Shown: positions 1 through 64,000 of the stretch, one piece after another | How the letters are laid out: the number at the start of each line of letters is the position of its first letter | Numbering within the stretch: the first letter of the stretch is position 1 | Assembly: GCF_011745625.1 (NCBI RefSeq) | Contig: NW_027191454.1 | Span: forward strand, 310,001 to 374,000 | Origin: Cladosporium halotolerans | Lineage: Eukaryota | DNA length: 64,000 bases | Direction of reading: 5' to 3' | Position numbers and translations under genes: made by a program | Notes under the pieces: model-generated | What the model was told of the DNA's origin: nothing | Seen by the model: the letters and a program-made list of their open reading frames with translations, nothing else | Databases searched by the model: none

Positions 1-316
1 CCACTCCTATTAACTCGTACAACATGGCTGGTGTGATGTGCTGGTGTATACGCGCCGCTCTCCCTCACAGCAAGACGATGCGGGTGATGTCCAAAGATTG
101 CGGCTAGCGCTCGGGAGAGATCTGATAATCTTATCTCGACGACGCTCGGCTTTCCGGTTCGCGCCCTACGAATTGGGTTATGTCATCCCCGAGGTCGCGC
201 GCGCTCGCTTGCATGCGCTGCGATTGGACTCTGGGAGATCCTTCGAATAACTCTACTTGTTACTTTTCGACTACACACTCACACAATATTCCTATACCCG
301 CATCTTTCCGCACACA

Positions 317-950
317 ATGGCTTCCGCAGCAGTCGCAGGGCGCGCCTTCGCCCGTTCTCTCACTTCTCAGAGCTTCGCCCGCTGCGCCAGACCCCAGGTG
401 CTGCGCCTGAGAGCTCCCGCGAGCAGGACATTTGCTGCCAGCGCAAGAGGTTTGTGCTGGATCGTGGAGCTCAAGAGTACAAGGAGCTAAAAACTTGCTA
501 CAGCATTCGAGAAGAAGTACACCGAGGACCACGAATGGATCGAGCTTTCCTCCGACAAGAAGACTGGTACGAACCCACCCCACGACAACTTCTGCGACTT
601 GCGCGACACCGACCTAACAAGCCACAGGAACCATTGGTGTCTCCGCCTACGCCGCTAAGGCCCTCGGCGATGTCGTGTACGTCGAGCTTCCCTCCGTTGA
701 CCTCGAGGTCAGCGCCGGCGAGTCCATTGGTGCGGTGGAGTCCGTTAAGAGCGCCTCGGACATCATGACCCCGGTCAGCGGCAAGATCGTGGAGGCCAAC
801 GCGGTGCTCGAGGACAAGCCCGGCACCATCAACCAGAGCCCTGAGGATGAGGGCTGGCTGGCGAAGATCGAGGTCGCGGACGCTGCTGAGATTGAGGGTC
901 TAATGGATGCGGAGGCATATTCGGCTTTCACGGAGCAGGCCGACAGCTAA
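317..950 (+). CDS. GCV3: Glycine cleavage system H protein, mitochondrial (exons 317-449, 504-566, 628-950)
   Basis: Spliced product has an Arg/Ala/Ser presequence, then KKYTEDHEWI, GTIGVSAYAAKALGDVVYVELP, ESVKSASD (lipoyl-Lys motif) and INQSPEDEGWL. Introns are GT..AG. Confidence 0.95.
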
Positions 951-1317
951 ACGCAGAACATGATTTGGACGCAAAATGCAATTCAACTTGTATGTACTAG
1001 TCACTTGCGGCTGTGCAGAGGTGTTGCCACCCGTGCGTGGGACGAGATGATGCGCAGTAATGAGGGTTCGTCACGGTATCGGGCTTCGAAGAATCGCCGT
1101 CGACGACAGGCAATGGCATCGGAAATACAAGGAGCGAAATGCCAAAAAGGTAGACACGCCTACTGTCAATCGAAACCGAGTTCAATGAGAACATTTGGCT
1201 GCTGTCACGCGTCGCTCACATGCACATTTTACCGCATTCCATAAGAGTCTAGCGCTATTGACAATTGGCACATGCTCACCTCCCTAGCCAAACCATCTCC
1301 AATCTGTCCGACTTCTA

Positions 1318-2441
1318 TCAGTGCTTCAACCCCGTCGAGTTCGCAAACCGATCAAACCTAAAATTCTCCAGCGCCGGATCCGCCTCCCCCTTCAAAATCT
1401 GCCTGCTCAACAGCTCACCCACAATAGCAGCATTAGTAACACCCGAATGCATAACCGCAATCGTAATCCCCTTCAACCCCTCCACCGGCCCCAGAATCGG
1501 CAACCCATCCCTCGGATCCGGCCTCGTGCCAATAGTATAATAATCAAAATCCAGCTCCTCGCCGCCCACGAGCGAAGCCTGGACTTGAGCAAAGAGCTCG
1601 TCGGCNNNNNNNNNNCGGCCGTCTTCTGCGGATCGTCGCCAACGTCTCCCCCAGTGTAGTCCGCGCCGGACCGGATGCGGCCCTCGAGCGCCGTCTGCCG
1701 CATGTGCAGGTCTTTGGCGTTGATCAGCGCGGAGAGGTAGGGTTTGCTCGTCGGCTTGGAGTTGACTAGCATTCCGTCGCGGCCGTCCAGCGGGAGTTCG
1801 ATGCCTTCGGCGGCGAGGAGGGGCACGCTACCTAGGCCAGCGGCGAGCACGACGTGGTCGGCGGAGATTTTTTGGCCAGAGGAGGTCAGGACGCCGCTAA
1901 TGGTGCTGTTGCTGGAGTGGAGGAAGCTCCCGACGGTGTCTTCGATGAGCGTGGCGCCGAAGGTCTCCTCGGCGTGCGCGGTCAACATCAGCGCGGCCTC
2001 AGCGGCCTCCAGCGTGCCCTCGTCGTAAGCGTACAGGCCCCAGTCCGGAACCTTGGACTTGTCTAGCGATGGCTCCATCTCCTTGATCTCCGACCTCTCG
2101 ACACTTGCGATTCCATAGCCCCACGCAGAATGGTTCTCAAGGTATTCGTTCAGCTCCGCATCCTCCATATTCCAGTTCAGCGAGCCGTCCCAGCGCAGGG
2201 GCAAGCCGGGGACTTCGTCCGCAATCTCGGCCCAGTGCTTCATTGAGCGGTAACGGAAGTCGTAGTAGAATTTCGGGTTGTCGTATGCGGCGTTGATCCA
2301 GGCGAAGCTGTTTGGCGTGGCGACGCCACCGAATTTGTCGGCCACGACGGTCACGTTGGCATCGTGCGCGAGGTGCCAGGCGATGGAGCTGCCGACGATG
2401 CCGCCGCCGATCACGACGACGTTGGGGCTGGCGACGGCCAT
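1318..2441 (-). CDS. FAD-dependent oxidoreductase, DAO/glycine oxidase family (intronless; interrupted by an N gap)
   Basis: N-terminal VVVIGGGIVGSSIAWHL dinucleotide-binding motif, ATPNSFAWIN, ADHVVLAAG, and C-terminal RPDPRDGLPILG...MHSGVT. The frame shifts at the N run 1606-1615. Confidence 0.85.
1606..1615. other. Assembly gap (10 N)
   Basis: Literal N run; both flanks carry CGGC, suggesting a 4-nt overlap rather than missing sequence. Confidence 0.95.
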
Positions 2442-3179
2442 GTTTGACGTGGCTGGGGACTGTATTGCAGTTGTGATAGCAGTTTGGAAGGGGAAGTCAC
2501 TTGAGGGATTGAGCGGGAGAGGAAGCTGCTGGTCTCCTGCGAGGTTTGCCATATTTATGGATTCGGCGGATTCGTCTCCCTGGCAGTTGGCGACTCGGAG
2601 CTGCAAATCCTTACCCTTGATTGCTGAATACTATGCCCGAGAGGTTGGCCGCTCCGGTGTGGGTGTGTTTCTTGCCCGAACTGACAATCAATGGGGCACC
2701 GAGCAGCACTTTCGAATGCCCATCTCACTTCCCGGCAGATACGATGTTACAATTCGCTCTTTCAAATATAGTGAATGAACCAAATGTACGTAGTGAGCTT
2801 GGCTTCTATCCCTAATGGAGCAGGTAGAGTCGTCCGTAGTCTCTCTTGGCCTGTATGAGTGAAAATGCCAAGATAGAAGTGATAGCGAGGGAGTAGTTGA
2901 TATCCTCTCAACGGCAATCCATCCCCGCACGTTAGCAAGCTCAGGACAGGCGTCAAATGCAACTAAAGCTTCCCATGCCGTGATCAGCACAAGGCATGCG
3001 CCATGACTCGGATACCTTGATGGCTTGGCGGCCGATAGTCCCGCAATAGCAGGAAGGTCCAGTCGGAGCCTGCCTATCGTTGCGAAATACCAAGAATGTC
3101 GTGTGGACGTTGCAGAGAAGCGCGTTGTGTTTATTGTGAATTATTGTACTGTTAGATGTTATACAGGCACGCGTCGTGT

Positions 3180-5238
3180 TCATATTCTCGTGACGTCCAC
3201 CCGAGCACGCTCAAAGACGTTGTGGCCCAATACTTCCGCTTCACGCTCTTCGTCTGATGTAATTGTTCGAGTAGTCAAATTCATGGCGGCGAATGTACCA
3301 GGACCGCGACGCTTGGACAGCGTGCCTGGATTAATGCAAAGGACGGAGTCCACGACCTGAGAAATTATTAGCGACCTGCGATCTTTAAATGAGAACAGGT
3401 ATTCGAGAGCCTACCTTGGCAAAAGGTGTGAGTGTTGAGGGCAGAATAAGTACGTCCGGGCGTACTGTAAGCCATTCAGCAAGCTTCAGGTACGCAATGT
3501 CTAGACTAGCGCCGATAGGTTGCCGCTCGTCCTGGCCTGGGGCAGGGACTTCGCCCGGGATAGGTGCAAGCTTCGGCATGCTGTCCTGACCCTGAGCCGG
3601 GAAGACAGGAAAGTAGTGTCTTTGATCAATAAGATGGCCGCTCAGGCGGGCAAGCAGATCCTCGTTGAAGCTAGCGCCAGATTTTCCAGGTGCGTAGACA
3701 TTCTCGCGGCGCAGTTCAGAGAGGATGTCTTGGCTTCCAATGCCAAAGACAACTTCGTTGAAGGAGAGGGTGACTGGGTTGGTGACGATCTGACACTGCT
3801 TGGGCAGGCCGAGCGACGGTCGATGCAGGCGATCTTGAGGGAAAGAGACGTGCTTGCTAATGACATCACGAAGAGAAGGAACCATAACAATTGTGATAGT
3901 TGGGTGTGACTGAACCAGACGTTGGATGGGCACAGCAATGAGAGCTTTGAAAACATCCAGTAATGTTGCGGTATCGGGATTGAGTTTAGTGCCCGGAGGT
4001 AGGTGGTCTTCCAGGTCGCCTGACGCGAGGAGAGGATGCTCCAAGTCGAGGAAAGGTCCAGTCATGATCAGTACATCTGGACGCTGCGTGGCCGCCTGGG
4101 AGAGCAAACTGTGGAATGCCTCAAAAGAGAGGTCGGTCTCAGGAGTATAAGGGCCACCAGCAATGATGTAGCTGAGCGGTCGCATCTCACCACTTGCATC
4201 TGTGAGACGCTCATTGTGGATCTCAAGTTCTGTAGGAGTCGATGCTGCAGGCGATAGGAGCGGTAGAGGCAGAGTTTCCGACACCGCAAAGTATTCACCG
4301 CTCACGTTCGTACCACGCAAAGCGACAATCTTTCCGGGAAAGAGGTCGTAGCCAATACCATTCTCAAACTTGAGAGGAACACGCATACCAGCTCCCATAC
4401 GTCGACTCGTCTCTAGCACCACAGAAGCCGCGTTGAGCTTCCCGTTCGGCTGATCACAGGCTATCCGGCCGACTGCCACGATCTCAGAACTCGACTGCGC
4501 CGCAGGGTTGCCAAAAGCTGAATCCGGAAGCTTGTGGTGCTCTTGTACAAGCTCTGTGAAGGTGTCTATCCTGTCGTCCAGAATCTCGGATGCAGAAGAT
4601 AGCTGCATAGCCATTGGCTTGTACGCGAATTTTGAGAGCTCGGTGTTTGCCTTCAGCTTGACTCGTACTTCAGTATGTTGTACTTCTGGCGTAGATGCAG
4701 CCGGAATGTGGGCATTGAGGGTCTCCATGATGTGTCCAGCATTTTGGCGGTCCGCAAAGCTCGCAGTGGTAGACGTACCATCTCGTGTGGGTATGGGCGT
4801 GGGAGAACTGTGGATGCCATTCTTGGCTGCTTTCGATACTGGCGTCTGAGCCTCACCAGGCTTTCTCTTAGCACTTCCAACGCTTCTCGGTGTGGTCGAT
4901 ACAACGCCTCCAAGCATGTCGAACATGTCTCCACCGCTCACGCCAGCTCTGGGCGTTGCGGCCATAGTCTTCCTGGGCGCAGCATGTTGGCCCTTTGATC
5001 GTGTTTCTCGTTCCAGCGTGTCTTGCAAGTCCTTCTTGAAGTCTTTAACAGTCTTATACTCCAGCTTCGTGTTCTCTGTGCCCATCTTCAGAACGTAAGA
5101 CTCCCATTTGTAGAAGAGTTCCTGCGGGTCAATGGACAGCAGGCGGGTGATGGAGAGGAGTTCATGAAGAACATCTTGTGTTATGTTAGGGTTCGACGAA
5201 GCGAAGAGCTCTCTGATCTGTGTTTCCGTGTCGGCCAT
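3180..5238 (-). CDS. POL12: DNA polymerase alpha-primase B subunit (exons 5238-3415, 3356-3180)
   Basis: ELFYKWESY N-terminal domain, VAVGRIACD, LFPGKIVALRG, AGGPYT, PDVLIMTGPFLD, PDVLILPS; last exon VVDSVLCINPGTLSKRRGPGTF. Confidence 0.93.
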
Positions 5239-5311
5239 TGCTGTGTGTCGTGGTTTCGTTAGTTGTCGCAGCGTGTAGTCCAACGCCGAATTATTATGGC
5301 GGACCAGAGTA

Positions 5312-5353
5312 ACGCGTTGCGGGTGACGCGACGTGCGGCGCCAATTTGACGCG
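5312..5353. promoter_or_regulatory. MCB-like cell-cycle elements upstream of POL12
   Basis: ACGCGT at 5312-5317 plus two GACGCG copies (5325-5330, 5348-5353) within about 120 bp of a replication gene start. Confidence 0.55.
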
Positions 5354-5368
5354 CATGGCGAAGCCGCC

Positions 5369-5387
5369 AAACCCTAACCCTAACCCT
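5369..5387. repeat. Short interstitial telomeric repeat / telobox (AAACCCTAACCCTAACCCT)
   Basis: About three TTAGGG units on the minus strand, in the POL12/CRAL-TRIO divergent promoter. Confidence 0.7.
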
Positions 5388-5763
5388 TCATTTGACCTCG
5401 CTTCCTCGCCGCTTTGCTCGCTTCTTCACGCCCGGTACGAGTGCGAAGCCGAAGCCGCTTTCGCCTTATGCTTGGCGGGGTCTCGCGTTGATCGTCGCGA
5501 TCAGACCAGGCCAGGCCAGTTTTATGCAGGATCCCGCGTGTTGCGTGTGTCAATGCGACTTCTGTGAGCCGCCCCTCTTGCGTCAAGTACAAGTACCTTG
5601 TCACGCCCTCCAATATACCCGTCACTATTTCCTCCGCTCCAGCCTCAACAACCCGAGAGACCCTCCTCTACCGTACGAGAGGCGAGTCGTCCGCGGAGCT
5701 ACTGCTACTTCGCCCGTTGAGTCTAGCGTTCGCGTGGAAAGCATATTCTCAACACCCAGCGAC

Positions 5764-6954
5764 ATGGCCGATCTCCCTCAGAAGCCCGACAATGTCGGTC
5801 AGTCGGCATCCCGGCCAGAGTCCTTCCGGTCCGCCGCCTCACAGCCCGCAACGTCAGAGACTCCAGCAACCTCGACGCAGAGCACAGTCGCCGGCGCCGA
5901 AAGAGACGAGGAGCCGCAAGAATGGACAGCACCTACGGACGGCCCATTGAAAACTCCCATACCTGTACCAGCGCCTAATGCCAAACCGCGTGAGCCGGCG
6001 CCGCTGTCTCCCGAGCAAGAGACCAAGTATGCTACGGTCCTCGCGCAGGTCTCGCAATGGCAGACGCTGCCCACGAGCACAGCCAAGAACGCCCCTCAAG
6101 CGCCCATAGCCGACCACGAGCGCATGTGGTTGACCCGCGAGTGTCTCCTGCGCTATCTCCGTGCAACGAAATGGAAGACCCCAGACGCCCTTCGCCGTCT
6201 GCAATCGACGCTCAGCTGGCGCAGGGAGTACGGTGCGGACACGTTCACGTACGATTACATCTCGCCGGAGAACGAGACTGGCAAGCAGGTCATCCTTGGT
6301 TACGACAATGACGCCCGCCCTTGCCTGTATCTCAGTCCTGGCAAGCAGAACACCAAAATGTCCGACCGCCAGATCCACCATTTGTGCTTCATGCTTGACC
6401 GCGTTATCGACATGACTCCTGCTGGCCAGGAGACCACCGCCCTCCTTATCGACTTCAAAGGCGCCGCTTCCGGCAACGTACCTTCGTACGGCCAGGCAAA
6501 GGCCGTCCTTAACATCCTCCAGAACCATAACCCTGAGCGCCTCGGTCGCGCGCTGATCACCCAGATGCCCTGGTATGTGAGCACATTCTTCAAGCTCATC
6601 AGCGGCCTCATCGACCCCGTGACAAGAGAAAAGATGAAGTTCAACGAGGACCTGCGGCAGTGGGTTCCTCCGCAGCAGCTCTGGAAGATTCACAACGGCG
6701 ACCTCAACTTCGAGTACGATCACGCCGCATACTGGCCTGCCCTGAAGGCTGAGACGGACAAGCGGAGGGAGAAGTACAGGCAGCGCTGGGAGCTGGCTGG
6801 CAAGAGGATCGGCGAGTACGAGGATTACCTCAAGGGCGGCAACTCGAAGAGCTTGGGACAAGTGCTTGAGGAAGCCGGCGGTGTCGCGGACGAGAAGACC
6901 GCCAAGTCTGATCCCGATCTCGTAGCGGCTGAGGTCGGCAAGCTGTCGGTTTAA
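5764..6954 (+). CDS. CRAL-TRIO (Sec14-like) lipid transfer protein, Pdr16/Sfh3-like
   Basis: WLTRECLLRYLRATKW, ENETGKQVILGYDNDARPCLYL, LQNHNPERLGRA, IDPVTREKMKF. Confidence 0.9.
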   Translation: MADLPQKPDNVGQSASRPESFRSAASQPATSETPATSTQSTVAGAERDEEPQEWTAPTDGPLKTPIPVPAPNAKPREPAPLSPEQETKYATVLAQVSQWQTLPTSTAKNAPQAPIADHERMWLTRECLLRYLRATKWKTPDALRRLQSTLSWRREYGADTFTYDYISPENETGKQVILGYDNDARPCLYLSPGKQNTKMSDRQIHHLCFMLDRVIDMTPAGQETTALLIDFKGAASGNVPSYGQAKAVLNILQNHNPERLGRALITQMPWYVSTFFKLISGLIDPVTREKMKFNEDLRQWVPPQQLWKIHNGDLNFEYDHAAYWPALKAETDKRREKYRQRWELAGKRIGEYEDYLKGGNSKSLGQVLEEAGGVADEKTAKSDPDLVAAEVGKLSV

Positions 6955-7587
6955 TCTGCCCTGTTCCGGACAGAAACGGGCGCTACATGAATCTGTATAG
7001 CACAAGCAGGAAGAGGCCCGAATAGACGCATGCTCGGTATCAATACCGAACCTTTGGCTGGTGGGATCGCGTCTTTCAGGGCTGGGAAGCACCATCACGC
7101 ATCACAGAACAGAGGGTTGCATTCGAATATGAGGTTCTTTCAACTGGGCTGTTTTGAGTATTTGTGCAAAGCGACGGCGGTTGTGCTTGTTCTACTCGAT
7201 CGCAGTTGTTCAACAGATAGAAAAATGCATCCAAGGCGAATTGGGGCTTTTGACAGATCTCTCTCTTGTTACCCTCACTGCTAGATACGTCGGTCGTGTG
7301 TTGATACTGTTAGAATCAAAGTCAAGAAGTGTCTAACCTTAATCAGCCCAAACTATGACCATCGGTGTTATCATATCGCAGGCCATCGAACACCACGGTC
7401 GCTCGCAGTACACCGATCATTTACCGTACGGCTGCCATGACTTTCACACCAGCAAAATGCCTGGAGGAACTTTGTTTTTTAGTACAACTGTGATATATTC
7501 ATCGCGTGTTCGAAAGTTGGAAGAACCCGACGCGTTCTATTAAGGTACATATATCACACTCTCCGGGTGCTTATTCGGTTTCGATAC

Positions 7588-7972
7588 GATAAAAGGTAGC
7601 ACTCCATAATTGCGTTCTTGCCCCTTCGGACAATAGCGGTTCCCAAAGATAACTTGATTACAGAGTCTCACAGACCTCGATTTTCAGGTAAGAGATGGAT
7701 GCATTATCTGAAGATATTTGTACATATAAGCATCGAGTAAAGATCAAGCGCACCCCAGAAGTGGGTCCACCACATGGAGCGTGGGAGCCACGCGCTTACG
7801 TTTATCTTCCTAACCCTTCAACCTTATCTCTTGGCCATCTCGTTTGGGAGCAACAAGACCGCCGCCGTGCCTGTTCTGCATGCCTAGTACTTACTGCTCA
7901 ACCTTAGTGGCCGTTCAACCCGGTGCAGTCGCTCTTGGTTCCACACATTCGACCCTTACGCGTGCCTTATCA
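7588..7972. promoter_or_regulatory. Cluster of GATA sites (AreA/NIT2-type) upstream of the urea transporter
   Basis: GATAA/TTATC at 7588, 7648, 7704, 7802, 7824 and 7967. Confidence 0.6.
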
Positions 7973-8250
7973 GCTTGGAGGTCTCCGAGGCGGCGATGTC
8001 GATATGTTGAAGACAACGCGCGCCAATGGTTGTCCTGGAATAGCCAGGTCCGATGTCGCGTTCAGATGTCATCCTCTGTCTCAACTTGGCGAAGGTGAGG
8101 ATTGATCGGCGTCATGGCCGGCCAGAAAGAGCCGGCACAGTTGTTGCCGTGCTTGACGGCAAAATGGGATTGTCCATATATCGGACCCCAGCGCCTCTTC
8201 GCGATTGCATGCAGCCGGCGGTCGTCTAGAAAATCTCTATCAAATTCACC

Positions 8251-10572
8251 ATGAGTACAGGAGAAGCTATCCTGCCTGTTGGCGTTGGGTAAGTGACCGA
8301 CCCTCGATCAACTTTCAACACGAGCTTACACATGAAACGATCAGATATGGCCTTACCATCGCCGTTGGCTTTCTCTTTGCGCTTCTCATGGTCGGAATCA
8401 CCTGGAGCTTGAAACGGTACAGCCATGAGCAACAGACGTCCGAAGAGTTCACTACGGCAGGCAGATCACTCAAGTCAGGTCTAGTGGCCTCAAGTGTCGT
8501 CTCTACATGGACGTGGGCAGCGACGTTACTACAGTCGACTAGCGTGACGTACCAGTATGGGATTTCGGGTGCTCTTTGGTATGCAGGAGGTGCCTGCGTT
8601 CAGATTATCCTCTTCGCAACTCTCGCTATCGAATTGAAACGACGCGCTCCAAACGCCCACACGTTCTTGGAAGTTGTGAAGGCCAGATACGGCGCCATTA
8701 CGCACGGCGTCTTCATCGTCTTCTGCTGCTTCACGAATATCCTCGTCACTGCCATGCTTCTCACAGGTGGTGCTAGTGTCATCGAATTCCTGACCGGGGC
8801 CCCAACTTCGGCCACTGTCTTCCTCTTCCCAATCGGCGTGGTCATTTACACACTGCACGGCGGAATCAAAGCCACCTTCATCACCGACTACATTAATACC
8901 CTGGTCTTCCTCATTATCATCTTCTCGTTTGCGTTTACCACGTACGCGACCAACGACATCCTCGGGTCCCCAAGCCAGCTTTGGCAAATCCTCACAAACC
9001 TGGCAAGCGAGAGGCCCCTCAGCGGCAACGCTGGAGGCAGCTATCTCACTATGCGATCTCAAGGAGGAGGCGAGTTCTTCGTGATTAATCTGATCGGAAA
9101 CTTTGGGACTGTCTTTTTGGATAATGCCTACTACAACAAAGCGATCGCTACATCACCTGTTCATGCGCTGCCTGGCTACGTGATGGGAGGACTCAGCTGG
9201 TTTGCAGTGCCATGGGTAAGTGCGACTCAGAAAAAGGCTGCTGATTGTTGCATCGTCACTCTCTGCTTCCAGTGAGATACTGACGACTGAACAGGTCACT
9301 GCCACTTGCATGGGTCTCGCTGCTTTGGCGCTGGAGGGTTACCCTGTTTGGCCAACATACCCTGAGCGTATGCTCGACGCAGATGTGACGGCTGGATTAG
9401 TTCTGCCGAACGCAGCAGTTGCTATGCTGGGCAAAGGTGGCGCTGTCGCTACTATTATACTTGCCGTGAGTCGTGCCAGGGTCGGAGATCCAACCCCAAT
9501 GCTAACGCAAGACACAGTATATGGCCATCATGAGTACTTACTCTTCGGAGCTGATCTCAGTCTCGTCTATCTCGGCGTATGATATTTACAAGACGTATAT
9601 CAACCCGAAAGCAACTGGCAAGCAGTTGATGCGCATCAACTATATCAGCATGTAAGTAATGCCAGACTGCTTGACCCAATCGATGAGACCATTAGATGGC
9701 TGACACCGTTCGCTTTGAACAGGACTGCCTTCGCTCTATTCATGGGAGGTTTCGCAACCATGCTCTACTACATTGGCGTCGGCATGGGATACCTATACCT
9801 GCTCATGGGCGTCATCATCTCATCCGCCGTGGTACCCGCTACATTGACACTCGTCTGGTCCGGCCAGGTAAGTCTCGAAAAGGAGCAACATCACCAATGC
9901 AAGACCACAAACTGATCCATCAACCTACAGTCCTGGGCCGCCGCGACCTTCTCTCCGATCCTCGGCTTCTGCTGCTCAATGGCCTGCTGGCTGGGCACAA
10001 CCTACGCGACCGCAGGCGAATTCTCCGTCGCGACGACCGGCGCCAACACGCCCATGCTCGTGGGCAACGTTGTCGCCCTACTCTCGCCCTTCATCTTCAT
10101 CCCCATCCTGACCTACCTGCCGCCCTTCAAACCGCAAAACTACGACTGGGTCTCCATGGCCTCGATCCGCAAAGACGACAGCGCTGAAGAGCCCTTTGAC
10201 GCGCCCGCAGCGGACGAAACGCGGCAGCTGAACCGCGCGGCGAAGACGGCGCGGGTGCTCTGCGTCGTGCTCGCGTTGTGCTTCATTATCCTGTGGCCGA
10301 TGCCGCTGTTCGGGACGGGGTACGTGTTCGGGCGCGAGTTCTTCACGGGCTGGGTGGTTGTGGGGATTATTTGGCTGTTCTGCTCGTCGGGGGTTGTGGT
10401 TTTCCTGCCGCTGTGGCAGAGCAGGAGGACGATTGCGCATACGGTGAAGAGCGTATGGGCGGATGTGACGGGTAAGGGGGGCAAGAGAGGGAAGCCGGAG
10501 GTGATGCAGGGACAGTCAGTGTCGGGTGATGTTACGCCGGCAAGGGTGGATGAGAAGGCGGAGGCGAAGTAA
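8251..10572 (+). CDS. DUR3: Urea active transporter, sodium:solute symporter family (exons 8251-8288, 8345-9215, 9295-9465, 9518-9651, 9723-9867, 9931-10572)
   Basis: [78 protein letters not shown]; many TM segments; five canonical introns. Confidence 0.93.
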
Positions 10573-11104
10573 AGTGCGAAGATGTGTTGGTGGTGGATAG
10601 ATACCCTGGATTTGAGCCGCGAAAGATATGTCAGATTGTCCAAGATTGCTTTTATTGCTTATCCGACATGATATCCATGAGATTTTACGATCAAGTGACT
10701 ATATGTGGATACGTCTTTTCATTATAATTTCAAGGGGTTCTGACGTACTACGTTTTCTTGTAGACTAGAGGGACCGAACTTCTACCTAGAGAGCCTACTA
10801 TGCCACTAACCTTGAACGCGTCGTAGTCTTACAATACCTAAAAGCTTCTGAATGAGAGGTGGTTTGACTTCTGTTCTGTGACAATTCGAGCTTGATGTTA
10901 GATGTTTGCATAGCCTATGCATACATTGGTTGATACATATTTTCCTCCCTCACAACTACGTGTCCAAAATATTTACTGTACAGTGCGAAGGAAAAAGAGA
11001 TCAGCCGTCAAGGCATTATGTGTACACCATCATGACATCCGTCCGGCCGGCTTTGTCGCAGAAGCAAACCCCTTACTCCAAAAGAACAAAGTTCGATGCA
11101 CAGC

Positions 11105-14100
11105 TCAATGCCCATGGATCCACGCGGACCTCATCCCAGGTCCACTGGGCAACTTACCCTTCATCAGACCAACATCAATCGCGGTGCTGCCAGTCATGCG
11201 ACGACCTTGCGGCACGTCGTCACAAGCAGGGGGGCTGGGGTACTTCAAGAAAAGATTCTCCTGCGCGTCCCAGTCCATTGGGAGGTCCATGGACAGCGAG
11301 CGGGATCGGTTCGGCGCCTTCAAGTAGTTTGTCGTGTAGTGGCGCTGCGCCTGCCGTTGCGGGGTCTTCGTGGAAGGCTTGCTAGGCTGCTTGCGGGGGG
11401 CACGAGGTTGCTTCGGCTTGTCGCTGGGAGCTTTGGGAGTAGAGGAGGAGGGTTTCGGAGGCGACTTCAGCGCCTTCACGAGCTTGTTGAACTCGCTGGT
11501 GTCGGAGGTGATCTGAGCGCGGAGGAAGTCGGGCGATCGAGGGGTCGTGAGCGTCTCCATTACAGGCGTGCGAGGGGTGTATTCCCAGCGTTGCGGCTGA
11601 GGCGGATCCGTCGATTCAATTGCTGGATCCAGGTAGGCATCTTGTCCCTTGGCAAGAAGCTGCATGATGTCGATGCTCTCTCCGGGCGGAATTGCAGTGG
11701 GATTCGAAGGGGTTATGCAGTCCATGTCGACCTCCTTGCGAAGAACGTGGTCGATATCCACGGCTGAGAAGTACGCGCAAGACTGCGGCAGATCGTCGAT
11801 GCCCATCTGCTGAGCGAACATGGCACGCGTCCACACGTTTGCCACTTGAAGTGCCATTGCCGTGCGGTAGTTGTCCTCGTTCTTAGACAAGTAGCGGATC
11901 TCATCATGTACGGTCAATGCTAGGCGGGCCTGAATGTTGTACCGGCGGCACAGATAGTCCATGCTAACAATCAAAAGGTGAAGGTAGTCGACACCGCTTG
12001 ATTGAATAGCCCAGTTAATACGACTGGTCATGAAACCGCCAGCATTAATGTACCGGCGCATCAACGCCTCCGTGATACCGGCACCAAGCACCGGGGTCCG
12101 AGGCTTCTCCTCTTCAGCGAAATCTTCAAGCTTGTTGAAGACGAGCGACTCAGTACCACCGGTCCAGAATTTGCGGTCCCTGAGAATCTTCGCGCCGCGT
12201 TTCTTTCCCTTGGTGTTCAAGTAGAGGCTTTCAGCGATCTTCTTCGCGTCTTCCTCTTTCAGCGAAGGGTTGAAGCGACGAAGCAAGCTGACGGCGAACG
12301 TGAGACCGGCTCCATAGATACGACCATAGTTGAAGACCTTTGCGTCATTCCTACTGATTCCAAGAATAGACGCCGTGCGAGAGTGCAAGTCAGTACCGGC
12401 TGCCTTTGCACCCTCAAGAGTCATGAAGCCGATCGCGTTGCCGCCATGGATTTTGAAGCTGGCGTCTCCGACTAGCGATGCAATCCAGAGCTCCTGACTA
12501 TCGACATCTGCGCCGACGAAAGAGTAGCCCGGCGGAGCAGTGACCATGCTTTTGAGCTCGGATCCGACACGGTTGGCTTTTGCATTGGATGCTGTCAGCC
12601 AGGTGTTCTCCACTGCGCGCCGAGTAATGGTGCCCATGGGGATAAGCTGCGGCAAGATGAAGCCTTGTTCATCATCCGCATTCGTCGAGCCCGGACGCTC
12701 TGAATTGTACACAACCATCTGCGATGTAATTCTGTCGCGGGCGCTGATCCAGTAGCTGCAGCTCGCGTTCATCTGCAGCGCTTCCTTCGCGTAAGGAAAT
12801 TCCGAAGACAATGTTCCTTGTTCGAAAAACGACAGATAGCCTTTCGCCAAAGGGCTCGCGCAACGCGCGGTCGGTCCATCTTTGTGAGGGAGCTTGAAAT
12901 AATCGTGATGCAGATCGCCCTTCAGAGACAAATTCTCTTCCTCGAACATATCACATCGCGTCATTGCCATGTCCTCATACTTCTTGGACTCCGCCACAGG
13001 CACCTTGAATGTCCAACCGAACTTGTCGCTCCACACCAGCGGATGATCGTCCCATGCGAGCCGTAAAAGAAGCGGCGAGATCCGTGTTCGGACTGTGAGA
13101 TTGATGTCGCCGCCGGTCTGCGGGAACAGCTCCTTGTACCATTTGGGCATGCCTGGCATCTTCTGTCTTGCCACGGGACGCGGTGGGTTCTTTTTAGTCC
13201 CTTTTGTCATGCGCACTTCCTGCCCTGACCAGTCAAGCTGCCGAAGCCATGGGTCGTTCTGATACACGTCGGGCTTTGCACGAAGCTCCAATGCGCGATT
13301 GGCAAGATCGACCAATCGTTCTTGCACGCCCGAAGACAGCTTTTCATATGTCGCCTCCGCATTAGCGATGTATGCTTTCCAGCCCTGGTTGACTGGTAGA
13401 ATCTCCGCAGACATGTGGCGCAGTGCAGCGAAAGAGACCGGGTGCGGGCAAGTCTCCAGGAAGTGAGGCAGGACCTTTTTGTACACGCGATGCGTGATAT
13501 CGACATCCGCAGCGCAATAATCCAGCAGCTCGTCCAGCTTTGCCACAACACCCTCCCGATCAAGCTCTCCGAACCACTCCCGCTTCGCTTTATCGATCGT
13601 GATGCCACAGTGAAATTTGGCGACGTCCCGAAGACTGTTGACCGAGCTGCGTCCAACCCACAGATCCTCCTCCATGTCCATCGACTCACCCGAGCCCAGA
13701 AGAGAATGCAAGTCGGCCGCGCTCTCATCCGACGCAATCTTATCTTGCACCTCTCGCGCCTTGCGGTGCTTCACCCACGTAGGCCGCTGCCGGCTACACA
13801 TGCCGTTGGCCGCCACGTGCAGACTCATGGTGTCCATGAAATAATTCTTCGACTGCTGCATATCATACTCCTCCAAAATGCGAGCCCGGTCGTAACCGAT
13901 GTTGTGCCCAACAATAATCCTCGGCTTCGTGAAGTCGCCCAGCGGAATCAAGTGCCTGTCGTTCTCGCTCTCCCCGAGCAGCCACGGCGAGATCCAAGCG
14001 TACCAGTGCGTCGCCGACACAGCGCACGCCATGGCCGGGAAGTTCGTCTCTTTATACATGACCTCCGTGTCGAACGTCAGAGCCTCCTCGTCCGGCGCTT

Positions 14101-14659
14101 CGACCGCCTCCCAGCTTCCGTCCTCGTTGTACTTCGTCCATCCGCTCCGCTGCTGCCACTTCCTCGGTCTCGTCGGCGGTGAAGCCCTCGCGTACTTCCT
14201 CGACATTGACAGATATGGCTCCGCGCTCTCCATGCCCAAGCGGTAGAAATGCTCGTCCAGAGAGGTTCCCTGCAGGTCCGGTAGGTCGAAGCCGATCGGC
14301 TCGGATTTGTCGCTCGTCTTGCCGAGCAGGTCGTGTCGTGTCAGGTGGTCTTTGGACATAGCGACGAGCTCCGGGTCGGCCGCATATCGCTCTCGATAGG
14401 GAATCGGCGGGAACAGCTGCGGGTAGACGTGGGAGGAGACCTGCTGCACGCCGATTTCATTGTGCCTGGCCTGAGAAGGCACCTGGAGCGTCCGAGGGTG
14501 TGTATCCGACTGCTCGGCGGCCGCCTGCGCCGCCGCAGCGCTGGCGTAGCATCTCTGCGCATTCGACCATTTAGGGGGCAAAGGTGACAGGCGGAGGAGG
14601 GAGGTCTGTTGCGTGCGCTCGAGCGCGTTTGCCACGTGCCGGTGGCATCTTGATCGCAT
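11105..14659 (-). CDS. MIP1: Mitochondrial DNA polymerase gamma (intronless)
   Basis: Exonuclease motifs LTFDTEV, VGHNIGYDRARI, YCAADV; polymerase motifs VGADVDSQELWIA, AKVFNYGRIYGAG, SRINWAIQSSGVDYLH, TVHDEIRY; Arg-rich presequence. Confidence 0.96.
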   Translation of the reverse strand: MRSRCHRHVANALERTQQTSLLRLSPLPPKWSNAQRCYASAAAAQAAAEQSDTHPRTLQVPSQARHNEIGVQQVSSHVYPQLFPPIPYRERYAADPELVAMSKDHLTRHDLLGKTSDKSEPIGFDLPDLQGTSLDEHFYRLGMESAEPYLSMSRKYARASPPTRPRKWQQRSGWTKYNEDGSWEAVEAPDEEALTFDTEVMYKETNFPAMACAVSATHWYAWISPWLLGESENDRHLIPLGDFTKPRIIVGHNIGYDRARILEEYDMQQSKNYFMDTMSLHVAANGMCSRQRPTWVKHRKAREVQDKIASDESAADLHSLLGSGESMDMEEDLWVGRSSVNSLRDVAKFHCGITIDKAKREWFGELDREGVVAKLDELLDYCAADVDITHRVYKKVLPHFLETCPHPVSFAALRHMSAEILPVNQGWKAYIANAEATYEKLSSGVQERLVDLANRALELRAKPDVYQNDPWLRQLDWSGQEVRMTKGTKKNPPRPVARQKMPGMPKWYKELFPQTGGDINLTVRTRISPLLLRLAWDDHPLVWSDKFGWTFKVPVAESKKYEDMAMTRCDMFEEENLSLKGDLHHDYFKLPHKDGPTARCASPLAKGYLSFFEQGTLSSEFPYAKEALQMNASCSYWISARDRITSQMVVYNSERPGSTNADDEQGFILPQLIPMGTITRRAVENTWLTASNAKANRVGSELKSMVTAPPGYSFVGADVDSQELWIASLVGDASFKIHGGNAIGFMTLEGAKAAGTDLHSRTASILGISRNDAKVFNYGRIYGAGLTFAVSLLRRFNPSLKEEDAKKIAESLYLNTKGKKRGAKILRDRKFWTGGTESLVFNKLEDFAEEEKPRTPVLGAGITEALMRRYINAGGFMTSRINWAIQSSGVDYLHLLIVSMDYLCRRYNIQARLALTVHDEIRYLSKNEDNYRTAMALQVANVWTRAMFAQQMGIDDLPQSCAYFSAVDIDHVLRKEVDMDCITPSNPTAIPPGESIDIMQLLAKGQDAYLDPAIESTDPPQPQRWEYTPRTPVMETLTTPRSPDFLRAQITSDTSEFNKLVKALKSPPKPSSSTPKAPSDKPKQPRAPRKQPSKPSTKTPQRQAQRHYTTNYLKAPNRSRSLSMDLPMDWDAQENLFLKYPSPPACDDVPQGRRMTGSTAIDVGLMKGKLPSGPGMRSAWIHGH

Positions 14660-15180
14660 TCTGTCGGGTCGCCCGTTCACGTCCGCGACATGGTCTCGTG
14701 AGTGGTGAGGTGGGTAGGGTGAAAAGGGCTGGTGGCAGCGCGGCCTCGTCGCGCGTCATGCCCGCAGTCGTGATGACAGGCTGACAAGCTCTCGGCAGCC
14801 CGCCGCTCTCCCGCGAAGCCCTGCGCAGATGAACTCTATTTTCGTCGCATGTCGCACCGCATGGCGGGGTTGACCTAGTGCATGACAGATTTCACTAAAA
14901 CAATGGATTTGGGCAAAGGCAAATCCTGGATTGGTTTTTATTTAATCCAGGATTTACGAGTAGCTCGCCAGTCTCAGGAACAACTATTAGAATTGATTTT
15001 GCTATTCGATTTCCTTCGTTCCATCATTGAAAGCTACCGGCTAACTAATCGTACAGCAATAGCAAGCTCGCATCGGAGATTGATCACCATAGCACTGCAC
15101 TTGCAGAATTACTCACCAGTAGCTCTCACGTATAAACATAAAGCTGAGAGCCCCGTTCTCGCACCATGTCATCCTCGCAT

Positions 15181-17060
15181 CTAGTACCTAGGCGGTCCAG
15201 AGCTGCCGGGGTAAGGCGGCTGTTGACCAGGGTAGCCGCCTTGGCCAGGAGGACCGCCAGGAGGAGGCGCGTATCCACCCTGCTGGGGACGGCCAGGCGG
15301 CGGGCCAGGCGGAGCATTGTAGCCGCCCTGCGGCTGGCCGTACTGGCCCGGGGGAGGGCCGCCGTAACCGCCTTGGGGTCCGCCGTAGCTTGGGGGTCCG
15401 CCGTAGCCTTGCTGCGGGGGAGGACCACCGTATCCGGCGCCAGGGGGAGGAGCTTGGCCGCCCTTCTCATCCTGAGTGTCGTAAGACGGGTCAATGGCTC
15501 CGAGGATGAGTTTGAGGACCCAGAGGTCCGGGGTGAGGTCGACTGGCGGCTGGGCGCGAGCCATCTCGGCAGACTCGTTCTCGAAGTTGGAAGTGCAGTC
15601 GACCATGGAGCCGATCTGGGGGTCGCTGTCCAGCTTGCCGAGGAACTCAGTAGCTATCATGTTGTCAGTTTTTGTACCCTGGGAGAAACATCAATGAGAC
15701 TAGAGCCATTCGCTTACCCTTCTGATCGTTGCCGACCTGCGCGAACTGGAAAGCAATTGCACCAGGGCCGAGGTTGGAAGTCGAGTTGACGGCGTAGCGG
15801 ATGGTGTCCTCAAGGGAGCCGTTGTTCTCGCCAGCAGGCTGACCATCAGTGATGCCAATGACCAGGATGGGCTTGCGCGGCTGGCGGAGCTTGGGCAGAA
15901 CGATCGGATCAATGACCTTCTGGCGCAGCTTGGTGCCGAACGGCGTAAGACCCTTGTATTTCTTGCCCTGCAAGACGGATTGGATCTGCTGCTCCGTGCG
16001 AATGCCCTCGAGCATGTTCGGCGGGATACTGTCATCGTTCATGAAGCGGATGTCGATACTGCGAGGTCTGTCAATAACTGATGGCTTTTCTCCATAATGA
16101 TCGTATGTGAAACTAACCCATCCTCGTCAAACAGGGTTGCGGCAAAGGCCACTCTCTGCATGATAAGCTCGAGATCCTTGATACGCTCGCCATTCTCCTC
16201 AAAAGCCATAGAGCCACTGTCATCAATGTAGATGACAACGTCGTACAGCGCAAGGCGGACGATATCCACGGCGATTTCGCGAGGGATGCGCCACGCCTGG
16301 CAGAGCTTGTCTACCTGCTGGGCTGCGCGCTGAGCGATCGGCTGTAGACGAGGGTCTCCAGGAGGGTAGAACGATTGGAGTCGCTTCTGCTGAATGGCCT
16401 CTTCAAGCTGACGCACGTATCCACTAACATCTTGCGGGCCGGCAGGCCCTGGAGGAGGAGGTCCGCCGCCGAACTGCTGCTGCGGAGGCGGGCCAGAACC
16501 ACCCATCGGAGGAGGTCCGCCATAGCCCTGCTGCTGTTGGGGAGGCGGCGGGCCACCGGGGTAGGAGGAAGGCGCGCCCTGTGAAAGCTACTGTTAGTAC
16601 ACGTGCTCGTAGTGCTGTGCAAACGACTGATGATTCAATGCATGTGAGAACGAACATAGCCGCCTTGTTGTTGCTGCGGAGGGTATCCTGGACTTTGACC
16701 ATATGGTGATGGGCTGTAGGGCGCAGGGCTGTAGGGCTGCTGAGGCGGTGGCTGAGAGTAGGGAGCCGGCGCGCCTGGATAGGGACTCGAGGACTGCGCA
16801 GGTGGTGGTGGAGGCGGGCGCGCATATTGGTTTTGCGACTGCTGCTGTCCGTACTGGGGCGGCTGTCCATATTGAGGGCCCTGAGGCGCAGGCGACTGGT
16901 AACCACCCGCAGGCGGATATCCACCAGGAGCGGGCGATTGGTACCCAGTGCTTTGAGGTCGATTGACCTGGAGCGGCGCGGGGTACGGCGAAGACGCGGG
17001 TGGTTGTTGGCTCGGAGGCCCCCCAGCACCGCCCGCAGCAAGGCGCGAGGCGAGAGGCAT
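15181..17060 (-). CDS. Pro/Gln/Gly/Tyr-rich protein with vWA domain (RfeF-like), proximal-start isoform (exons 17060-16656, 16578-16118, 16058-15718, 15653-15181)
   Basis: LALYDVVIYIDDSGSMAFEENGERI (MIDAS DxSxS), GLTPFGT, KPILVIGITDGQP, FQFAQVGND; low-complexity PGY tails at both ends; all junctions stay in frame. Confidence 0.85.
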
Positions 17061-17245
17061 GGTCCGTCCAAGGGATCCGATTGGGTGTTTCGCGTGTCAC
17101 AATAAAGGTATAGGTGTGTTCAGGTGGCGCAGGCGATCGAAGCGGGGATCGTAGAGTGTTGGTTCCACAGGCGCGCAAGGGAAGGAGTGGTTTGCGGGAA
17201 GGCACAAAGAAAACAAGTTGGAAAGCAATCGCGCGAAGGGCTCAC

Positions 17246-17629
17246 CTGGCTTGGGTTGTAGGCTTGGTACTATGAGGCAGTTAGTCACGAGTCGTCATTG
17301 CGAAGCTTGCAGCGCCGAAAGTCCGGTTCCGGTTCGCGTCGGCACCGCAATACGCGACATGTGTACTCACCTGCTGCGGAGCTCCACCTCCTCCGCCGCC
17401 TTGGGCAGCTGCTGCGTTGGCCGCAGCCATCTTCTGAGCGAGCTGCGCATTCTGTCAGTACTGCATTTGATATCTTGCCGCAGTGGCCGCTCTCAATCAT
17501 CTCCGTATCAGTCCTCCTCCGTTTCCCTGGCGCCTAGATTTCGAGAGGCGAGGATGACGTTGATGAGGGGCTGAGTTGGCTGGGATGGTGGGGTTGACGA
17601 AGCAGGCGGGCAAGGAAACTTACACCCAT
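17246..17629 (-). CDS. Alternative upstream coding exons of the vWA/RfeF-like gene (17629-17624, 17442-17371, 17269-17246)
   Basis: ATGGGT|GTAAGT; TACTGAC..GCAG|72-nt exon|GTGAGT; GACTAAC..ATAG|24-nt exon|GTGAGC. All phase 0, encoding MG-LAQKMAAANAAAAQGGGGGGAPQQ-YQAYNPSQ, and compatible with the phase-0 acceptor at 16578. Confidence 0.75.
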
Positions 17630-18200
17630 AATGGCTGGTTGAGTGCGTTCAGGTGTTCGAGGTGGTTGATATTGCAATTGTTGTGCTGGTGCGGTGCCTG
17701 ATGAATAGTTGAGTCTTGTTCAGGAAGAGAGGACCGACGTTGTGAAGTGGATGTAAGGTGTTCTGGTCGAGCAAGGTCGCGACTCGTACGCTTTAGCTTC
17801 GCAACCGAGCTCTCAGCTGGCACAGCCACACAGACAGGGCCTGATTCCTGCGCTTTGAAGCAAATAATCAACCACGGTTGTGCTGTGCAAATCTAAGCTA
17901 GTTTCGCTCGCTTATTCTCGGGCGATTGCTTCACGAGCAGCAAACACTTAGCGGTTACACGTGACGAGTGACAATGTGGTCTTCACGGTGGCATTCTCAC
18001 AGCCACAAGCCCTACGGTAGGGCGCAGGGCGCAGGGCAACGATGATGCACATCATGATGTTATTAATGAGGCGCAGCAGGCATGTCACGCTTAACCGCGT
18101 ACACACACCTCGCGATGAGCGCGCTGACCACACCTCGTACAATATCCTATGGACATACTGTTATCCACACAATAATGCTACCGTCCTCTATGAGCATCAA

Positions 18201-20354
18201 TCATGGCGAGCCAACCTCGAATCTGCCCTGCTTGGCGTTCGCCGCGTCGTCAATCGTGGATCTGAACTCCTTCCACAACTTCTTGACCACTCCATCATCG
18301 ACCATGCGGTCCACGATCTTGTTGGCGTGTTTGCGACGCTTTTTCGTGCTCATCTTGTCTCGCCTCTTCAATTCCTTGGCCGTGTCATACTTCTGGTTGT
18401 GCAGCCATTCTACGACCCATTCGTACAAGTGATACCGCCAGTGTTGAAGAGCGTGTGCCGTGCGTGCGTTCTGAGCACAGAAACGGCCAAGGTACCAAAT
18501 GCGATTGGCCGGTGGCACTTCTAGACCGCGAGAATCGTAGACAACGTGATCTCCAGTCGATTGCTCGCTGTCGTCGCTATCGTCCTCTTCGTCATCATCG
18601 TCATCATCCTTGCCGACTTCTTCCAGGGTCTCACGGTGGTACGGCTTCCCAGTAAACTGCATTTCGATAGTCGCCGGGTGGCTGCCGCGATTGCAGGCGT
18701 CGCATTTGTCATGTACAAAATCAGCGCCACCACCCATGGGGCTGTCACGTTCAATGGCGGGCCGCGAGCGAACCGCGCTTGTAAACTCGGCGTTCCATGC
18801 AGAAGACATGAATTTCGACCCTGCGAGCCCAGAAACTTCGTCGTCTAGCTTCTGAAAGGTGAGGGTGTAGATCTCGTCGTCCATCGCAAAAGCCGGGTTG
18901 ATCTTCTTCTGCACCATCCATTCGATTGCGAACTTCCACAAATCCTTGGCTTTCATCGACGCGTATCTCGTGTACTTCAGCGGAATCCCTTCGGGCACAC
19001 CAAGTACATCGTCATCGCCCTCCTCAATGAAATCTTCGTCGTCTTCGTCCGCGTCGAACATAGCGCGTCTGCTCACGCGTTCAGGCTCGGGAGATTCCTC
19101 CGAGTTGTCGTACATCTCGTCAAGTTCGCGTTGGTCCTGCATCGCAGCGTCTTCATCCTCATGAATGTCTGGCAGTGAAGGCTGACTCGATCGCGCTTGC
19201 TTCAAACGCTCCAAAGCCTGCTGCCGTGCGTTCTTCTTCAGCGTTTGTGAATCTCTGGGCGGTCGATTTTCCTCAACATCGCTGCTTGGCCCAATGAAAT
19301 CCAGATCTTCCTTCAAATCATCTTGTTCCTCCTGTGTGAAAGCCGGTTTGCGCCGCTGTAAGCGACGCTTGCCAGGAGTCACCGGTGCTAGTTCTTCATC
19401 ATCGTCGCTGTCGTCTTGTTGTGCAGGTGCTCGATTCGGGTCATCGATAATCTGCAGGTCGTCTTCACTGCCAGCAACTTCCGCGGGAGGTGACGAGCTG
19501 ATGAATGACGATTCTCGCTCCTTCCTCCGACGCTTTTGTGTTCCCAACGTTGTTGGCATGTCGTCCTCGCTGTCGTCGTCCACTGCTGGAGCCTTATCAG
19601 GCACAGGCCTGGCTTTCTTCCTAGCACTTGGGAGCACAATCTCATCCTCATCCTCATCCTCGTCTTTGTCCTCATCCGCAGCGCCATCCGAAATAGGTTT
19701 GACCTTCTTCCTAGCACTCGGCAGCGCAATTTCGTCCTCATCCTCATCCTCATCCTCATCCTCATCTTCTTCTTCTTCTTCTTCTTCTTCTTCTTCCTCC
19801 TCCTCAGGACTCGGCTCCCTCTCAACCTGCGAACTCCCCTTTCCACCCGAACTCATAAACCCCATCTTCCGCTTCTTGCTGCCTCCACGCACTGTAATCT
19901 CGTCACTATCCTCGCTCGACTCCTCATCTCTACTCCTCTTTTGCCCTCTCGCCTGCGTAAACATGCTCGGCGCAACAGGCGGATCGGCGTTTAGTCTTCC
20001 GTTCGAACTCTCAGGCCCGAAATCGAGCCTCTGCTGTTTCGCGCGGCGCTTGTTGGACTTCTTCCGCGACGACGATCGCAAGGGGTCTGATCTGATCTGC
20101 TGGTCTTCGTTTGCTGGTGTCGGGAGCATCGTATTTGTGTTTGCGGTTGAGTCGTGGATAGACGCATCGTTTTCGTCTATGTGAGACGCGGGCGCCGATC
20201 GTTTGCGACGCTTTGAAGATTGTGACGAGTTGCCGTAGCCGACAGCGGCGGCGCGGTCTTGGATCTGCTTATTGTAGCCTTGAGCCGCAGGGTCGGAAGA
20301 AGGGATCGGGGTGAATGTTATGCGCGCCTGGCGTTTGCGCGTGCTGGGCGCCAT
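18201..20354 (-). CDS. Acidic low-complexity protein with C-terminal DUF4211-like domain
   Basis: Long intact ORF; AIEWMVQKKINPAF, KFMSSAWNAEF, CDACNR, GRFCAQNARTAHALQHWRYHL; several basic NLS-like clusters. Confidence 0.75.
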   Translation of the reverse strand: MAPSTRKRQARITFTPIPSSDPAAQGYNKQIQDRAAAVGYGNSSQSSKRRKRSAPASHIDENDASIHDSTANTNTMLPTPANEDQQIRSDPLRSSSRKKSNKRRAKQQRLDFGPESSNGRLNADPPVAPSMFTQARGQKRSRDEESSEDSDEITVRGGSKKRKMGFMSSGGKGSSQVEREPSPEEEEEEEEEEEEEDEDEDEDEDEDEIALPSARKKVKPISDGAADEDKDEDEDEDEIVLPSARKKARPVPDKAPAVDDDSEDDMPTTLGTQKRRRKERESSFISSSPPAEVAGSEDDLQIIDDPNRAPAQQDDSDDDEELAPVTPGKRRLQRRKPAFTQEEQDDLKEDLDFIGPSSDVEENRPPRDSQTLKKNARQQALERLKQARSSQPSLPDIHEDEDAAMQDQRELDEMYDNSEESPEPERVSRRAMFDADEDDEDFIEEGDDDVLGVPEGIPLKYTRYASMKAKDLWKFAIEWMVQKKINPAFAMDDEIYTLTFQKLDDEVSGLAGSKFMSSAWNAEFTSAVRSRPAIERDSPMGGGADFVHDKCDACNRGSHPATIEMQFTGKPYHRETLEEVGKDDDDDDEEDDSDDSEQSTGDHVVYDSRGLEVPPANRIWYLGRFCAQNARTAHALQHWRYHLYEWVVEWLHNQKYDTAKELKRRDKMSTKKRRKHANKIVDRMVDDGVVKKLWKEFRSTIDDAANAKQGRFEVGSP
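19735..19806. repeat. Coding microsatellite (TCCTCA)n(TCT)n encoding poly-Glu/Asp
   Basis: Directly visible tandem hexa- and trinucleotide repeats. Confidence 0.9.
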
Positions 20355-20789
20355 AGTTTGGGGCGTGAGGAGCTGTTGCTGTTGCAAGGAAGGGTTTCAA
20401 ACAAAGCGAGGTGAAGCTGGACAGACGACATGCAGAGAATGAAAAGGAAGCAAAGCAAAGCAGTGAGATCAAAGCGGTTTTCGCGGCATATGGTATGGCA
20501 GTGACAGTGAGAGGCTGCCTTTCGCATGTGAAGAAGCCCTGGCCCTTCACTTTTCCATCAGCCGAGTCACGTCCGTCGCGTCTCAGAAACATGACGTGCA
20601 CGGGCGAATGACGTGCATCAGATCGCCCTCTGGCGCCTTCTCGTTTGAGCTTCACGTGCCATGTCCTGGAGTTCACTGCTCATCATCTAAAAGTATTTGA
20701 TGAGAGGTTCTTTTCAGGCTTTGCGAACTATTCCGTTCCAGACTTCAATCAGGCCAAAATCAACCAAGGGCCGTGCCAAACGGCCCAAG

Positions 20790-21686
20790 ATGGCCAGCCA
20801 AAATGTTGCCTCAGCAGACGACTTCGGAGAACATGTCGAAAGCACATCAGTGCCCGGCAAGCAGTCAACGGAGCGATTTCCTCGATCTTCTAGGCCAAAT
20901 GCCTGTGAGTTCACATCATTCCAAGAGAAACAAAAAACCACTTCATAATCTCATTGTTGATATGTAGTTACAGAACTCATGAGACACAAGCCAACCGCTC
21001 AGGAAGCCGACAAGCCAACTCAAAAGACCGTCTTCGCGGGCCGCGATGGATTAGCTGCTTACACGATCGATCCGGAATCATTCCCGCCAACCAGAGTAGT
21101 CTACCACAACGAAAGGTTCGTCGTGATCAACGACCTCTATCCAAAGGCGAGCATACATCTTCTCCTCCTGCCTCGGGACCCCATCAAGAACGTCATGCGA
21201 CCTCAAGACGCTTTCGACGACGCACAGTTCCTGGAAGACTGCCGACAAGAAGAGAAGAAAGTCCGCGCCACCGTTGCCAGCGAACTCAGACGTCGATTCG
21301 GGAAGCACAGCGCCTCTGACCGGCCACGGATAGAAGCAATGGAATCAGACGACCCTCCTGACGAATTGCCACCCGGTCGCGATTGGGCTCAAGACGTGAT
21401 GTCTGGGATCCACGCGAATCCCTCCATGAGCCATCTGCACATTCACGTACTCAGCAAAGACATGGTGAGCGAGCCCATGAAAAAGCGGAATCATTATCTC
21501 TCGTTCACGACGGACTTTCTCGTTGGGCTTGAGCATTTCCCGTTAGCGAAGGATGATTATAGAAGGAGATACACGCATTTTCCGGAGGACATGCTGTGTT
21601 GGAGGTGTGGGGAGAACTTTGGCAACAAGATGAGCAAGTTGAAAGAGCATTTAGCGATGGAGAAAGAGCAATGGATCAGGGAATGA
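20790..21686 (+). CDS. HNT3: Aprataxin-like HIT-family DNA 5'-adenylate hydrolase (exons 20790-20904, 20968-21686)
   Basis: FVVINDLYPKASIHLLLLPR, GIHANPSMSHLHIHVLS (HIT motif), C-terminal CWRC..LKEHLAME zinc finger. Confidence 0.9.
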
Positions 21687-22342
21687 TGAGTTACCGATTG
21701 GCAATATGTTTATCGTAGCGTCTCTATGCGAGACTTTATTCGGGAGACGGCGTGTGTATTCACGTGTCGATCCACACCCCAAATTATCCGACCACATGAC
21801 AAATCCAAAGCTTTCAATAACGTTGACACTGTGCTGCTGCCATCAGCTGTAGTCTCCCCAAGAATTCCACGCCATGGAGAGGCCCTTCACCACTCATCCT
21901 TAGTCGGGATGGTTCTTAGCTTTCTCAATGGTATTACCGGATAAAGTACGCCATATCTGATTGTAATAGCTAAGAGCGTAGGCTCTCAGCTGAGATGGTT
22001 CTGGGAGTATCTCAGAGGCAGTATGAAACTTGAGTTATACATAGCCGCTGATAGCAACGTACATCCGTACAGATGTATCTGATGCTAGGTGTGGGAGGAG
22101 TCTTCAAGTCGCTGCGTTGTGTCCAGGTTAAGTTCCTTTCGGACGAGTCGTCCAACAGTCAAAATTTCGTGAGAAAAGCTTTGGCGGCCAGTCGCAGTGC
22201 TTTGTTGAGCGCGCCTTTGATGATTGTAGAAAGTCAGAATCGGCCGTTCGTTCGGCCTTCAAGATTTTTGTCTACAGTACTGTACACCCCTCTACGCCTT
22301 GCAAATGCACCGCTTTCCGCACCATCGTACACATCAAGCTTC

Positions 22343-23326
22343 TCACCTTCTGGTGGGACGCTGACCCATCTGCTTGCGACCAATGTGACCCGCAGGGAGC
22401 GGTGCTCTCGCCTCAGCCATGATGGGTTGCTCGACCTTCGTCAGCTCAATCTGCCTTGCCCGCTCAATCGCTTCCACGCCAGAAACGATCGTCTTCTTCT
22501 GGGCTTGCTGGGCCTCCCCAGCCTGCGCCTCTCCTTCCGTCTTACCCTCCGCGCTCTCCGCCGCAGCACCCTCAGCCGGTGCCTCCAGCGCCTCAAGTTC
22601 CTTCAGCTCCTCCAGCTCCTTAGCCCTAGTAGCCTCCAGCTGCGCCCGCCTCTCCTCCGTAACCCTCCACTCAACCGGGAACCCAGTATCCGGGTTCGCA
22701 AGCCTCGCGCGCAGCAGCGCCTTCTGCTTGCGCTGCATGCGCTTGTTCTCCACATGGCGCAGATCCAGCGGGACGTCCTCGAACTTGTCGGCCTTGGGGT
22801 CCCTCGCCTCCTTGAGCAGCTTCGCGATCGTGTCGCCGAGGAAGCGCTTGTTCTGGGCCTGGTGCTCGAAGCTCTCGCAGCTCATGCGGACGATCTCCTT
22901 GTGCGGGTTCCAGCGGGCGCCGGCGAGCTTGACGAGCTTGAGGCGCTGCGCGTCGGTCAGGTCCGGCAGGTCGGCGGGCGCGAACTCGACGACGACCTTT
23001 TTGGACGCCGGGTGCTGCTCGCCCATGTAGGTCGTGTAGCGCCAGCGGAGGGGCTGGCTCTGCGCGGGCGGCGTGAAGGGTTTCGACAGCGAGCCGAGCA
23101 GCGGCATTTCCCACGCGGCTTTGCGGGCCAGAGAGCGGATTTCTCGGTGCGTTTCGATGTCGGCGTGGGCTTGCGAGGGGATGTCGGAGAGGTCAATGGG
23201 AGGGAGGACTTCGGGGTCGGGGGAGATTTGTGAGGCGGGTGTGGGCGTTGAAGAGGTGAAAGATCGAGTCCATTGTTGGAGTGGCCTCGGAGCCTTGCGG
23301 CAGGCCTGTCGAAGTGATGTTGCCAT
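22343..23326 (-). CDS. RSM24: Mitochondrial small-subunit ribosomal protein mS35
   Basis: PLRWRYTTYMGEQHPASKKVVVEF, KLVKLAGARWNP, MSCESF, DKFEDVPLDLRH; presequence MATSLRQACRK..RSF. Confidence 0.9.
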   Translation of the reverse strand: MATSLRQACRKAPRPLQQWTRSFTSSTPTPASQISPDPEVLPPIDLSDIPSQAHADIETHREIRSLARKAAWEMPLLGSLSKPFTPPAQSQPLRWRYTTYMGEQHPASKKVVVEFAPADLPDLTDAQRLKLVKLAGARWNPHKEIVRMSCESFEHQAQNKRFLGDTIAKLLKEARDPKADKFEDVPLDLRHVENKRMQRKQKALLRARLANPDTGFPVEWRVTEERRAQLEATRAKELEELKELEALEAPAEGAAAESAEGKTEGEAQAGEAQQAQKKTIVSGVEAIERARQIELTKVEQPIMAEARAPLPAGHIGRKQMGQRPTRR

Positions 23327-23664
23327 GGCTGTGGTGGGTGTGGAGCGCGGGCAATATTGCTGGCATTGCTGGTGAAGCGATGTCCAAAAGTCGGGATAGT
23401 GGCCCGTGCTCACCTCCGACAGCGACGGCCTTTCTCGCTGCATGTGAGACTGAGGGCTGCCGGAATGGGGATAGCGCGGACCGAGCTTGGTGACAGCATC
23501 AACGAGACCTACGCCTCCCCACCATTGCCGGAGCTGCATAGAGGCACAACGCTATAGCTGCCGGTTTCGTCTCTACCAGCGCGAATGTAGATCATATACT
23601 CCTCCGTCTCCTTCGCTGGCGGCGTTTGCTCATCAGTCACACTCACTCCAACTTAAGCACAGCC

Positions 23665-24295
23665 ATGTCGTCGTCCAAGCTCTGCTTCCTCACCGTCGGC
23701 GCGACAGCGTCTTTCTCCGAATTGATCGAAGCGGCCGTCTCTCCGGCCTTTCTCACCGCACTTGAGTCGCAAGGGTACACTGAGTTGAGCGTACAGTACG
23801 GTCAAGATGGCCAGCAATTGTTCGAGAAATGCAAGACGGTAGCACAAGGGACCTCCAAATTGAAGGTTACTGGGTTCGATCTGGACAAGCTTGGCCTAGG
23901 GAAACACATGCGCCGGGCCAAGGGCGGCAAGGACGCTGACGAAGGTGTTGTGATTTCGCATGCTGGTATGCTAACGTCCCTTCTCGTGGCACATTGGCCC
24001 TTTGTCCGCTGACACGATGGATGTAGGCTCCGGCTCAATCCTCGATGCTCTCCGCACCGGCGTCCCTCTCATCGTTGTTCCCAACGAAACCCTGCTCGAC
24101 AACCACCAAGTCGAACTCGCTGAGGCCCTCGCTGAACAAGAGTACGTTGTGCACGGTCGATTGCCGCAACTTCCCAAAGCACTTGCGGACGCCGAGAAGC
24201 TGCGACAGCGAGCGAAGGAATGGCCTCCAGTGAACAGCGGACCTGAAAGAGGACTGAAGGGCATTCTCGACGATGAAATGGGTTTCTTGGATTGA
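23665..24295 (+). CDS. ALG13: UDP-GlcNAc transferase catalytic subunit (exons 23665-23965, 24027-24295)
   Basis: [49 protein letters not shown]. Confidence 0.93.
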
Positions 24296-24644
24296 AGCTG
24301 AAGGAGTTGGAGATACTCTGAATTGACTTGGTCGATCAATCAGCGGAATGTTGGCTGGAACTTGGTTGTCAAGCGCAGGCGCTGGAGGGCTTTGGGTACA
24401 AGGATCGAATTTCGGACTGCTTAAGACGAGACGAACGAGATGCACATCATTTGTGGAGGAATTTTCTGCCACGAGACAAGGATAGATCGGATGATCGTCA
24501 GAATGTCAACTTAAGACGAGAAATGACAACGCCAGATCAAAACAGTCGCAACACCAAGAACCACGAAAGAGATACATGAAACAGTGAAACTAACCAATAG
24601 GTCGAAACAAAAACACCACCCTTTCAAATTGAATCTAAATTGGC

Positions 24645-25169
24645 TCACACACAGCGCAGTCGCCCTGCAACCGCACCCCCACAGACTCCTCTCGACTCTC
24701 GCTCCAAGCCTCGAGCAAAAGCCCTGAACTGCGAATTGAACTCCCTCGCAACACCACGACTCACAGCATCCCGCCTCAGCCGACCACTGGAGCCATCATC
24801 CATATCGCCCAGAAAGCCTAGATCAGGCACAGCATCGTCTTGGTAGTCCTCCAGGCTCTCCAAGCTTGCAATACTCTGCCCCATCTCGCTATCATTGCTA
24901 TACTCCGACCCATCCTCGTCCGCCGTCGCACTAGCCACAGCAGTCCTCACCGCGCCCAGCATCGAACCAACGCTCATGCCGCCGCGGCCGTGAGGCCCGC
25001 AGCGCGGGCACGCCGCCGAGACGTTCTGCGAGCCGTAGTCGGTGCTGTGCGCGCAGGGCCTGGCCTTGCCCGAGAAGGAGCTGACTGTGGCGCGCGGGCA
25101 GGGCGCGCCGTGGAAGCGGTGCTTGCCGGCGTGCCCGCAGCTGTGCAGGGGAGTGGTGGTGTAGCACAT
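24645..25169 (-). CDS. Small hypothetical protein with N-terminal MC..CGH..C..C..CxxC motif
   Basis: ATG at 25169; MCYTTTPLHSCGH...C...C...CPRC followed by an acidic tail; GC3-rich coding-like composition. Confidence 0.6.
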   Translation of the reverse strand: MCYTTTPLHSCGHAGKHRFHGAPCPRATVSSFSGKARPCAHSTDYGSQNVSAACPRCGPHGRGGMSVGSMLGAVRTAVASATADEDGSEYSNDSEMGQSIASLESLEDYQDDAVPDLGFLGDMDDGSSGRLRRDAVSRGVAREFNSQFRAFARGLERESRGVCGGAVAGRLRCV

Positions 25170-25721
25170 TCCTCCTCTTGAGAGAGACACGGGGGTTGGG
25201 CGTGAGAGGGTGCACTTTGGGGGAGCCTGTCCCGCCGCGTCTACAGCACGTCTGCCTGCCCGTGTCTCTGCGATGGGGTCACTGGTGATGGACGCCGTGG
25301 TGCCGATACGGTTGATCAATGGCTGGGGGAGACAAAACAAGTCCGAGAAAGCAGAAATCACAGCGACAGCTAGAGGGTTTGATCAGAGTGTGGGATGGGA
25401 GAGAGGAAGGAGAACTCGGATCGGTGCCAATGGCGCCGCTGCGGCGGTAATATTCTGATTCCCAGCGATCTGATTGTGAGAATCGAAGCTATGGGTTTGT
25501 GAAACCGGAGGTTCGAAACAATTGGCATTGTCTAGACGTCGTCTTTGTCCATCTGGCGTCGCGGGTTTTTGTTCTCTCTCGCGTTTTGCGGGGATGAACA
25601 AAGGGAAGTGAGGTCAGATGGCCTGCACGGGGCGGATGTGGTAGTACTGCGACACTGGCAGCCCAGCCAGCCTGCGAACGCAGCATCAAGCGGCGGTATG
25701 CCCAAAACGAGCATCAATCAA

Positions 25722-27704
25722 TCACTTCGCCTCCTCCCCCCTCACCCACTCGACCCAAACGCCCACAGACCCACAAACCTCCAGCGCCCTCGCCCACCTC
25801 CTCGCCTTCTTCCCCTCAACCGCCACATCCCCATCAACCCCCGCAACCCTCCCCCCAACCCCCACCTCGCCGTTCAACCCGACAGAAACCCCAACCGCAA
25901 CCTCCCTCTCCCCATCGCGCGTCGCAAACGCCAAACTCAGCGTCGGCTCCGGCGACGTCGCGAGCGCGACATCGACAGCCAGCGCGTCCGGCGCGCCTCC
26001 CCTAGCCCCATCCGCATCGCCCCCGTTGCCATTGACGGCAGGCCCGGAAGCGCCGAAAACATCCCTCAACAACCCCCCAAAAACAGCCCACTGCCTCAGC
26101 AGCGGCAGGCTCTCGACGAGCTGCCGCGGGTGCGCGAACGGCAGCTCCTGCAGCCCGAAGCCGAAATCCGGCCTCGCGACGTGCAGCCTGTACGCGTGCG
26201 CCGCCTCCCCGTCGGGCGTGAGGACGCTCTTCGCGCGCTCGAGGTCGGCGCTCGGGATCAGGAGGTTGTGGAGCAAGGGCGGGGTCTGGAAGGCTTGCGG
26301 CGGGGAGGCGGAGAGGGAGGTCAGGATGCTGCAGGCTGTTTGCCAGGGGAGGGGGATGGGGGGGTCGAGGCGGGCGAGGAAGCGGAGGGAGGGGAGGAGG
26401 GGTTGTTGTTGGGCTTGTTGTTGTTGTTGGGATTGTTGGGAGTCGTCTGCGTTGGTGCTGGAGGTGGAGAGGAAGGTGGGCGGCGGGTCTTGCCAGGGGA
26501 TTGGGGACTGCGGTGAGAGAGTGAGGGGCGAGGGGAGCCAGGTGGAGGAGATGCGGATGGGCGGGTACATTTCCGGCGGGCAGCGGTCGAGGTCGAGGTC
26601 GAGGGTGTGGAGGCCGCGGGGTGTGGTTGTTGTTGTCGTTGTTGTTGTTTGCGCATGCTGATGAGGGCTGGAGTCGATTTCCATTGCCGCGTCGTCGGTC
26701 GATTTCTTCAGCGCCGCGCCGCGCTCGTCCTGCCAGTAGTCGAGCGAGATCCCGAGCCCGCCTCGCTCGTGCGCGACAGGCCTCCCGCTCTTCTTGCACA
26801 GCACCCTCCACTCCGCCTTCTCTCCAGCGCCCACCCCACCCTCCTCCACCCCCTTCACCTCTTCCACCCACAACCTCCTCAACGCCCCAAACACGCCCCC
26901 CAGCGCCTCAAACCCACTCACCCTCCCCCCACCAACCCTATCCACCCTCGCAATCCACTCCAACCCCCGCGCAAACCCCTCCAACCCCCCACCCCCCCTC
27001 AGCGCCTCAAGCAACACCTCGCCCGCCCTCTCCGCAACGCCCTGCACCCCCTCCCCCTCGCCCGAAACCAAAACCTGCACGCCCCGCGCCCTCCCCGCCC
27101 TCAACTCAACATCAACCACGACCGCCTCCCCCGCAATCGACACAGTCCTGTTGCCCACTTTCCGCTCCCTCTCCTCAGCCGTCAAAACCTCCGCATCGAT
27201 ATCGTTCGCGAACCCGACCCGCCGCCCCGCCCGCGCGATCCCCTCCTCGCTCACCCGCCCCCTCGGCACCCCAATGCGCTTCAGGACCCGCCGCATGCGC
27301 GCCCGCCGCTCCTCGTCTTCGTTGCGCTTCGCGCCGCCGCTCGCCGTCAGGCTGAGCCCGAGGCCCAGCTCGCTCATGCTGGGCACCATTGCGAGGGCGC
27401 CGGGCGTGAGCTCGATGCCGGTCGCGGGGCTGGGCGCCAGGAAGCCCGAGGCGCTGAGCGAGGGGAGCATTTGCGCGGGGGTGCTGGCGCTGGCGGTTTT
27501 GGTGCTGCTGGCTGTGGGGTGGTTGGTGGGGGTTTTGGCCGCGGCGGCGGTGCGGGTGGTTGTCGGGGAGGGGTGGCTGCGCGGTTGCTGGGGGGCGTGG
27601 TGGGCGGGCGAGGTGGTTTGCGTGAGGGGCGTGGAGGCGGCGTGGGTGGGGCGTTTGGAGGCGGAGGGGGGGTTGGGGGGTTGGGTTGGGGTCGGGGTTG
27701 CCAT
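25722..27704 (-). CDS. MED1: Mediator complex subunit 1 (fungal type), intronless
   Basis: 660-aa ORF; MATP start, KRNEDEERRARM, GRVSEEGIAR, VSIAGEAVVVDV, GLGISLDYW, YPPIRIS..W, FLARLDPP, LPFAHPRQL..LRQW resemble Pezizomycotina Med1 as I recall it. Confidence 0.75.
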   Translation of the reverse strand: MATPTPTQPPNPPSASKRPTHAASTPLTQTTSPAHHAPQQPRSHPSPTTTRTAAAAKTPTNHPTASSTKTASASTPAQMLPSLSASGFLAPSPATGIELTPGALAMVPSMSELGLGLSLTASGGAKRNEDEERRARMRRVLKRIGVPRGRVSEEGIARAGRRVGFANDIDAEVLTAEERERKVGNRTVSIAGEAVVVDVELRAGRARGVQVLVSGEGEGVQGVAERAGEVLLEALRGGGGLEGFARGLEWIARVDRVGGGRVSGFEALGGVFGALRRLWVEEVKGVEEGGVGAGEKAEWRVLCKKSGRPVAHERGGLGISLDYWQDERGAALKKSTDDAAMEIDSSPHQHAQTTTTTTTTTPRGLHTLDLDLDRCPPEMYPPIRISSTWLPSPLTLSPQSPIPWQDPPPTFLSTSSTNADDSQQSQQQQQAQQQPLLPSLRFLARLDPPIPLPWQTACSILTSLSASPPQAFQTPPLLHNLLIPSADLERAKSVLTPDGEAAHAYRLHVARPDFGFGLQELPFAHPRQLVESLPLLRQWAVFGGLLRDVFGASGPAVNGNGGDADGARGGAPDALAVDVALATSPEPTLSLAFATRDGEREVAVGVSVGLNGEVGVGGRVAGVDGDVAVEGKKARRWARALEVCGSVGVWVEWVRGEEAK

Positions 27705-28928
27705 TTGTCGTTTGTTTGTTTGTTGTTGTTCGTTTTGTGAGAAAGGAGTGATCGGTTTGCGCGCAGGCTCGGGAATGTGGTCGTGAGGGTTTATTGTTGC
27801 TGTTGTAGTTCAGGTGATTGCAGAGTGAGCTCCGGCGATGATGCTATGTTCGGACGGGAGTGCGCCAATGCTCTAGAAAAAGTGAGACCGCCTAACACCA
27901 CGCGCTACAAAAAGCGGAAGTGAAGCAAAGTAGAGGTACCTGTGGTGGGCTCGTAGATGTGAAGAAGCGCAAGGTAGGTAAGGTGGAAAGTCGCAATCTC
28001 TCGGTCCGCACGTGAAGCTGCGCGCAGCTCGGTGGTCAAACAGCCGAGCGCGTTGCGTCCCGCAGGATCAAGCTCGGAGTCAGGTGACCATCAGCCCTAC
28101 GAGTCAACCCGCCCTACCGGGCCCTATCGGAAAACATCCGATTGAGCATTATCGCAATCCAGCGATCGTTGGTAGCGATTGATGGCTTTGCGATACGCGT
28201 TTCGGTAGCGATATGCAGGTGGCTGCGACGCAGCGGCGATCATGAAGGACACGATTAGAGGAATTGAGCCACTAGGTAGCTTCTCGAGCGAGATGGCCGG
28301 CGCTGGGAGTGCGTTCGCGTGGAATTCAGGGAAGAACGAAAATCTGATGCTATGTGGGATGACTCGGATCACCGTCAGCATGTAGAGGTACTTGAAAGGC
28401 CCACGGAACTTGCACTTGAGGAGATCAGAACGATGACCAGCACTGTTGGTCATGTGCTCCGCTCATAACTTCCAACTACGACAAGAGCAAACAAAACGGC
28501 ACGAGGCCAAATACACATCGAATGTCGCGCGTCGGCATGCATTCCAACTATCTGTGGCTCCGGCGTGATGATCGCCAAAGCTCAATTATCAGGACCCATC
28601 GAGGTGGGGAGGGAGCTAGCAGCCCTCTAGAAGCTATCAAGAAAAAAGAAGAAAACACCGATCCCCAATGCCGCAAACTGAACTGGGCAGAATTCTTGTG
28701 AACGTTGCAAAACAAAAGCCAAAACAGAAAAGGGAAGTCGCGACACGTCTTTGTGGTGTCGCGCAAAGGTATCGTCTCGCGTCTCAGCATGTGGACGCTG
28801 TTGGGCGCGTCGCACGTTACGGGGGGGGTGGGTTTCCGTCTTTCGGTGTGGTGGGTGTATACATCTTGTGGTGTTGTGTTGTGTTGGTTGTGGTTGGTGG
28901 AAAGAGGAAGGTTGTCGTAATGGTTGAT

Positions 28929-30609
28929 CTAGTGCTTGGTCTCGGCGGGGATGTCGTCGGCGGCTTCGCTGGCCTCGGAGGCCTTGGCGACCATGTCGGC
29001 ACCCTCGACCTTGCCGCAGAGCTGGATATGGTGTTAGTGATTTGTTTCGCATTGCGGGTTGTCGAACTTTCAAGCTTACAGTCTCGACGATCATGCCAGT
29101 GATCTGGTAAGGGTCGGCGTTCGAGGCCGGCCTGCGGTCCTCGAAGTAGCCCTTGCCCTCCTCGGCGACGGCGCGGTTGACACGGACGGAGGCACCGCGG
29201 TTGGCGATACCCCAGGAGAACTTGTCATATGACGCAGTCTCGTGGCGGCCGGTCATACGAGCCTCGTTGCCCTCGCCGTAGACCTTCATGTGCTCGGCGT
29301 GGCGCTTGCTCATCTTCTCCATAGCCTCCTCAATGGCCTTCATGCCACCCTCCTCGCGCATCGCCTTGGTAGAGACGTTGCTGTGAAGACCGGCACCGTT
29401 CCAGTCACCGGGGACCGGCTTGGGGTGGAAAGTCACGCGAGCACCGAACTCTTCGGCGACACGGTGAAGGAGGAAACGGGACATCCAGAGCTGGTCACCG
29501 ACTGGGAAGTATTAGTAAATGTAAACATTTCTGCAGAGAGATTATGGTGACTCACGCTCAATGCCAGAGCAAGGGCCGACCTGGTACTCCCACTGAGCGG
29601 GCATGACCTCGGCGTTGGTGCCAGAGATGTTGATACCGGCGTAAAGGCAGGCCTTGTAGTGAGCCTCGACAATATCGCGGCAGAACACCTTGCCAGTACC
29701 GTTACCGCAGTAGTAGGGACCCTGGGGGGCGGGGAAACCGTTCCTGGGCCAGCCATAGGGCCAGCCGTAGGCGTCAAGAAGGGTGTACTCTTGCTCAAGA
29801 CCGAACCAGAACTCTTCGGCCTTGTGGGCCTCCATCAAGACGGCGGCATCGTGGCGGAAGTTGAAGGTGTTGGGCTTTCCGTCGGACATCCAGGTCTCGG
29901 CGATGACCAGGATGTTGTCGCCGCGACGCCAGGGATCGGGGTAGTAGGCGACGGGGCGGAGGTAGACATCGGAGTTGTCGCCAGGGGCCTGGTTGGTCGA
30001 CGAGCCGTCAAAGTTCCATTCGGGCAGGTCTGCGAGCGATTCGACCTTCTTGGGAAGGGTCTGCAAGTCTCAGAATTAGCTAATGCCCAGGCGGAGATCT
30101 TTCGAGAAATGCGTCATTGGCAGCGCGCTCGGCAGATGGCTCGATCCGGGCAGACTGCGCTGACCCGGTATGAAGTCAAAGGAGGGTCCCGAAAAGCGCC
30201 GAAGCCGGCGTCGAGAATCGCAAGCCACAGCCGAGTACCATTGTGCAAGCGCGCGAGAATCCGGGGCGGCGAAATGACGCGCGTGTCCACCGTTGCGTTG
30301 CGTTGCATGCGCATGTTGCAGATTGTTGTAGGGACGGATGGATAATGCTCACCTTGGATTTTGAGCGAGTACCGCCGTCGGCATCGACCCAGACGTATTC
30401 GGCGATGACCTTGCCGTGCTGGGGCAGATCCAGGTATTTCTGGAGCTGGGGAGTTGTCAGCGCGAGTGTCGAGGATGGCTGTGGATGCGCAACTGTTTTG
30501 CTTACGTTGGTGGTGTTGGAGACGTAGACGCTGTCGGTCGCCTGAGCAGGAGGGTCAGTCATCGGTTGCGGAAAGGTGTTTGGCAGAATGCTGTCTGGCG
30601 ACTCACCAT
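28929..30609 (-). CDS. GLN1: Glutamine synthetase type II (exons 30609-30607, 30541-30506, 30445-30353, 30060-29556, 29501-29080, 29021-28929)
   Basis: [69 protein letters not shown]; the first exon is ATG only. Confidence 0.96.
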
Positions 30610-31962
30610 TGTGTATGAAGCCGCGGGGTAGGGTTGGGGAGATGCGGTTGCGGTTGACGGAGCAGATGGTGCGGGTGCAAACGACTGGGCTGACAATTGC
30701 CAGAGAGCGGAGAGGGGGAGGGTGGTGGAGTGTGGACAAGGCGTGATGGAGGGACGGCGGCGGTTTGTATATAATAAAGCAGGCAATGCGGGAGGGCGCG
30801 AGGGCGCGAACTCAGGCGGCAGTATGTCGCCGACGCTCGGGGCAGGGCCGGCTGCAGGCAGACCCTCTCGACCCTCCGGTCGCCAGTGTGGCGTAGCCCC
30901 AGCGCCTTGGCCGCTGAGGCCGCGAGGGCGCCGGCAAGCTTGTGCCTTGGGAAGTTGGGGGGCCTGCGCCGTGCGTGCCTATTTCCGTGTACAGGCGAGG
31001 CGCGCCCTGCCCCAGCCGGTACGCAACAGTGATGAGCCCGGGGGTGTCTATTCGTCTATTCGCCCGGGGCAGCGAGCCAGGCCTGCCTTGACACACCGTT
31101 TGCAATCGACACTCGCGGGCTCGCGGGACTGCTATCTTGGGCGAGGCAAATAATCCCACCCGCGAGACAGCCCACGATGTCCCACCACTCCCGCTACCGA
31201 GCCCAGCAGCAGTGCCACCCGCCGCCACCCCGGCCCAATCAGCAAACCCTCGACCGACCACTCCCACCGCGGCGATCCCCCGTCTCACGCGATCCCAGCC
31301 TTCCAATCGCACCGCCGCGATTACTGTCGCGATCAGCCTCAGGAACCTGCATGCCATGCCGTGCCAGGTCTCCAGAGCAACCCGCGCCCGCCGTGACGAT
31401 GCAGGCCCCACGAGCCTCAGACAAAGGGCAGTCGGGCAGTCGGGCGGCCGGCAGCCACATGGCTTATCTGGGCACACGACACTGCCAGACTGCTTTGTTT
31501 TTTGGCCCAGGCCGACAGACGGCAGCATCACCAACAGTCACGATTGCTCCATGGCCGCACCCGTGGCACCACAAATCCGCGAGGGCCAAGGCGCGCAACC
31601 CGCACGCCCGCTGGCAACTCGCTGGAGTTTTTGCGGGATCTGAGACGATCCAGGAACCATTGACACATATTACGTGCGCGCCCTCGTCACCGCGAAACCT
31701 TGCCGCCGAAAGTCGCTCAGCACTCAGCATCCATCAGCCCGCCGCCCCAGCCCAGCGACGCCTGATGAGTCCCAACTCGCGCATTATTAAATCCCTCCGC
31801 GCACCGCGCGTGCGCTTAGCAACTGACACATATTTGCGCGAAAATAGCCTGAAAACAGCGCGCGCCGCGACGCTGGCCTGCAGCCCTTCATCTCGCGTCG
31901 TATCGAGACTCGCGCCCTCGCTCGCCGTCCTGCCGAGCGCTTCGGCGGGTCTATACCAACGG

Positions 31963-32107
31963 CTATCTTCACGCCCTACACCGCCCGCCCCGATCTGCTC
32001 GTCTTATCCCACCCGAGGCCCCGGCCGTGCGCGCCAGAGATAAGGACGTTATAGGGCGGGCCAATCACCGCCGCGCCCCGCTATCAATTTGACATCAAAC
32101 TGATAGC
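31963..32107. promoter_or_regulatory. GATA-site cluster with CCAAT box about 1.4 kb upstream of glutamine synthetase
   Basis: CTATCT 31963, CTTATC 32003, AGATAA 32038, CCAAT 32061, CTATCA 32081, TGATAG 32101. Confidence 0.55.
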
Positions 32108-33480
32108 CGGCCGAGCGCTGTGGCGGTGCGGGCGGGCGGTCACCGGCCGCTCTGAAGCCTGTCTGTCTCGCTCGCCGGCTGTCGGGACGGACGGGAAACG
32201 AGGGGTAGGCGATGCGAGTGGCCGGCGTGGGGAACACATTGGCCTCTTCTGGAACGTCTGGACGTGCATGTCGATGCGCTGGAGAGCCAGTGGACTTGAC
32301 TGTCTTGGCTGTGCCTGAGTGTGTTGTTTTCGCTGCTGGACACAATCTTTTCGAGAACCTCCCTACACACGCGGCAGGGTCCGCCGAGACGTTGCGAAAA
32401 GACTGGGTCGACTTGTCACCATCCGCACCTAACAGTGATCTGGCCACCACCTCGCCCCATTCTGAGCCGAGCCTAAGCGGGATTGGTCCGCGAGACACGT
32501 CGTTCGGGCACGACAGTCACGTTGGCATGAATCACAGCAGCCGACTGTCGGGCGACGAGAGCTATTCTGGGCTTCGGAGTATTTCGCATGCCCGCTTTGG
32601 AAATAATGTTGCTCGCCTCCAGTGATTATTGCACCAGCCATCGTCAATGTAAAAACACCTGAGTCGAACCACATCCGCTATAGCGATCGGAAGTCAAGGA
32701 CTCGCAAATACGAAAGGCAGATATCTATATTTATATCTCTTCATCCCTAGCCATCACCGCCAGTACCGAGCGACCCGAAAACGTCCGTCAGATCACTCCA
32801 GGCGGGTCCGACCGTCGTTCCTTCCTCACCTCCCTTCCCTTCCCTTCCCTCCCGCTCCCTATAGACAGACCTATCTCACCCGTTGCGCCGCAAGTCTAGC
32901 ACGATGCTTATACTTCGCCCATCTGCAGGGGCAGTAGGTGTGGATCCAACACTAGCTACTACTGCCATACCCGTAGCCTGGGCGCGATCAGCGGCTCGAC
33001 CATGTGCTCTCGGGTGGGATCTCCGAGTCTCCCAAGGGCGGGACCTCACTTCTGATGTAATGCACCTTCTTCTTATTCAACATCACTCGCTTTTCCGGCA
33101 TTGGGATAATCGTCCATACATCTGCAAGCAGCGCCGGCACCTCGTTTTCGAGTCCGATACTGATGAGGAATCAAACCCAGAAATAATATTAAGCGATTGC
33201 CAGACCATCCGCCCGTCTGTCTGCCACTCACCAAGAGGCACGCAGACACCTGTTCTACACAAATCACCAGCAAGCCATCATCCGCATTGTCCTCTTATCC
33301 GACAACCGCACGTGCTTTTCCGATGATCGTCGCCGCGACCCGCACACATCCTCTATCAATACCCATCCAGCCCTCTATCTTACACCCTACTTTCTCTTCA
33401 CCAGAACCAGGCTCTCCAGCCTGCAACATCACCGGTCTCTTCTCAGCCCTGCGACAAGCTCACCCCCTCCTTCGCCACGC

Positions 33481-34751
33481 TTAAGTGCAAGTGTAGCCGC
33501 CGTCGACGCGCAGCTCGGACCCGGTCATGTAGCCCGAAGCGTCCGAGAGCAAGAACGTGACGGCGCCCATCAGGTCCTCAGGCCGGCCCATCTTGCCCGC
33601 CGGGATCAGCGAAATCCACTTCTCCGCCAGCTCGGGGTTGTCGTCGAGGATCTTCTTGGTGCTGCGCAGTCATCCATGTCAGCTAATCGTCGCAGAAAAA
33701 GACACCGGGGCTCAATGAAAGAAGAAGAAGAAAAGAAATAACTCACAGCGCAGTAAGCATGTACCCCGGCGAAATGCAGTTCACCCGCACGCCCGCGTGC
33801 GCCCACTCGACGGCCAGCGAGCTAGCCAGATGGCGCACGGCGGCCTTCGCGGCGTTGTACGGCGCCTGCGGCTGCGGGACGTTGACGATGGCGCCGCTCA
33901 TGGAGCCGATCATGACGATGCTGCCGGGCTGCCGGCGCTCCATCAGGTGGCGCGCGACGCCCGTCGCGAACAGCCAGGTGCCGTCGACGTTGACGCCCCA
34001 CAGCTTCTGCACGCGGTCGTAGGGGTACTCGACGGCGGGGAAGTTCTCCGTGAAGCCGGCGCTGGTGACGAGGTTGTCGATCTTGCCGTGCGCGGCGATG
34101 ATCTCGTCGAGCGCGTGCTGCACGCTGTCCGGGGAGGAGACGTCGGCGTAGTGCGCGGTCACTTTGGGCACGTCGCGCGCGCCGGGGTTCTCGCGCTTGA
34201 ACTCCTCGACCAGCGCCGCGGCTTGCTTCTCGCCTTCTTCTTCTGTTGTGGCTGTCAGCTCGGACTCCTCTGCCTCATCTGGTCAGAAGGCCGAAAAAGG
34301 GGAACGCACTATTCATATCCACAATCGCCACGTCCGCGCCGCTAACCACCATCGCCTGGCTCATGACGAGCCCCAGCCCGCGCGCACCCCCCGTCACGAC
34401 GCCGACCTTGTCCTCGAGCGAGAAGCTCGCCAGCGTCCGCAGGTGCCGCCCGCGGCCCTGCACGGGCTTCGACGCCGGCAGCTCGCTCTCGTCGTCCGGG
34501 TGCTCGTAGCGGAAGCTGTCGTCGGTGCGGGACGCCGTGCCTTCGTGGCCGGTGTCGACGGTCGCGGCCGTGGTGAATTTGTCGTGCCGCGTTTCGTCTT
34601 TGGGGTCGTCGGGCGAGACTTTGTCGTGCAGGGGGGTGAGGTTGGTGAAGGTGCGGGTGCGGGTGAGGGGGGATGTGCGGGCGGTGAGGGTTGAGGTGGA
34701 GGGGCGCACGGCGGCGCGGGTGGCCTGTCTGATGATGGATGTGCGGAACAT
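33481..34751 (-). CDS. Short-chain dehydrogenase, D-arabinitol 2-dehydrogenase-like (exons 34751-34310, 34242-33747, 33661-33481)
   Basis: [45 protein letters not shown] (YxxxK), VDGGYT; N-terminus resembles a mitochondrial presequence. Confidence 0.88.
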
Positions 34752-36058
34752 TTTTTTTTTGTATGTGTTGGTGGTGTTGTTTGTGGATGGTTGTGTCTGG
34801 GACGGGCTGGGTCAGCCGGTGTGCTTCGACGAGCAGGGTATGCAGACGAGAAGAACAATAACAGGAAGAATATCAAAGTTCGCGGAGCCGGTCCATCAGC
34901 AACGGCCAATGTCCTCGTGACGGAAGCTTTGATGCCCTGAACGCGTGGTTCCAAGGGGAGGGGACGGGGAGATCTGAAGGGGAACACGGGCCGGCCGTGG
35001 TGCTCGACGTACCAAGCCTCGAGCTGCGTAAGGTGCCCGTTGCAGATTAGATTGCCGGTTCTAGATTTCGCTCTCGTGATGCCTTGTCGTTGCTGATGTT
35101 GTTGTCGCAAGGAGCGAAGACGGTCGAGTCCAGGAAACAGAAGAAGAAATAAACCGACTCCTCACAAGCGAAGGAAAGAAACAAAAACAACACGTCGATT
35201 CCAACCAGCCCAACAAGATCTCCTGCAGACTCCGCCGTCGTGTCGACGCGATTAGGAGCTCATCAGGCTGCATTTTGTACGTCATCCCCAGAGGAGCTTT
35301 GGCCCCTAGACGCTGCTTCCCCAAGGGCAAAAGGGCCAGGGTCGCGTTCGGCCCCATTTTTAGCCTGGAGTCGGGGTCTAGTCCCGCCCGCCGGCTGGGG
35401 GTCGAAGTGGAGATGAGCAGAGAGGCGAATGAGCTGCCGCTCGCTTGCACCGTGTGCGAGGAGTGGCGAGCACGACGGGGTCTGGCCTGGTCGCGCCAGA
35501 GTATATAGGAAAGGGAGGACGCCTGGACATGGGATAATGGTAATGGTGAGAGTCTGGCCGACCCGGCGACGCCGCAATTCTGTTCGTCTGTCGGCGCTGA
35601 GGGGGATCCTATTTTATTTTTTCGTGTGGTCGTGGCCGTGCTCCTCGCCCCAGAATCAGGATGCCCGCAGGTTGCAAGGGTGTGAGACACCGCTTGATGG
35701 ATTCGTTGCAGGCACTTTGTATAAAGAGTCGTGCAGCGTTGCATAAATCCAACTCCGGAACACAATTTTGGAGCCACCCCGATGGAATCAGTCGAAACTC
35801 CATTGAGCAACCGCTCTACTCTAAAGAAGGAAGTCAGACGAATGGCAAGTTCGCCGACGGCTCTCGGCCTTCGCTGAGAGCAGCCCCGACGACCCCGCTG
35901 TGGTTCTGCGGTCCACCCAAAACGATGGCGGCGACAAGTAGACCGAGGAGAGAAGGCCGGTTTAAGGGAGGGAGGATACAAGTTCAGTCAAGTCCAACGT
36001 TCGTCGACTCGTAGGTTCGTCGATATCAACAGCATATTCTCATAGCCTTGTTCCCACA

Positions 36059-37200
36059 ATGTCTACTGCTGCCGCTCCCTTCTCTGTTGATGGCAAGTCG
36101 GCTATCATCACCGGCGCTGGTTCCGGTATGATCTTCCCTCCCTGCGGTATCGGTTCAGACGTCGTAACTCACAGCAACTGCAGGTATCAACTATTGCTTT
36201 GCGAAATTGCTTTTAGAGAAGAATTGCAATGTTGTCATTGCAGACCTCGGGCTCCGCCCAGAAGCACAGAAGCTCATCGATCAATACACCAACCAGCCTC
36301 GCGCGGTCTTCGTCAAGACCGATGTCGTAAATTGGGACCAGCTCACCAACATGTTCGACGTTGCCGAGAAAGAGTTCGGCGGCGCAGACATCGTGAGTAC
36401 CTCTCCCGGCCCACCACCAACTCATCAATCAATCCTAACCATCCTCAAGGTCTGCCCCGGCGCCGGCATCTTCGAACCGCACTGGACCAACTTCTGGCAC
36501 CCGCCGGGCACGGAAAGATCCAAAGACGACCCTCACGGCACCAACGGCATCGGCCACTACGCCTGCCTCGACATCAACATCACCCACCCCATCCGCACCT
36601 CGCAGCTCGCCATCTCCCGCTGGCTGAACCCCACGCCCACCTCCAAAGCCGGCAAGTCGAGCCCCAGCAACCCCAAGCGCATCGTCCACATCTCCAGCAT
36701 CGCGGGCCAGTGTCCCACCTTCGGCGTGCCGATGTACATCGCCTCGAAGCACGGTGAGTCCCCGTAGCCCATCGAGCCAGACCTCCAACCGACGACACAG
36801 TACTGACAGCGACGAACCCCCAGCAATCAACGGCTTCATCCGCTCGCTCGCGGCCCTCGAGCCCGCCATCGGCGTGCGCGTCAACGGCGTCGCGCCCGGC
36901 GTCATCCGCACGCCGCTGTGGACCGAGCACGCCGAGAAGCTGGTCATGGTCGACGAGGCGCAGGACGTCTGGGTCGAGCCCGAGGAGGTCGCCGAGGCGA
37001 TGCTGCGGTGCGTCGTGGAGCCGGAGGTCGGCGGCGGGTACGTGATGGAGGTGCTGAAGGGGGCGACGAGGCACGTGGACTGGAGGATGGATCCGGGGCC
37101 GCAGGGCGAGGGCGCCACGGTGGCGAATAGGGGCAGGGCGGACGAGGAGGTGCTGGAGTGGTTGGCGGAGGAGGGGTGGGGGGTTGAGAAGAGGAAGTAG
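36059..37200 (+). CDS. Short-chain dehydrogenase, 15-hydroxyprostaglandin dehydrogenase-like (exons 36059-36125, 36184-36392, 36450-36753, 36824-37200)
   Basis: AIITGAGSGIN, DIVCPGAGIFEP, HISSIAG, MYIASKHAINGF (YxxxK), RVNGVAPGVIRTPLW. Confidence 0.88.
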
Positions 37201-38125
37201 ATGATGTGATATGGGGGAATGGAGTAATGATAGGTTGGATTTGGCGTGCTCATTATTTTCTCGTCTTTGATATTACGAGTAAGCGTGGTCGACGGATGCC
37301 TGGACGGAGCACTTCTCGTCTGCGATGGACCCCGGGAAAAAGCATTGCGACTCTCTCACGGGTCTGCCATGTGGTTTTTTGACCGAGAGCGACGTTGTGA
37401 GCGTAGAGTGAATGACGATCTTGAAGGTTCAAGTTGGATAAGAACGACAAAGATGATCTATCAGAGACTCTCAAGAGATAATCTTGTCTCTCTAGCTGGG
37501 GTTTGCGGACATATTCCATAGCGAGCCCATGAGATTATATCTTAAATTGAATGATAGAGCAGGATAGCCAGCACAGCGTGAGTTACTCATCCCTGTGAGC
37601 AAACCATGTAAGTTCTGAAGTCTTTGCACATCTTATACAAATCCGCCGAACTTTGTAATCATGCAGAGTGAGATGTCTCCAGATAGACACACATGATCCT
37701 AACCATGCAATTGATGCTGTTAGAAGCTCTCAAGCCCAGGTATGAGATGAAAATCATTTGTAAAGCTGTTCCAGAGCTTGCTTGCCTTGCCGACGCTGTT
37801 TGTGTAGTGGTAGCACTCTGTTTCAGCAAAAGACTTCATCATGACTTTTCATTCTAGTTTATTGTCTCTGATCAATGCAGGCCGTTGGCTCAAGTTGCCG
37901 CAAAGCGTTCCTCGCAGTCTGACAAACGCCAAGTCGGTAGCTGCGGGAGCGTGCGGCTGTTCCCGCGCACAGCAAGTCGAAATGGAGAGGCAGCCCGCCA
38001 AGCCTCAAGGCGAAGCCGCACTTCGACGCTGGGAGGAACTTCACCACGACGAATCCGCGACGACGACCACAGGCACCGAAGCCGCACGACCTCATTGACC
38101 GGACCACTAACGACACACCGGCACC

Positions 38126-39004
38126 ATGAGGACCTACGACGACACCTTCTCCGGCCGCAAGATCTACCCCGGCAAGGTATGCGATTATCGTCGTCCTTTC
38201 TCACAATCTCGGAGGCGCAGACGGAGCGGAGGTGGAGTCTGCGAGGCATGGGTTGGAGCTCGATGAGGGATTGCATGGTCAGGATGGTCTGGGATAGTGA
38301 CACGACATGTTGTCGCTATTGCCTTAAGAGACGGGACGAGATGGCGATGTGGGAAACGCTTGATCGCAAAATTCGAGATTGGATCGGGACATGGGGCGCG
38401 ATTTATGATCAGCACTCGTGCTGACATACCTCTTCTACAGGGCAAAATCTTCGTCCGCTCGGACAGCAAGATCTTCCGTTTCCAGAACGGCAAGTCTGAG
38501 TCTCTCTTCCTTCAGCGCAAGAACCCCCGCAAGATCGCGTGGACCGTTCTCTGCCGTCGCCAGAGGAGAAAGGGTATCTCTGAGGTACGATCCCACGAAT
38601 ACTGCCGTCGGTCGACATCGCTAGGACACCATACTCACAACCACCACAGGAGGCCGCCAAGTCCCGCCGCCGTCGCCAGGTCAAGTCCCAGCGTGCCATC
38701 GTTGGTGCTTCCCTCGACGTCATCAAGGAGCGCCGCGCTCAGCGCCCTGAGGCCCGCTCGGCTGCCCGCCAGGCCGCCATCAAGGAGGGCAAGGAGAAGC
38801 GCACTGCCGCCCAGAGCGCTAAGAAGGCTGAGAAGGCCAAGTCTGCCGCAAAGAGCGCCGCTGGCCAGACCACCGGCCGGTACGTCACCAACACGATCTA
38901 TGCGACACACCGATCACCGTCGAAATACTAACATCTCTCACAGTGTCGTTGGTAAGCAGGGTGCGAAGGGTGCCGCCAGCAAGCCCAAGCCCACTTCCCG
39001 CTAA
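38126..39004 (+). CDS. RPL24: 60S ribosomal protein L24 (eL24) (exons 38126-38176, 38441-38584, 38650-38879, 38944-39004)
   Basis: MRTYDDTFSGRKIYPGK|GKIFVRSDSKIFRFQNGKSESLFLQRKNPRKIAWT, RAIVGASLDVIKERR. Confidence 0.97.
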
Positions 39005-39928
39005 GCGGTCGGCTTTCACTTGCGATGCATTTCTTCCTTTCGGCGCTTAGAGACAACCGGCTGCAATAAGCGGCTATGCAAATGGATGGAGTTCAGTCGA
39101 AACGCGGATGAATCAATGTCTCAAAAACACATTTAGAACGACCTGCGTGCCGTCCGTGCGAAAAGCCACCGTGCTTCGGAGAATCGCCATGCCATAGAAA
39201 AGCCCGAATGAAGCTGTGGCTGCTTGGAGAAAGAATTGCTGTGTTCCGGTGTGTTGTCAGAACTATTGTGTCGGAGCGCTGTGCGAATGCGGTCGGAAGA
39301 CCATGCCTACAAAACGATCGAATCTGGTTGATCGCTACGGCGCACTGTTTTGTTCGCCTTACCCAACAACATCGTTGCGGCGACATGCAGCAAAATTGCC
39401 AGGCCGACCTATGCATAGTCACTCAAGGCAGGCAACCTGATATGCCATCAAGTGACCCTGTGAGAGATATCGTCATTGCAGCGCGTCTAGCTTGTAGACA
39501 CATGTTTTTTCGGTCATCAATCCATACGCTACATCATACTTCTGCACACTCCACGCATCCGGAAGTCTGTGGCATATCTAGCCTCGGTATGGGACTGACA
39601 TGTCAGTCAGTCGCGTCAAAACGAATGCGACATGTGCCGAGATGGGATACAAGCATCTCAAGACGAATGAATCATCAGCAGAGAATGCTACCTTTGCCTT
39701 CACATTACGAAGAAATCTTGGTCCCCCTCATCGTTTCAGAAATGCGCATGCCGCAGACTTGCAGATGAGCGGTTTACTCTCCGATCTGATTCAAGCTGAT
39801 ACCCCATTTCAGGTCTGACACCATAAAGACAGACTGCTATCCTGTCGATAAATCCAAAGCTCCCCCAGCTCCAACTCACTTCCACCAGCCATCATCCAAC
39901 TCCAGCCTAACCGACCCCACCATCCCAC

Positions 39929-42619
39929 TCAAGTATACACATCCTCGGTGAACTTGTTAAGCCCCAGCCCCTCCTTCGCAATATCCTCTTCCTTCAAAAA
40001 CAACAACGGCATCTCCACCAGCGTGCCCCTCACCTTCGCCAGCTCCTCCTTCACCTGCCGCACCGCCACCTTCGGGTCCGCATCAAACTCCGCCGCAACC
40101 ACATGCCCGCGCTTCCACGTGCTCGGCCGCCCGACGTCCTTCCCCTCCTTCCCCGCCTCCTCGTCCTTGAAAAACCGCTCGTAGTAGTCCCCGTAGTCCC
40201 TCCAGTTCCGCACCGCGTCGCTCGGCACGGGGTGAAACACCTTCGCGAAAGCCGCCGTGTTAGTATATGCAGTCTGCTTCCACAAGCTATCGAACGACTC
40301 GCTCAGCGGGTCCGCGACCGCGACGTCCTCGCGCGAGCCCCAGTCGTACTCGTTCGGCCCGCCCTGCCCGACCGGCAGGCGGTTGGCGTCCTCGCGCTCG
40401 CAGTCCTGCGGCCGCAGGAGGCCCAGGTGCTTGCGGAAGATGAAGCGGCGCAGCTGGGCGGCGAAGCGCGCGGCGCGCCAGGGCGCGCCGGCCATGGTCG
40501 TTTCGACCTCCTGCGGGTCTTCGATCAGCACGGCGATTTCGCTGTCGTGCTCGCCGAGCTGCGAGCGGTCGTTGAGGTTGGCGGAGCCGCAGATGACGGT
40601 GCGGTCGTCGGCGATGAGCAGCTTGCTGTGGATGTAGAGTTCCTCCGAGACGAAGGCGTCGAGCTCGTTGGTGTCGCCGTCTTCCCAGGGGGCGGAGAGG
40701 ATGGAGGGCCCGTCGAGCATGTAGCAGGCTGCGACGGAGTCCCAGCCGAGGGGCTGGCTGCTGGATTCGCGGACGTGCTGGGCGGCCTGCTGGTAGCGCT
40801 GGTAGTTGCTGTCGGCGGGCTGGTTTTGGTACTCGGCGCCGTATTCGGTGCTGTCGACTGTTTGACCGAAGCGGACGTCGTGGGCGCGGCGGGCGTCGTC
40901 GTAGGCGACGCCGGCTTCTTGCTCGACGCGCGCCATCGCGGAGGAGGTGTTGATGCGGTCGTAGTTGCGCAGGTTGTAGAAGCGTAGGTACTGCATGGGG
41001 TCGACGCCGGCTTTCGCCACCTGCTGGTAGATCGAGTAGCCGCCGCGGTTGATGCTGTTGTACTGGAACTCCATGATAGCACGGGTGCTGAGCGCATCGT
41101 CGGACTTCAGATCGCCCGCGAACCCGGGTACGGCGGGGATGTTGATGATCATGTGCCAGGCCTCGCCGTTACGGGCGGCGCGCAGGATGCGCTCGACGAT
41201 GGCGGCGCCGATGCGGTTGCGGATGGGTTTCTGGCGCTCGTCGGTCGCGGTGATGAAGAACTGGTTCTCCATGTAGACGAAGTGCTCCGAGCGCTTGATC
41301 ACGTCGATGTAGGCGTCTGCGATGCTGTGCTCGAGCGGCACGCCGTGAGACCATTGCGTGCAGGAGCGAACGATTTGACATTTCATGCCTCCAAGCGGTC
41401 CTGACGGGTAGCTTGTTTCGGCGCCCTGGAGGCCTTCGCGCATGCGGTCGCGGCTGTCCCGCAGGATCTCTTGGCCACGTTGGAAGTGCGAGTGCATGCG
41501 GTCTCTGAAATGCTGATACTGGCCCTCGCCTTCCGGCTCGGCGCCAGGCTCAGCCTGTTGGTAAGGGTGGCCGATGATGCCGGCGCGACTCGGCCTGTAA
41601 GGGAGAGGGTGCACGCCTTCGACCTTGCGGACGGCGTACTTCTCATAGTAGATGAAGTTCCAGCGCTGGGCGAAGTGGTCTTTCAAGTCCTCGACGATGG
41701 GGCCTTTCAGGGAAAGGCTGACGTCGGACCAGCCCATGCGGCTGTTGTACTTGCGATCTAGCTTGTTGTTTTGCCAATGCTGCACATCTTGGAAGTCCAT
41801 GATGCGGGCGTTGTTGTAGTCTTGGCCAGGGAAGATGATCTGGTCGAGGTCTCCAGGGTGTGCGTCAGCGATGCTATGCTGGTGAGTATCCCATCTTCCG
41901 TAGCATAAATCGAGCCCGCCCATGAAAGCGATGTGTCCGTCGACAAGGCAGAGCTTCTCATGGTGGGCCCAGTAGAGGACATTGCCGTCAGTGACGCCGT
42001 AGATTCCCTTCAAAGCATCTCCCGGTAGCTGGCTCAGCTTCGCCGGACTCATGCCGGCCTGCTTAATGCTCGACAGAAACGACGAAGCCAGAGTCTGCTT
42101 GTCCGGCAGGTGGTCCGGGTGCCTGAAGACCCTGATGTTGCCGGTCTTGTCATTGTCCTCGAGCCAGTGTTTGGTGTGGCTGCTGGACAGCGTCAAAGCC
42201 TGCGTGACCTCTTTGTAGACGATGATGTTGACTTTGACGCCACGCTCTGCGGCGGCAAACAGAAGTCGATCGAGTCTGTATTGCTCGTGCTTCGCCGGCG
42301 GTCTACGCAAGTAGAGCTCCGGGCTGAGCCACCAGTCGAGGATCCAGATGCTGTCCCTCGCGTGTTCCAGTGCGACGCTGACGGCCCACATGTAGGAGCA
42401 GCCGTCGACGTACCACTTAGATTCATTGCCCTCTCGCTGCGGCGCGAAAGACTGGAAGCGGTGCATATGATGCTTGTCGCGGTCTGAGCATTCCGGTGTG
42501 TTGTGAGTGTGGGCGTGGACGTTGGCGGGCAGCACGCCCTCGCTGCCTCCTACATTCTCCCTGACGGTTTTCTCGACATCCTGGAGAGCCTGCTTGGCCT
42601 TGTCGAACAGGAACGACAT
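39929..42619 (-). CDS. Phospholipase D (short form, no PX/PH region evident), intronless
   Basis: Two HKD motifs (HHEKLCLVD, YIHSKLLIADD..GSANLNDRS), WILDWWLSPELYLRRP, YMENQFF, C-terminal RGTLVEMPLLFL. Confidence 0.93.
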   Translation of the reverse strand: MSFLFDKAKQALQDVEKTVRENVGGSEGVLPANVHAHTHNTPECSDRDKHHMHRFQSFAPQREGNESKWYVDGCSYMWAVSVALEHARDSIWILDWWLSPELYLRRPPAKHEQYRLDRLLFAAAERGVKVNIIVYKEVTQALTLSSSHTKHWLEDNDKTGNIRVFRHPDHLPDKQTLASSFLSSIKQAGMSPAKLSQLPGDALKGIYGVTDGNVLYWAHHEKLCLVDGHIAFMGGLDLCYGRWDTHQHSIADAHPGDLDQIIFPGQDYNNARIMDFQDVQHWQNNKLDRKYNSRMGWSDVSLSLKGPIVEDLKDHFAQRWNFIYYEKYAVRKVEGVHPLPYRPSRAGIIGHPYQQAEPGAEPEGEGQYQHFRDRMHSHFQRGQEILRDSRDRMREGLQGAETSYPSGPLGGMKCQIVRSCTQWSHGVPLEHSIADAYIDVIKRSEHFVYMENQFFITATDERQKPIRNRIGAAIVERILRAARNGEAWHMIINIPAVPGFAGDLKSDDALSTRAIMEFQYNSINRGGYSIYQQVAKAGVDPMQYLRFYNLRNYDRINTSSAMARVEQEAGVAYDDARRAHDVRFGQTVDSTEYGAEYQNQPADSNYQRYQQAAQHVRESSSQPLGWDSVAACYMLDGPSILSAPWEDGDTNELDAFVSEELYIHSKLLIADDRTVICGSANLNDRSQLGEHDSEIAVLIEDPQEVETTMAGAPWRAARFAAQLRRFIFRKHLGLLRPQDCEREDANRLPVGQGGPNEYDWGSREDVAVADPLSESFDSLWKQTAYTNTAAFAKVFHPVPSDAVRNWRDYGDYYERFFKDEEAGKEGKDVGRPSTWKRGHVVAAEFDADPKVAVRQVKEELAKVRGTLVEMPLLFLKEEDIAKEGLGLNKFTEDVYT

Positions 42620-43410
42620 GACGGATGCTTACAGGTGTGGCTTGTTATCTGCAGGCCAGCTGCGGTGAGATTATTGCTGTGGCGATCGTGATAGCAGTGG
42701 TTTCGTAATGATTGATGAGATGTTGTGCTACAACAATTTTGATGGTGAGGGTGAAGGACACAGTATCGTAGCTGAAGCTCTGAAGAGCTGTCACGGTAAG
42801 CTTACAGCATTGACAAACACCACCTGTACCAGGCTTCACTCTGCTGAGCCTCAGGCCAGTCTACGAAGCTTGTGGGCTTGTGCCTTGTGGTGGTGAAACG
42901 AGGCGCATGCCCTGCAGTAGCACTGTAGCACACGTCATGCGACACGGGAGAGGTGAGATCGCCATTGCTGACCGCTTGATGTTTGTCGGCGGCAGGCTGC
43001 ATCTGTTCCCACGCCCATGCATGCAGACAAGAACGCATGTGCAGAACACATACAGCACAATACCTGCTATGCGAGAACCAACGCCAAGCAGCCTGCTGAG
43101 CTTGTTCCGAGCACAATCTAACCGCAGCTGCGTGATGATCGCCAGGAAGACACGATGATTTCCATGGGAGCTTCAGATGCGACTCTGCTCCGCCGTGGGG
43201 CGGTCAGGGTGGGGTGTGGTCTGGTCAAGCCGGTGCACAGAGAATGCTCCAGGTCAGCATATCAGAGGTGTTTCTTTGCTTCTCTGGGCGTATTGGAAGG
43301 GCTTCATGGCTACGGTATATCCAATCGCGGGCGGAGCTTGGCAATGGCTGGTCCGTTGAAGCATGGCGGCGTTGACGAGCCTCGAAGGCACATCACTTCC
43401 TGTTGTTGCA

Positions 43411-43418
43411 GCACGTGG
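43411..43418. promoter_or_regulatory. Candidate PHO-regulon bHLH site GCACGTGG
   Basis: CACGTG core with Pho4-type flanks about 460 bp upstream of the GDPD ATG. Confidence 0.4.
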
Positions 43419-43876
43419 CGGGCGAGTTTCTCAGGCAAAGCCGCGCTAGGCGGACTCTCTCCGCTGCACTCGCACCGGCGAAGCGAGGAAGGACGGCGTG
43501 GACGGCATGGAAGAGCTCAAGGTTGCACGCCGTTGGCCTCTGCCCGCGGATTCCCTGCAACCGTCCGCTGGCTCCACCCTTCATTTCTGCCTCGGCAGCG
43601 TCATCGCTGCAGGTCCCAGCTCGATAGACTCCGGCGCCGTCCATACACCTTCTGCGATAACACCACGCGCGCTGCTACCGTTCCCGCGCTATGGAAGGGC
43701 TGCAGGAACGCATGTTCAGCACAGAAGTCAATCGACGGCACGCCCTGCCGATTGGGAGCTTACAAGAAGCCCGTCGTGCCCGGCCGTAGTTGTTTGCGTC
43801 CCTGTTGTCTTCCCACGTCCAGTCCAACCGTGTTCACGCTCGTCTCTGTCAATCTCGGCTCGTCCAGTCAGGAAAC

Positions 43877-45263
43877 ATGGTTGCCTTCACCACGGTCCTC
43901 GCTCTCAGCGCTGCTGTTGAGCTCGCCGTCGCCGCTCCCACTTACGGCAAGAACCCGGGCAACAAGAAGGGACCCAAGCCGTGGAACCACCATGGTGGCC
44001 CGCCCAAGGACAATGGCCTTTTGGTCCAGCTGGGCCCTCGCCCGTACTACCTTGTCGATGACATGGAGGATAGCCCTCTGAAGGAGAAGCTGGACTCTTG
44101 CAAGAACGAGCCCAAGTCCACCTCCAGCTTCTCCGTCTCTCACAGAGGCGCTCCATTGGAGTTCCCCGAGCACAGCAGGCAGGGTTACGATGCGGCTGCA
44201 CGCATGGGAGCTGGTAAGGCTCAATGGGTAATTTTAGGGCTAGAGCAGTTTCTGACCATTGATAGGTATCATTGAGTGCGATGTCTCCTTCACCTCTGAC
44301 AGGGAGCTCGTCTGTCGTCACTCCAACTGCGACTTGCATTACACCACCAACATCCTGACCAAGCCCGAGCTTGCCGCAAAGTGCACCGAGCCGTTCACGC
44401 CCGCCAACCCTGAGAATGGCACCGAGGCCAGCGCCAAGTGCTGCACCAGCGATATCACCTTGGAAGAGTACAAGAGCCTGTGCGCGGAAATGGAGGCCAC
44501 CACCTTCAACGCCGTCTCCATCAACGCTTCCAGCCCCTACTTCGGCCGCATTGGCACCACCCCCGACTGGCGCACCAACATGTACTCCTACAGCTGCGCG
44601 GAGCCGATGTCCCTGAAAGAGCAAATCGAGCAGGTCGACGCCTACGGCCTCAACTTCACTGCCGAGGCCAAGACGCCCGAGATCGACATGCCCTTCACCT
44701 CCAGCGAGTTCGAGGGCAACTACACGCAGCAGGACTTCATCCAGCAGATCGCCGACACCTTCGACGAGTACGAGATCGACCCCAAGCGCGTCTGGCTGCA
44801 GTCCTTCCTCGACGAAGACATCTTCTACTGGGTCGACAACACGCCCGCCTACGGCGAGCAGGCCGTCTACCTCGACGAGCGCGCCGACCTGTCCGAGGAC
44901 GGCTACGCGGAGGCCGTCGCCTCGCTCCCTGGTCTCGCCGAGCGCGGTGTCAAAATCATGGCCCCCTCCATCTACCAGCTCGTCACTGCCGACAACGCGA
45001 CTGGCGAGATCGTCCCGTCCACTTACGCTACTACCGCGAAGGAGGCCGGCCTCGAGCTCATCACCTGGTCTTTCGAGCGCTCTGGCCCGCTCTCCATCGC
45101 TGGCGGCGGATACTACTACTCTAGCATCTCGGACCTGATCAGCAGGGACGGCGACGAGTTCAAGGTCATTGATGCTATTGCGCAGAAGGTCGGTGTCACT
45201 AAGATCTTCGCCGACTGGGCGTCCACGGTGACTTACTACGCCAACTGCTTTGGTCTTGAGTAA
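43877..45263 (+). CDS. Secreted glycerophosphodiester phosphodiesterase (exons 43877-44213, 44266-45263)
   Basis: Signal peptide MVAFTTVLALSAAVELAVA; VQLGPRP, SHRGAPLEFPEH, GIIECDV, LVCRHSNCDLH, IFADW. Confidence 0.92.
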
Positions 45264-46347
45264 GTCTATGGCCTACGAGAGCGGCGGCGGCGATTGCGTG
45301 ATGTCCATGAAGATTATGTAGATAAAAGAATGTAAATAATGAGTTCTGAAAGATACGTTGTATTCATCAAATTACGGCGCGTTATGATTCCTGCTGTCGT
45401 GATTTCGCGACAATGTATTTCTGCTAGTTCTGTCCGTTAGCGAATGCTAATACAATCTTTCCGAGCCAACCAGAGCGGCAGAGAGAAGAAGTGGTGTGTA
45501 TTTTCAGTAATCCCATATATAAACATTACGACAAGCATTTGTCGATGCGTCGCGAATTTCATACGGCTCTTCCTAAGGCTGTACGGTGATTTGGATCTCA
45601 TCCTTGTACACTTTCGTTTTCTCTCGTGCGTAGCCGGATCCGGAAGGGAAAGGAATGTGAAACGTACCATTTGGCAGGAAAGCCGGGCGCTGCTTTCTGA
45701 AGACGCCCGGCGACGCGTCGTGCGCGTTAGGATTTATATTTCTTCCGTGGAATATCGAGTGGGAAAGAGAACTTCGCCAGAGATTCCGTCGCAGCGAAAG
45801 AAAGTACGGCGGGCGCTCGGTGAAGCCTCCGCGCTGGTGCGGCGGCGGCGACGGGCCGGGGCGTGGTGGCCTCTCGCTTTGGGCCGGGGGGCGCCGGCCG
45901 GCTGTGGGCGAACACGTCGATGGTGCCTTAGCCTTTGACCCTGCGGCCGCGCCTTAATGACAGGTATTGCATCGCTCGCTCGCGATTAATAACCCCATGC
46001 GCCGGCCGCTCTCTTACCACGATTAGTATGACTTGACAACAGTCTCTCTCTCTCTCACTCGATTACACTTCTGCTAGTCTTCACCACTCCCGTCCTCACG
46101 CTTGTACATATACCCTGTCTCTTTCATCTTTCATCTTTCATCATAAATTCCCATACCACTGTCGCATCGCAAAGCCGGCCTTTCTTTGTCTCTTTCGCTG
46201 CCCTTTGCGGATACCTCTGCCGTCTGCGAATAGTGGTGAATAGGCTTATCAAGAGCTCTACTTCTTCCCAGGGCTGCAATTGCATCATCACACGGTCGAC
46301 CAGGACTGTCAATCGCCCTGACATCGACCTTGGGAAAGTCGGCTGTC

Positions 46348-48223
46348 ATGAAGTCCGCCACCACCCGGGCCTTCTACCTCGCGGTCTTCGCACTCTTTAC
46401 CGGCGAATGCGCCGCCCAGAACCCTTCTTCGACATCCTCAAATCCTAGACCAGACACTTGCGCCGTAAGCACACCCTCCAGGCCCTTCCCCTTCTAACAA
46501 CCGCTAACTCCCCTCCCAGTTCGAACCCCAAGCCAAAGTCTCCGATGCCTGCGCCTCCTACGGCGACCTCGACACGCTCAACAGCCGCGTGCACCCTTAC
46601 GTGCGCAACCTGGCCAAGAACACCGACTTCTTCTCCTACTACCGCCTGAACCTCTACAACAAGAACTGCCCCTTCTTCGGCGACGACGAGGGCCTCTGCG
46701 GCAACATCGCGTGCGCCGTCACGACGCTGGAGAAAGAGGAGGACATCCCGGACATATGGAAGGCGGAGGAGCTGAGTCGGCTGGAGGGGCCCAAGGCGCA
46801 CCATCCGCCGCGCAAGCAGCAGGTGGAGCTCAAGAGGCCGCTGCAGGGGGAGTTGGGCGATGCGGTGGGGGAGAGCTGCGTGGTGGAGTATGATGATGAG
46901 TGCGACGAGAGGGATTACTGCGTGCCGGAGGACGAGAGCGCGAGCGCGAAGGGGGACTATGTGAGCTTGGTGAATAATCCAGAGCGGTTCACGGGCTACT
47001 CGGGCGAGGGCGCGCACAAGATCTGGGAGACGATTTACAGGGAGAACTGTTTCTCGAAACCCACGGAGCCGCAGAGCGTCAGCTCGCCTGGGTTGTCGCC
47101 TTTCCAGTCTCTTTCTCAGAACCAGGCGCTCGCGGCGCAGGATTTCAGGCAGGTCATGAAGGCGCATGGGAGGGAGCAGGCGCAGCTGTCCGGTGCGCCG
47201 CTGGAGAGCCTGGACTTTGAGGACGAGTGTTTGGAGAAGAGGGTGTTCTACCGCGTCATCTCTGGCATGCACGCGTCGATCTCGACACATCTCTGCTATG
47301 ACTACCTCAACCAATCGACCGGCAAGTGGGGCCCGAACCTGGAATGTTACAAAGAACGCCTGCACAACTACCCAGAGAGGATCTCGAATCTCTACTTCAA
47401 CTACGCATTCGTTCTCCGCGCTGTCGGCAAGCTGCGCGACTACGTCCAGGACTACACCTTCTGCACGGGCGACCCGGAGCAAGACGCGCTGACGAAGCGC
47501 ATGATCACCACGCTCGCGGACGTCGTGCCCGAGGGCCCCAAAATCTTCGACGAGAGCGTCATGTTCACGGACAACACACTCGGCGGCATCGAGCTGAAGG
47601 AGGACTTCCGCAACCGGTTCCGCAACGTCAGCCGCATCATGGACTGCGTCGGCTGCGACAAGTGCCGCCTATGGGGCAAGCTGCAGACGAACGGGTTTGG
47701 GACGGCGCTGAAGGTGCTGTTCGAGTTCGGCAACGGCCACGAGGGCGACGAGAAGCCGCTGCTCCGCCGCACCGAGCTCGTCGCGCTCATCAACACCCTC
47801 GACAAGATCAGCAGCGCCCTCAAGGCGCTCGAGTTCTTCCGCGAATCCGTCGCCGCCGAAGCCAGCGGCCTCCCCCCACCTAACAACAAGAAAGCCTCCC
47901 AGCCCTCACCCAACCTCCAACCCCCCGCCCCAATAGACGACGCCGACGAGCTCGACGACTTCGACGACCTCGACAGCGACGCCTTCGCCACAAAAGCCGA
48001 CAAAACGCCCCGCAAACAGCCCACAATCGCCGAGGCTTTCCGGCAGGAAATCTCGCTCGTCTGGCGCGCGATCAAGTACGTGCTGCGGTCGTACGCGATT
48101 TTCCCGAAGCGCGCGGGCGAGATTCTGCTGGCGGAGGCCTGGAGGCTGTACGCGCAGTGGATCGGCAGGCCGGTGCCGGAGAGGACTTGGGAGTTTAAGT
48201 TCCCGAGTAGGGGGGAGCTTTGA
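46348..48223 (+). CDS. ERO1: ER oxidoreductin 1 (exons 46348-46464, 46520-48223)
   Basis: Signal peptide; FFSYYRLNL, CGNIAC, NPERFTGY, CLEKRVFYRVISGMHASIS, RIMDCVGCDKCRLWGKLQ (CxxCxxC). Confidence 0.95.
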
Positions 48224-49028
48224 GGCGTTGTACATGTTTGATTTTTTTTTGCATTGGGGCGCGGAGGGTTTGGGCGTTCTTCGGGGATGGGTCGCATCGT
48301 TTATCGCATCACGCCGCCAGGATATGTGGCGGCTTCTCGGATATATTGGTGGGTGCGCTTGCTTTCACTTCACAATTACAATGCTGTGATCGAGCGAGCG
48401 GTTGGGAAATATAGAAAGAATTTTGTTATCATTACTTACGTCGCACATCAAACACTACCACCCTCTCAACTCTCCTACTCCCCGCCCATATCACTATCCA
48501 TCCCCCTCGTCACCCTCCTTGCCCTTCACAACCCCATTGAAGCTGATATCATCGCTTATCACCTATTGGGATCGAGTGCCGCCCTTGAGGGAAGCTTCCC
48601 CAAGCCTTAGCCTCAAAGATTTGAGCTGTTACCATTTAAGATTGGCTGGATTCAGTGAGAGACAGCCTCACGTCCCACGCATGGATTTGCATTTCGAGCA
48701 GCTGTCATTGCATATGTACTTGCAAGGTCAAATGCTTCCTTCAACCTAATAAGCTTAAACAATTCTATTCCTCACGTGTAACAATGCACTTCCTGCTGCG
48801 ACTACCACACAGAGTACTGAGATCGATTGCTCCCACTGAGAGGAACAACCACACGTCTCACTCACATAGTCCCATTCCAAGCTGCTAGAACTATAGAGAT
48901 GCCGGAAGTGCCCAGTCAAGGGCCATCGTACCGCAGAATCTCTCACGCGTCTCCGATCGTACCTTGCACTCGTAGTGGGAATCCCAACTCGATCGCAAGA
49001 CAGCCGATCGCAAGACGGCAACGATCCT

Positions 49029-50147
49029 TCATTCCAAAATCCCCTTCTCCGCCGTCAACGCCCTCACGGTCTCCATATCATGCCCAAACACCAGCCTCGC
49101 CCCAAACAGCTCCACAAGGTTCCTCACCATCTGATGACTGTGCACCCACGCATTGTGATCCCTCGCCAGCCAGCCCTGCGGCTTCGCGTCCTCGTAGTTC
49201 TCGCGCACGTGGTACTGGTCCGTCGTGAAGAGGAAGGTCCCGTCGCGCGCGAGGTTGATCTGCAGCAGGCACAGGCCCGGCGTGTGCCCCGGGCTGTGGT
49301 GCAGCGTGAGGCCTTGGCAGAGGTGGAAGGGCGAGGCGCTGAAGGTCTGCCAGTTGAGGGCTGTGAGGGAGAGGTAGGAGGCGAGGTAGACGCCGGAGTC
49401 GGCGTTGGTCGCGACGGACCAGGCGGCGTGCTTGAATTCTTCTTCGTGGACGTAGACTGGAGGTGGCCGGGGAGGTCAGCGAGAGGAATGTTGAGTGTTT
49501 GGAAGGGGAGTTGCGCGGCTTACTTGGGACGTTGGTGCCGAAGAAGTGCTCGAGGCCGCCGGCGTGGTCGAGGTGGAGGTGGCCCATGATGATTGCTTTG
49601 ACGTCTTTAATGTCGTTGCCGGTGGCTTTGATGACGTTCGGCAGCTTCATCGCTTCCGTGTAGACGGTGCGTGGGAAGAGGTCGGTGAGTGGTGCGCCCC
49701 ATTCCTGAAACGGCGCCTTCGTTGGTACAGTTTTGTGAGGTCAGTCAAGTTGTCTGGATACTTACGATCTCAACGTCTTCCGCGCAGCCGGTCTCAAACA
49801 GGATGAGTCCCATGTGTGGATGTTCAATCAGGGCTGCTGCGATGATAAGATCGCGGCCTTGGTTTTCGGGGTTGCTGTTGCTTGCACTACTGCTATTGGC
49901 ACCACGAAGGAGCCTGAAGCATGTCAAGACGAGTTTTCATGGGCCGACTCGCTGCTCATCGGGAATAGTCATGGTGAAATTACCACCCTGCATCGACCCG
50001 CATCGTTCCCAGGTTCAGAATGTGGACCTTCGTACCCGGAGGACAGAGGAATGCTGGCACACTCGCCCTCGCGAGAATGTTCGTCCCGCTGGACATGTTG
50101 CCGACGAAATCAGCAGATCCAGGTTCAAGAGAAGAGATATCTCCCAT
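49029..50147 (-). CDS. Metallo-beta-lactamase-fold lactonase/lactamase, AHL-lactonase-like (exons 50147-49984, 49913-49766, 49704-49524, 49456-49029)
   Basis: Spliced product has LIEHPHMGLILFETG, HLHLDHAGG (HxHxDH), IYVHEEEF, SPGHTPG, FTTDQYH and LVFGHD, i.e. a complete dinuclear metal ligand set. Confidence 0.88.
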
Positions 50148-50946
50148 TTTCAGGGCTATAATAAGAGATTGAGAGGAAAAGCCAGGAGACCATTCTTAAA
50201 AGGCCCAGTGTTCCTCGCTAAAGGGCATGTAGTCAGCTCGTGATGAGTGAACATGTGAGCATCAGAGTGACTGCATAGTAATCACTTGGCAGCATGTATT
50301 AGCTGTGCTACACGACCAGTGTTCCTCACAGATGTTCGTGCCTTCTTCCGACCGGGACGACTGGTGCTGTACATCCTGCTAGCGTCGAAGCACATTGATA
50401 GATCGTTCCCAGCCTTTGGGGGGAAGTCCCATGGAGGGGAAGCGGAGGAGCCATAGCGTACCAACATGTGATATCTTGGAGCAATTTCTTATACTGGCTG
50501 TCGAGAAAAGACGACGGCGCCCATCGTTCATCCGAGAATCTGAGGTCCATGAGGCTTTGTAGTTAAGTCATTATTACTTCTGGATCCCTTTTCTCGGGGA
50601 AAAGAAGGAGTTATATGATACTACCCTTATTCGTCGGCTTTCGAGACAGTGTTTTCACCCGGAGAGCTCAATACGTTCACTCTACCAGAGCACGTCGTAG
50701 TCGTTCATTACTTATAAACTTTCGGATACGCGATGGACGATTTACATCGAGAGGTGGTCGAGGCTCGCAAGAACCCCACGGATCACCAAAGCATCAGAAC
50801 GGTAAGGTTTGGCTAGACCCAACGTTGAACTCTATTCAGATCACCTTATCTACAGAGCTACCCTGGCATCTCGCACCCCACTTTCTTCACGTCTGCTCTT
50901 CGCGTTCGACGCGCATATTGGCCTTCGAAAAAGATCGTGGAGGACA

Positions 50947-52947
50947 ATGACGCGCCCGAAGCCTGTCGCCGCGGGCTTGGTTCCGGTTGGCGGCGGCGCC
51001 CTTAGCCGCTCGCTTGGGTCGAGCTGGAGGGATATGGCACCGATTGCGAGCGCGAGTTTGGAGAGGGATCTTGAAGATGGAGAGGAAGAGCTGGATAGTG
51101 ATGTGGCGGAGAGCGAAGACGAAGATGACGAAGGTCTGCTGTCAACCTCTGCACCGGTGGGACAATCCCAGCACTCGCTCTATTGGCCTGAGCGAAGGAA
51201 CAGCTTCGTACCGGCTGGTAACAGAGCGATGATGCCAATGGAGTTTGGGACGATGGGGAGCATGCGAGAGATGGATCTCGGAAGGAGGTTGTCGAGGGAC
51301 GACAGGAAAAAGGCTCTCGAGGAGGAGAGGAGTCTCTTACGGGATAACAATTTGATCCCACCAAAGCACGCTCAGGGAGCGGAAGGCGAAGGAAAGAGAA
51401 GGAAGAGTTGGTTCGGCTTTCCAATTCCAGGAGGAAAGGGAAAGATGGGTGACCAAGTTGCCAGTGTTGGTGCGGACGGAGGTTCCGCTGAAAGAGCTCC
51501 GTTGCTTGGGCACACAAGCCGTCCCTATGGCGGGCAGGATGACCCCAAGACTATTTCAACACGGTGGGAGGAGGCAGTGAGGGATGGGAAGATCCAGACA
51601 ACATGGCAGCGTGAGGCGAAGGTGCTGTCTGGATACTCATTTCCGCTTATGGCAACCTTCCTGCTCCAATATTCGTTAACAGTCGCTTCGGTGTTCACAC
51701 TGGGACATATTGGCGCGGCAGAGCTTGGAGCGGTGAGTCTTGCTACGATGACGGCCAATATCACTGGATATGCTGTCTATCAAGGACTTGCTACAAGCCT
51801 GGATACTCTATGTCCCCAGGCTTACGGAAGTGGGAAGAAGAAACTGGTCGGACTGCAAATGCAGAGGATGATCTACTTCCTCTGGGCAGTGACTATTCCG
51901 ATTGCTGTCATATGGCTCCTCGCAGACAAGATTCTTCTTGCCATCGTGCCCGAGCGGGCAGTCGCCGAACTTGGCGGCCTTTATCTCAAGATCGTCCTAT
52001 GCGGAGCACCAGGCTATGCTGCTTTCGAGGCTGGGAAACGCTTCGTGCAGGCTCAAGGAATGTTCTCGGCTTCGCTCTATGTCCTACTCATTTTGAGCCC
52101 TTTCAATGCATTCCTGAATTGGTTCATGGTCTGGAAGCTGAACCTTGGATTCATCGGCGCACCCATCGCTGTGGCAATCACCGACAATTTGCTCCCGCTT
52201 GGCCTTTTCATCTATGTCCGTTTCTTCAGCAAGAACGGAATGAACTGCTGGAACGGCTTCACCAAGAAAGCCTTTCACAACTGGGATCCGATGGTCAAGC
52301 TGGCGCTGCCAGGCGTGATCATGGTTGAGGCCGAAGTCCTCGCCTTCGAGATCCTCACATTCGCGGCCTCCCGTTTTGGTGTCGAAGTCCTCGCAGCCCA
52401 GAGTATCCTTGCGACTCTCACCAACATCACCTTCCAGATCCCGTTTCCACTAAGTATCGCAGCCAGCACGCGCGTCGCCAATCTCATTGGAGCTACACTC
52501 GCCGATGCAGCCAAGCTGACGACGAAAGTCGCCTTCTATGGCGCTCTTCTCATCGGAATCTTCAACGTTGTCCTGCTCAGCGCCTTGAAAGACTACATTC
52601 CCTACTTGTTTACTTCGGATGAGGCTGTGGTCGAGCTTACGGCTGCTGTTCTACCGCTCTGTGCTGCTTTCCAGCTCTTCGATGCTCTGGCTGCGTTGTG
52701 CAATGGCGTCCTGCGAGGCCTTGGCAAGCAGCATTTCGGCGGCTATGTGCAGCTGTTCTGCTATTACGTGATAGCCATGCCAATCAGCTTTGGCACCACG
52801 TTCGGTCTCAACTGGGGTCTTTGGGGCTTGTGGACGGGTGTTGCTATCGCACTAGGGCTCGTGGCGCTAATCGAGTTCGTTTATCTCGGCAGAACAGACT
52901 GGGAAAGCAGTGTCGAAGCGGCGAGGGCACGCAATGTATTGGAATAA
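50947..52947 (+). CDS. MATE family efflux transporter with long N-terminal soluble region
   Basis: ELGAVSLATMTANITG, GLATSLDTLCPQAYG, LALPGVIMVEAE, ASTRVANLIGA, NGVLRGLGKQ; about 12 TM segments; start codon uncertain. Confidence 0.9.
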   Translation: MTRPKPVAAGLVPVGGGALSRSLGSSWRDMAPIASASLERDLEDGEEELDSDVAESEDEDDEGLLSTSAPVGQSQHSLYWPERRNSFVPAGNRAMMPMEFGTMGSMREMDLGRRLSRDDRKKALEEERSLLRDNNLIPPKHAQGAEGEGKRRKSWFGFPIPGGKGKMGDQVASVGADGGSAERAPLLGHTSRPYGGQDDPKTISTRWEEAVRDGKIQTTWQREAKVLSGYSFPLMATFLLQYSLTVASVFTLGHIGAAELGAVSLATMTANITGYAVYQGLATSLDTLCPQAYGSGKKKLVGLQMQRMIYFLWAVTIPIAVIWLLADKILLAIVPERAVAELGGLYLKIVLCGAPGYAAFEAGKRFVQAQGMFSASLYVLLILSPFNAFLNWFMVWKLNLGFIGAPIAVAITDNLLPLGLFIYVRFFSKNGMNCWNGFTKKAFHNWDPMVKLALPGVIMVEAEVLAFEILTFAASRFGVEVLAAQSILATLTNITFQIPFPLSIAASTRVANLIGATLADAAKLTTKVAFYGALLIGIFNVVLLSALKDYIPYLFTSDEAVVELTAAVLPLCAAFQLFDALAALCNGVLRGLGKQHFGGYVQLFCYYVIAMPISFGTTFGLNWGLWGLWTGVAIALGLVALIEFVYLGRTDWESSVEAARARNVLE

Positions 52948-53411
52948 GAATGTGTAACTGTATATCATTGTACAACGATTTGCATCCAAGAGCCTCCAAC
53001 CAAGCAAACAACCTCTTTCACTTCCACGAGTCGTTATGACGTGCCACTGCAGGCGGCGTTACAATTGATTTCAATCGTTCCACCGATCGCATCTTGTAGT
53101 CGGCATCATTGTCGTAGCTGCATCATGGAATCTTCAGTGACATCTTTTTGAGCCTTATCATGAATTGAATTGGTTCAAGCTGTTCACCGTCCGGCGTGGA
53201 CTTTGTCTCTAAAAGTCGCGATACTCTCGTATGATCACGACCATTTGGGTGCTTACTGTATGTCGACCCCGCTCTGCGGAGGGGTCGCTTGCAGTGCGGG
53301 GAGCGTGTCGACGCGTGTTATTCACGGACAAGGCTACATTAGATCTATCATCCTTTCATTGACGAACCATTGCACCACAAACATTGAGCTAGGATATCGC
53401 CAAAAACTGTC

Positions 53412-55636
53412 ATGACCATCCGAGCTTCACATTTCGGTCCTGAGGTGCTGCTCAGCGCTCCACGGCGTTCATCTGGGGTCCCGAACGCCAGTGGAACCCA
53501 CGTTCTATTCACCGTCAGCACATACAGCTTCGAGACTCACAAGAAGACAACGGAACTGCGGGTTCTTGATACGGAGACCAATGAAAATACACTGCTTTTA
53601 AGCGCGGACGCCGAAGGCATCAATTGGCTCGACGAAGACAGCTTCGTGTGGCTTCAGGGTGGCAAGGCCGGCACTACAGATCTGTATCACGGCAGCTTGA
53701 GCAGCTTTTTACAAGGTTCGGATGACAGCCACTATGAAGTGTCTTCGGTCAATGCGCCAGCTGGGAATCTGAAGGTCGCAAAGTTGAGTGACAGCGAATA
53801 TGCCGTAGTCCTCTCTGCCCAATCGGACGTGAAAGGCGAGCTGTTCAATCCGGAAAAAGCGGACAAGCCGCTGAGCAGTGGAAAACTGTATACGAGCTTG
53901 TACGTGAGGCATTGGGATGAGTACGAAGGCAAAGAGAAGAATGCCCTCTGGTACGGCAAGCTCAGCAAATCTGAGGATGGGAAGCAGCTAAAACTCTCGA
54001 CCCTCACAAACGCTCTCAAGGGCACGAAACTGGAGTGTCCGATGAAGCCTTTTGGTAGCACCGATAATTTTGACCTGAGCTCTAGTGGCATTGTCTTTGT
54101 CTCGAAGGACCCGGACTTGAACCCTGCTTTGAACACGAAATGCAACGTTTACCTTCTGACCGTGGATTCATGGACGGAATCCGTGAAGGCAGAGCCAAAG
54201 AGAGTGACTGTTGAGGGCTTTGAGGGCGCTTCTACCTCACCTGTCTTCTCGCCCGATGAACTCCAGGTGGCTTTCCTGTCCATGCGACGAAATGGGTACG
54301 AATCCGACCAGAACAGGATTTTCGTCGTCGGCGATCTGGACTCAGCAGATCTTCAGGCGTCGAACGAGACTGCCGTTGTTGCTTCTCAAGCTGGCTGGGA
54401 TAGAAGTCCCTCTTCGATCTCGTGGACTGCCGATGGTAAGGGAATCCTGGCCATCGCGGAGGATGTGGGCCACGCTCGGCTATACTTGATTGCACCGGGC
54501 CAATACTCGCCTCTGTCTCTCACTAAAGCGGGTTCCGTGGGCGAGTTTGTCCCGCTGCAAGATGCAGGAAAAATCTTCTTCTCAGGCTCGTCCCTCATCG
54601 ACAACTCCTACTACGGCATCGTCGAAGTAAGGTCCAAGGGATCCGAAACCACGAACTCCACAATTTGGAGCCACTCCAACTCCAGCGAAGGCAGTAAATT
54701 CGGCCTGAAAACTAAACAGGTCTCATCCATCTGGACGCCCGCGAGCAACCCCAAAGTGACCAAAAAGATCCACTCATGGGTCCTCAAGCCGAGCAACTTC
54801 GACAGCTCCAAGCGCTATCCCATCGCCTTCCTCATCCACGGCGGCCCGCAAGGCGCCTGGGGCGACAGCTGGTCGACGCGGTGGAACCCGGCCGTGTTCG
54901 CGGAGCAGGGCTTCATCGTCGTAGCGCCCAACATCACGGGCTCGACGGGCTACGGCCAGGCCTTCACAGACGCCATCAACAGAAACTGGGGCGGTGATCC
55001 CTACGGCGACCTCGAGAACGTCTTCGACTGGGTCAGCGAGAATCTCCAGGGAGCCGACGTCGATCGTGCGGTGGCCCTCGGCGCGAGCTATGGCGGGTAC
55101 ATGATCAACTGTGAGATCCTCCCTGAGTCCTTCAAGCGCAAAGCTCTTGCCATCGATCTCCGTTCTACTAACGATTCATAACAACAGGGATCCAAGGCCA
55201 CCCCCTCGGCCGCAAGTTCCGCGCCCTGGTCTGCCACGACGGCATTTTCAGCCTCACCAACATGCTGTCGACGGAAGAGCTCTACTTCCCCCTCTACGAT
55301 CTGGGTGGAACGCCCTGGTACGACCCGCCCTTCACCCGCCCACCTCACCCCTTCACCTCCTCTTCCAGCTCCTCCTGGCACCGCTGGGACCCCGCCTCTC
55401 ATCTTTCGCACTGGCAAACCCCGCAGCTCGTGATCCACAGCTCGAAAGACTACCGGATCTGTATCTCGGAGGGCCTGGCGGCGTTCAATGTGCTGCAAGC
55501 GCGGGGCGTGGAGAGCAAGTTGTTGACATTCCCCGATGAGAACCATTTTGTGCTGGCGCCGGAAAATAGTCTTTTGTGGCACCGTACGGTATTGGGATGG
55601 ATCAAGGAGTATGTGGGCTTGGAAGCATGTTTGTAG
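53412..55636 (+). CDS. Dipeptidyl peptidase V-like S9 peptidase without signal peptide (exons 53412-55110, 55188-55636)
   Basis: LLSAPRRS, YVRHWD, LIHGGPQGAW, GASYGGY (catalytic Ser), HSSKDYRI (Asp), FPDENHFVL (His). Confidence 0.92.
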
Positions 55637-55658
55637 GGGGAGAAGGGGGCTCCAGTTG

Positions 55659-55850
55659 GCATCTCGCAGATGAAATTCCAGGATGTGGTGCTACCATCAC
55701 CTTCCGACTATTGAGACTCGAATCTTCGAGAGAGAGCATGTTAGGGTTTCATGAGCATCTCACTGATGATAATGAAAGTCATGGTGCTACCATCATCTTT
55801 CGATCGTTGAGAACCGAGTTCTAGGGAGAGAGAGCCACTGGGGAGCAGTG
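55659..55850. repeat. Degenerate 96-bp tandem duplication in the DPP5/RRM intergenic region
   Basis: GCATCTC..GATGA..TGGTGCTACCATCA..TTGAGA..GAGAGAGAGC recurs at 55659 and 55755. Confidence 0.75.
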
Positions 55851-56006
55851 GGGTGAGGTTTCGGATGGTGTAAAGGATGGCAGGTCTCTTTGATTGCACT
55901 CAATAAGCTCTGGTATCTACTTCATCGGCGAGAGGAATGCGAATAGCCTGACGGTCATTGCTTCTCGGAACAGAACCCTCCACGTTCTGGCCCAAACACA
56001 AGTCGA

Positions 56007-59000
56007 TCAAGCGAGAAGCTCGAATGGGCCTGGAGTGAGACGACGCCTCTCATTAGTAAAAGTATCCTCAAGCACCCTTTGTATCGCTCTGTATTCGGCG
56101 ACAAATGCGTCGCGCAGGCTCAGAGTGAAAATTTTGTCGGTGTTGTAGTCGAGTAAAAGGTCGCCAAATGGCTCCAGGTTGAGTTCCCAGCCTCCTGCGG
56201 TTGCTGCGGCAATATCGGCGAGAGTTACTGGCGGCTGATTTATTGTGTACCTCCTGACCAGGCCGATATAATACTGTGAAGGTTGTCAGTCATCAACGGT
56301 GGCGGTAAATGACAGACGGCATGAGCATACCTCGAGTAACCTCACGTCCGCGTTAGGCCGGGGACTCAGGGCAAACAACGGCCATGTGGCGCTGAAAGGA
56401 CTACTGCCTCCCAGATGCGCGCTCGTACGATAGCCTACGACCAAATGTTCGTAGCCGTAGTTTTCCAAGATCTGAATGAACGCCCACTTTTGCTGCTCGG
56501 TGAAACCTACACAGGAAAGTGCGACGATAGCAAGTTCTTGCAAAAGAGCTGGGTTAATGTTGATGTCCGCGCCGAAACCCGTGTCGGCGGCATCGTCAAG
56601 GCGAAGGGTGAAAGCCAATTCAGCCAAGCAGGTACCCACAACGTCGAACATCCTCTTGCGGGTGATAAGAGCGACGTATTCTGGCTTAGACCAAGGATAC
56701 TTGTTCAAGGTGGAGATGATACACTCGTAAAGGCGATGGGGGGTTCGCTCGACGAACGCAGACTAAAACAGATGTCAGTATAATGCTTTAATTTGCCGGA
56801 AGGTGAAATGCTTACGCGAGCCGGTGTTTCCACAAACATGATCAGCATATTGAGCTCTTCCAGGCTGCAGAAACCCGAGAATCTAGGGATGAATTTTTCA
56901 TCGCTGTGCTCAGCGCGATTTTCGATCACCTGCGGGATGTTGTACGTCCACTGGACGTTGTACGCAAGAGGGAAGAGATTCTGCATGAGCTCCTCCTGAG
57001 AAGAGAGCCTGACCTCGACGATCCGGCGACCGATGCGAATCCCACGGCCCAGTCGCGCGTGAGCGTTCATGCGAGCGACCAGTGATTCGGCATTCTCCGT
57101 GTCATATATTTCGACAAAGCCGTCGCCTGTTCTTCCGGTGCTACGGTCCATGATGATATGCACGGCATGATACGATGTCCCTGCAGGCATCGTAACAACT
57201 CGAGTACGAAGCCCCACAGCGGCCAAGACCTCATTCTTTGTGGTGGTGAACGGGATGCCAACGAACCTTATGACGCCGTGGTTCTCCCTGGGAATGTTCT
57301 GAAAAGGGTTGTAAAAAGGCATTGACCGGTATGCCTCATTCAGGGTTGGGAGAGACCCCGATTCAAGCGCAAAGTACCACTCAGGAAGCGGCAATAACTG
57401 TACAGCGCGCAAATTCTGTGTCGATATAGCAGTTGTGCCTTGAAGCTGTTGGCTGTCCGCAGGAGCATCGTTGCGGCGGTTGCGACCAGAGCGCCCGACG
57501 CTGGACGGATTCCATCGAGAGTTATTGCGGCGACCTCGGCTCGGCGTCGAAAGGGTCGTGTTAGACCATCGACGGTTGCCACGGGCCTTGCGTGCTGTGA
57601 GCACACTCAAACTGAGAGAACCATTGTCGTCAAAGGAAGTCAAGGGAGTGGTAGCAGCTGCCTGAGGTGGCACCCAGTTGGCTGGTCTGGTGTTGCTGGG
57701 AAGAGGATTAGGCAGCACGTCACCAGGGTAATCGATATTTGGAAGGGTAAAAACTTGATAGTTGTTTGCTGGAGGGAGCTGAGCCTGTTCCTGGTGGCTG
57801 GGCCTATTTGCGTGTCCGGTGTTGCTATGGGTGTATCCCATCGCGTACCCGCCAGATGTTCCATTGGTGTTGCGATGAGCATAATCACCAGCACTCTCGC
57901 TTGCGTAGCCACTGAAGTTGCCGCTTGCGTTGTTGTGAAAAGGGCCATTTGAATGCCCGCCAGATGTCCCATTGATGGATGGATTCATGTCACTGCCGGC
58001 GCTGTTGTCGAATGAGCTACTGACGTGCCCGGAAGAGGTTCTATTGACGTATCCGTTCATGCTACTGCCGGCGCTATGGTGGAAAGAATTATACGCGTGT
58101 CTGAAGGTCATCCTGTTTGTGGACACACCCGAATAGCCGCGGGCACTGGCTTGGAGATACCCGTTTGCATTGCTGAGAGAATATCTGTTTGGCTGTCCAT
58201 TGTGGTAAGAGCTGGTACGGTTACCTAGAGAGTTGTTTGCGTGGCTGGGGAACGTTGCCTCTGCGTATCCATTCAAGTAGCCACCAGTACCGGTGGTCAA
58301 TGAACTGTTTGAGTGATCGAAGAAGCCACCATTAGGTAAGGCGTCCATGTGATTACCGACGCCACCCTGAGTGCGGCTCTGTGAATGAGCGCCTACGGTG
58401 GGATACCGGATGTGATCAGCGGCCTGACTGGCCTGGCTGTTAACACTATCATTGAGGTGGCTTGGAGAAAACCCATCAGTAATGTATGAAGAGCTTTCGT
58501 TGGTATAGCCATTCCCAGGGAGTTCCAGGTCATTCAATGAATGATCATCCAATGAAAAACCCGGTCGCAGTGGGCGAACTGGTATCGGTTGCGCAATGTT
58601 GAGGTGTGCAGGATGAAGGACCGGCGCTGCTGAATTATTTTCGATGCTGCCAAAGGACGATTCGTTCATATGAAGGCGACGAGGTAGAAGACGAGGTGTT
58701 GGAGGAATGTGATACCGCGTCGATGCTGACACTTCAGTGCCATCCGTGAACGGGTCTTCCACCGGTACGCTGTACTGAACGAATGCGGTAGAGCCGTTGA
58801 TCACGCTTGGAGGAAGTGCAACACCGCCTGCAGCGCTGATCTGAGAAGTCGAATTGCTAATGTCCGAAGCGCTTGACTCTGGGCGGATAGGCGCGTCGGC
58901 GATGGCGTGAAGTGGGGATTGAAGGCTGTCGGCTCTGAGTTCACAAGGTTAGTATATCAGTAACACAGTTCGGTGGAACTCGACTCACTGGCTGTGGTTG

Positions 59001-59041
59001 CCAAAGCCTTGCAGCTCATTCAATCCGCCGCTGGACGCCAT
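56007..59041 (-). CDS. RRM-domain protein with N/G/S/H/Y-rich repeat N-terminus, possibly SAD-7 family (exons 59041-58989, 58934-56816, 56762-56331, 56273-56007)
   Basis: GVIRFVGIPF (RNP2-like), VHIIMDRSTGRTGDGFVEI (RNP1-like), SSQEELMQNLFP, YECIISTLNKYPW; all junctions canonical and in frame. Confidence 0.8.
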
Positions 59042-59110
59042 GTCCGGTGCCTGCGAGAATGGTTAGCACTGTTAAGATCACTTGATCACTTCACAGCGGC
59101 AGTGGTCTCG

Positions 59111-59238
59111 TGGCTACCAACCTGCGGCGAGACGTCCGAAGGGAAACGGAGGTCTCAGCAGTGTTGGCGTGGTATCTTGGCAACCAAGCTGTGGCGAGAT
59201 GTCCAAAGGGAAATGGAGATCTCAACAGTGTTGGCGTG
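59111..59238. repeat. Direct repeat of two ~61-bp copies with 67-bp period in the RRM gene 5' leader
   Basis: Copies 59111-59171 and 59178-59238 differ at 8 positions by my manual alignment. Confidence 0.9.
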
Positions 59239-59926
59239 TTCTCAAGAAAGTCGAAGAGAAGAGAAGACATCGACTGACTTTGAGATGCCAGGTAAACGAA
59301 GCGCGCGACCCGACAAGGCCAATGCGCAGCTGAGTCTGCGAAAGGAAGGCGCGCCTTGTGGAGGAAGGAGTGTTCCGGTCAGGTTGCTATGTCGTGTGAA
59401 AGCCGCTTCAGACCTCACTCGTCAACAAGCTTATTCATCAATGCAAGATGCACAACGGGTAACGATTTGAAAGGAGTGGCATTCGGACTTTATACTCGTA
59501 GGCGTCGTCTTGTTGGTGAACTACGAAGATACGTCAGTCGTTCGGCTGGCGTCGATCGTTGTGGTTTGCTATCGGCACTGTTTTGCTACTACGCTGGCCG
59601 GCAAATCATAAGAGCGGGCGTACAGCAATAGGGCTCCGAGCGCATACAGCCTCCCTCTGAAAGCATGAGTCGACGCTGTATGAGCTTTCACTTGACCTCA
59701 GACATAAGACAATTGGGCAAGATGGACCTTACAATGTGAATCGGGGAGACGGCCGGGCTTCTTCAATATTTGACGAAGTACTAATATCAAGCTTCCTACG
59801 AACAGTAGCTTTTTGCGATTTACTGGGCTTTTGTCTGGCCTGCTCAGATGACCGCGGGCTACAGTGTTGCGCAATCGTATCGGGACTTGCTGAAACTGGT
59901 CCTGGTTCTCATCATCAATAGCTGCC

Positions 59927-60591
59927 TCAGTCAAACTGTCACATGTCAGCATCCCGCTCCTTATACGTGAATTGATAGGATTACCGGTGTCAGGAAGCTC
60001 TCGGCTACGAAACGTGCCCTCGCGTTCAGGAAGAGCTTCATCTCCGAGATCTCCTTGTCGACATCCTCCATGAACTGGATGATGAAGTCGACTAGCTTGT
60101 GCTTGAGCATTTCCTCAGTGTGGAAGTTTGTGATCAGGAAAGAGATGTCGTAGCCCTACCACATGTTAGCCATCGCCTGTATCACGTATCGATTGCTGCC
60201 TTGTAGCCTACATCAATGGGCTTCCTCCTCAGAATGAAGAATGGCTCCGCTCTTTGGGTCAAGAACCTTGTGAATTTGTGAACCAGGATATTCTCAATCT
60301 CGTCTGCCTGTTTTATCCTTATGCTGACACGCACGCTGTTTACGGAGGGTTCGATGAGGACACGCTCTTCTTGGTTGCGGGATACTGTTAACGGATTGAG
60401 GATGAGCTCAGGCGAGGTTCGTGCTTCAATCTCGGGAACATTGTGTCTTTCGCTTGCTTGCGAGGCGAAGTTTGAGAGCGAGAGAGCGGCCGTGAGCGTG
60501 CTGCGAACGCATGAGAGGTAAGGTCGAAGTGATTGAGACTGGAGGGGGATTAGCGGGGCAATGCTATGCGCGAACCGCTTTTGCGAACCAT
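59927..60591 (-). CDS. ARPC4: Arp2/3 complex 20 kDa subunit (exons 60591-60589, 60538-60212, 60155-59985, 59935-59927)
   Basis: [72 protein letters not shown]-only first exon and 9-nt last exon. Confidence 0.95.
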
Positions 60592-60966
60592 TGCGGGCAA
60601 TCGGAGCTACTTCGCTAGTGCATGCGGCAGGATGTGCCTCCGATGTCAACAGGGAATTGTAAAACCAAGTCCAAGGCAATTGTAATCTGTTGCTTTCAGT
60701 TGCCAGAGTTGCGTCTTTAAGCTCCGGTCCCGCTGTCCAGAGACGGCTGACGTCTCAGCATGGTTGTGCCAAGCATCCAGCCCAGTGGATCCCGCGTCAG
60801 GCAGCGTGATGCGAGCCTCAAAGCCCCAAGCTCTCATCAAGGAAGAATGCAACTACAGTCCCTCAGTACCCTTCATCGGACAAAAGCGCCATTGCGATTT
60901 GCTATCTTGAAAAACTATGTCGCGTCTCATGGTTCGACCAGATAAGTAAATTCAATGAGATGGTAG

Positions 60967-63900
60967 ATGGGCAGACCGGACATCCGGCGCTTGGACGCGT
61001 CCAATGGCGCCACTAAAACCGCGCGACTCGCCTCAAATCAATCATATGCCGCCTACGCTCAAGGCCACTCGATACTCGTGGCAAGACTCGACTCTGACTG
61101 TACCTTCGAAAAACGGTGTGCTTCATTGCGGCCTGATGTATTTGGAAAGGGCCCTGTGTTGGCATTTTCCCCTTTAAGAGCGAATCTACTTTCCATCTCA
61201 GGGGGGAGCAGGACCACGATTTGGGACATCAGCGCTGACTCACAAATCTGTACCATCCATGGAAGTGGGAGGTCAATCACCGCCTCGGCGTGGGCGAGCC
61301 ACGATCCCGATATCTTGGCTCTTGGGCACGTGGACGGTCACATCAGTATCTGGCATTTGCGGCGCCTCAGTCAGCCACAGTGTCTGCTATTTACCGGTAC
61401 TCCACATTGCTATTTGTTGTCATGGTGCAGCACAAATCCGCCGATGCTAGCTGCATGCAACGGCCAGAGTATCAGCGTTTGGGACGCAAGTATGAACATG
61501 AAGCTTGTTGCGACGAGTGATCGCTTCGACGATCCAGTGCGATCTCTCTCTTGGCGGCAGCACTCGCGCAACAATTTCCTGGCTGTGACTGCAAGAGGTC
61601 GAGTCGACGAGTATGAAGGTAGCGATTCTGCAGGTGTTGAAGTCACAGCTCCAGACGACAGTCTCGATGACGGACTATTTGGTGACCTGGATGGCTTACT
61701 TCCAAGACACCTGAAGCTTTCGGAGTCTGTCAAAGTGGATCCTCCATCCTACTTGCTTGCTTTTGGCGAAACTGCGATCATGATTTTAGACCAATCTGCT
61801 CGATACCTGCGGTTGTTCAAAGACCTACGATCGACCGGAAACGATAGCTCGATCTGGGAGTACGAGTTGTCGAACCCGGCTGAATCCCTCACTCTGATTC
61901 TTGGAGTAGATACCATCAACGTGATGGCTATCAGTCGCCGCAAAGTAGAATGCATTGTCATTCCTAGTGAAGTTGTTCGCCAGCTTGGCGACACGACTTG
62001 CCCTATGCTCAGCGAAAAAACAAACGAGGTGGCTGGCTTGCGCTCCATGACACAGCAAGATGATGAATTTCCATTTAATGGAGCATTCCAGACTTCGACT
62101 GGAGAAGGCCAGTCTGTGAACACTAGAGGCCAGCCAGGTTCTGTCAACCCATGGACAAGTCAGAAGCCGTCAAAAACAATGTATCCGCTCCTTATGTCGG
62201 TCGCACTACCGGGCAAAGAGAAACGTTCGAAGAAACGTAAAAGTGCTCACAAAAGGCTGCGCTATTCACCACGCAGCCGCCCCACAACAAGCACTTCAGA
62301 CCATTCCGCGTCCACGGCCCTCCCGATAGCCCCGCCTGTCGAGGCAATGACTTCTAGCTTGGAGCTTCCGAAACCCATCGGCGAAGAGTCGTCTATGCCT
62401 TTCCTATCGCCAACAATTCCCTCACGAGGGCCGTCACCATCCACATTCCCAGCTTTAGGCGATGACATACTTCTACCTCCCCCAGAAACTGAGTCGTTTG
62501 GGTCATTGCCTTCCACAGCTATGAATGATAGTGATTCAGATGAAGAAACATTCGACGGCGATGCGCTCAAAGGGAGCGGTACGCTAATGATGCCTGGAGG
62601 TGCCAACGTCCCACTCCCAAAGTCCTGCGGTGCATTCTTCTCTCCGAGCGGACGGCTGATAACCTATTTCCCTCCAAAGCCTCGGATGAAGTCAGCAAAC
62701 ATGAATGGGCTCTCGCCAGATGACCCAGAAGAGCGTTCCACGAAAGCTTCGCGGCTGTTTCCTCTTTTTGGAAACCTTGCTATTGAAGAGCATGATTATG
62801 AAGATTCGGAGACTGACAGTGTGAGCTCGCGAGAGGACGCTTCACATAATACTGACTACAAGTCTGGCCTGTTCGACCTTTCGAACCCGAGCGATCGATC
62901 TTGGCCTGAAAGACTGGCGCCGATGCGAAACCTGGCGCATTCTGGTCATGACCAACCTACAGTCATTGTCAGTATTCGCAATGTCAATGATCTGATTCAT
63001 TTCAAACCTGAGATGGCCCACGATTATCAGGTCACTTGCGACTCAGAGCAGGCCGCAGTAGATTCGTCAATGGCGAACGCTGAAATTGCGCGAGATATCG
63101 GCTTAGACGATGTCGCCAATATCTGGAGCCTCTTGTCCGTACTTGTCCAGACCAGCGACAACTCCGTGGTCTCATCGCCCAAAGTCCACAGCATTGGAAA
63201 TTTGCCAAGAATTTCGACAACTCCGCCAGAGGCAAACAGTAAGAGGAGAGCTTCAACCCGAGTGGTATCTTCAGTGCATGATGTCAAGCTCATCGACATT
63301 GATATCCCCACCATCGCTCGACAGGCCAATCATTCTCTGCGCAGTCGCTCGCAATCAACGCTCGACTACTCAAGGAAAGAAGCCAGCGCCTTCGTCGGCT
63401 CAATGAGAAACCGATCAAGACTAGGTGCTTCTTGGTTGGTCAGCCAGATTTTTGCATGGACAGAAATGCGTGCAGATATCCAGATGCTGGCAAGTTTATC
63501 CGCCGTGCTGCTCTCTTCAGCACAGCCATTCGGTCGTACGAGTACTGCGTCGTTCAACGCACGCTCGTCTCTGCATGCTTCCGACTACTTCACTGATGGC
63601 TCCACTCATCAGGCACAAGCTTTGAGTCGAACAGCGCCCGTACTGCAAGCCGACTCAAGAACAGGGAGCTTTGTAAATCAATCGCCAGCGAAACCGCCAC
63701 AGGGTTCACACGTATCTTCCCGGAACGCATCGCAACCAGCAACGCCTTACATCGAGTCCCTCTCCAGCACACCGCCTTTTCCGTTTCCCAAACTATCTCG
63801 ACAAGGGTCGCGCTTGTCGGCATCCGGTTCCGCCAGCCCTGAGCATCACCGCAGCAGTTTCGGTGCGGCCGCGAAGTATTACGCCCAAAGCATTACCGAC

Positions 63901-64000
63901 AAGATCTCGTCCTACGGCACCTCTCCTCCTGCCAGGAGGTTCGGCACGAGCCCCAACAATGAGCTTTCGTCCAGCCTCCCTGGTGGCAGCTGGAGTAAAT
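60967..64000 (+). CDS. Divergent WD40 protein related to WDR59/Mtc5/Sea3 (SEACAT/GATOR2); truncated by the window end
   Basis: Long reading frame from ATG 60967, absent from the ORF track presumably because it has no stop in the window. WD-like repeats (TTIWD, ISIWH, ISVWD), ANVPLPKSCGAFFSPSGRLITYFP, and WLVSQIFAWTEMRADIQMLASLSAVL. Confidence 0.7.
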   Translation, partial: MGRPDIRRLDASNGATKTARLASNQSYAAYAQGHSILVARLDSDCTFEKRCASLRPDVFGKGPVLAFSPLRANLLSISGGSRTTIWDISADSQICTIHGSGRSITASAWASHDPDILALGHVDGHISIWHLRRLSQPQCLLFTGTPHCYLLSWCSTNPPMLAACNGQSISVWDASMNMKLVATSDRFDDPVRSLSWRQHSRNNFLAVTARGRVDEYEGSDSAGVEVTAPDDSLDDGLFGDLDGLLPRHLKLSESVKVDPPSYLLAFGETAIMILDQSARYLRLFKDLRSTGNDSSIWEYELSNPAESLTLILGVDTINVMAISRRKVECIVIPSEVVRQLGDTTCPMLSEKTNEVAGLRSMTQQDDEFPFNGAFQTSTGEGQSVNTRGQPGSVNPWTSQKPSKTMYPLLMSVALPGKEKRSKKRKSAHKRLRYSPRSRPTTSTSDHSASTALPIAPPVEAMTSSLELPKPIGEESSMPFLSPTIPSRGPSPSTFPALGDDILLPPPETESFGSLPSTAMNDSDSDEETFDGDALKGSGTLMMPGGANVPLPKSCGAFFSPSGRLITYFPPKPRMKSANMNGLSPDDPEERSTKASRLFPLFGNLAIEEHDYEDSETDSVSSREDASHNTDYKSGLFDLSNPSDRSWPERLAPMRNLAHSGHDQPTVIVSIRNVNDLIHFKPEMAHDYQVTCDSEQAAVDSSMANAEIARDIGLDDVANIWSLLSVLVQTSDNSVVSSPKVHSIGNLPRISTTPPEANSKRRASTRVVSSVHDVKLIDIDIPTIARQANHSLRSRSQSTLDYSRKEASAFVGSMRNRSRLGASWLVSQIFAWTEMRADIQMLASLSAVLLSSAQPFGRTSTASFNARSSLHASDYFTDGSTHQAQALSRTAPVLQADSRTGSFVNQSPAKPPQGSHVSSRNASQPATPYIESLSSTPPFPFPKLSRQGSRLSASGSASPEHHRSSFGAAAKYYAQSITDKISSYGTSPPARRFGTSPNNELSSSLPGGSWSK

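Follow-up and report, generated by a model that had tools for sequence, protein, structure and literature searches.

Alternative, mutually similar N-terminal cassettes in a gene for a putative RfeF-type vWA protein of Cladosporium halotolerans

Structure of the gene

The gene described here is located on the minus strand of the window (the whole analysed stretch of 64,000 nucleotides, positions 310,001 to 374,000 of contig NW_027191454.1 of Cladosporium halotolerans) and is transcribed into two mRNA forms with different N-terminal coding sequences. The start of the protein is encoded by three micro-exons, E1, E2 and E3 (cassette A), in the short form and by one large exon, exon B, in the long form. 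The two cassettes are mutually exclusive: they are joined to the same acceptor and are never combined in transcripts. That this gene has two alternative N-termini which resemble each other had been proposed in a preliminary description, made from the sequence alone, and is borne out by the joints of both forms, by the similarity score of the leaders and by their conservation. The best explanation of the whole, which we regard as reasonably probable, is that two exclusive paralogous 5′ cassettes use one acceptor and that the long form originates mostly from an internal start. The following features were identified.

17630..17846 (−), 5′ UTR of the short (A) form; contigs extend to 17846 (run X3) and 17732 (run X1)
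17624..17629 (−), micro-exon E1, 6 nt, ATGGGT (Met-Gly), donor GTAAGT; sequence and joint to E2
17371..17442 (−), micro-exon E2, 72 nt, donor GTGAGT, product LAQKMAAANAAAAQGGGGGGAPQQ; joints at both ends
17246..17269 (−), micro-exon E3, 24 nt, donor GTGAGC, product YQAYNPSQ; joints in four of four runs
17061..17247 (−), leader of the long (B) form, rich in pyrimidines and lacking ATG, with a candidate internal RNA 5′ end at 17247; contigs and sequence
16656..17060 (−), exon B, 405 nt, 135 aa from MPLASRLAAGG, P/Q/Y/G-rich, donor GTTCGT; joint to 16578 and alignment with P0006
16579..16655 (−), 77-nt intron of the long form, branch site TACTAAC; contigs and sequence
16118..16578 (−), common exon C1, start of the vWA domain and MIDAS motif DDSGS; the acceptor at 16578 serves both cassettes
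15718..16058 (−), common exon C2, vWA core, TDGQP; joints on both sides in four of four runs
15181..15653 (−), last coding exon C3, G/P/Q/Y-rich tail to PPRY; coding from 15653 to 15184, then TAG
15014..15180 (−), 3′ UTR, bounded by the ends of contigs from X1 and X3 near 15014; the end in X3 is adapter-capped

Boundaries of the downstream exons C1–C3 were corrected from transcript joints. No upstream ATG was detected by a sequence scan of 17900–17630. The peptide of E2 matches the N-termini of the homologues P0007 and P0008, and the YxAY motif of E3 is kept in relatives. The introns of the two forms overlap: the 667-nt intron that is spliced out in the short form includes, at its 3′ end, the 77-nt intron of the long form, and the leader 17061..17247 doubles as its 5′ part. 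Within 17245–17061, the sole AG belongs to the donor of E3, and no ATG is present. The sizes, donors and leader translations of the three micro-exons given in the preliminary description agree with the sequence and the joints, and its statement that no AG other than that of the donor lies between 17245 and the ATG at 17060 is correct for the window. The absence of AG between the donor of E3 and the ATG of exon B was also considered as a conserved feature and was rejected, since the intervals from E3 to this ATG contain 2 to 12 AGs in relatives and 4 in the window.

Transcripts of the two forms

Contigs from four sequencing runs (X1, X2, X3 and X6), belonging to four studies, were aligned to the window; the run type RNA is a guess, and contigs of this kind do not reveal strand, start sites or levels. 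Fourteen runs guessed to be RNA contained roughly half of the words sampled from the stretch, a share compatible with exon-only RNA. Both downstream introns are skipped in all four aligned runs (joints 16058>16118 and 15653>15718), so the contigs represent spliced RNA.

The joint 17442>17624, connecting E1 with E2, was found in three runs (X1, X2 and X3), and an 8-letter loose end fitting E1 was found in X6. The joints 17269>17371, connecting E2 with E3, and 16577>17245, connecting E3 with 16578 and skipping 667 nt, are present in all four runs. Exon B is connected with 16578 by the joint 16577>16655, which skips 77 nt, in three of the four runs, and in X1 a 14-letter loose end fits the common exon. 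All four junctions predicted from the sequence, 17624>17442, 17371>17269, 17246>16578 and 16656>16578, are accordingly represented in contigs of three to four runs each, and both junction sets, not only one of them, were observed in the four runs. Contig depths at the competing joints are rough values and are similar in order, namely, 3.2 vs 8.5, 171.8 vs 108.6 and 19.6 vs 19.1.

The preliminary description had named a route to a single protein, in which the 24-nt exon would be joined to an AG within exon B; no joint from E3 into exon B was detected in the contigs of the four runs. The joint 16733>16882 (148 nt, GG..CC ends), found in X3 only, is non-canonical and situated in repeats, and was rejected as an assembly or strain artefact.

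Protein products and similarity of the leaders

When the exons were joined by script, both reading frames proved open. The short form encodes a protein of 458 aa starting with MGLAQK, and the long form a protein of 559 aa starting with MPLASR. Cassette A, composed of 6, 72 and 24 nt, yields a 34-aa leader from MGLAQKMAAA. The short product is 79.9% identical to P0008 (aligned over 1–458) and 77.6% identical to P0007, both of which start with MGLAQKMAA; the long product is 76.5% identical to P0006 (aligned over 1–559), which starts with MPLAARLAA. The best named relative is P0006, a hypothetical protein of Cladosporium fusiforme that is 83% identical in the first common exon.

The N-terminal 10-mers of the two leaders align with a BLOSUM62 score of 23, no other window of exon B scoring above 4, and the likeness has p = 0.00016 in a fixed-register shuffle. 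Both leaders begin with M-x-L-A-x-[KR]-[LM]-A-A, and both carry an element of the Y-x-A-Y type. Across taxa, MGLASKLAA resembles MPLASKMAA, MPLASRLAA and MSKFSRLAS, and the B leaders of Pleosporales also bear the Y-x-A-Y element of E3. As judged from these sequences, the simplest reading is that the cassettes are old paralogues, which would have arisen by duplication of a start-codon cassette before the split of these orders.

In predicted structures, an N-terminal helix is present in both leaders: it covers residues 2–15 in the A leader (pLDDT about 76 for residues 1–10) and residues 3–9 in the B leader (pLDDT 52), being shorter and weaker in the latter. The 135-aa arm contains a PPQY site, and the protein ends with PPRY. 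The rule for N-myristoylation (PROSITE PS00008) includes Gly2 and a small residue at position 6. The A leader has Gly2, but its residue 6 is Lys (MGLAQK, MGLASK), in disagreement with this rule, so that myristoylation of the A form appears doubtful. Gly2 also occurs in one B-type leader, that of P0018; thus, the contrast between Gly2 and Pro2 is not universal.

Conservation of the two cassettes

Among 120 homologues, 14 have B-type starts and 36 have A-type starts. Among 79 loci obtained by scanning metagenome contigs, nine (genomic; eight distinct) have an A-type E2 situated 327–399 nt upstream of a B-type ATG. Both leaders, not one only, are therefore conserved in relatives, according to the starts of homologues and the metagenome loci. 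More than one transcript is already listed at this locus by some annotators, as seen from the labels 'variant' (P0037, P0040) and 't2' (P0018).

The complete spliced ORFs of the metagenome contigs comprise 12 cDNA-like ORFs of the A type and two of the B type, L008 (548 aa) and L033 (587 aa). Contig L002 is a B-type contig cut at its 5′ end, in which the junction between B and the common part is spliced. Contig L067 was considered as a B-type cDNA with a long 5′ UTR and was rejected as genomic, its introns being retained. In a second species, L005 (A type, 502 aa) and L008 (B type, 548 aa) share 1499 nt and 457 C-terminal residues with 100% identity, and their sequences separate precisely at the junction, ...CAG|GGAGC vs ...GGCTAC|GGAGC, as in the window. 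This pair is independent, second-species support for the two-form design. The body of exon B is marked by the motif xRPPPPPP, found in both complete B-type ORFs and in none of the 12 complete A-type cDNA-like ORFs. The mutual exclusivity of the cassettes follows from the four runs, from the comparison of L005 with L008 and from the lack of the B body in the 12 A-type cDNAs.

The motif is also present in 10 database proteins with an A start, fused forms of 529–670 aa, all of which are models of NCBI genome annotation. Since no joint between A and the B body was found, and since no A-type ORF of the 12 contains the motif, these fused models are probably prediction artefacts, although rare real fused isoforms may occur in the species concerned. 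For the gene of the window it is extremely improbable that a single protein is made by splicing leader A into an in-frame AG inside exon B (the first such AG is at 16967), which is the arrangement modelled by NCBI for Zymoseptoria, Cercospora kikuchii and Hortaea: AGs in phase 0 are indeed present within exon B and the 10 fused proteins do exist, but they come from genome annotation without exception, and neither the four runs nor the complete A-type ORFs contain the product of such splicing.

Coding capacity of exon B

Substitutions were counted from the best supported 40 of 86 differences. In exon B, five of the six substitutions listed are synonymous and at the third position; in the common exons, the corresponding count is 16 of 18. 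An in-frame insertion of 15 nt is present in exon B in X3, and insertions of 1 nt are situated just upstream of the ATG. P0086 and P0110 have the same start peptide, MPLASRLAAGG, and near variants are MPLAAKMAASG and MPLASKMAASG; more distant variants of the B start are MSKFSRLAS, in proteins named as belonging to Chaetothyriales, and MPLSTKMSAGYNAY, in a protein named as belonging to Pleosporales.

Between the start of E3 and the ATG of exon B, no ATG was found in any of nine genomic intervals (the window and eight homologous ones, of which eight in all are distinct, L018 and L019 being identical there; L025 was omitted, the search pattern having found no E3), with 13.7 expected. None of 2000 shuffles gave so low a count, a figure that is not a probability, several of the loci being kin. 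The control interval between E2 and E3 contains 16 ATGs across eight loci. Such depletion would be expected of a leader crossed by scanning ribosomes on their way to the B start.

Taken together, the synonymous pattern, the in-frame indel, the conserved start peptide and the depletion of ATGs, all read from sequence comparison, indicate that exon B is coding. It is very unlikely that exon B is noncoding, the long RNA being intron-retention noise with a cryptic donor and the short protein alone being made. The donor of exon B, GTTCGT, is weaker than the other donors, and the complete cDNA-like contigs are mostly of the A type (12 vs two), as would be expected if this were so. However, noise does not account for the pattern of substitutions and the in-frame indel, for a leader kept in 14 proteins and nine loci of several orders, or for the ATG-free sequence upstream. 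In three runs, moreover, both forms have comparable depths at their junctions, and the B-type cDNAs L008 and L033 are spliced and have intact frames of 548 and 587 aa.

Start of the long form

The preliminary description had interpreted the alternative, similar N-termini as the products of two promoters. The N-termini stand; for the promoters, the evidence is divided between an adapter-capped end at 17247 and E2-linked read-through in X2 and X6.

The long-form contig of X3 stops at 17247, where adapter letters follow. The same run is likewise adapter-capped at the 3′ end of the mRNA, at 15014, so capped ends seem to mark positions where many fragments stop. This end at 17247, the missing acceptor and a leader devoid of ATGs favour an internal start, and we consider it reasonably probable that most of the long mRNA starts on its own near E3.

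In X2 and X6, the long-form contigs run unspliced through E3 to 17271 and carry three further letters that do not fit intron 2. The k-mer length of the Logan assembly graph is, we assume, 31. With this value, the position where these contigs stop, 5 letters upstream of E3, is that of the first 31-mer specific to the long form if E2 and E3 are spliced. Intron 2 has no depth in X2 or X3, E2 alone accounting for the depth bins. This geometry and the empty intron 2 indicate that some long RNAs stem from the upstream promoter; in an RNA of this kind, the A frame runs for 75 codons and stops before the ATG of exon B. Two metagenome contigs, L001 and L011, lack the downstream introns, retain the intron of the 77-nt type and begin, respectively, 5 and 11 nt upstream of E3; they fit both readings.

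A possible alternative, to which we give distinctly less credence, is that a single promoter serves both forms. The donors at 17245 and 16655 would then compete for the acceptor at 16578, the long RNA would consist of E1, E2 and E3 followed by the retained stretch and exon B, and the B protein, if any, would be made by reinitiation or leaky scanning after the A frame has ended at its 75th codon. The contigs of X2 and X6 stop just where such read-through predicts at k = 31, and the absence of depth in intron 2 agrees with it. Reinitiation would be aided by the ATG-free interval too, and the read-through ORF, ending at 75 aa, is in line with it. However, one promoter does not predict the adapter-capped 5′ end at 17247 in X3, and the long-form contig of X2 has a depth of 10.7, above the 3.8 of the contigs bearing E2 (rough values). 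It would also be unexpected for the start peptide and frame of B to be strongly conserved if translation had to reinitiate after an ORF of 75 codons.

Proposed mechanism

In the scheme with an internal start, exon B would act as a first exon, because no acceptor is present upstream and its leader is free of ATGs. Most of the long-form mRNA would start at E3 or just upstream of it, at about 17247–17274. In a minority of cases, pre-mRNA from the upstream promoter would use the donor at 16655 before that at 17245, thereby consuming the acceptor at 16578. The choice of cassette, by start site and/or by competition of donors, would set the N-terminus that precedes the same metal-binding vWA domain. 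The outcome would be either a Gly2 protein of 458 aa or a Pro2 protein of 559 aa, which has an additional low-complexity arm before the MIDAS vWA domain. The two forms may differ in binding partners or location, and the leader may influence binding to membranes or partners.

A more far-reaching version, which we hold to be rather improbable, describes the locus as an ancient promoter-selected leader switch on a copine-like vWA protein of the calcium pathway. The pair of cassettes would be older than the split between Dothideomycetes and Chaetothyriales; the Gly2 form would be lipid- or membrane-associated, and the Pro2 form, with its 135-aa P/Q/Y arm and an extra PPxY-like site, would be soluble and bound to partners or condensates. 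The ratio of the two would be set by signals such as calcineurin–CrzA.

Significance

Alternative, duplicated first coding exons are a kind of feature already known, and the present locus is a well-supported, deeply conserved fungal case. It is a clean fungal example of exclusive, paralogous cassettes that contain the start codon; to our knowledge, fungal alternative splicing with a clear consequence at the protein level is still sparsely documented. Two-form splicing explains the disagreement among public models of this gene, which are short, long or fused (A+B), and carries a practical message for gene annotation. Isoform-aware experiments could be key to finding a phenotype for this family, which is regulated by calcium/CrzA in Aspergillus according to the passages on this gene in PMC2818617.

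Protein family and comparison with known systems

The product is probably a vWA protein that resembles copines and RGLG and belongs to the fungal 'RfeF' group, the link with this group coming from the source names of homologues. The only family found with Pfam was PF10138 (vWA-TerF-like), with E-values of 5e-6 to 5e-5 for P0005, P0006 and P0008; the scores of 24.0, 26.2 and 27.3 bits, respectively, are below the gathering score of 29.4 bits. Precomputed tags assign PF10138, in a newer version of the family, to many homologues. No Pfam match was found for the single exons of the window. A Rossmann-like vWA fold is suggested by modelling: in the AlphaFold model of P0008, the vWA core has pLDDT values of 86–96, and the arms on both sides are disordered, and a Foldseek search with this model gave 91 matches at E ≤ 0.001, including RGLG1, BON1 and integrin I domains. 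The MIDAS motifs, DDSGS and TDGQP, show no variation among 23 sequences of the A type and 16 of the B type, and both are encoded in the exons of the window.

The name RfeF refers to a protein of Aspergillus fumigatus (Afu4g10200), and homologues P0043, P0085, P0087 and P0117 are labelled 'RfeF' or 'transcription factor RfeF' in their sources. The connection consists of these source names and one line of a table in PMC2644712, and 'transcription factor' is a label rather than a demonstrated activity. According to the passages on this gene, rfeF mRNA of A. fumigatus is induced by calcium in a CrzA-dependent manner (PMC2818617; PMC9603945), and in the conditions described there its deletion left growth as in the wild type (PMC2818617). 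The main-text passages on RfeF/Afu4g10200 contain no mention of isoforms of rfeF.

The best structural matches of the P0008 model are the copine-type vWA domains of the plant proteins RGLG1/2/5 and BON1 (PDB 6k87, 8xt5, 8hmh and 6kxk), with E-values of 7e-6 to 3e-5 over about 270–290 columns, although identity is only 13–16%. Copines have two N-terminal C2 domains, whereas no C2 domain was found in the fungal proteins P0005, P0006 and P0008 at E ≤ 0.01; with neither a C2 nor a RING domain of Pfam, the fungal protein has low-complexity P/Q/G/Y arms flanking the vWA domain instead. Unlike the C2 pair of copines, the fungal N-terminus is predicted to be disordered, with the exception of one helix. 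BON1 and RGLG proteins are N-myristoylated. For the RfeF family itself, we know of no activity.

Mutually exclusive tandem-duplicated exons and alternative first exons are well known in animals and have been catalogued in fungal transcriptomes. The locus resembles mutually exclusive duplicated exons in having two related cassettes, one per mRNA, which share one acceptor. It differs from exon duplicates in general in that the duplicated unit contains the start codon and one copy is split into three micro-exons, and the pair of cassettes is conserved across fungal classes.

Fused gene models and leader cassette

In ten NCBI gene models of homologous proteins, with a length of 529–670 aa, the A leader, encoded by micro-exons E1–E3, is joined to the body of exon B, the exon of the B leader (P0016, P0019, P0024, P0025, P0029, P0030, P0046, P0051, P0064 and P0068). 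This join is without support from any transcript-like contig.

The design of the cassette differs among lineages. Among the more distant metagenome loci, some have an A-type leader that continues directly, with no intervening intron, as a long frame of low complexity (L046:456-2070, 535 aa); others contain, after E2, a second start of different wording (MHKFNQ... in L043:3446-5730).

Intron 1, located between E1 and E2, is unspliced in one contig (depth 19.9, window 17463–17629) of X3, one of the public runs presumed to be RNA and read as assembled contigs; therefore, partly processed RNA is present in run X3.

Gain and loss of repeats seem to alter the low-complexity arm encoded by exon B. 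In run X3, a 15-nt in-frame insertion representing a duplicated repeat unit was found in exon B at window position 16713, and one contig of this run carries a non-canonical skip of 148 nt with GG..CC ends (16733–16882).

Neighbouring open reading frames

The vWA gene is flanked by two open frames:
11105–14755, (-), frame of 1216 aa, directly downstream of the vWA gene
18201–20396, (-), frame of 731 aa, upstream of the vWA gene

The downstream frame, judged by eye, looks like the gene of mitochondrial DNA polymerase gamma. The upstream frame contains long runs that are acidic (D/E) or rich in Ser. Contigs of the vWA gene extend in the 5' direction as far as 17846, which leaves ~350 nt to the stop of this frame.

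Last exon and C-terminus

Short stretches of the last exon, 15247–15279 and 15575–15606, are matched by contigs of the public runs X1, X3 and X6, followed by unlike sequence. These stretches, which correspond to the G/P/Y-rich tail and a conserved portion, are probably common to a paralogue or a different gene.

Most of the homologues listed have the C-terminal sequence PPRY (window site 15184–15195), and some have GGRY; the terminal Tyr is near-invariant across both homologue alignments, A1 and A2. PPRY is a motif of the PPxY type, and an additional such site, PPQY, is contributed by exon B.
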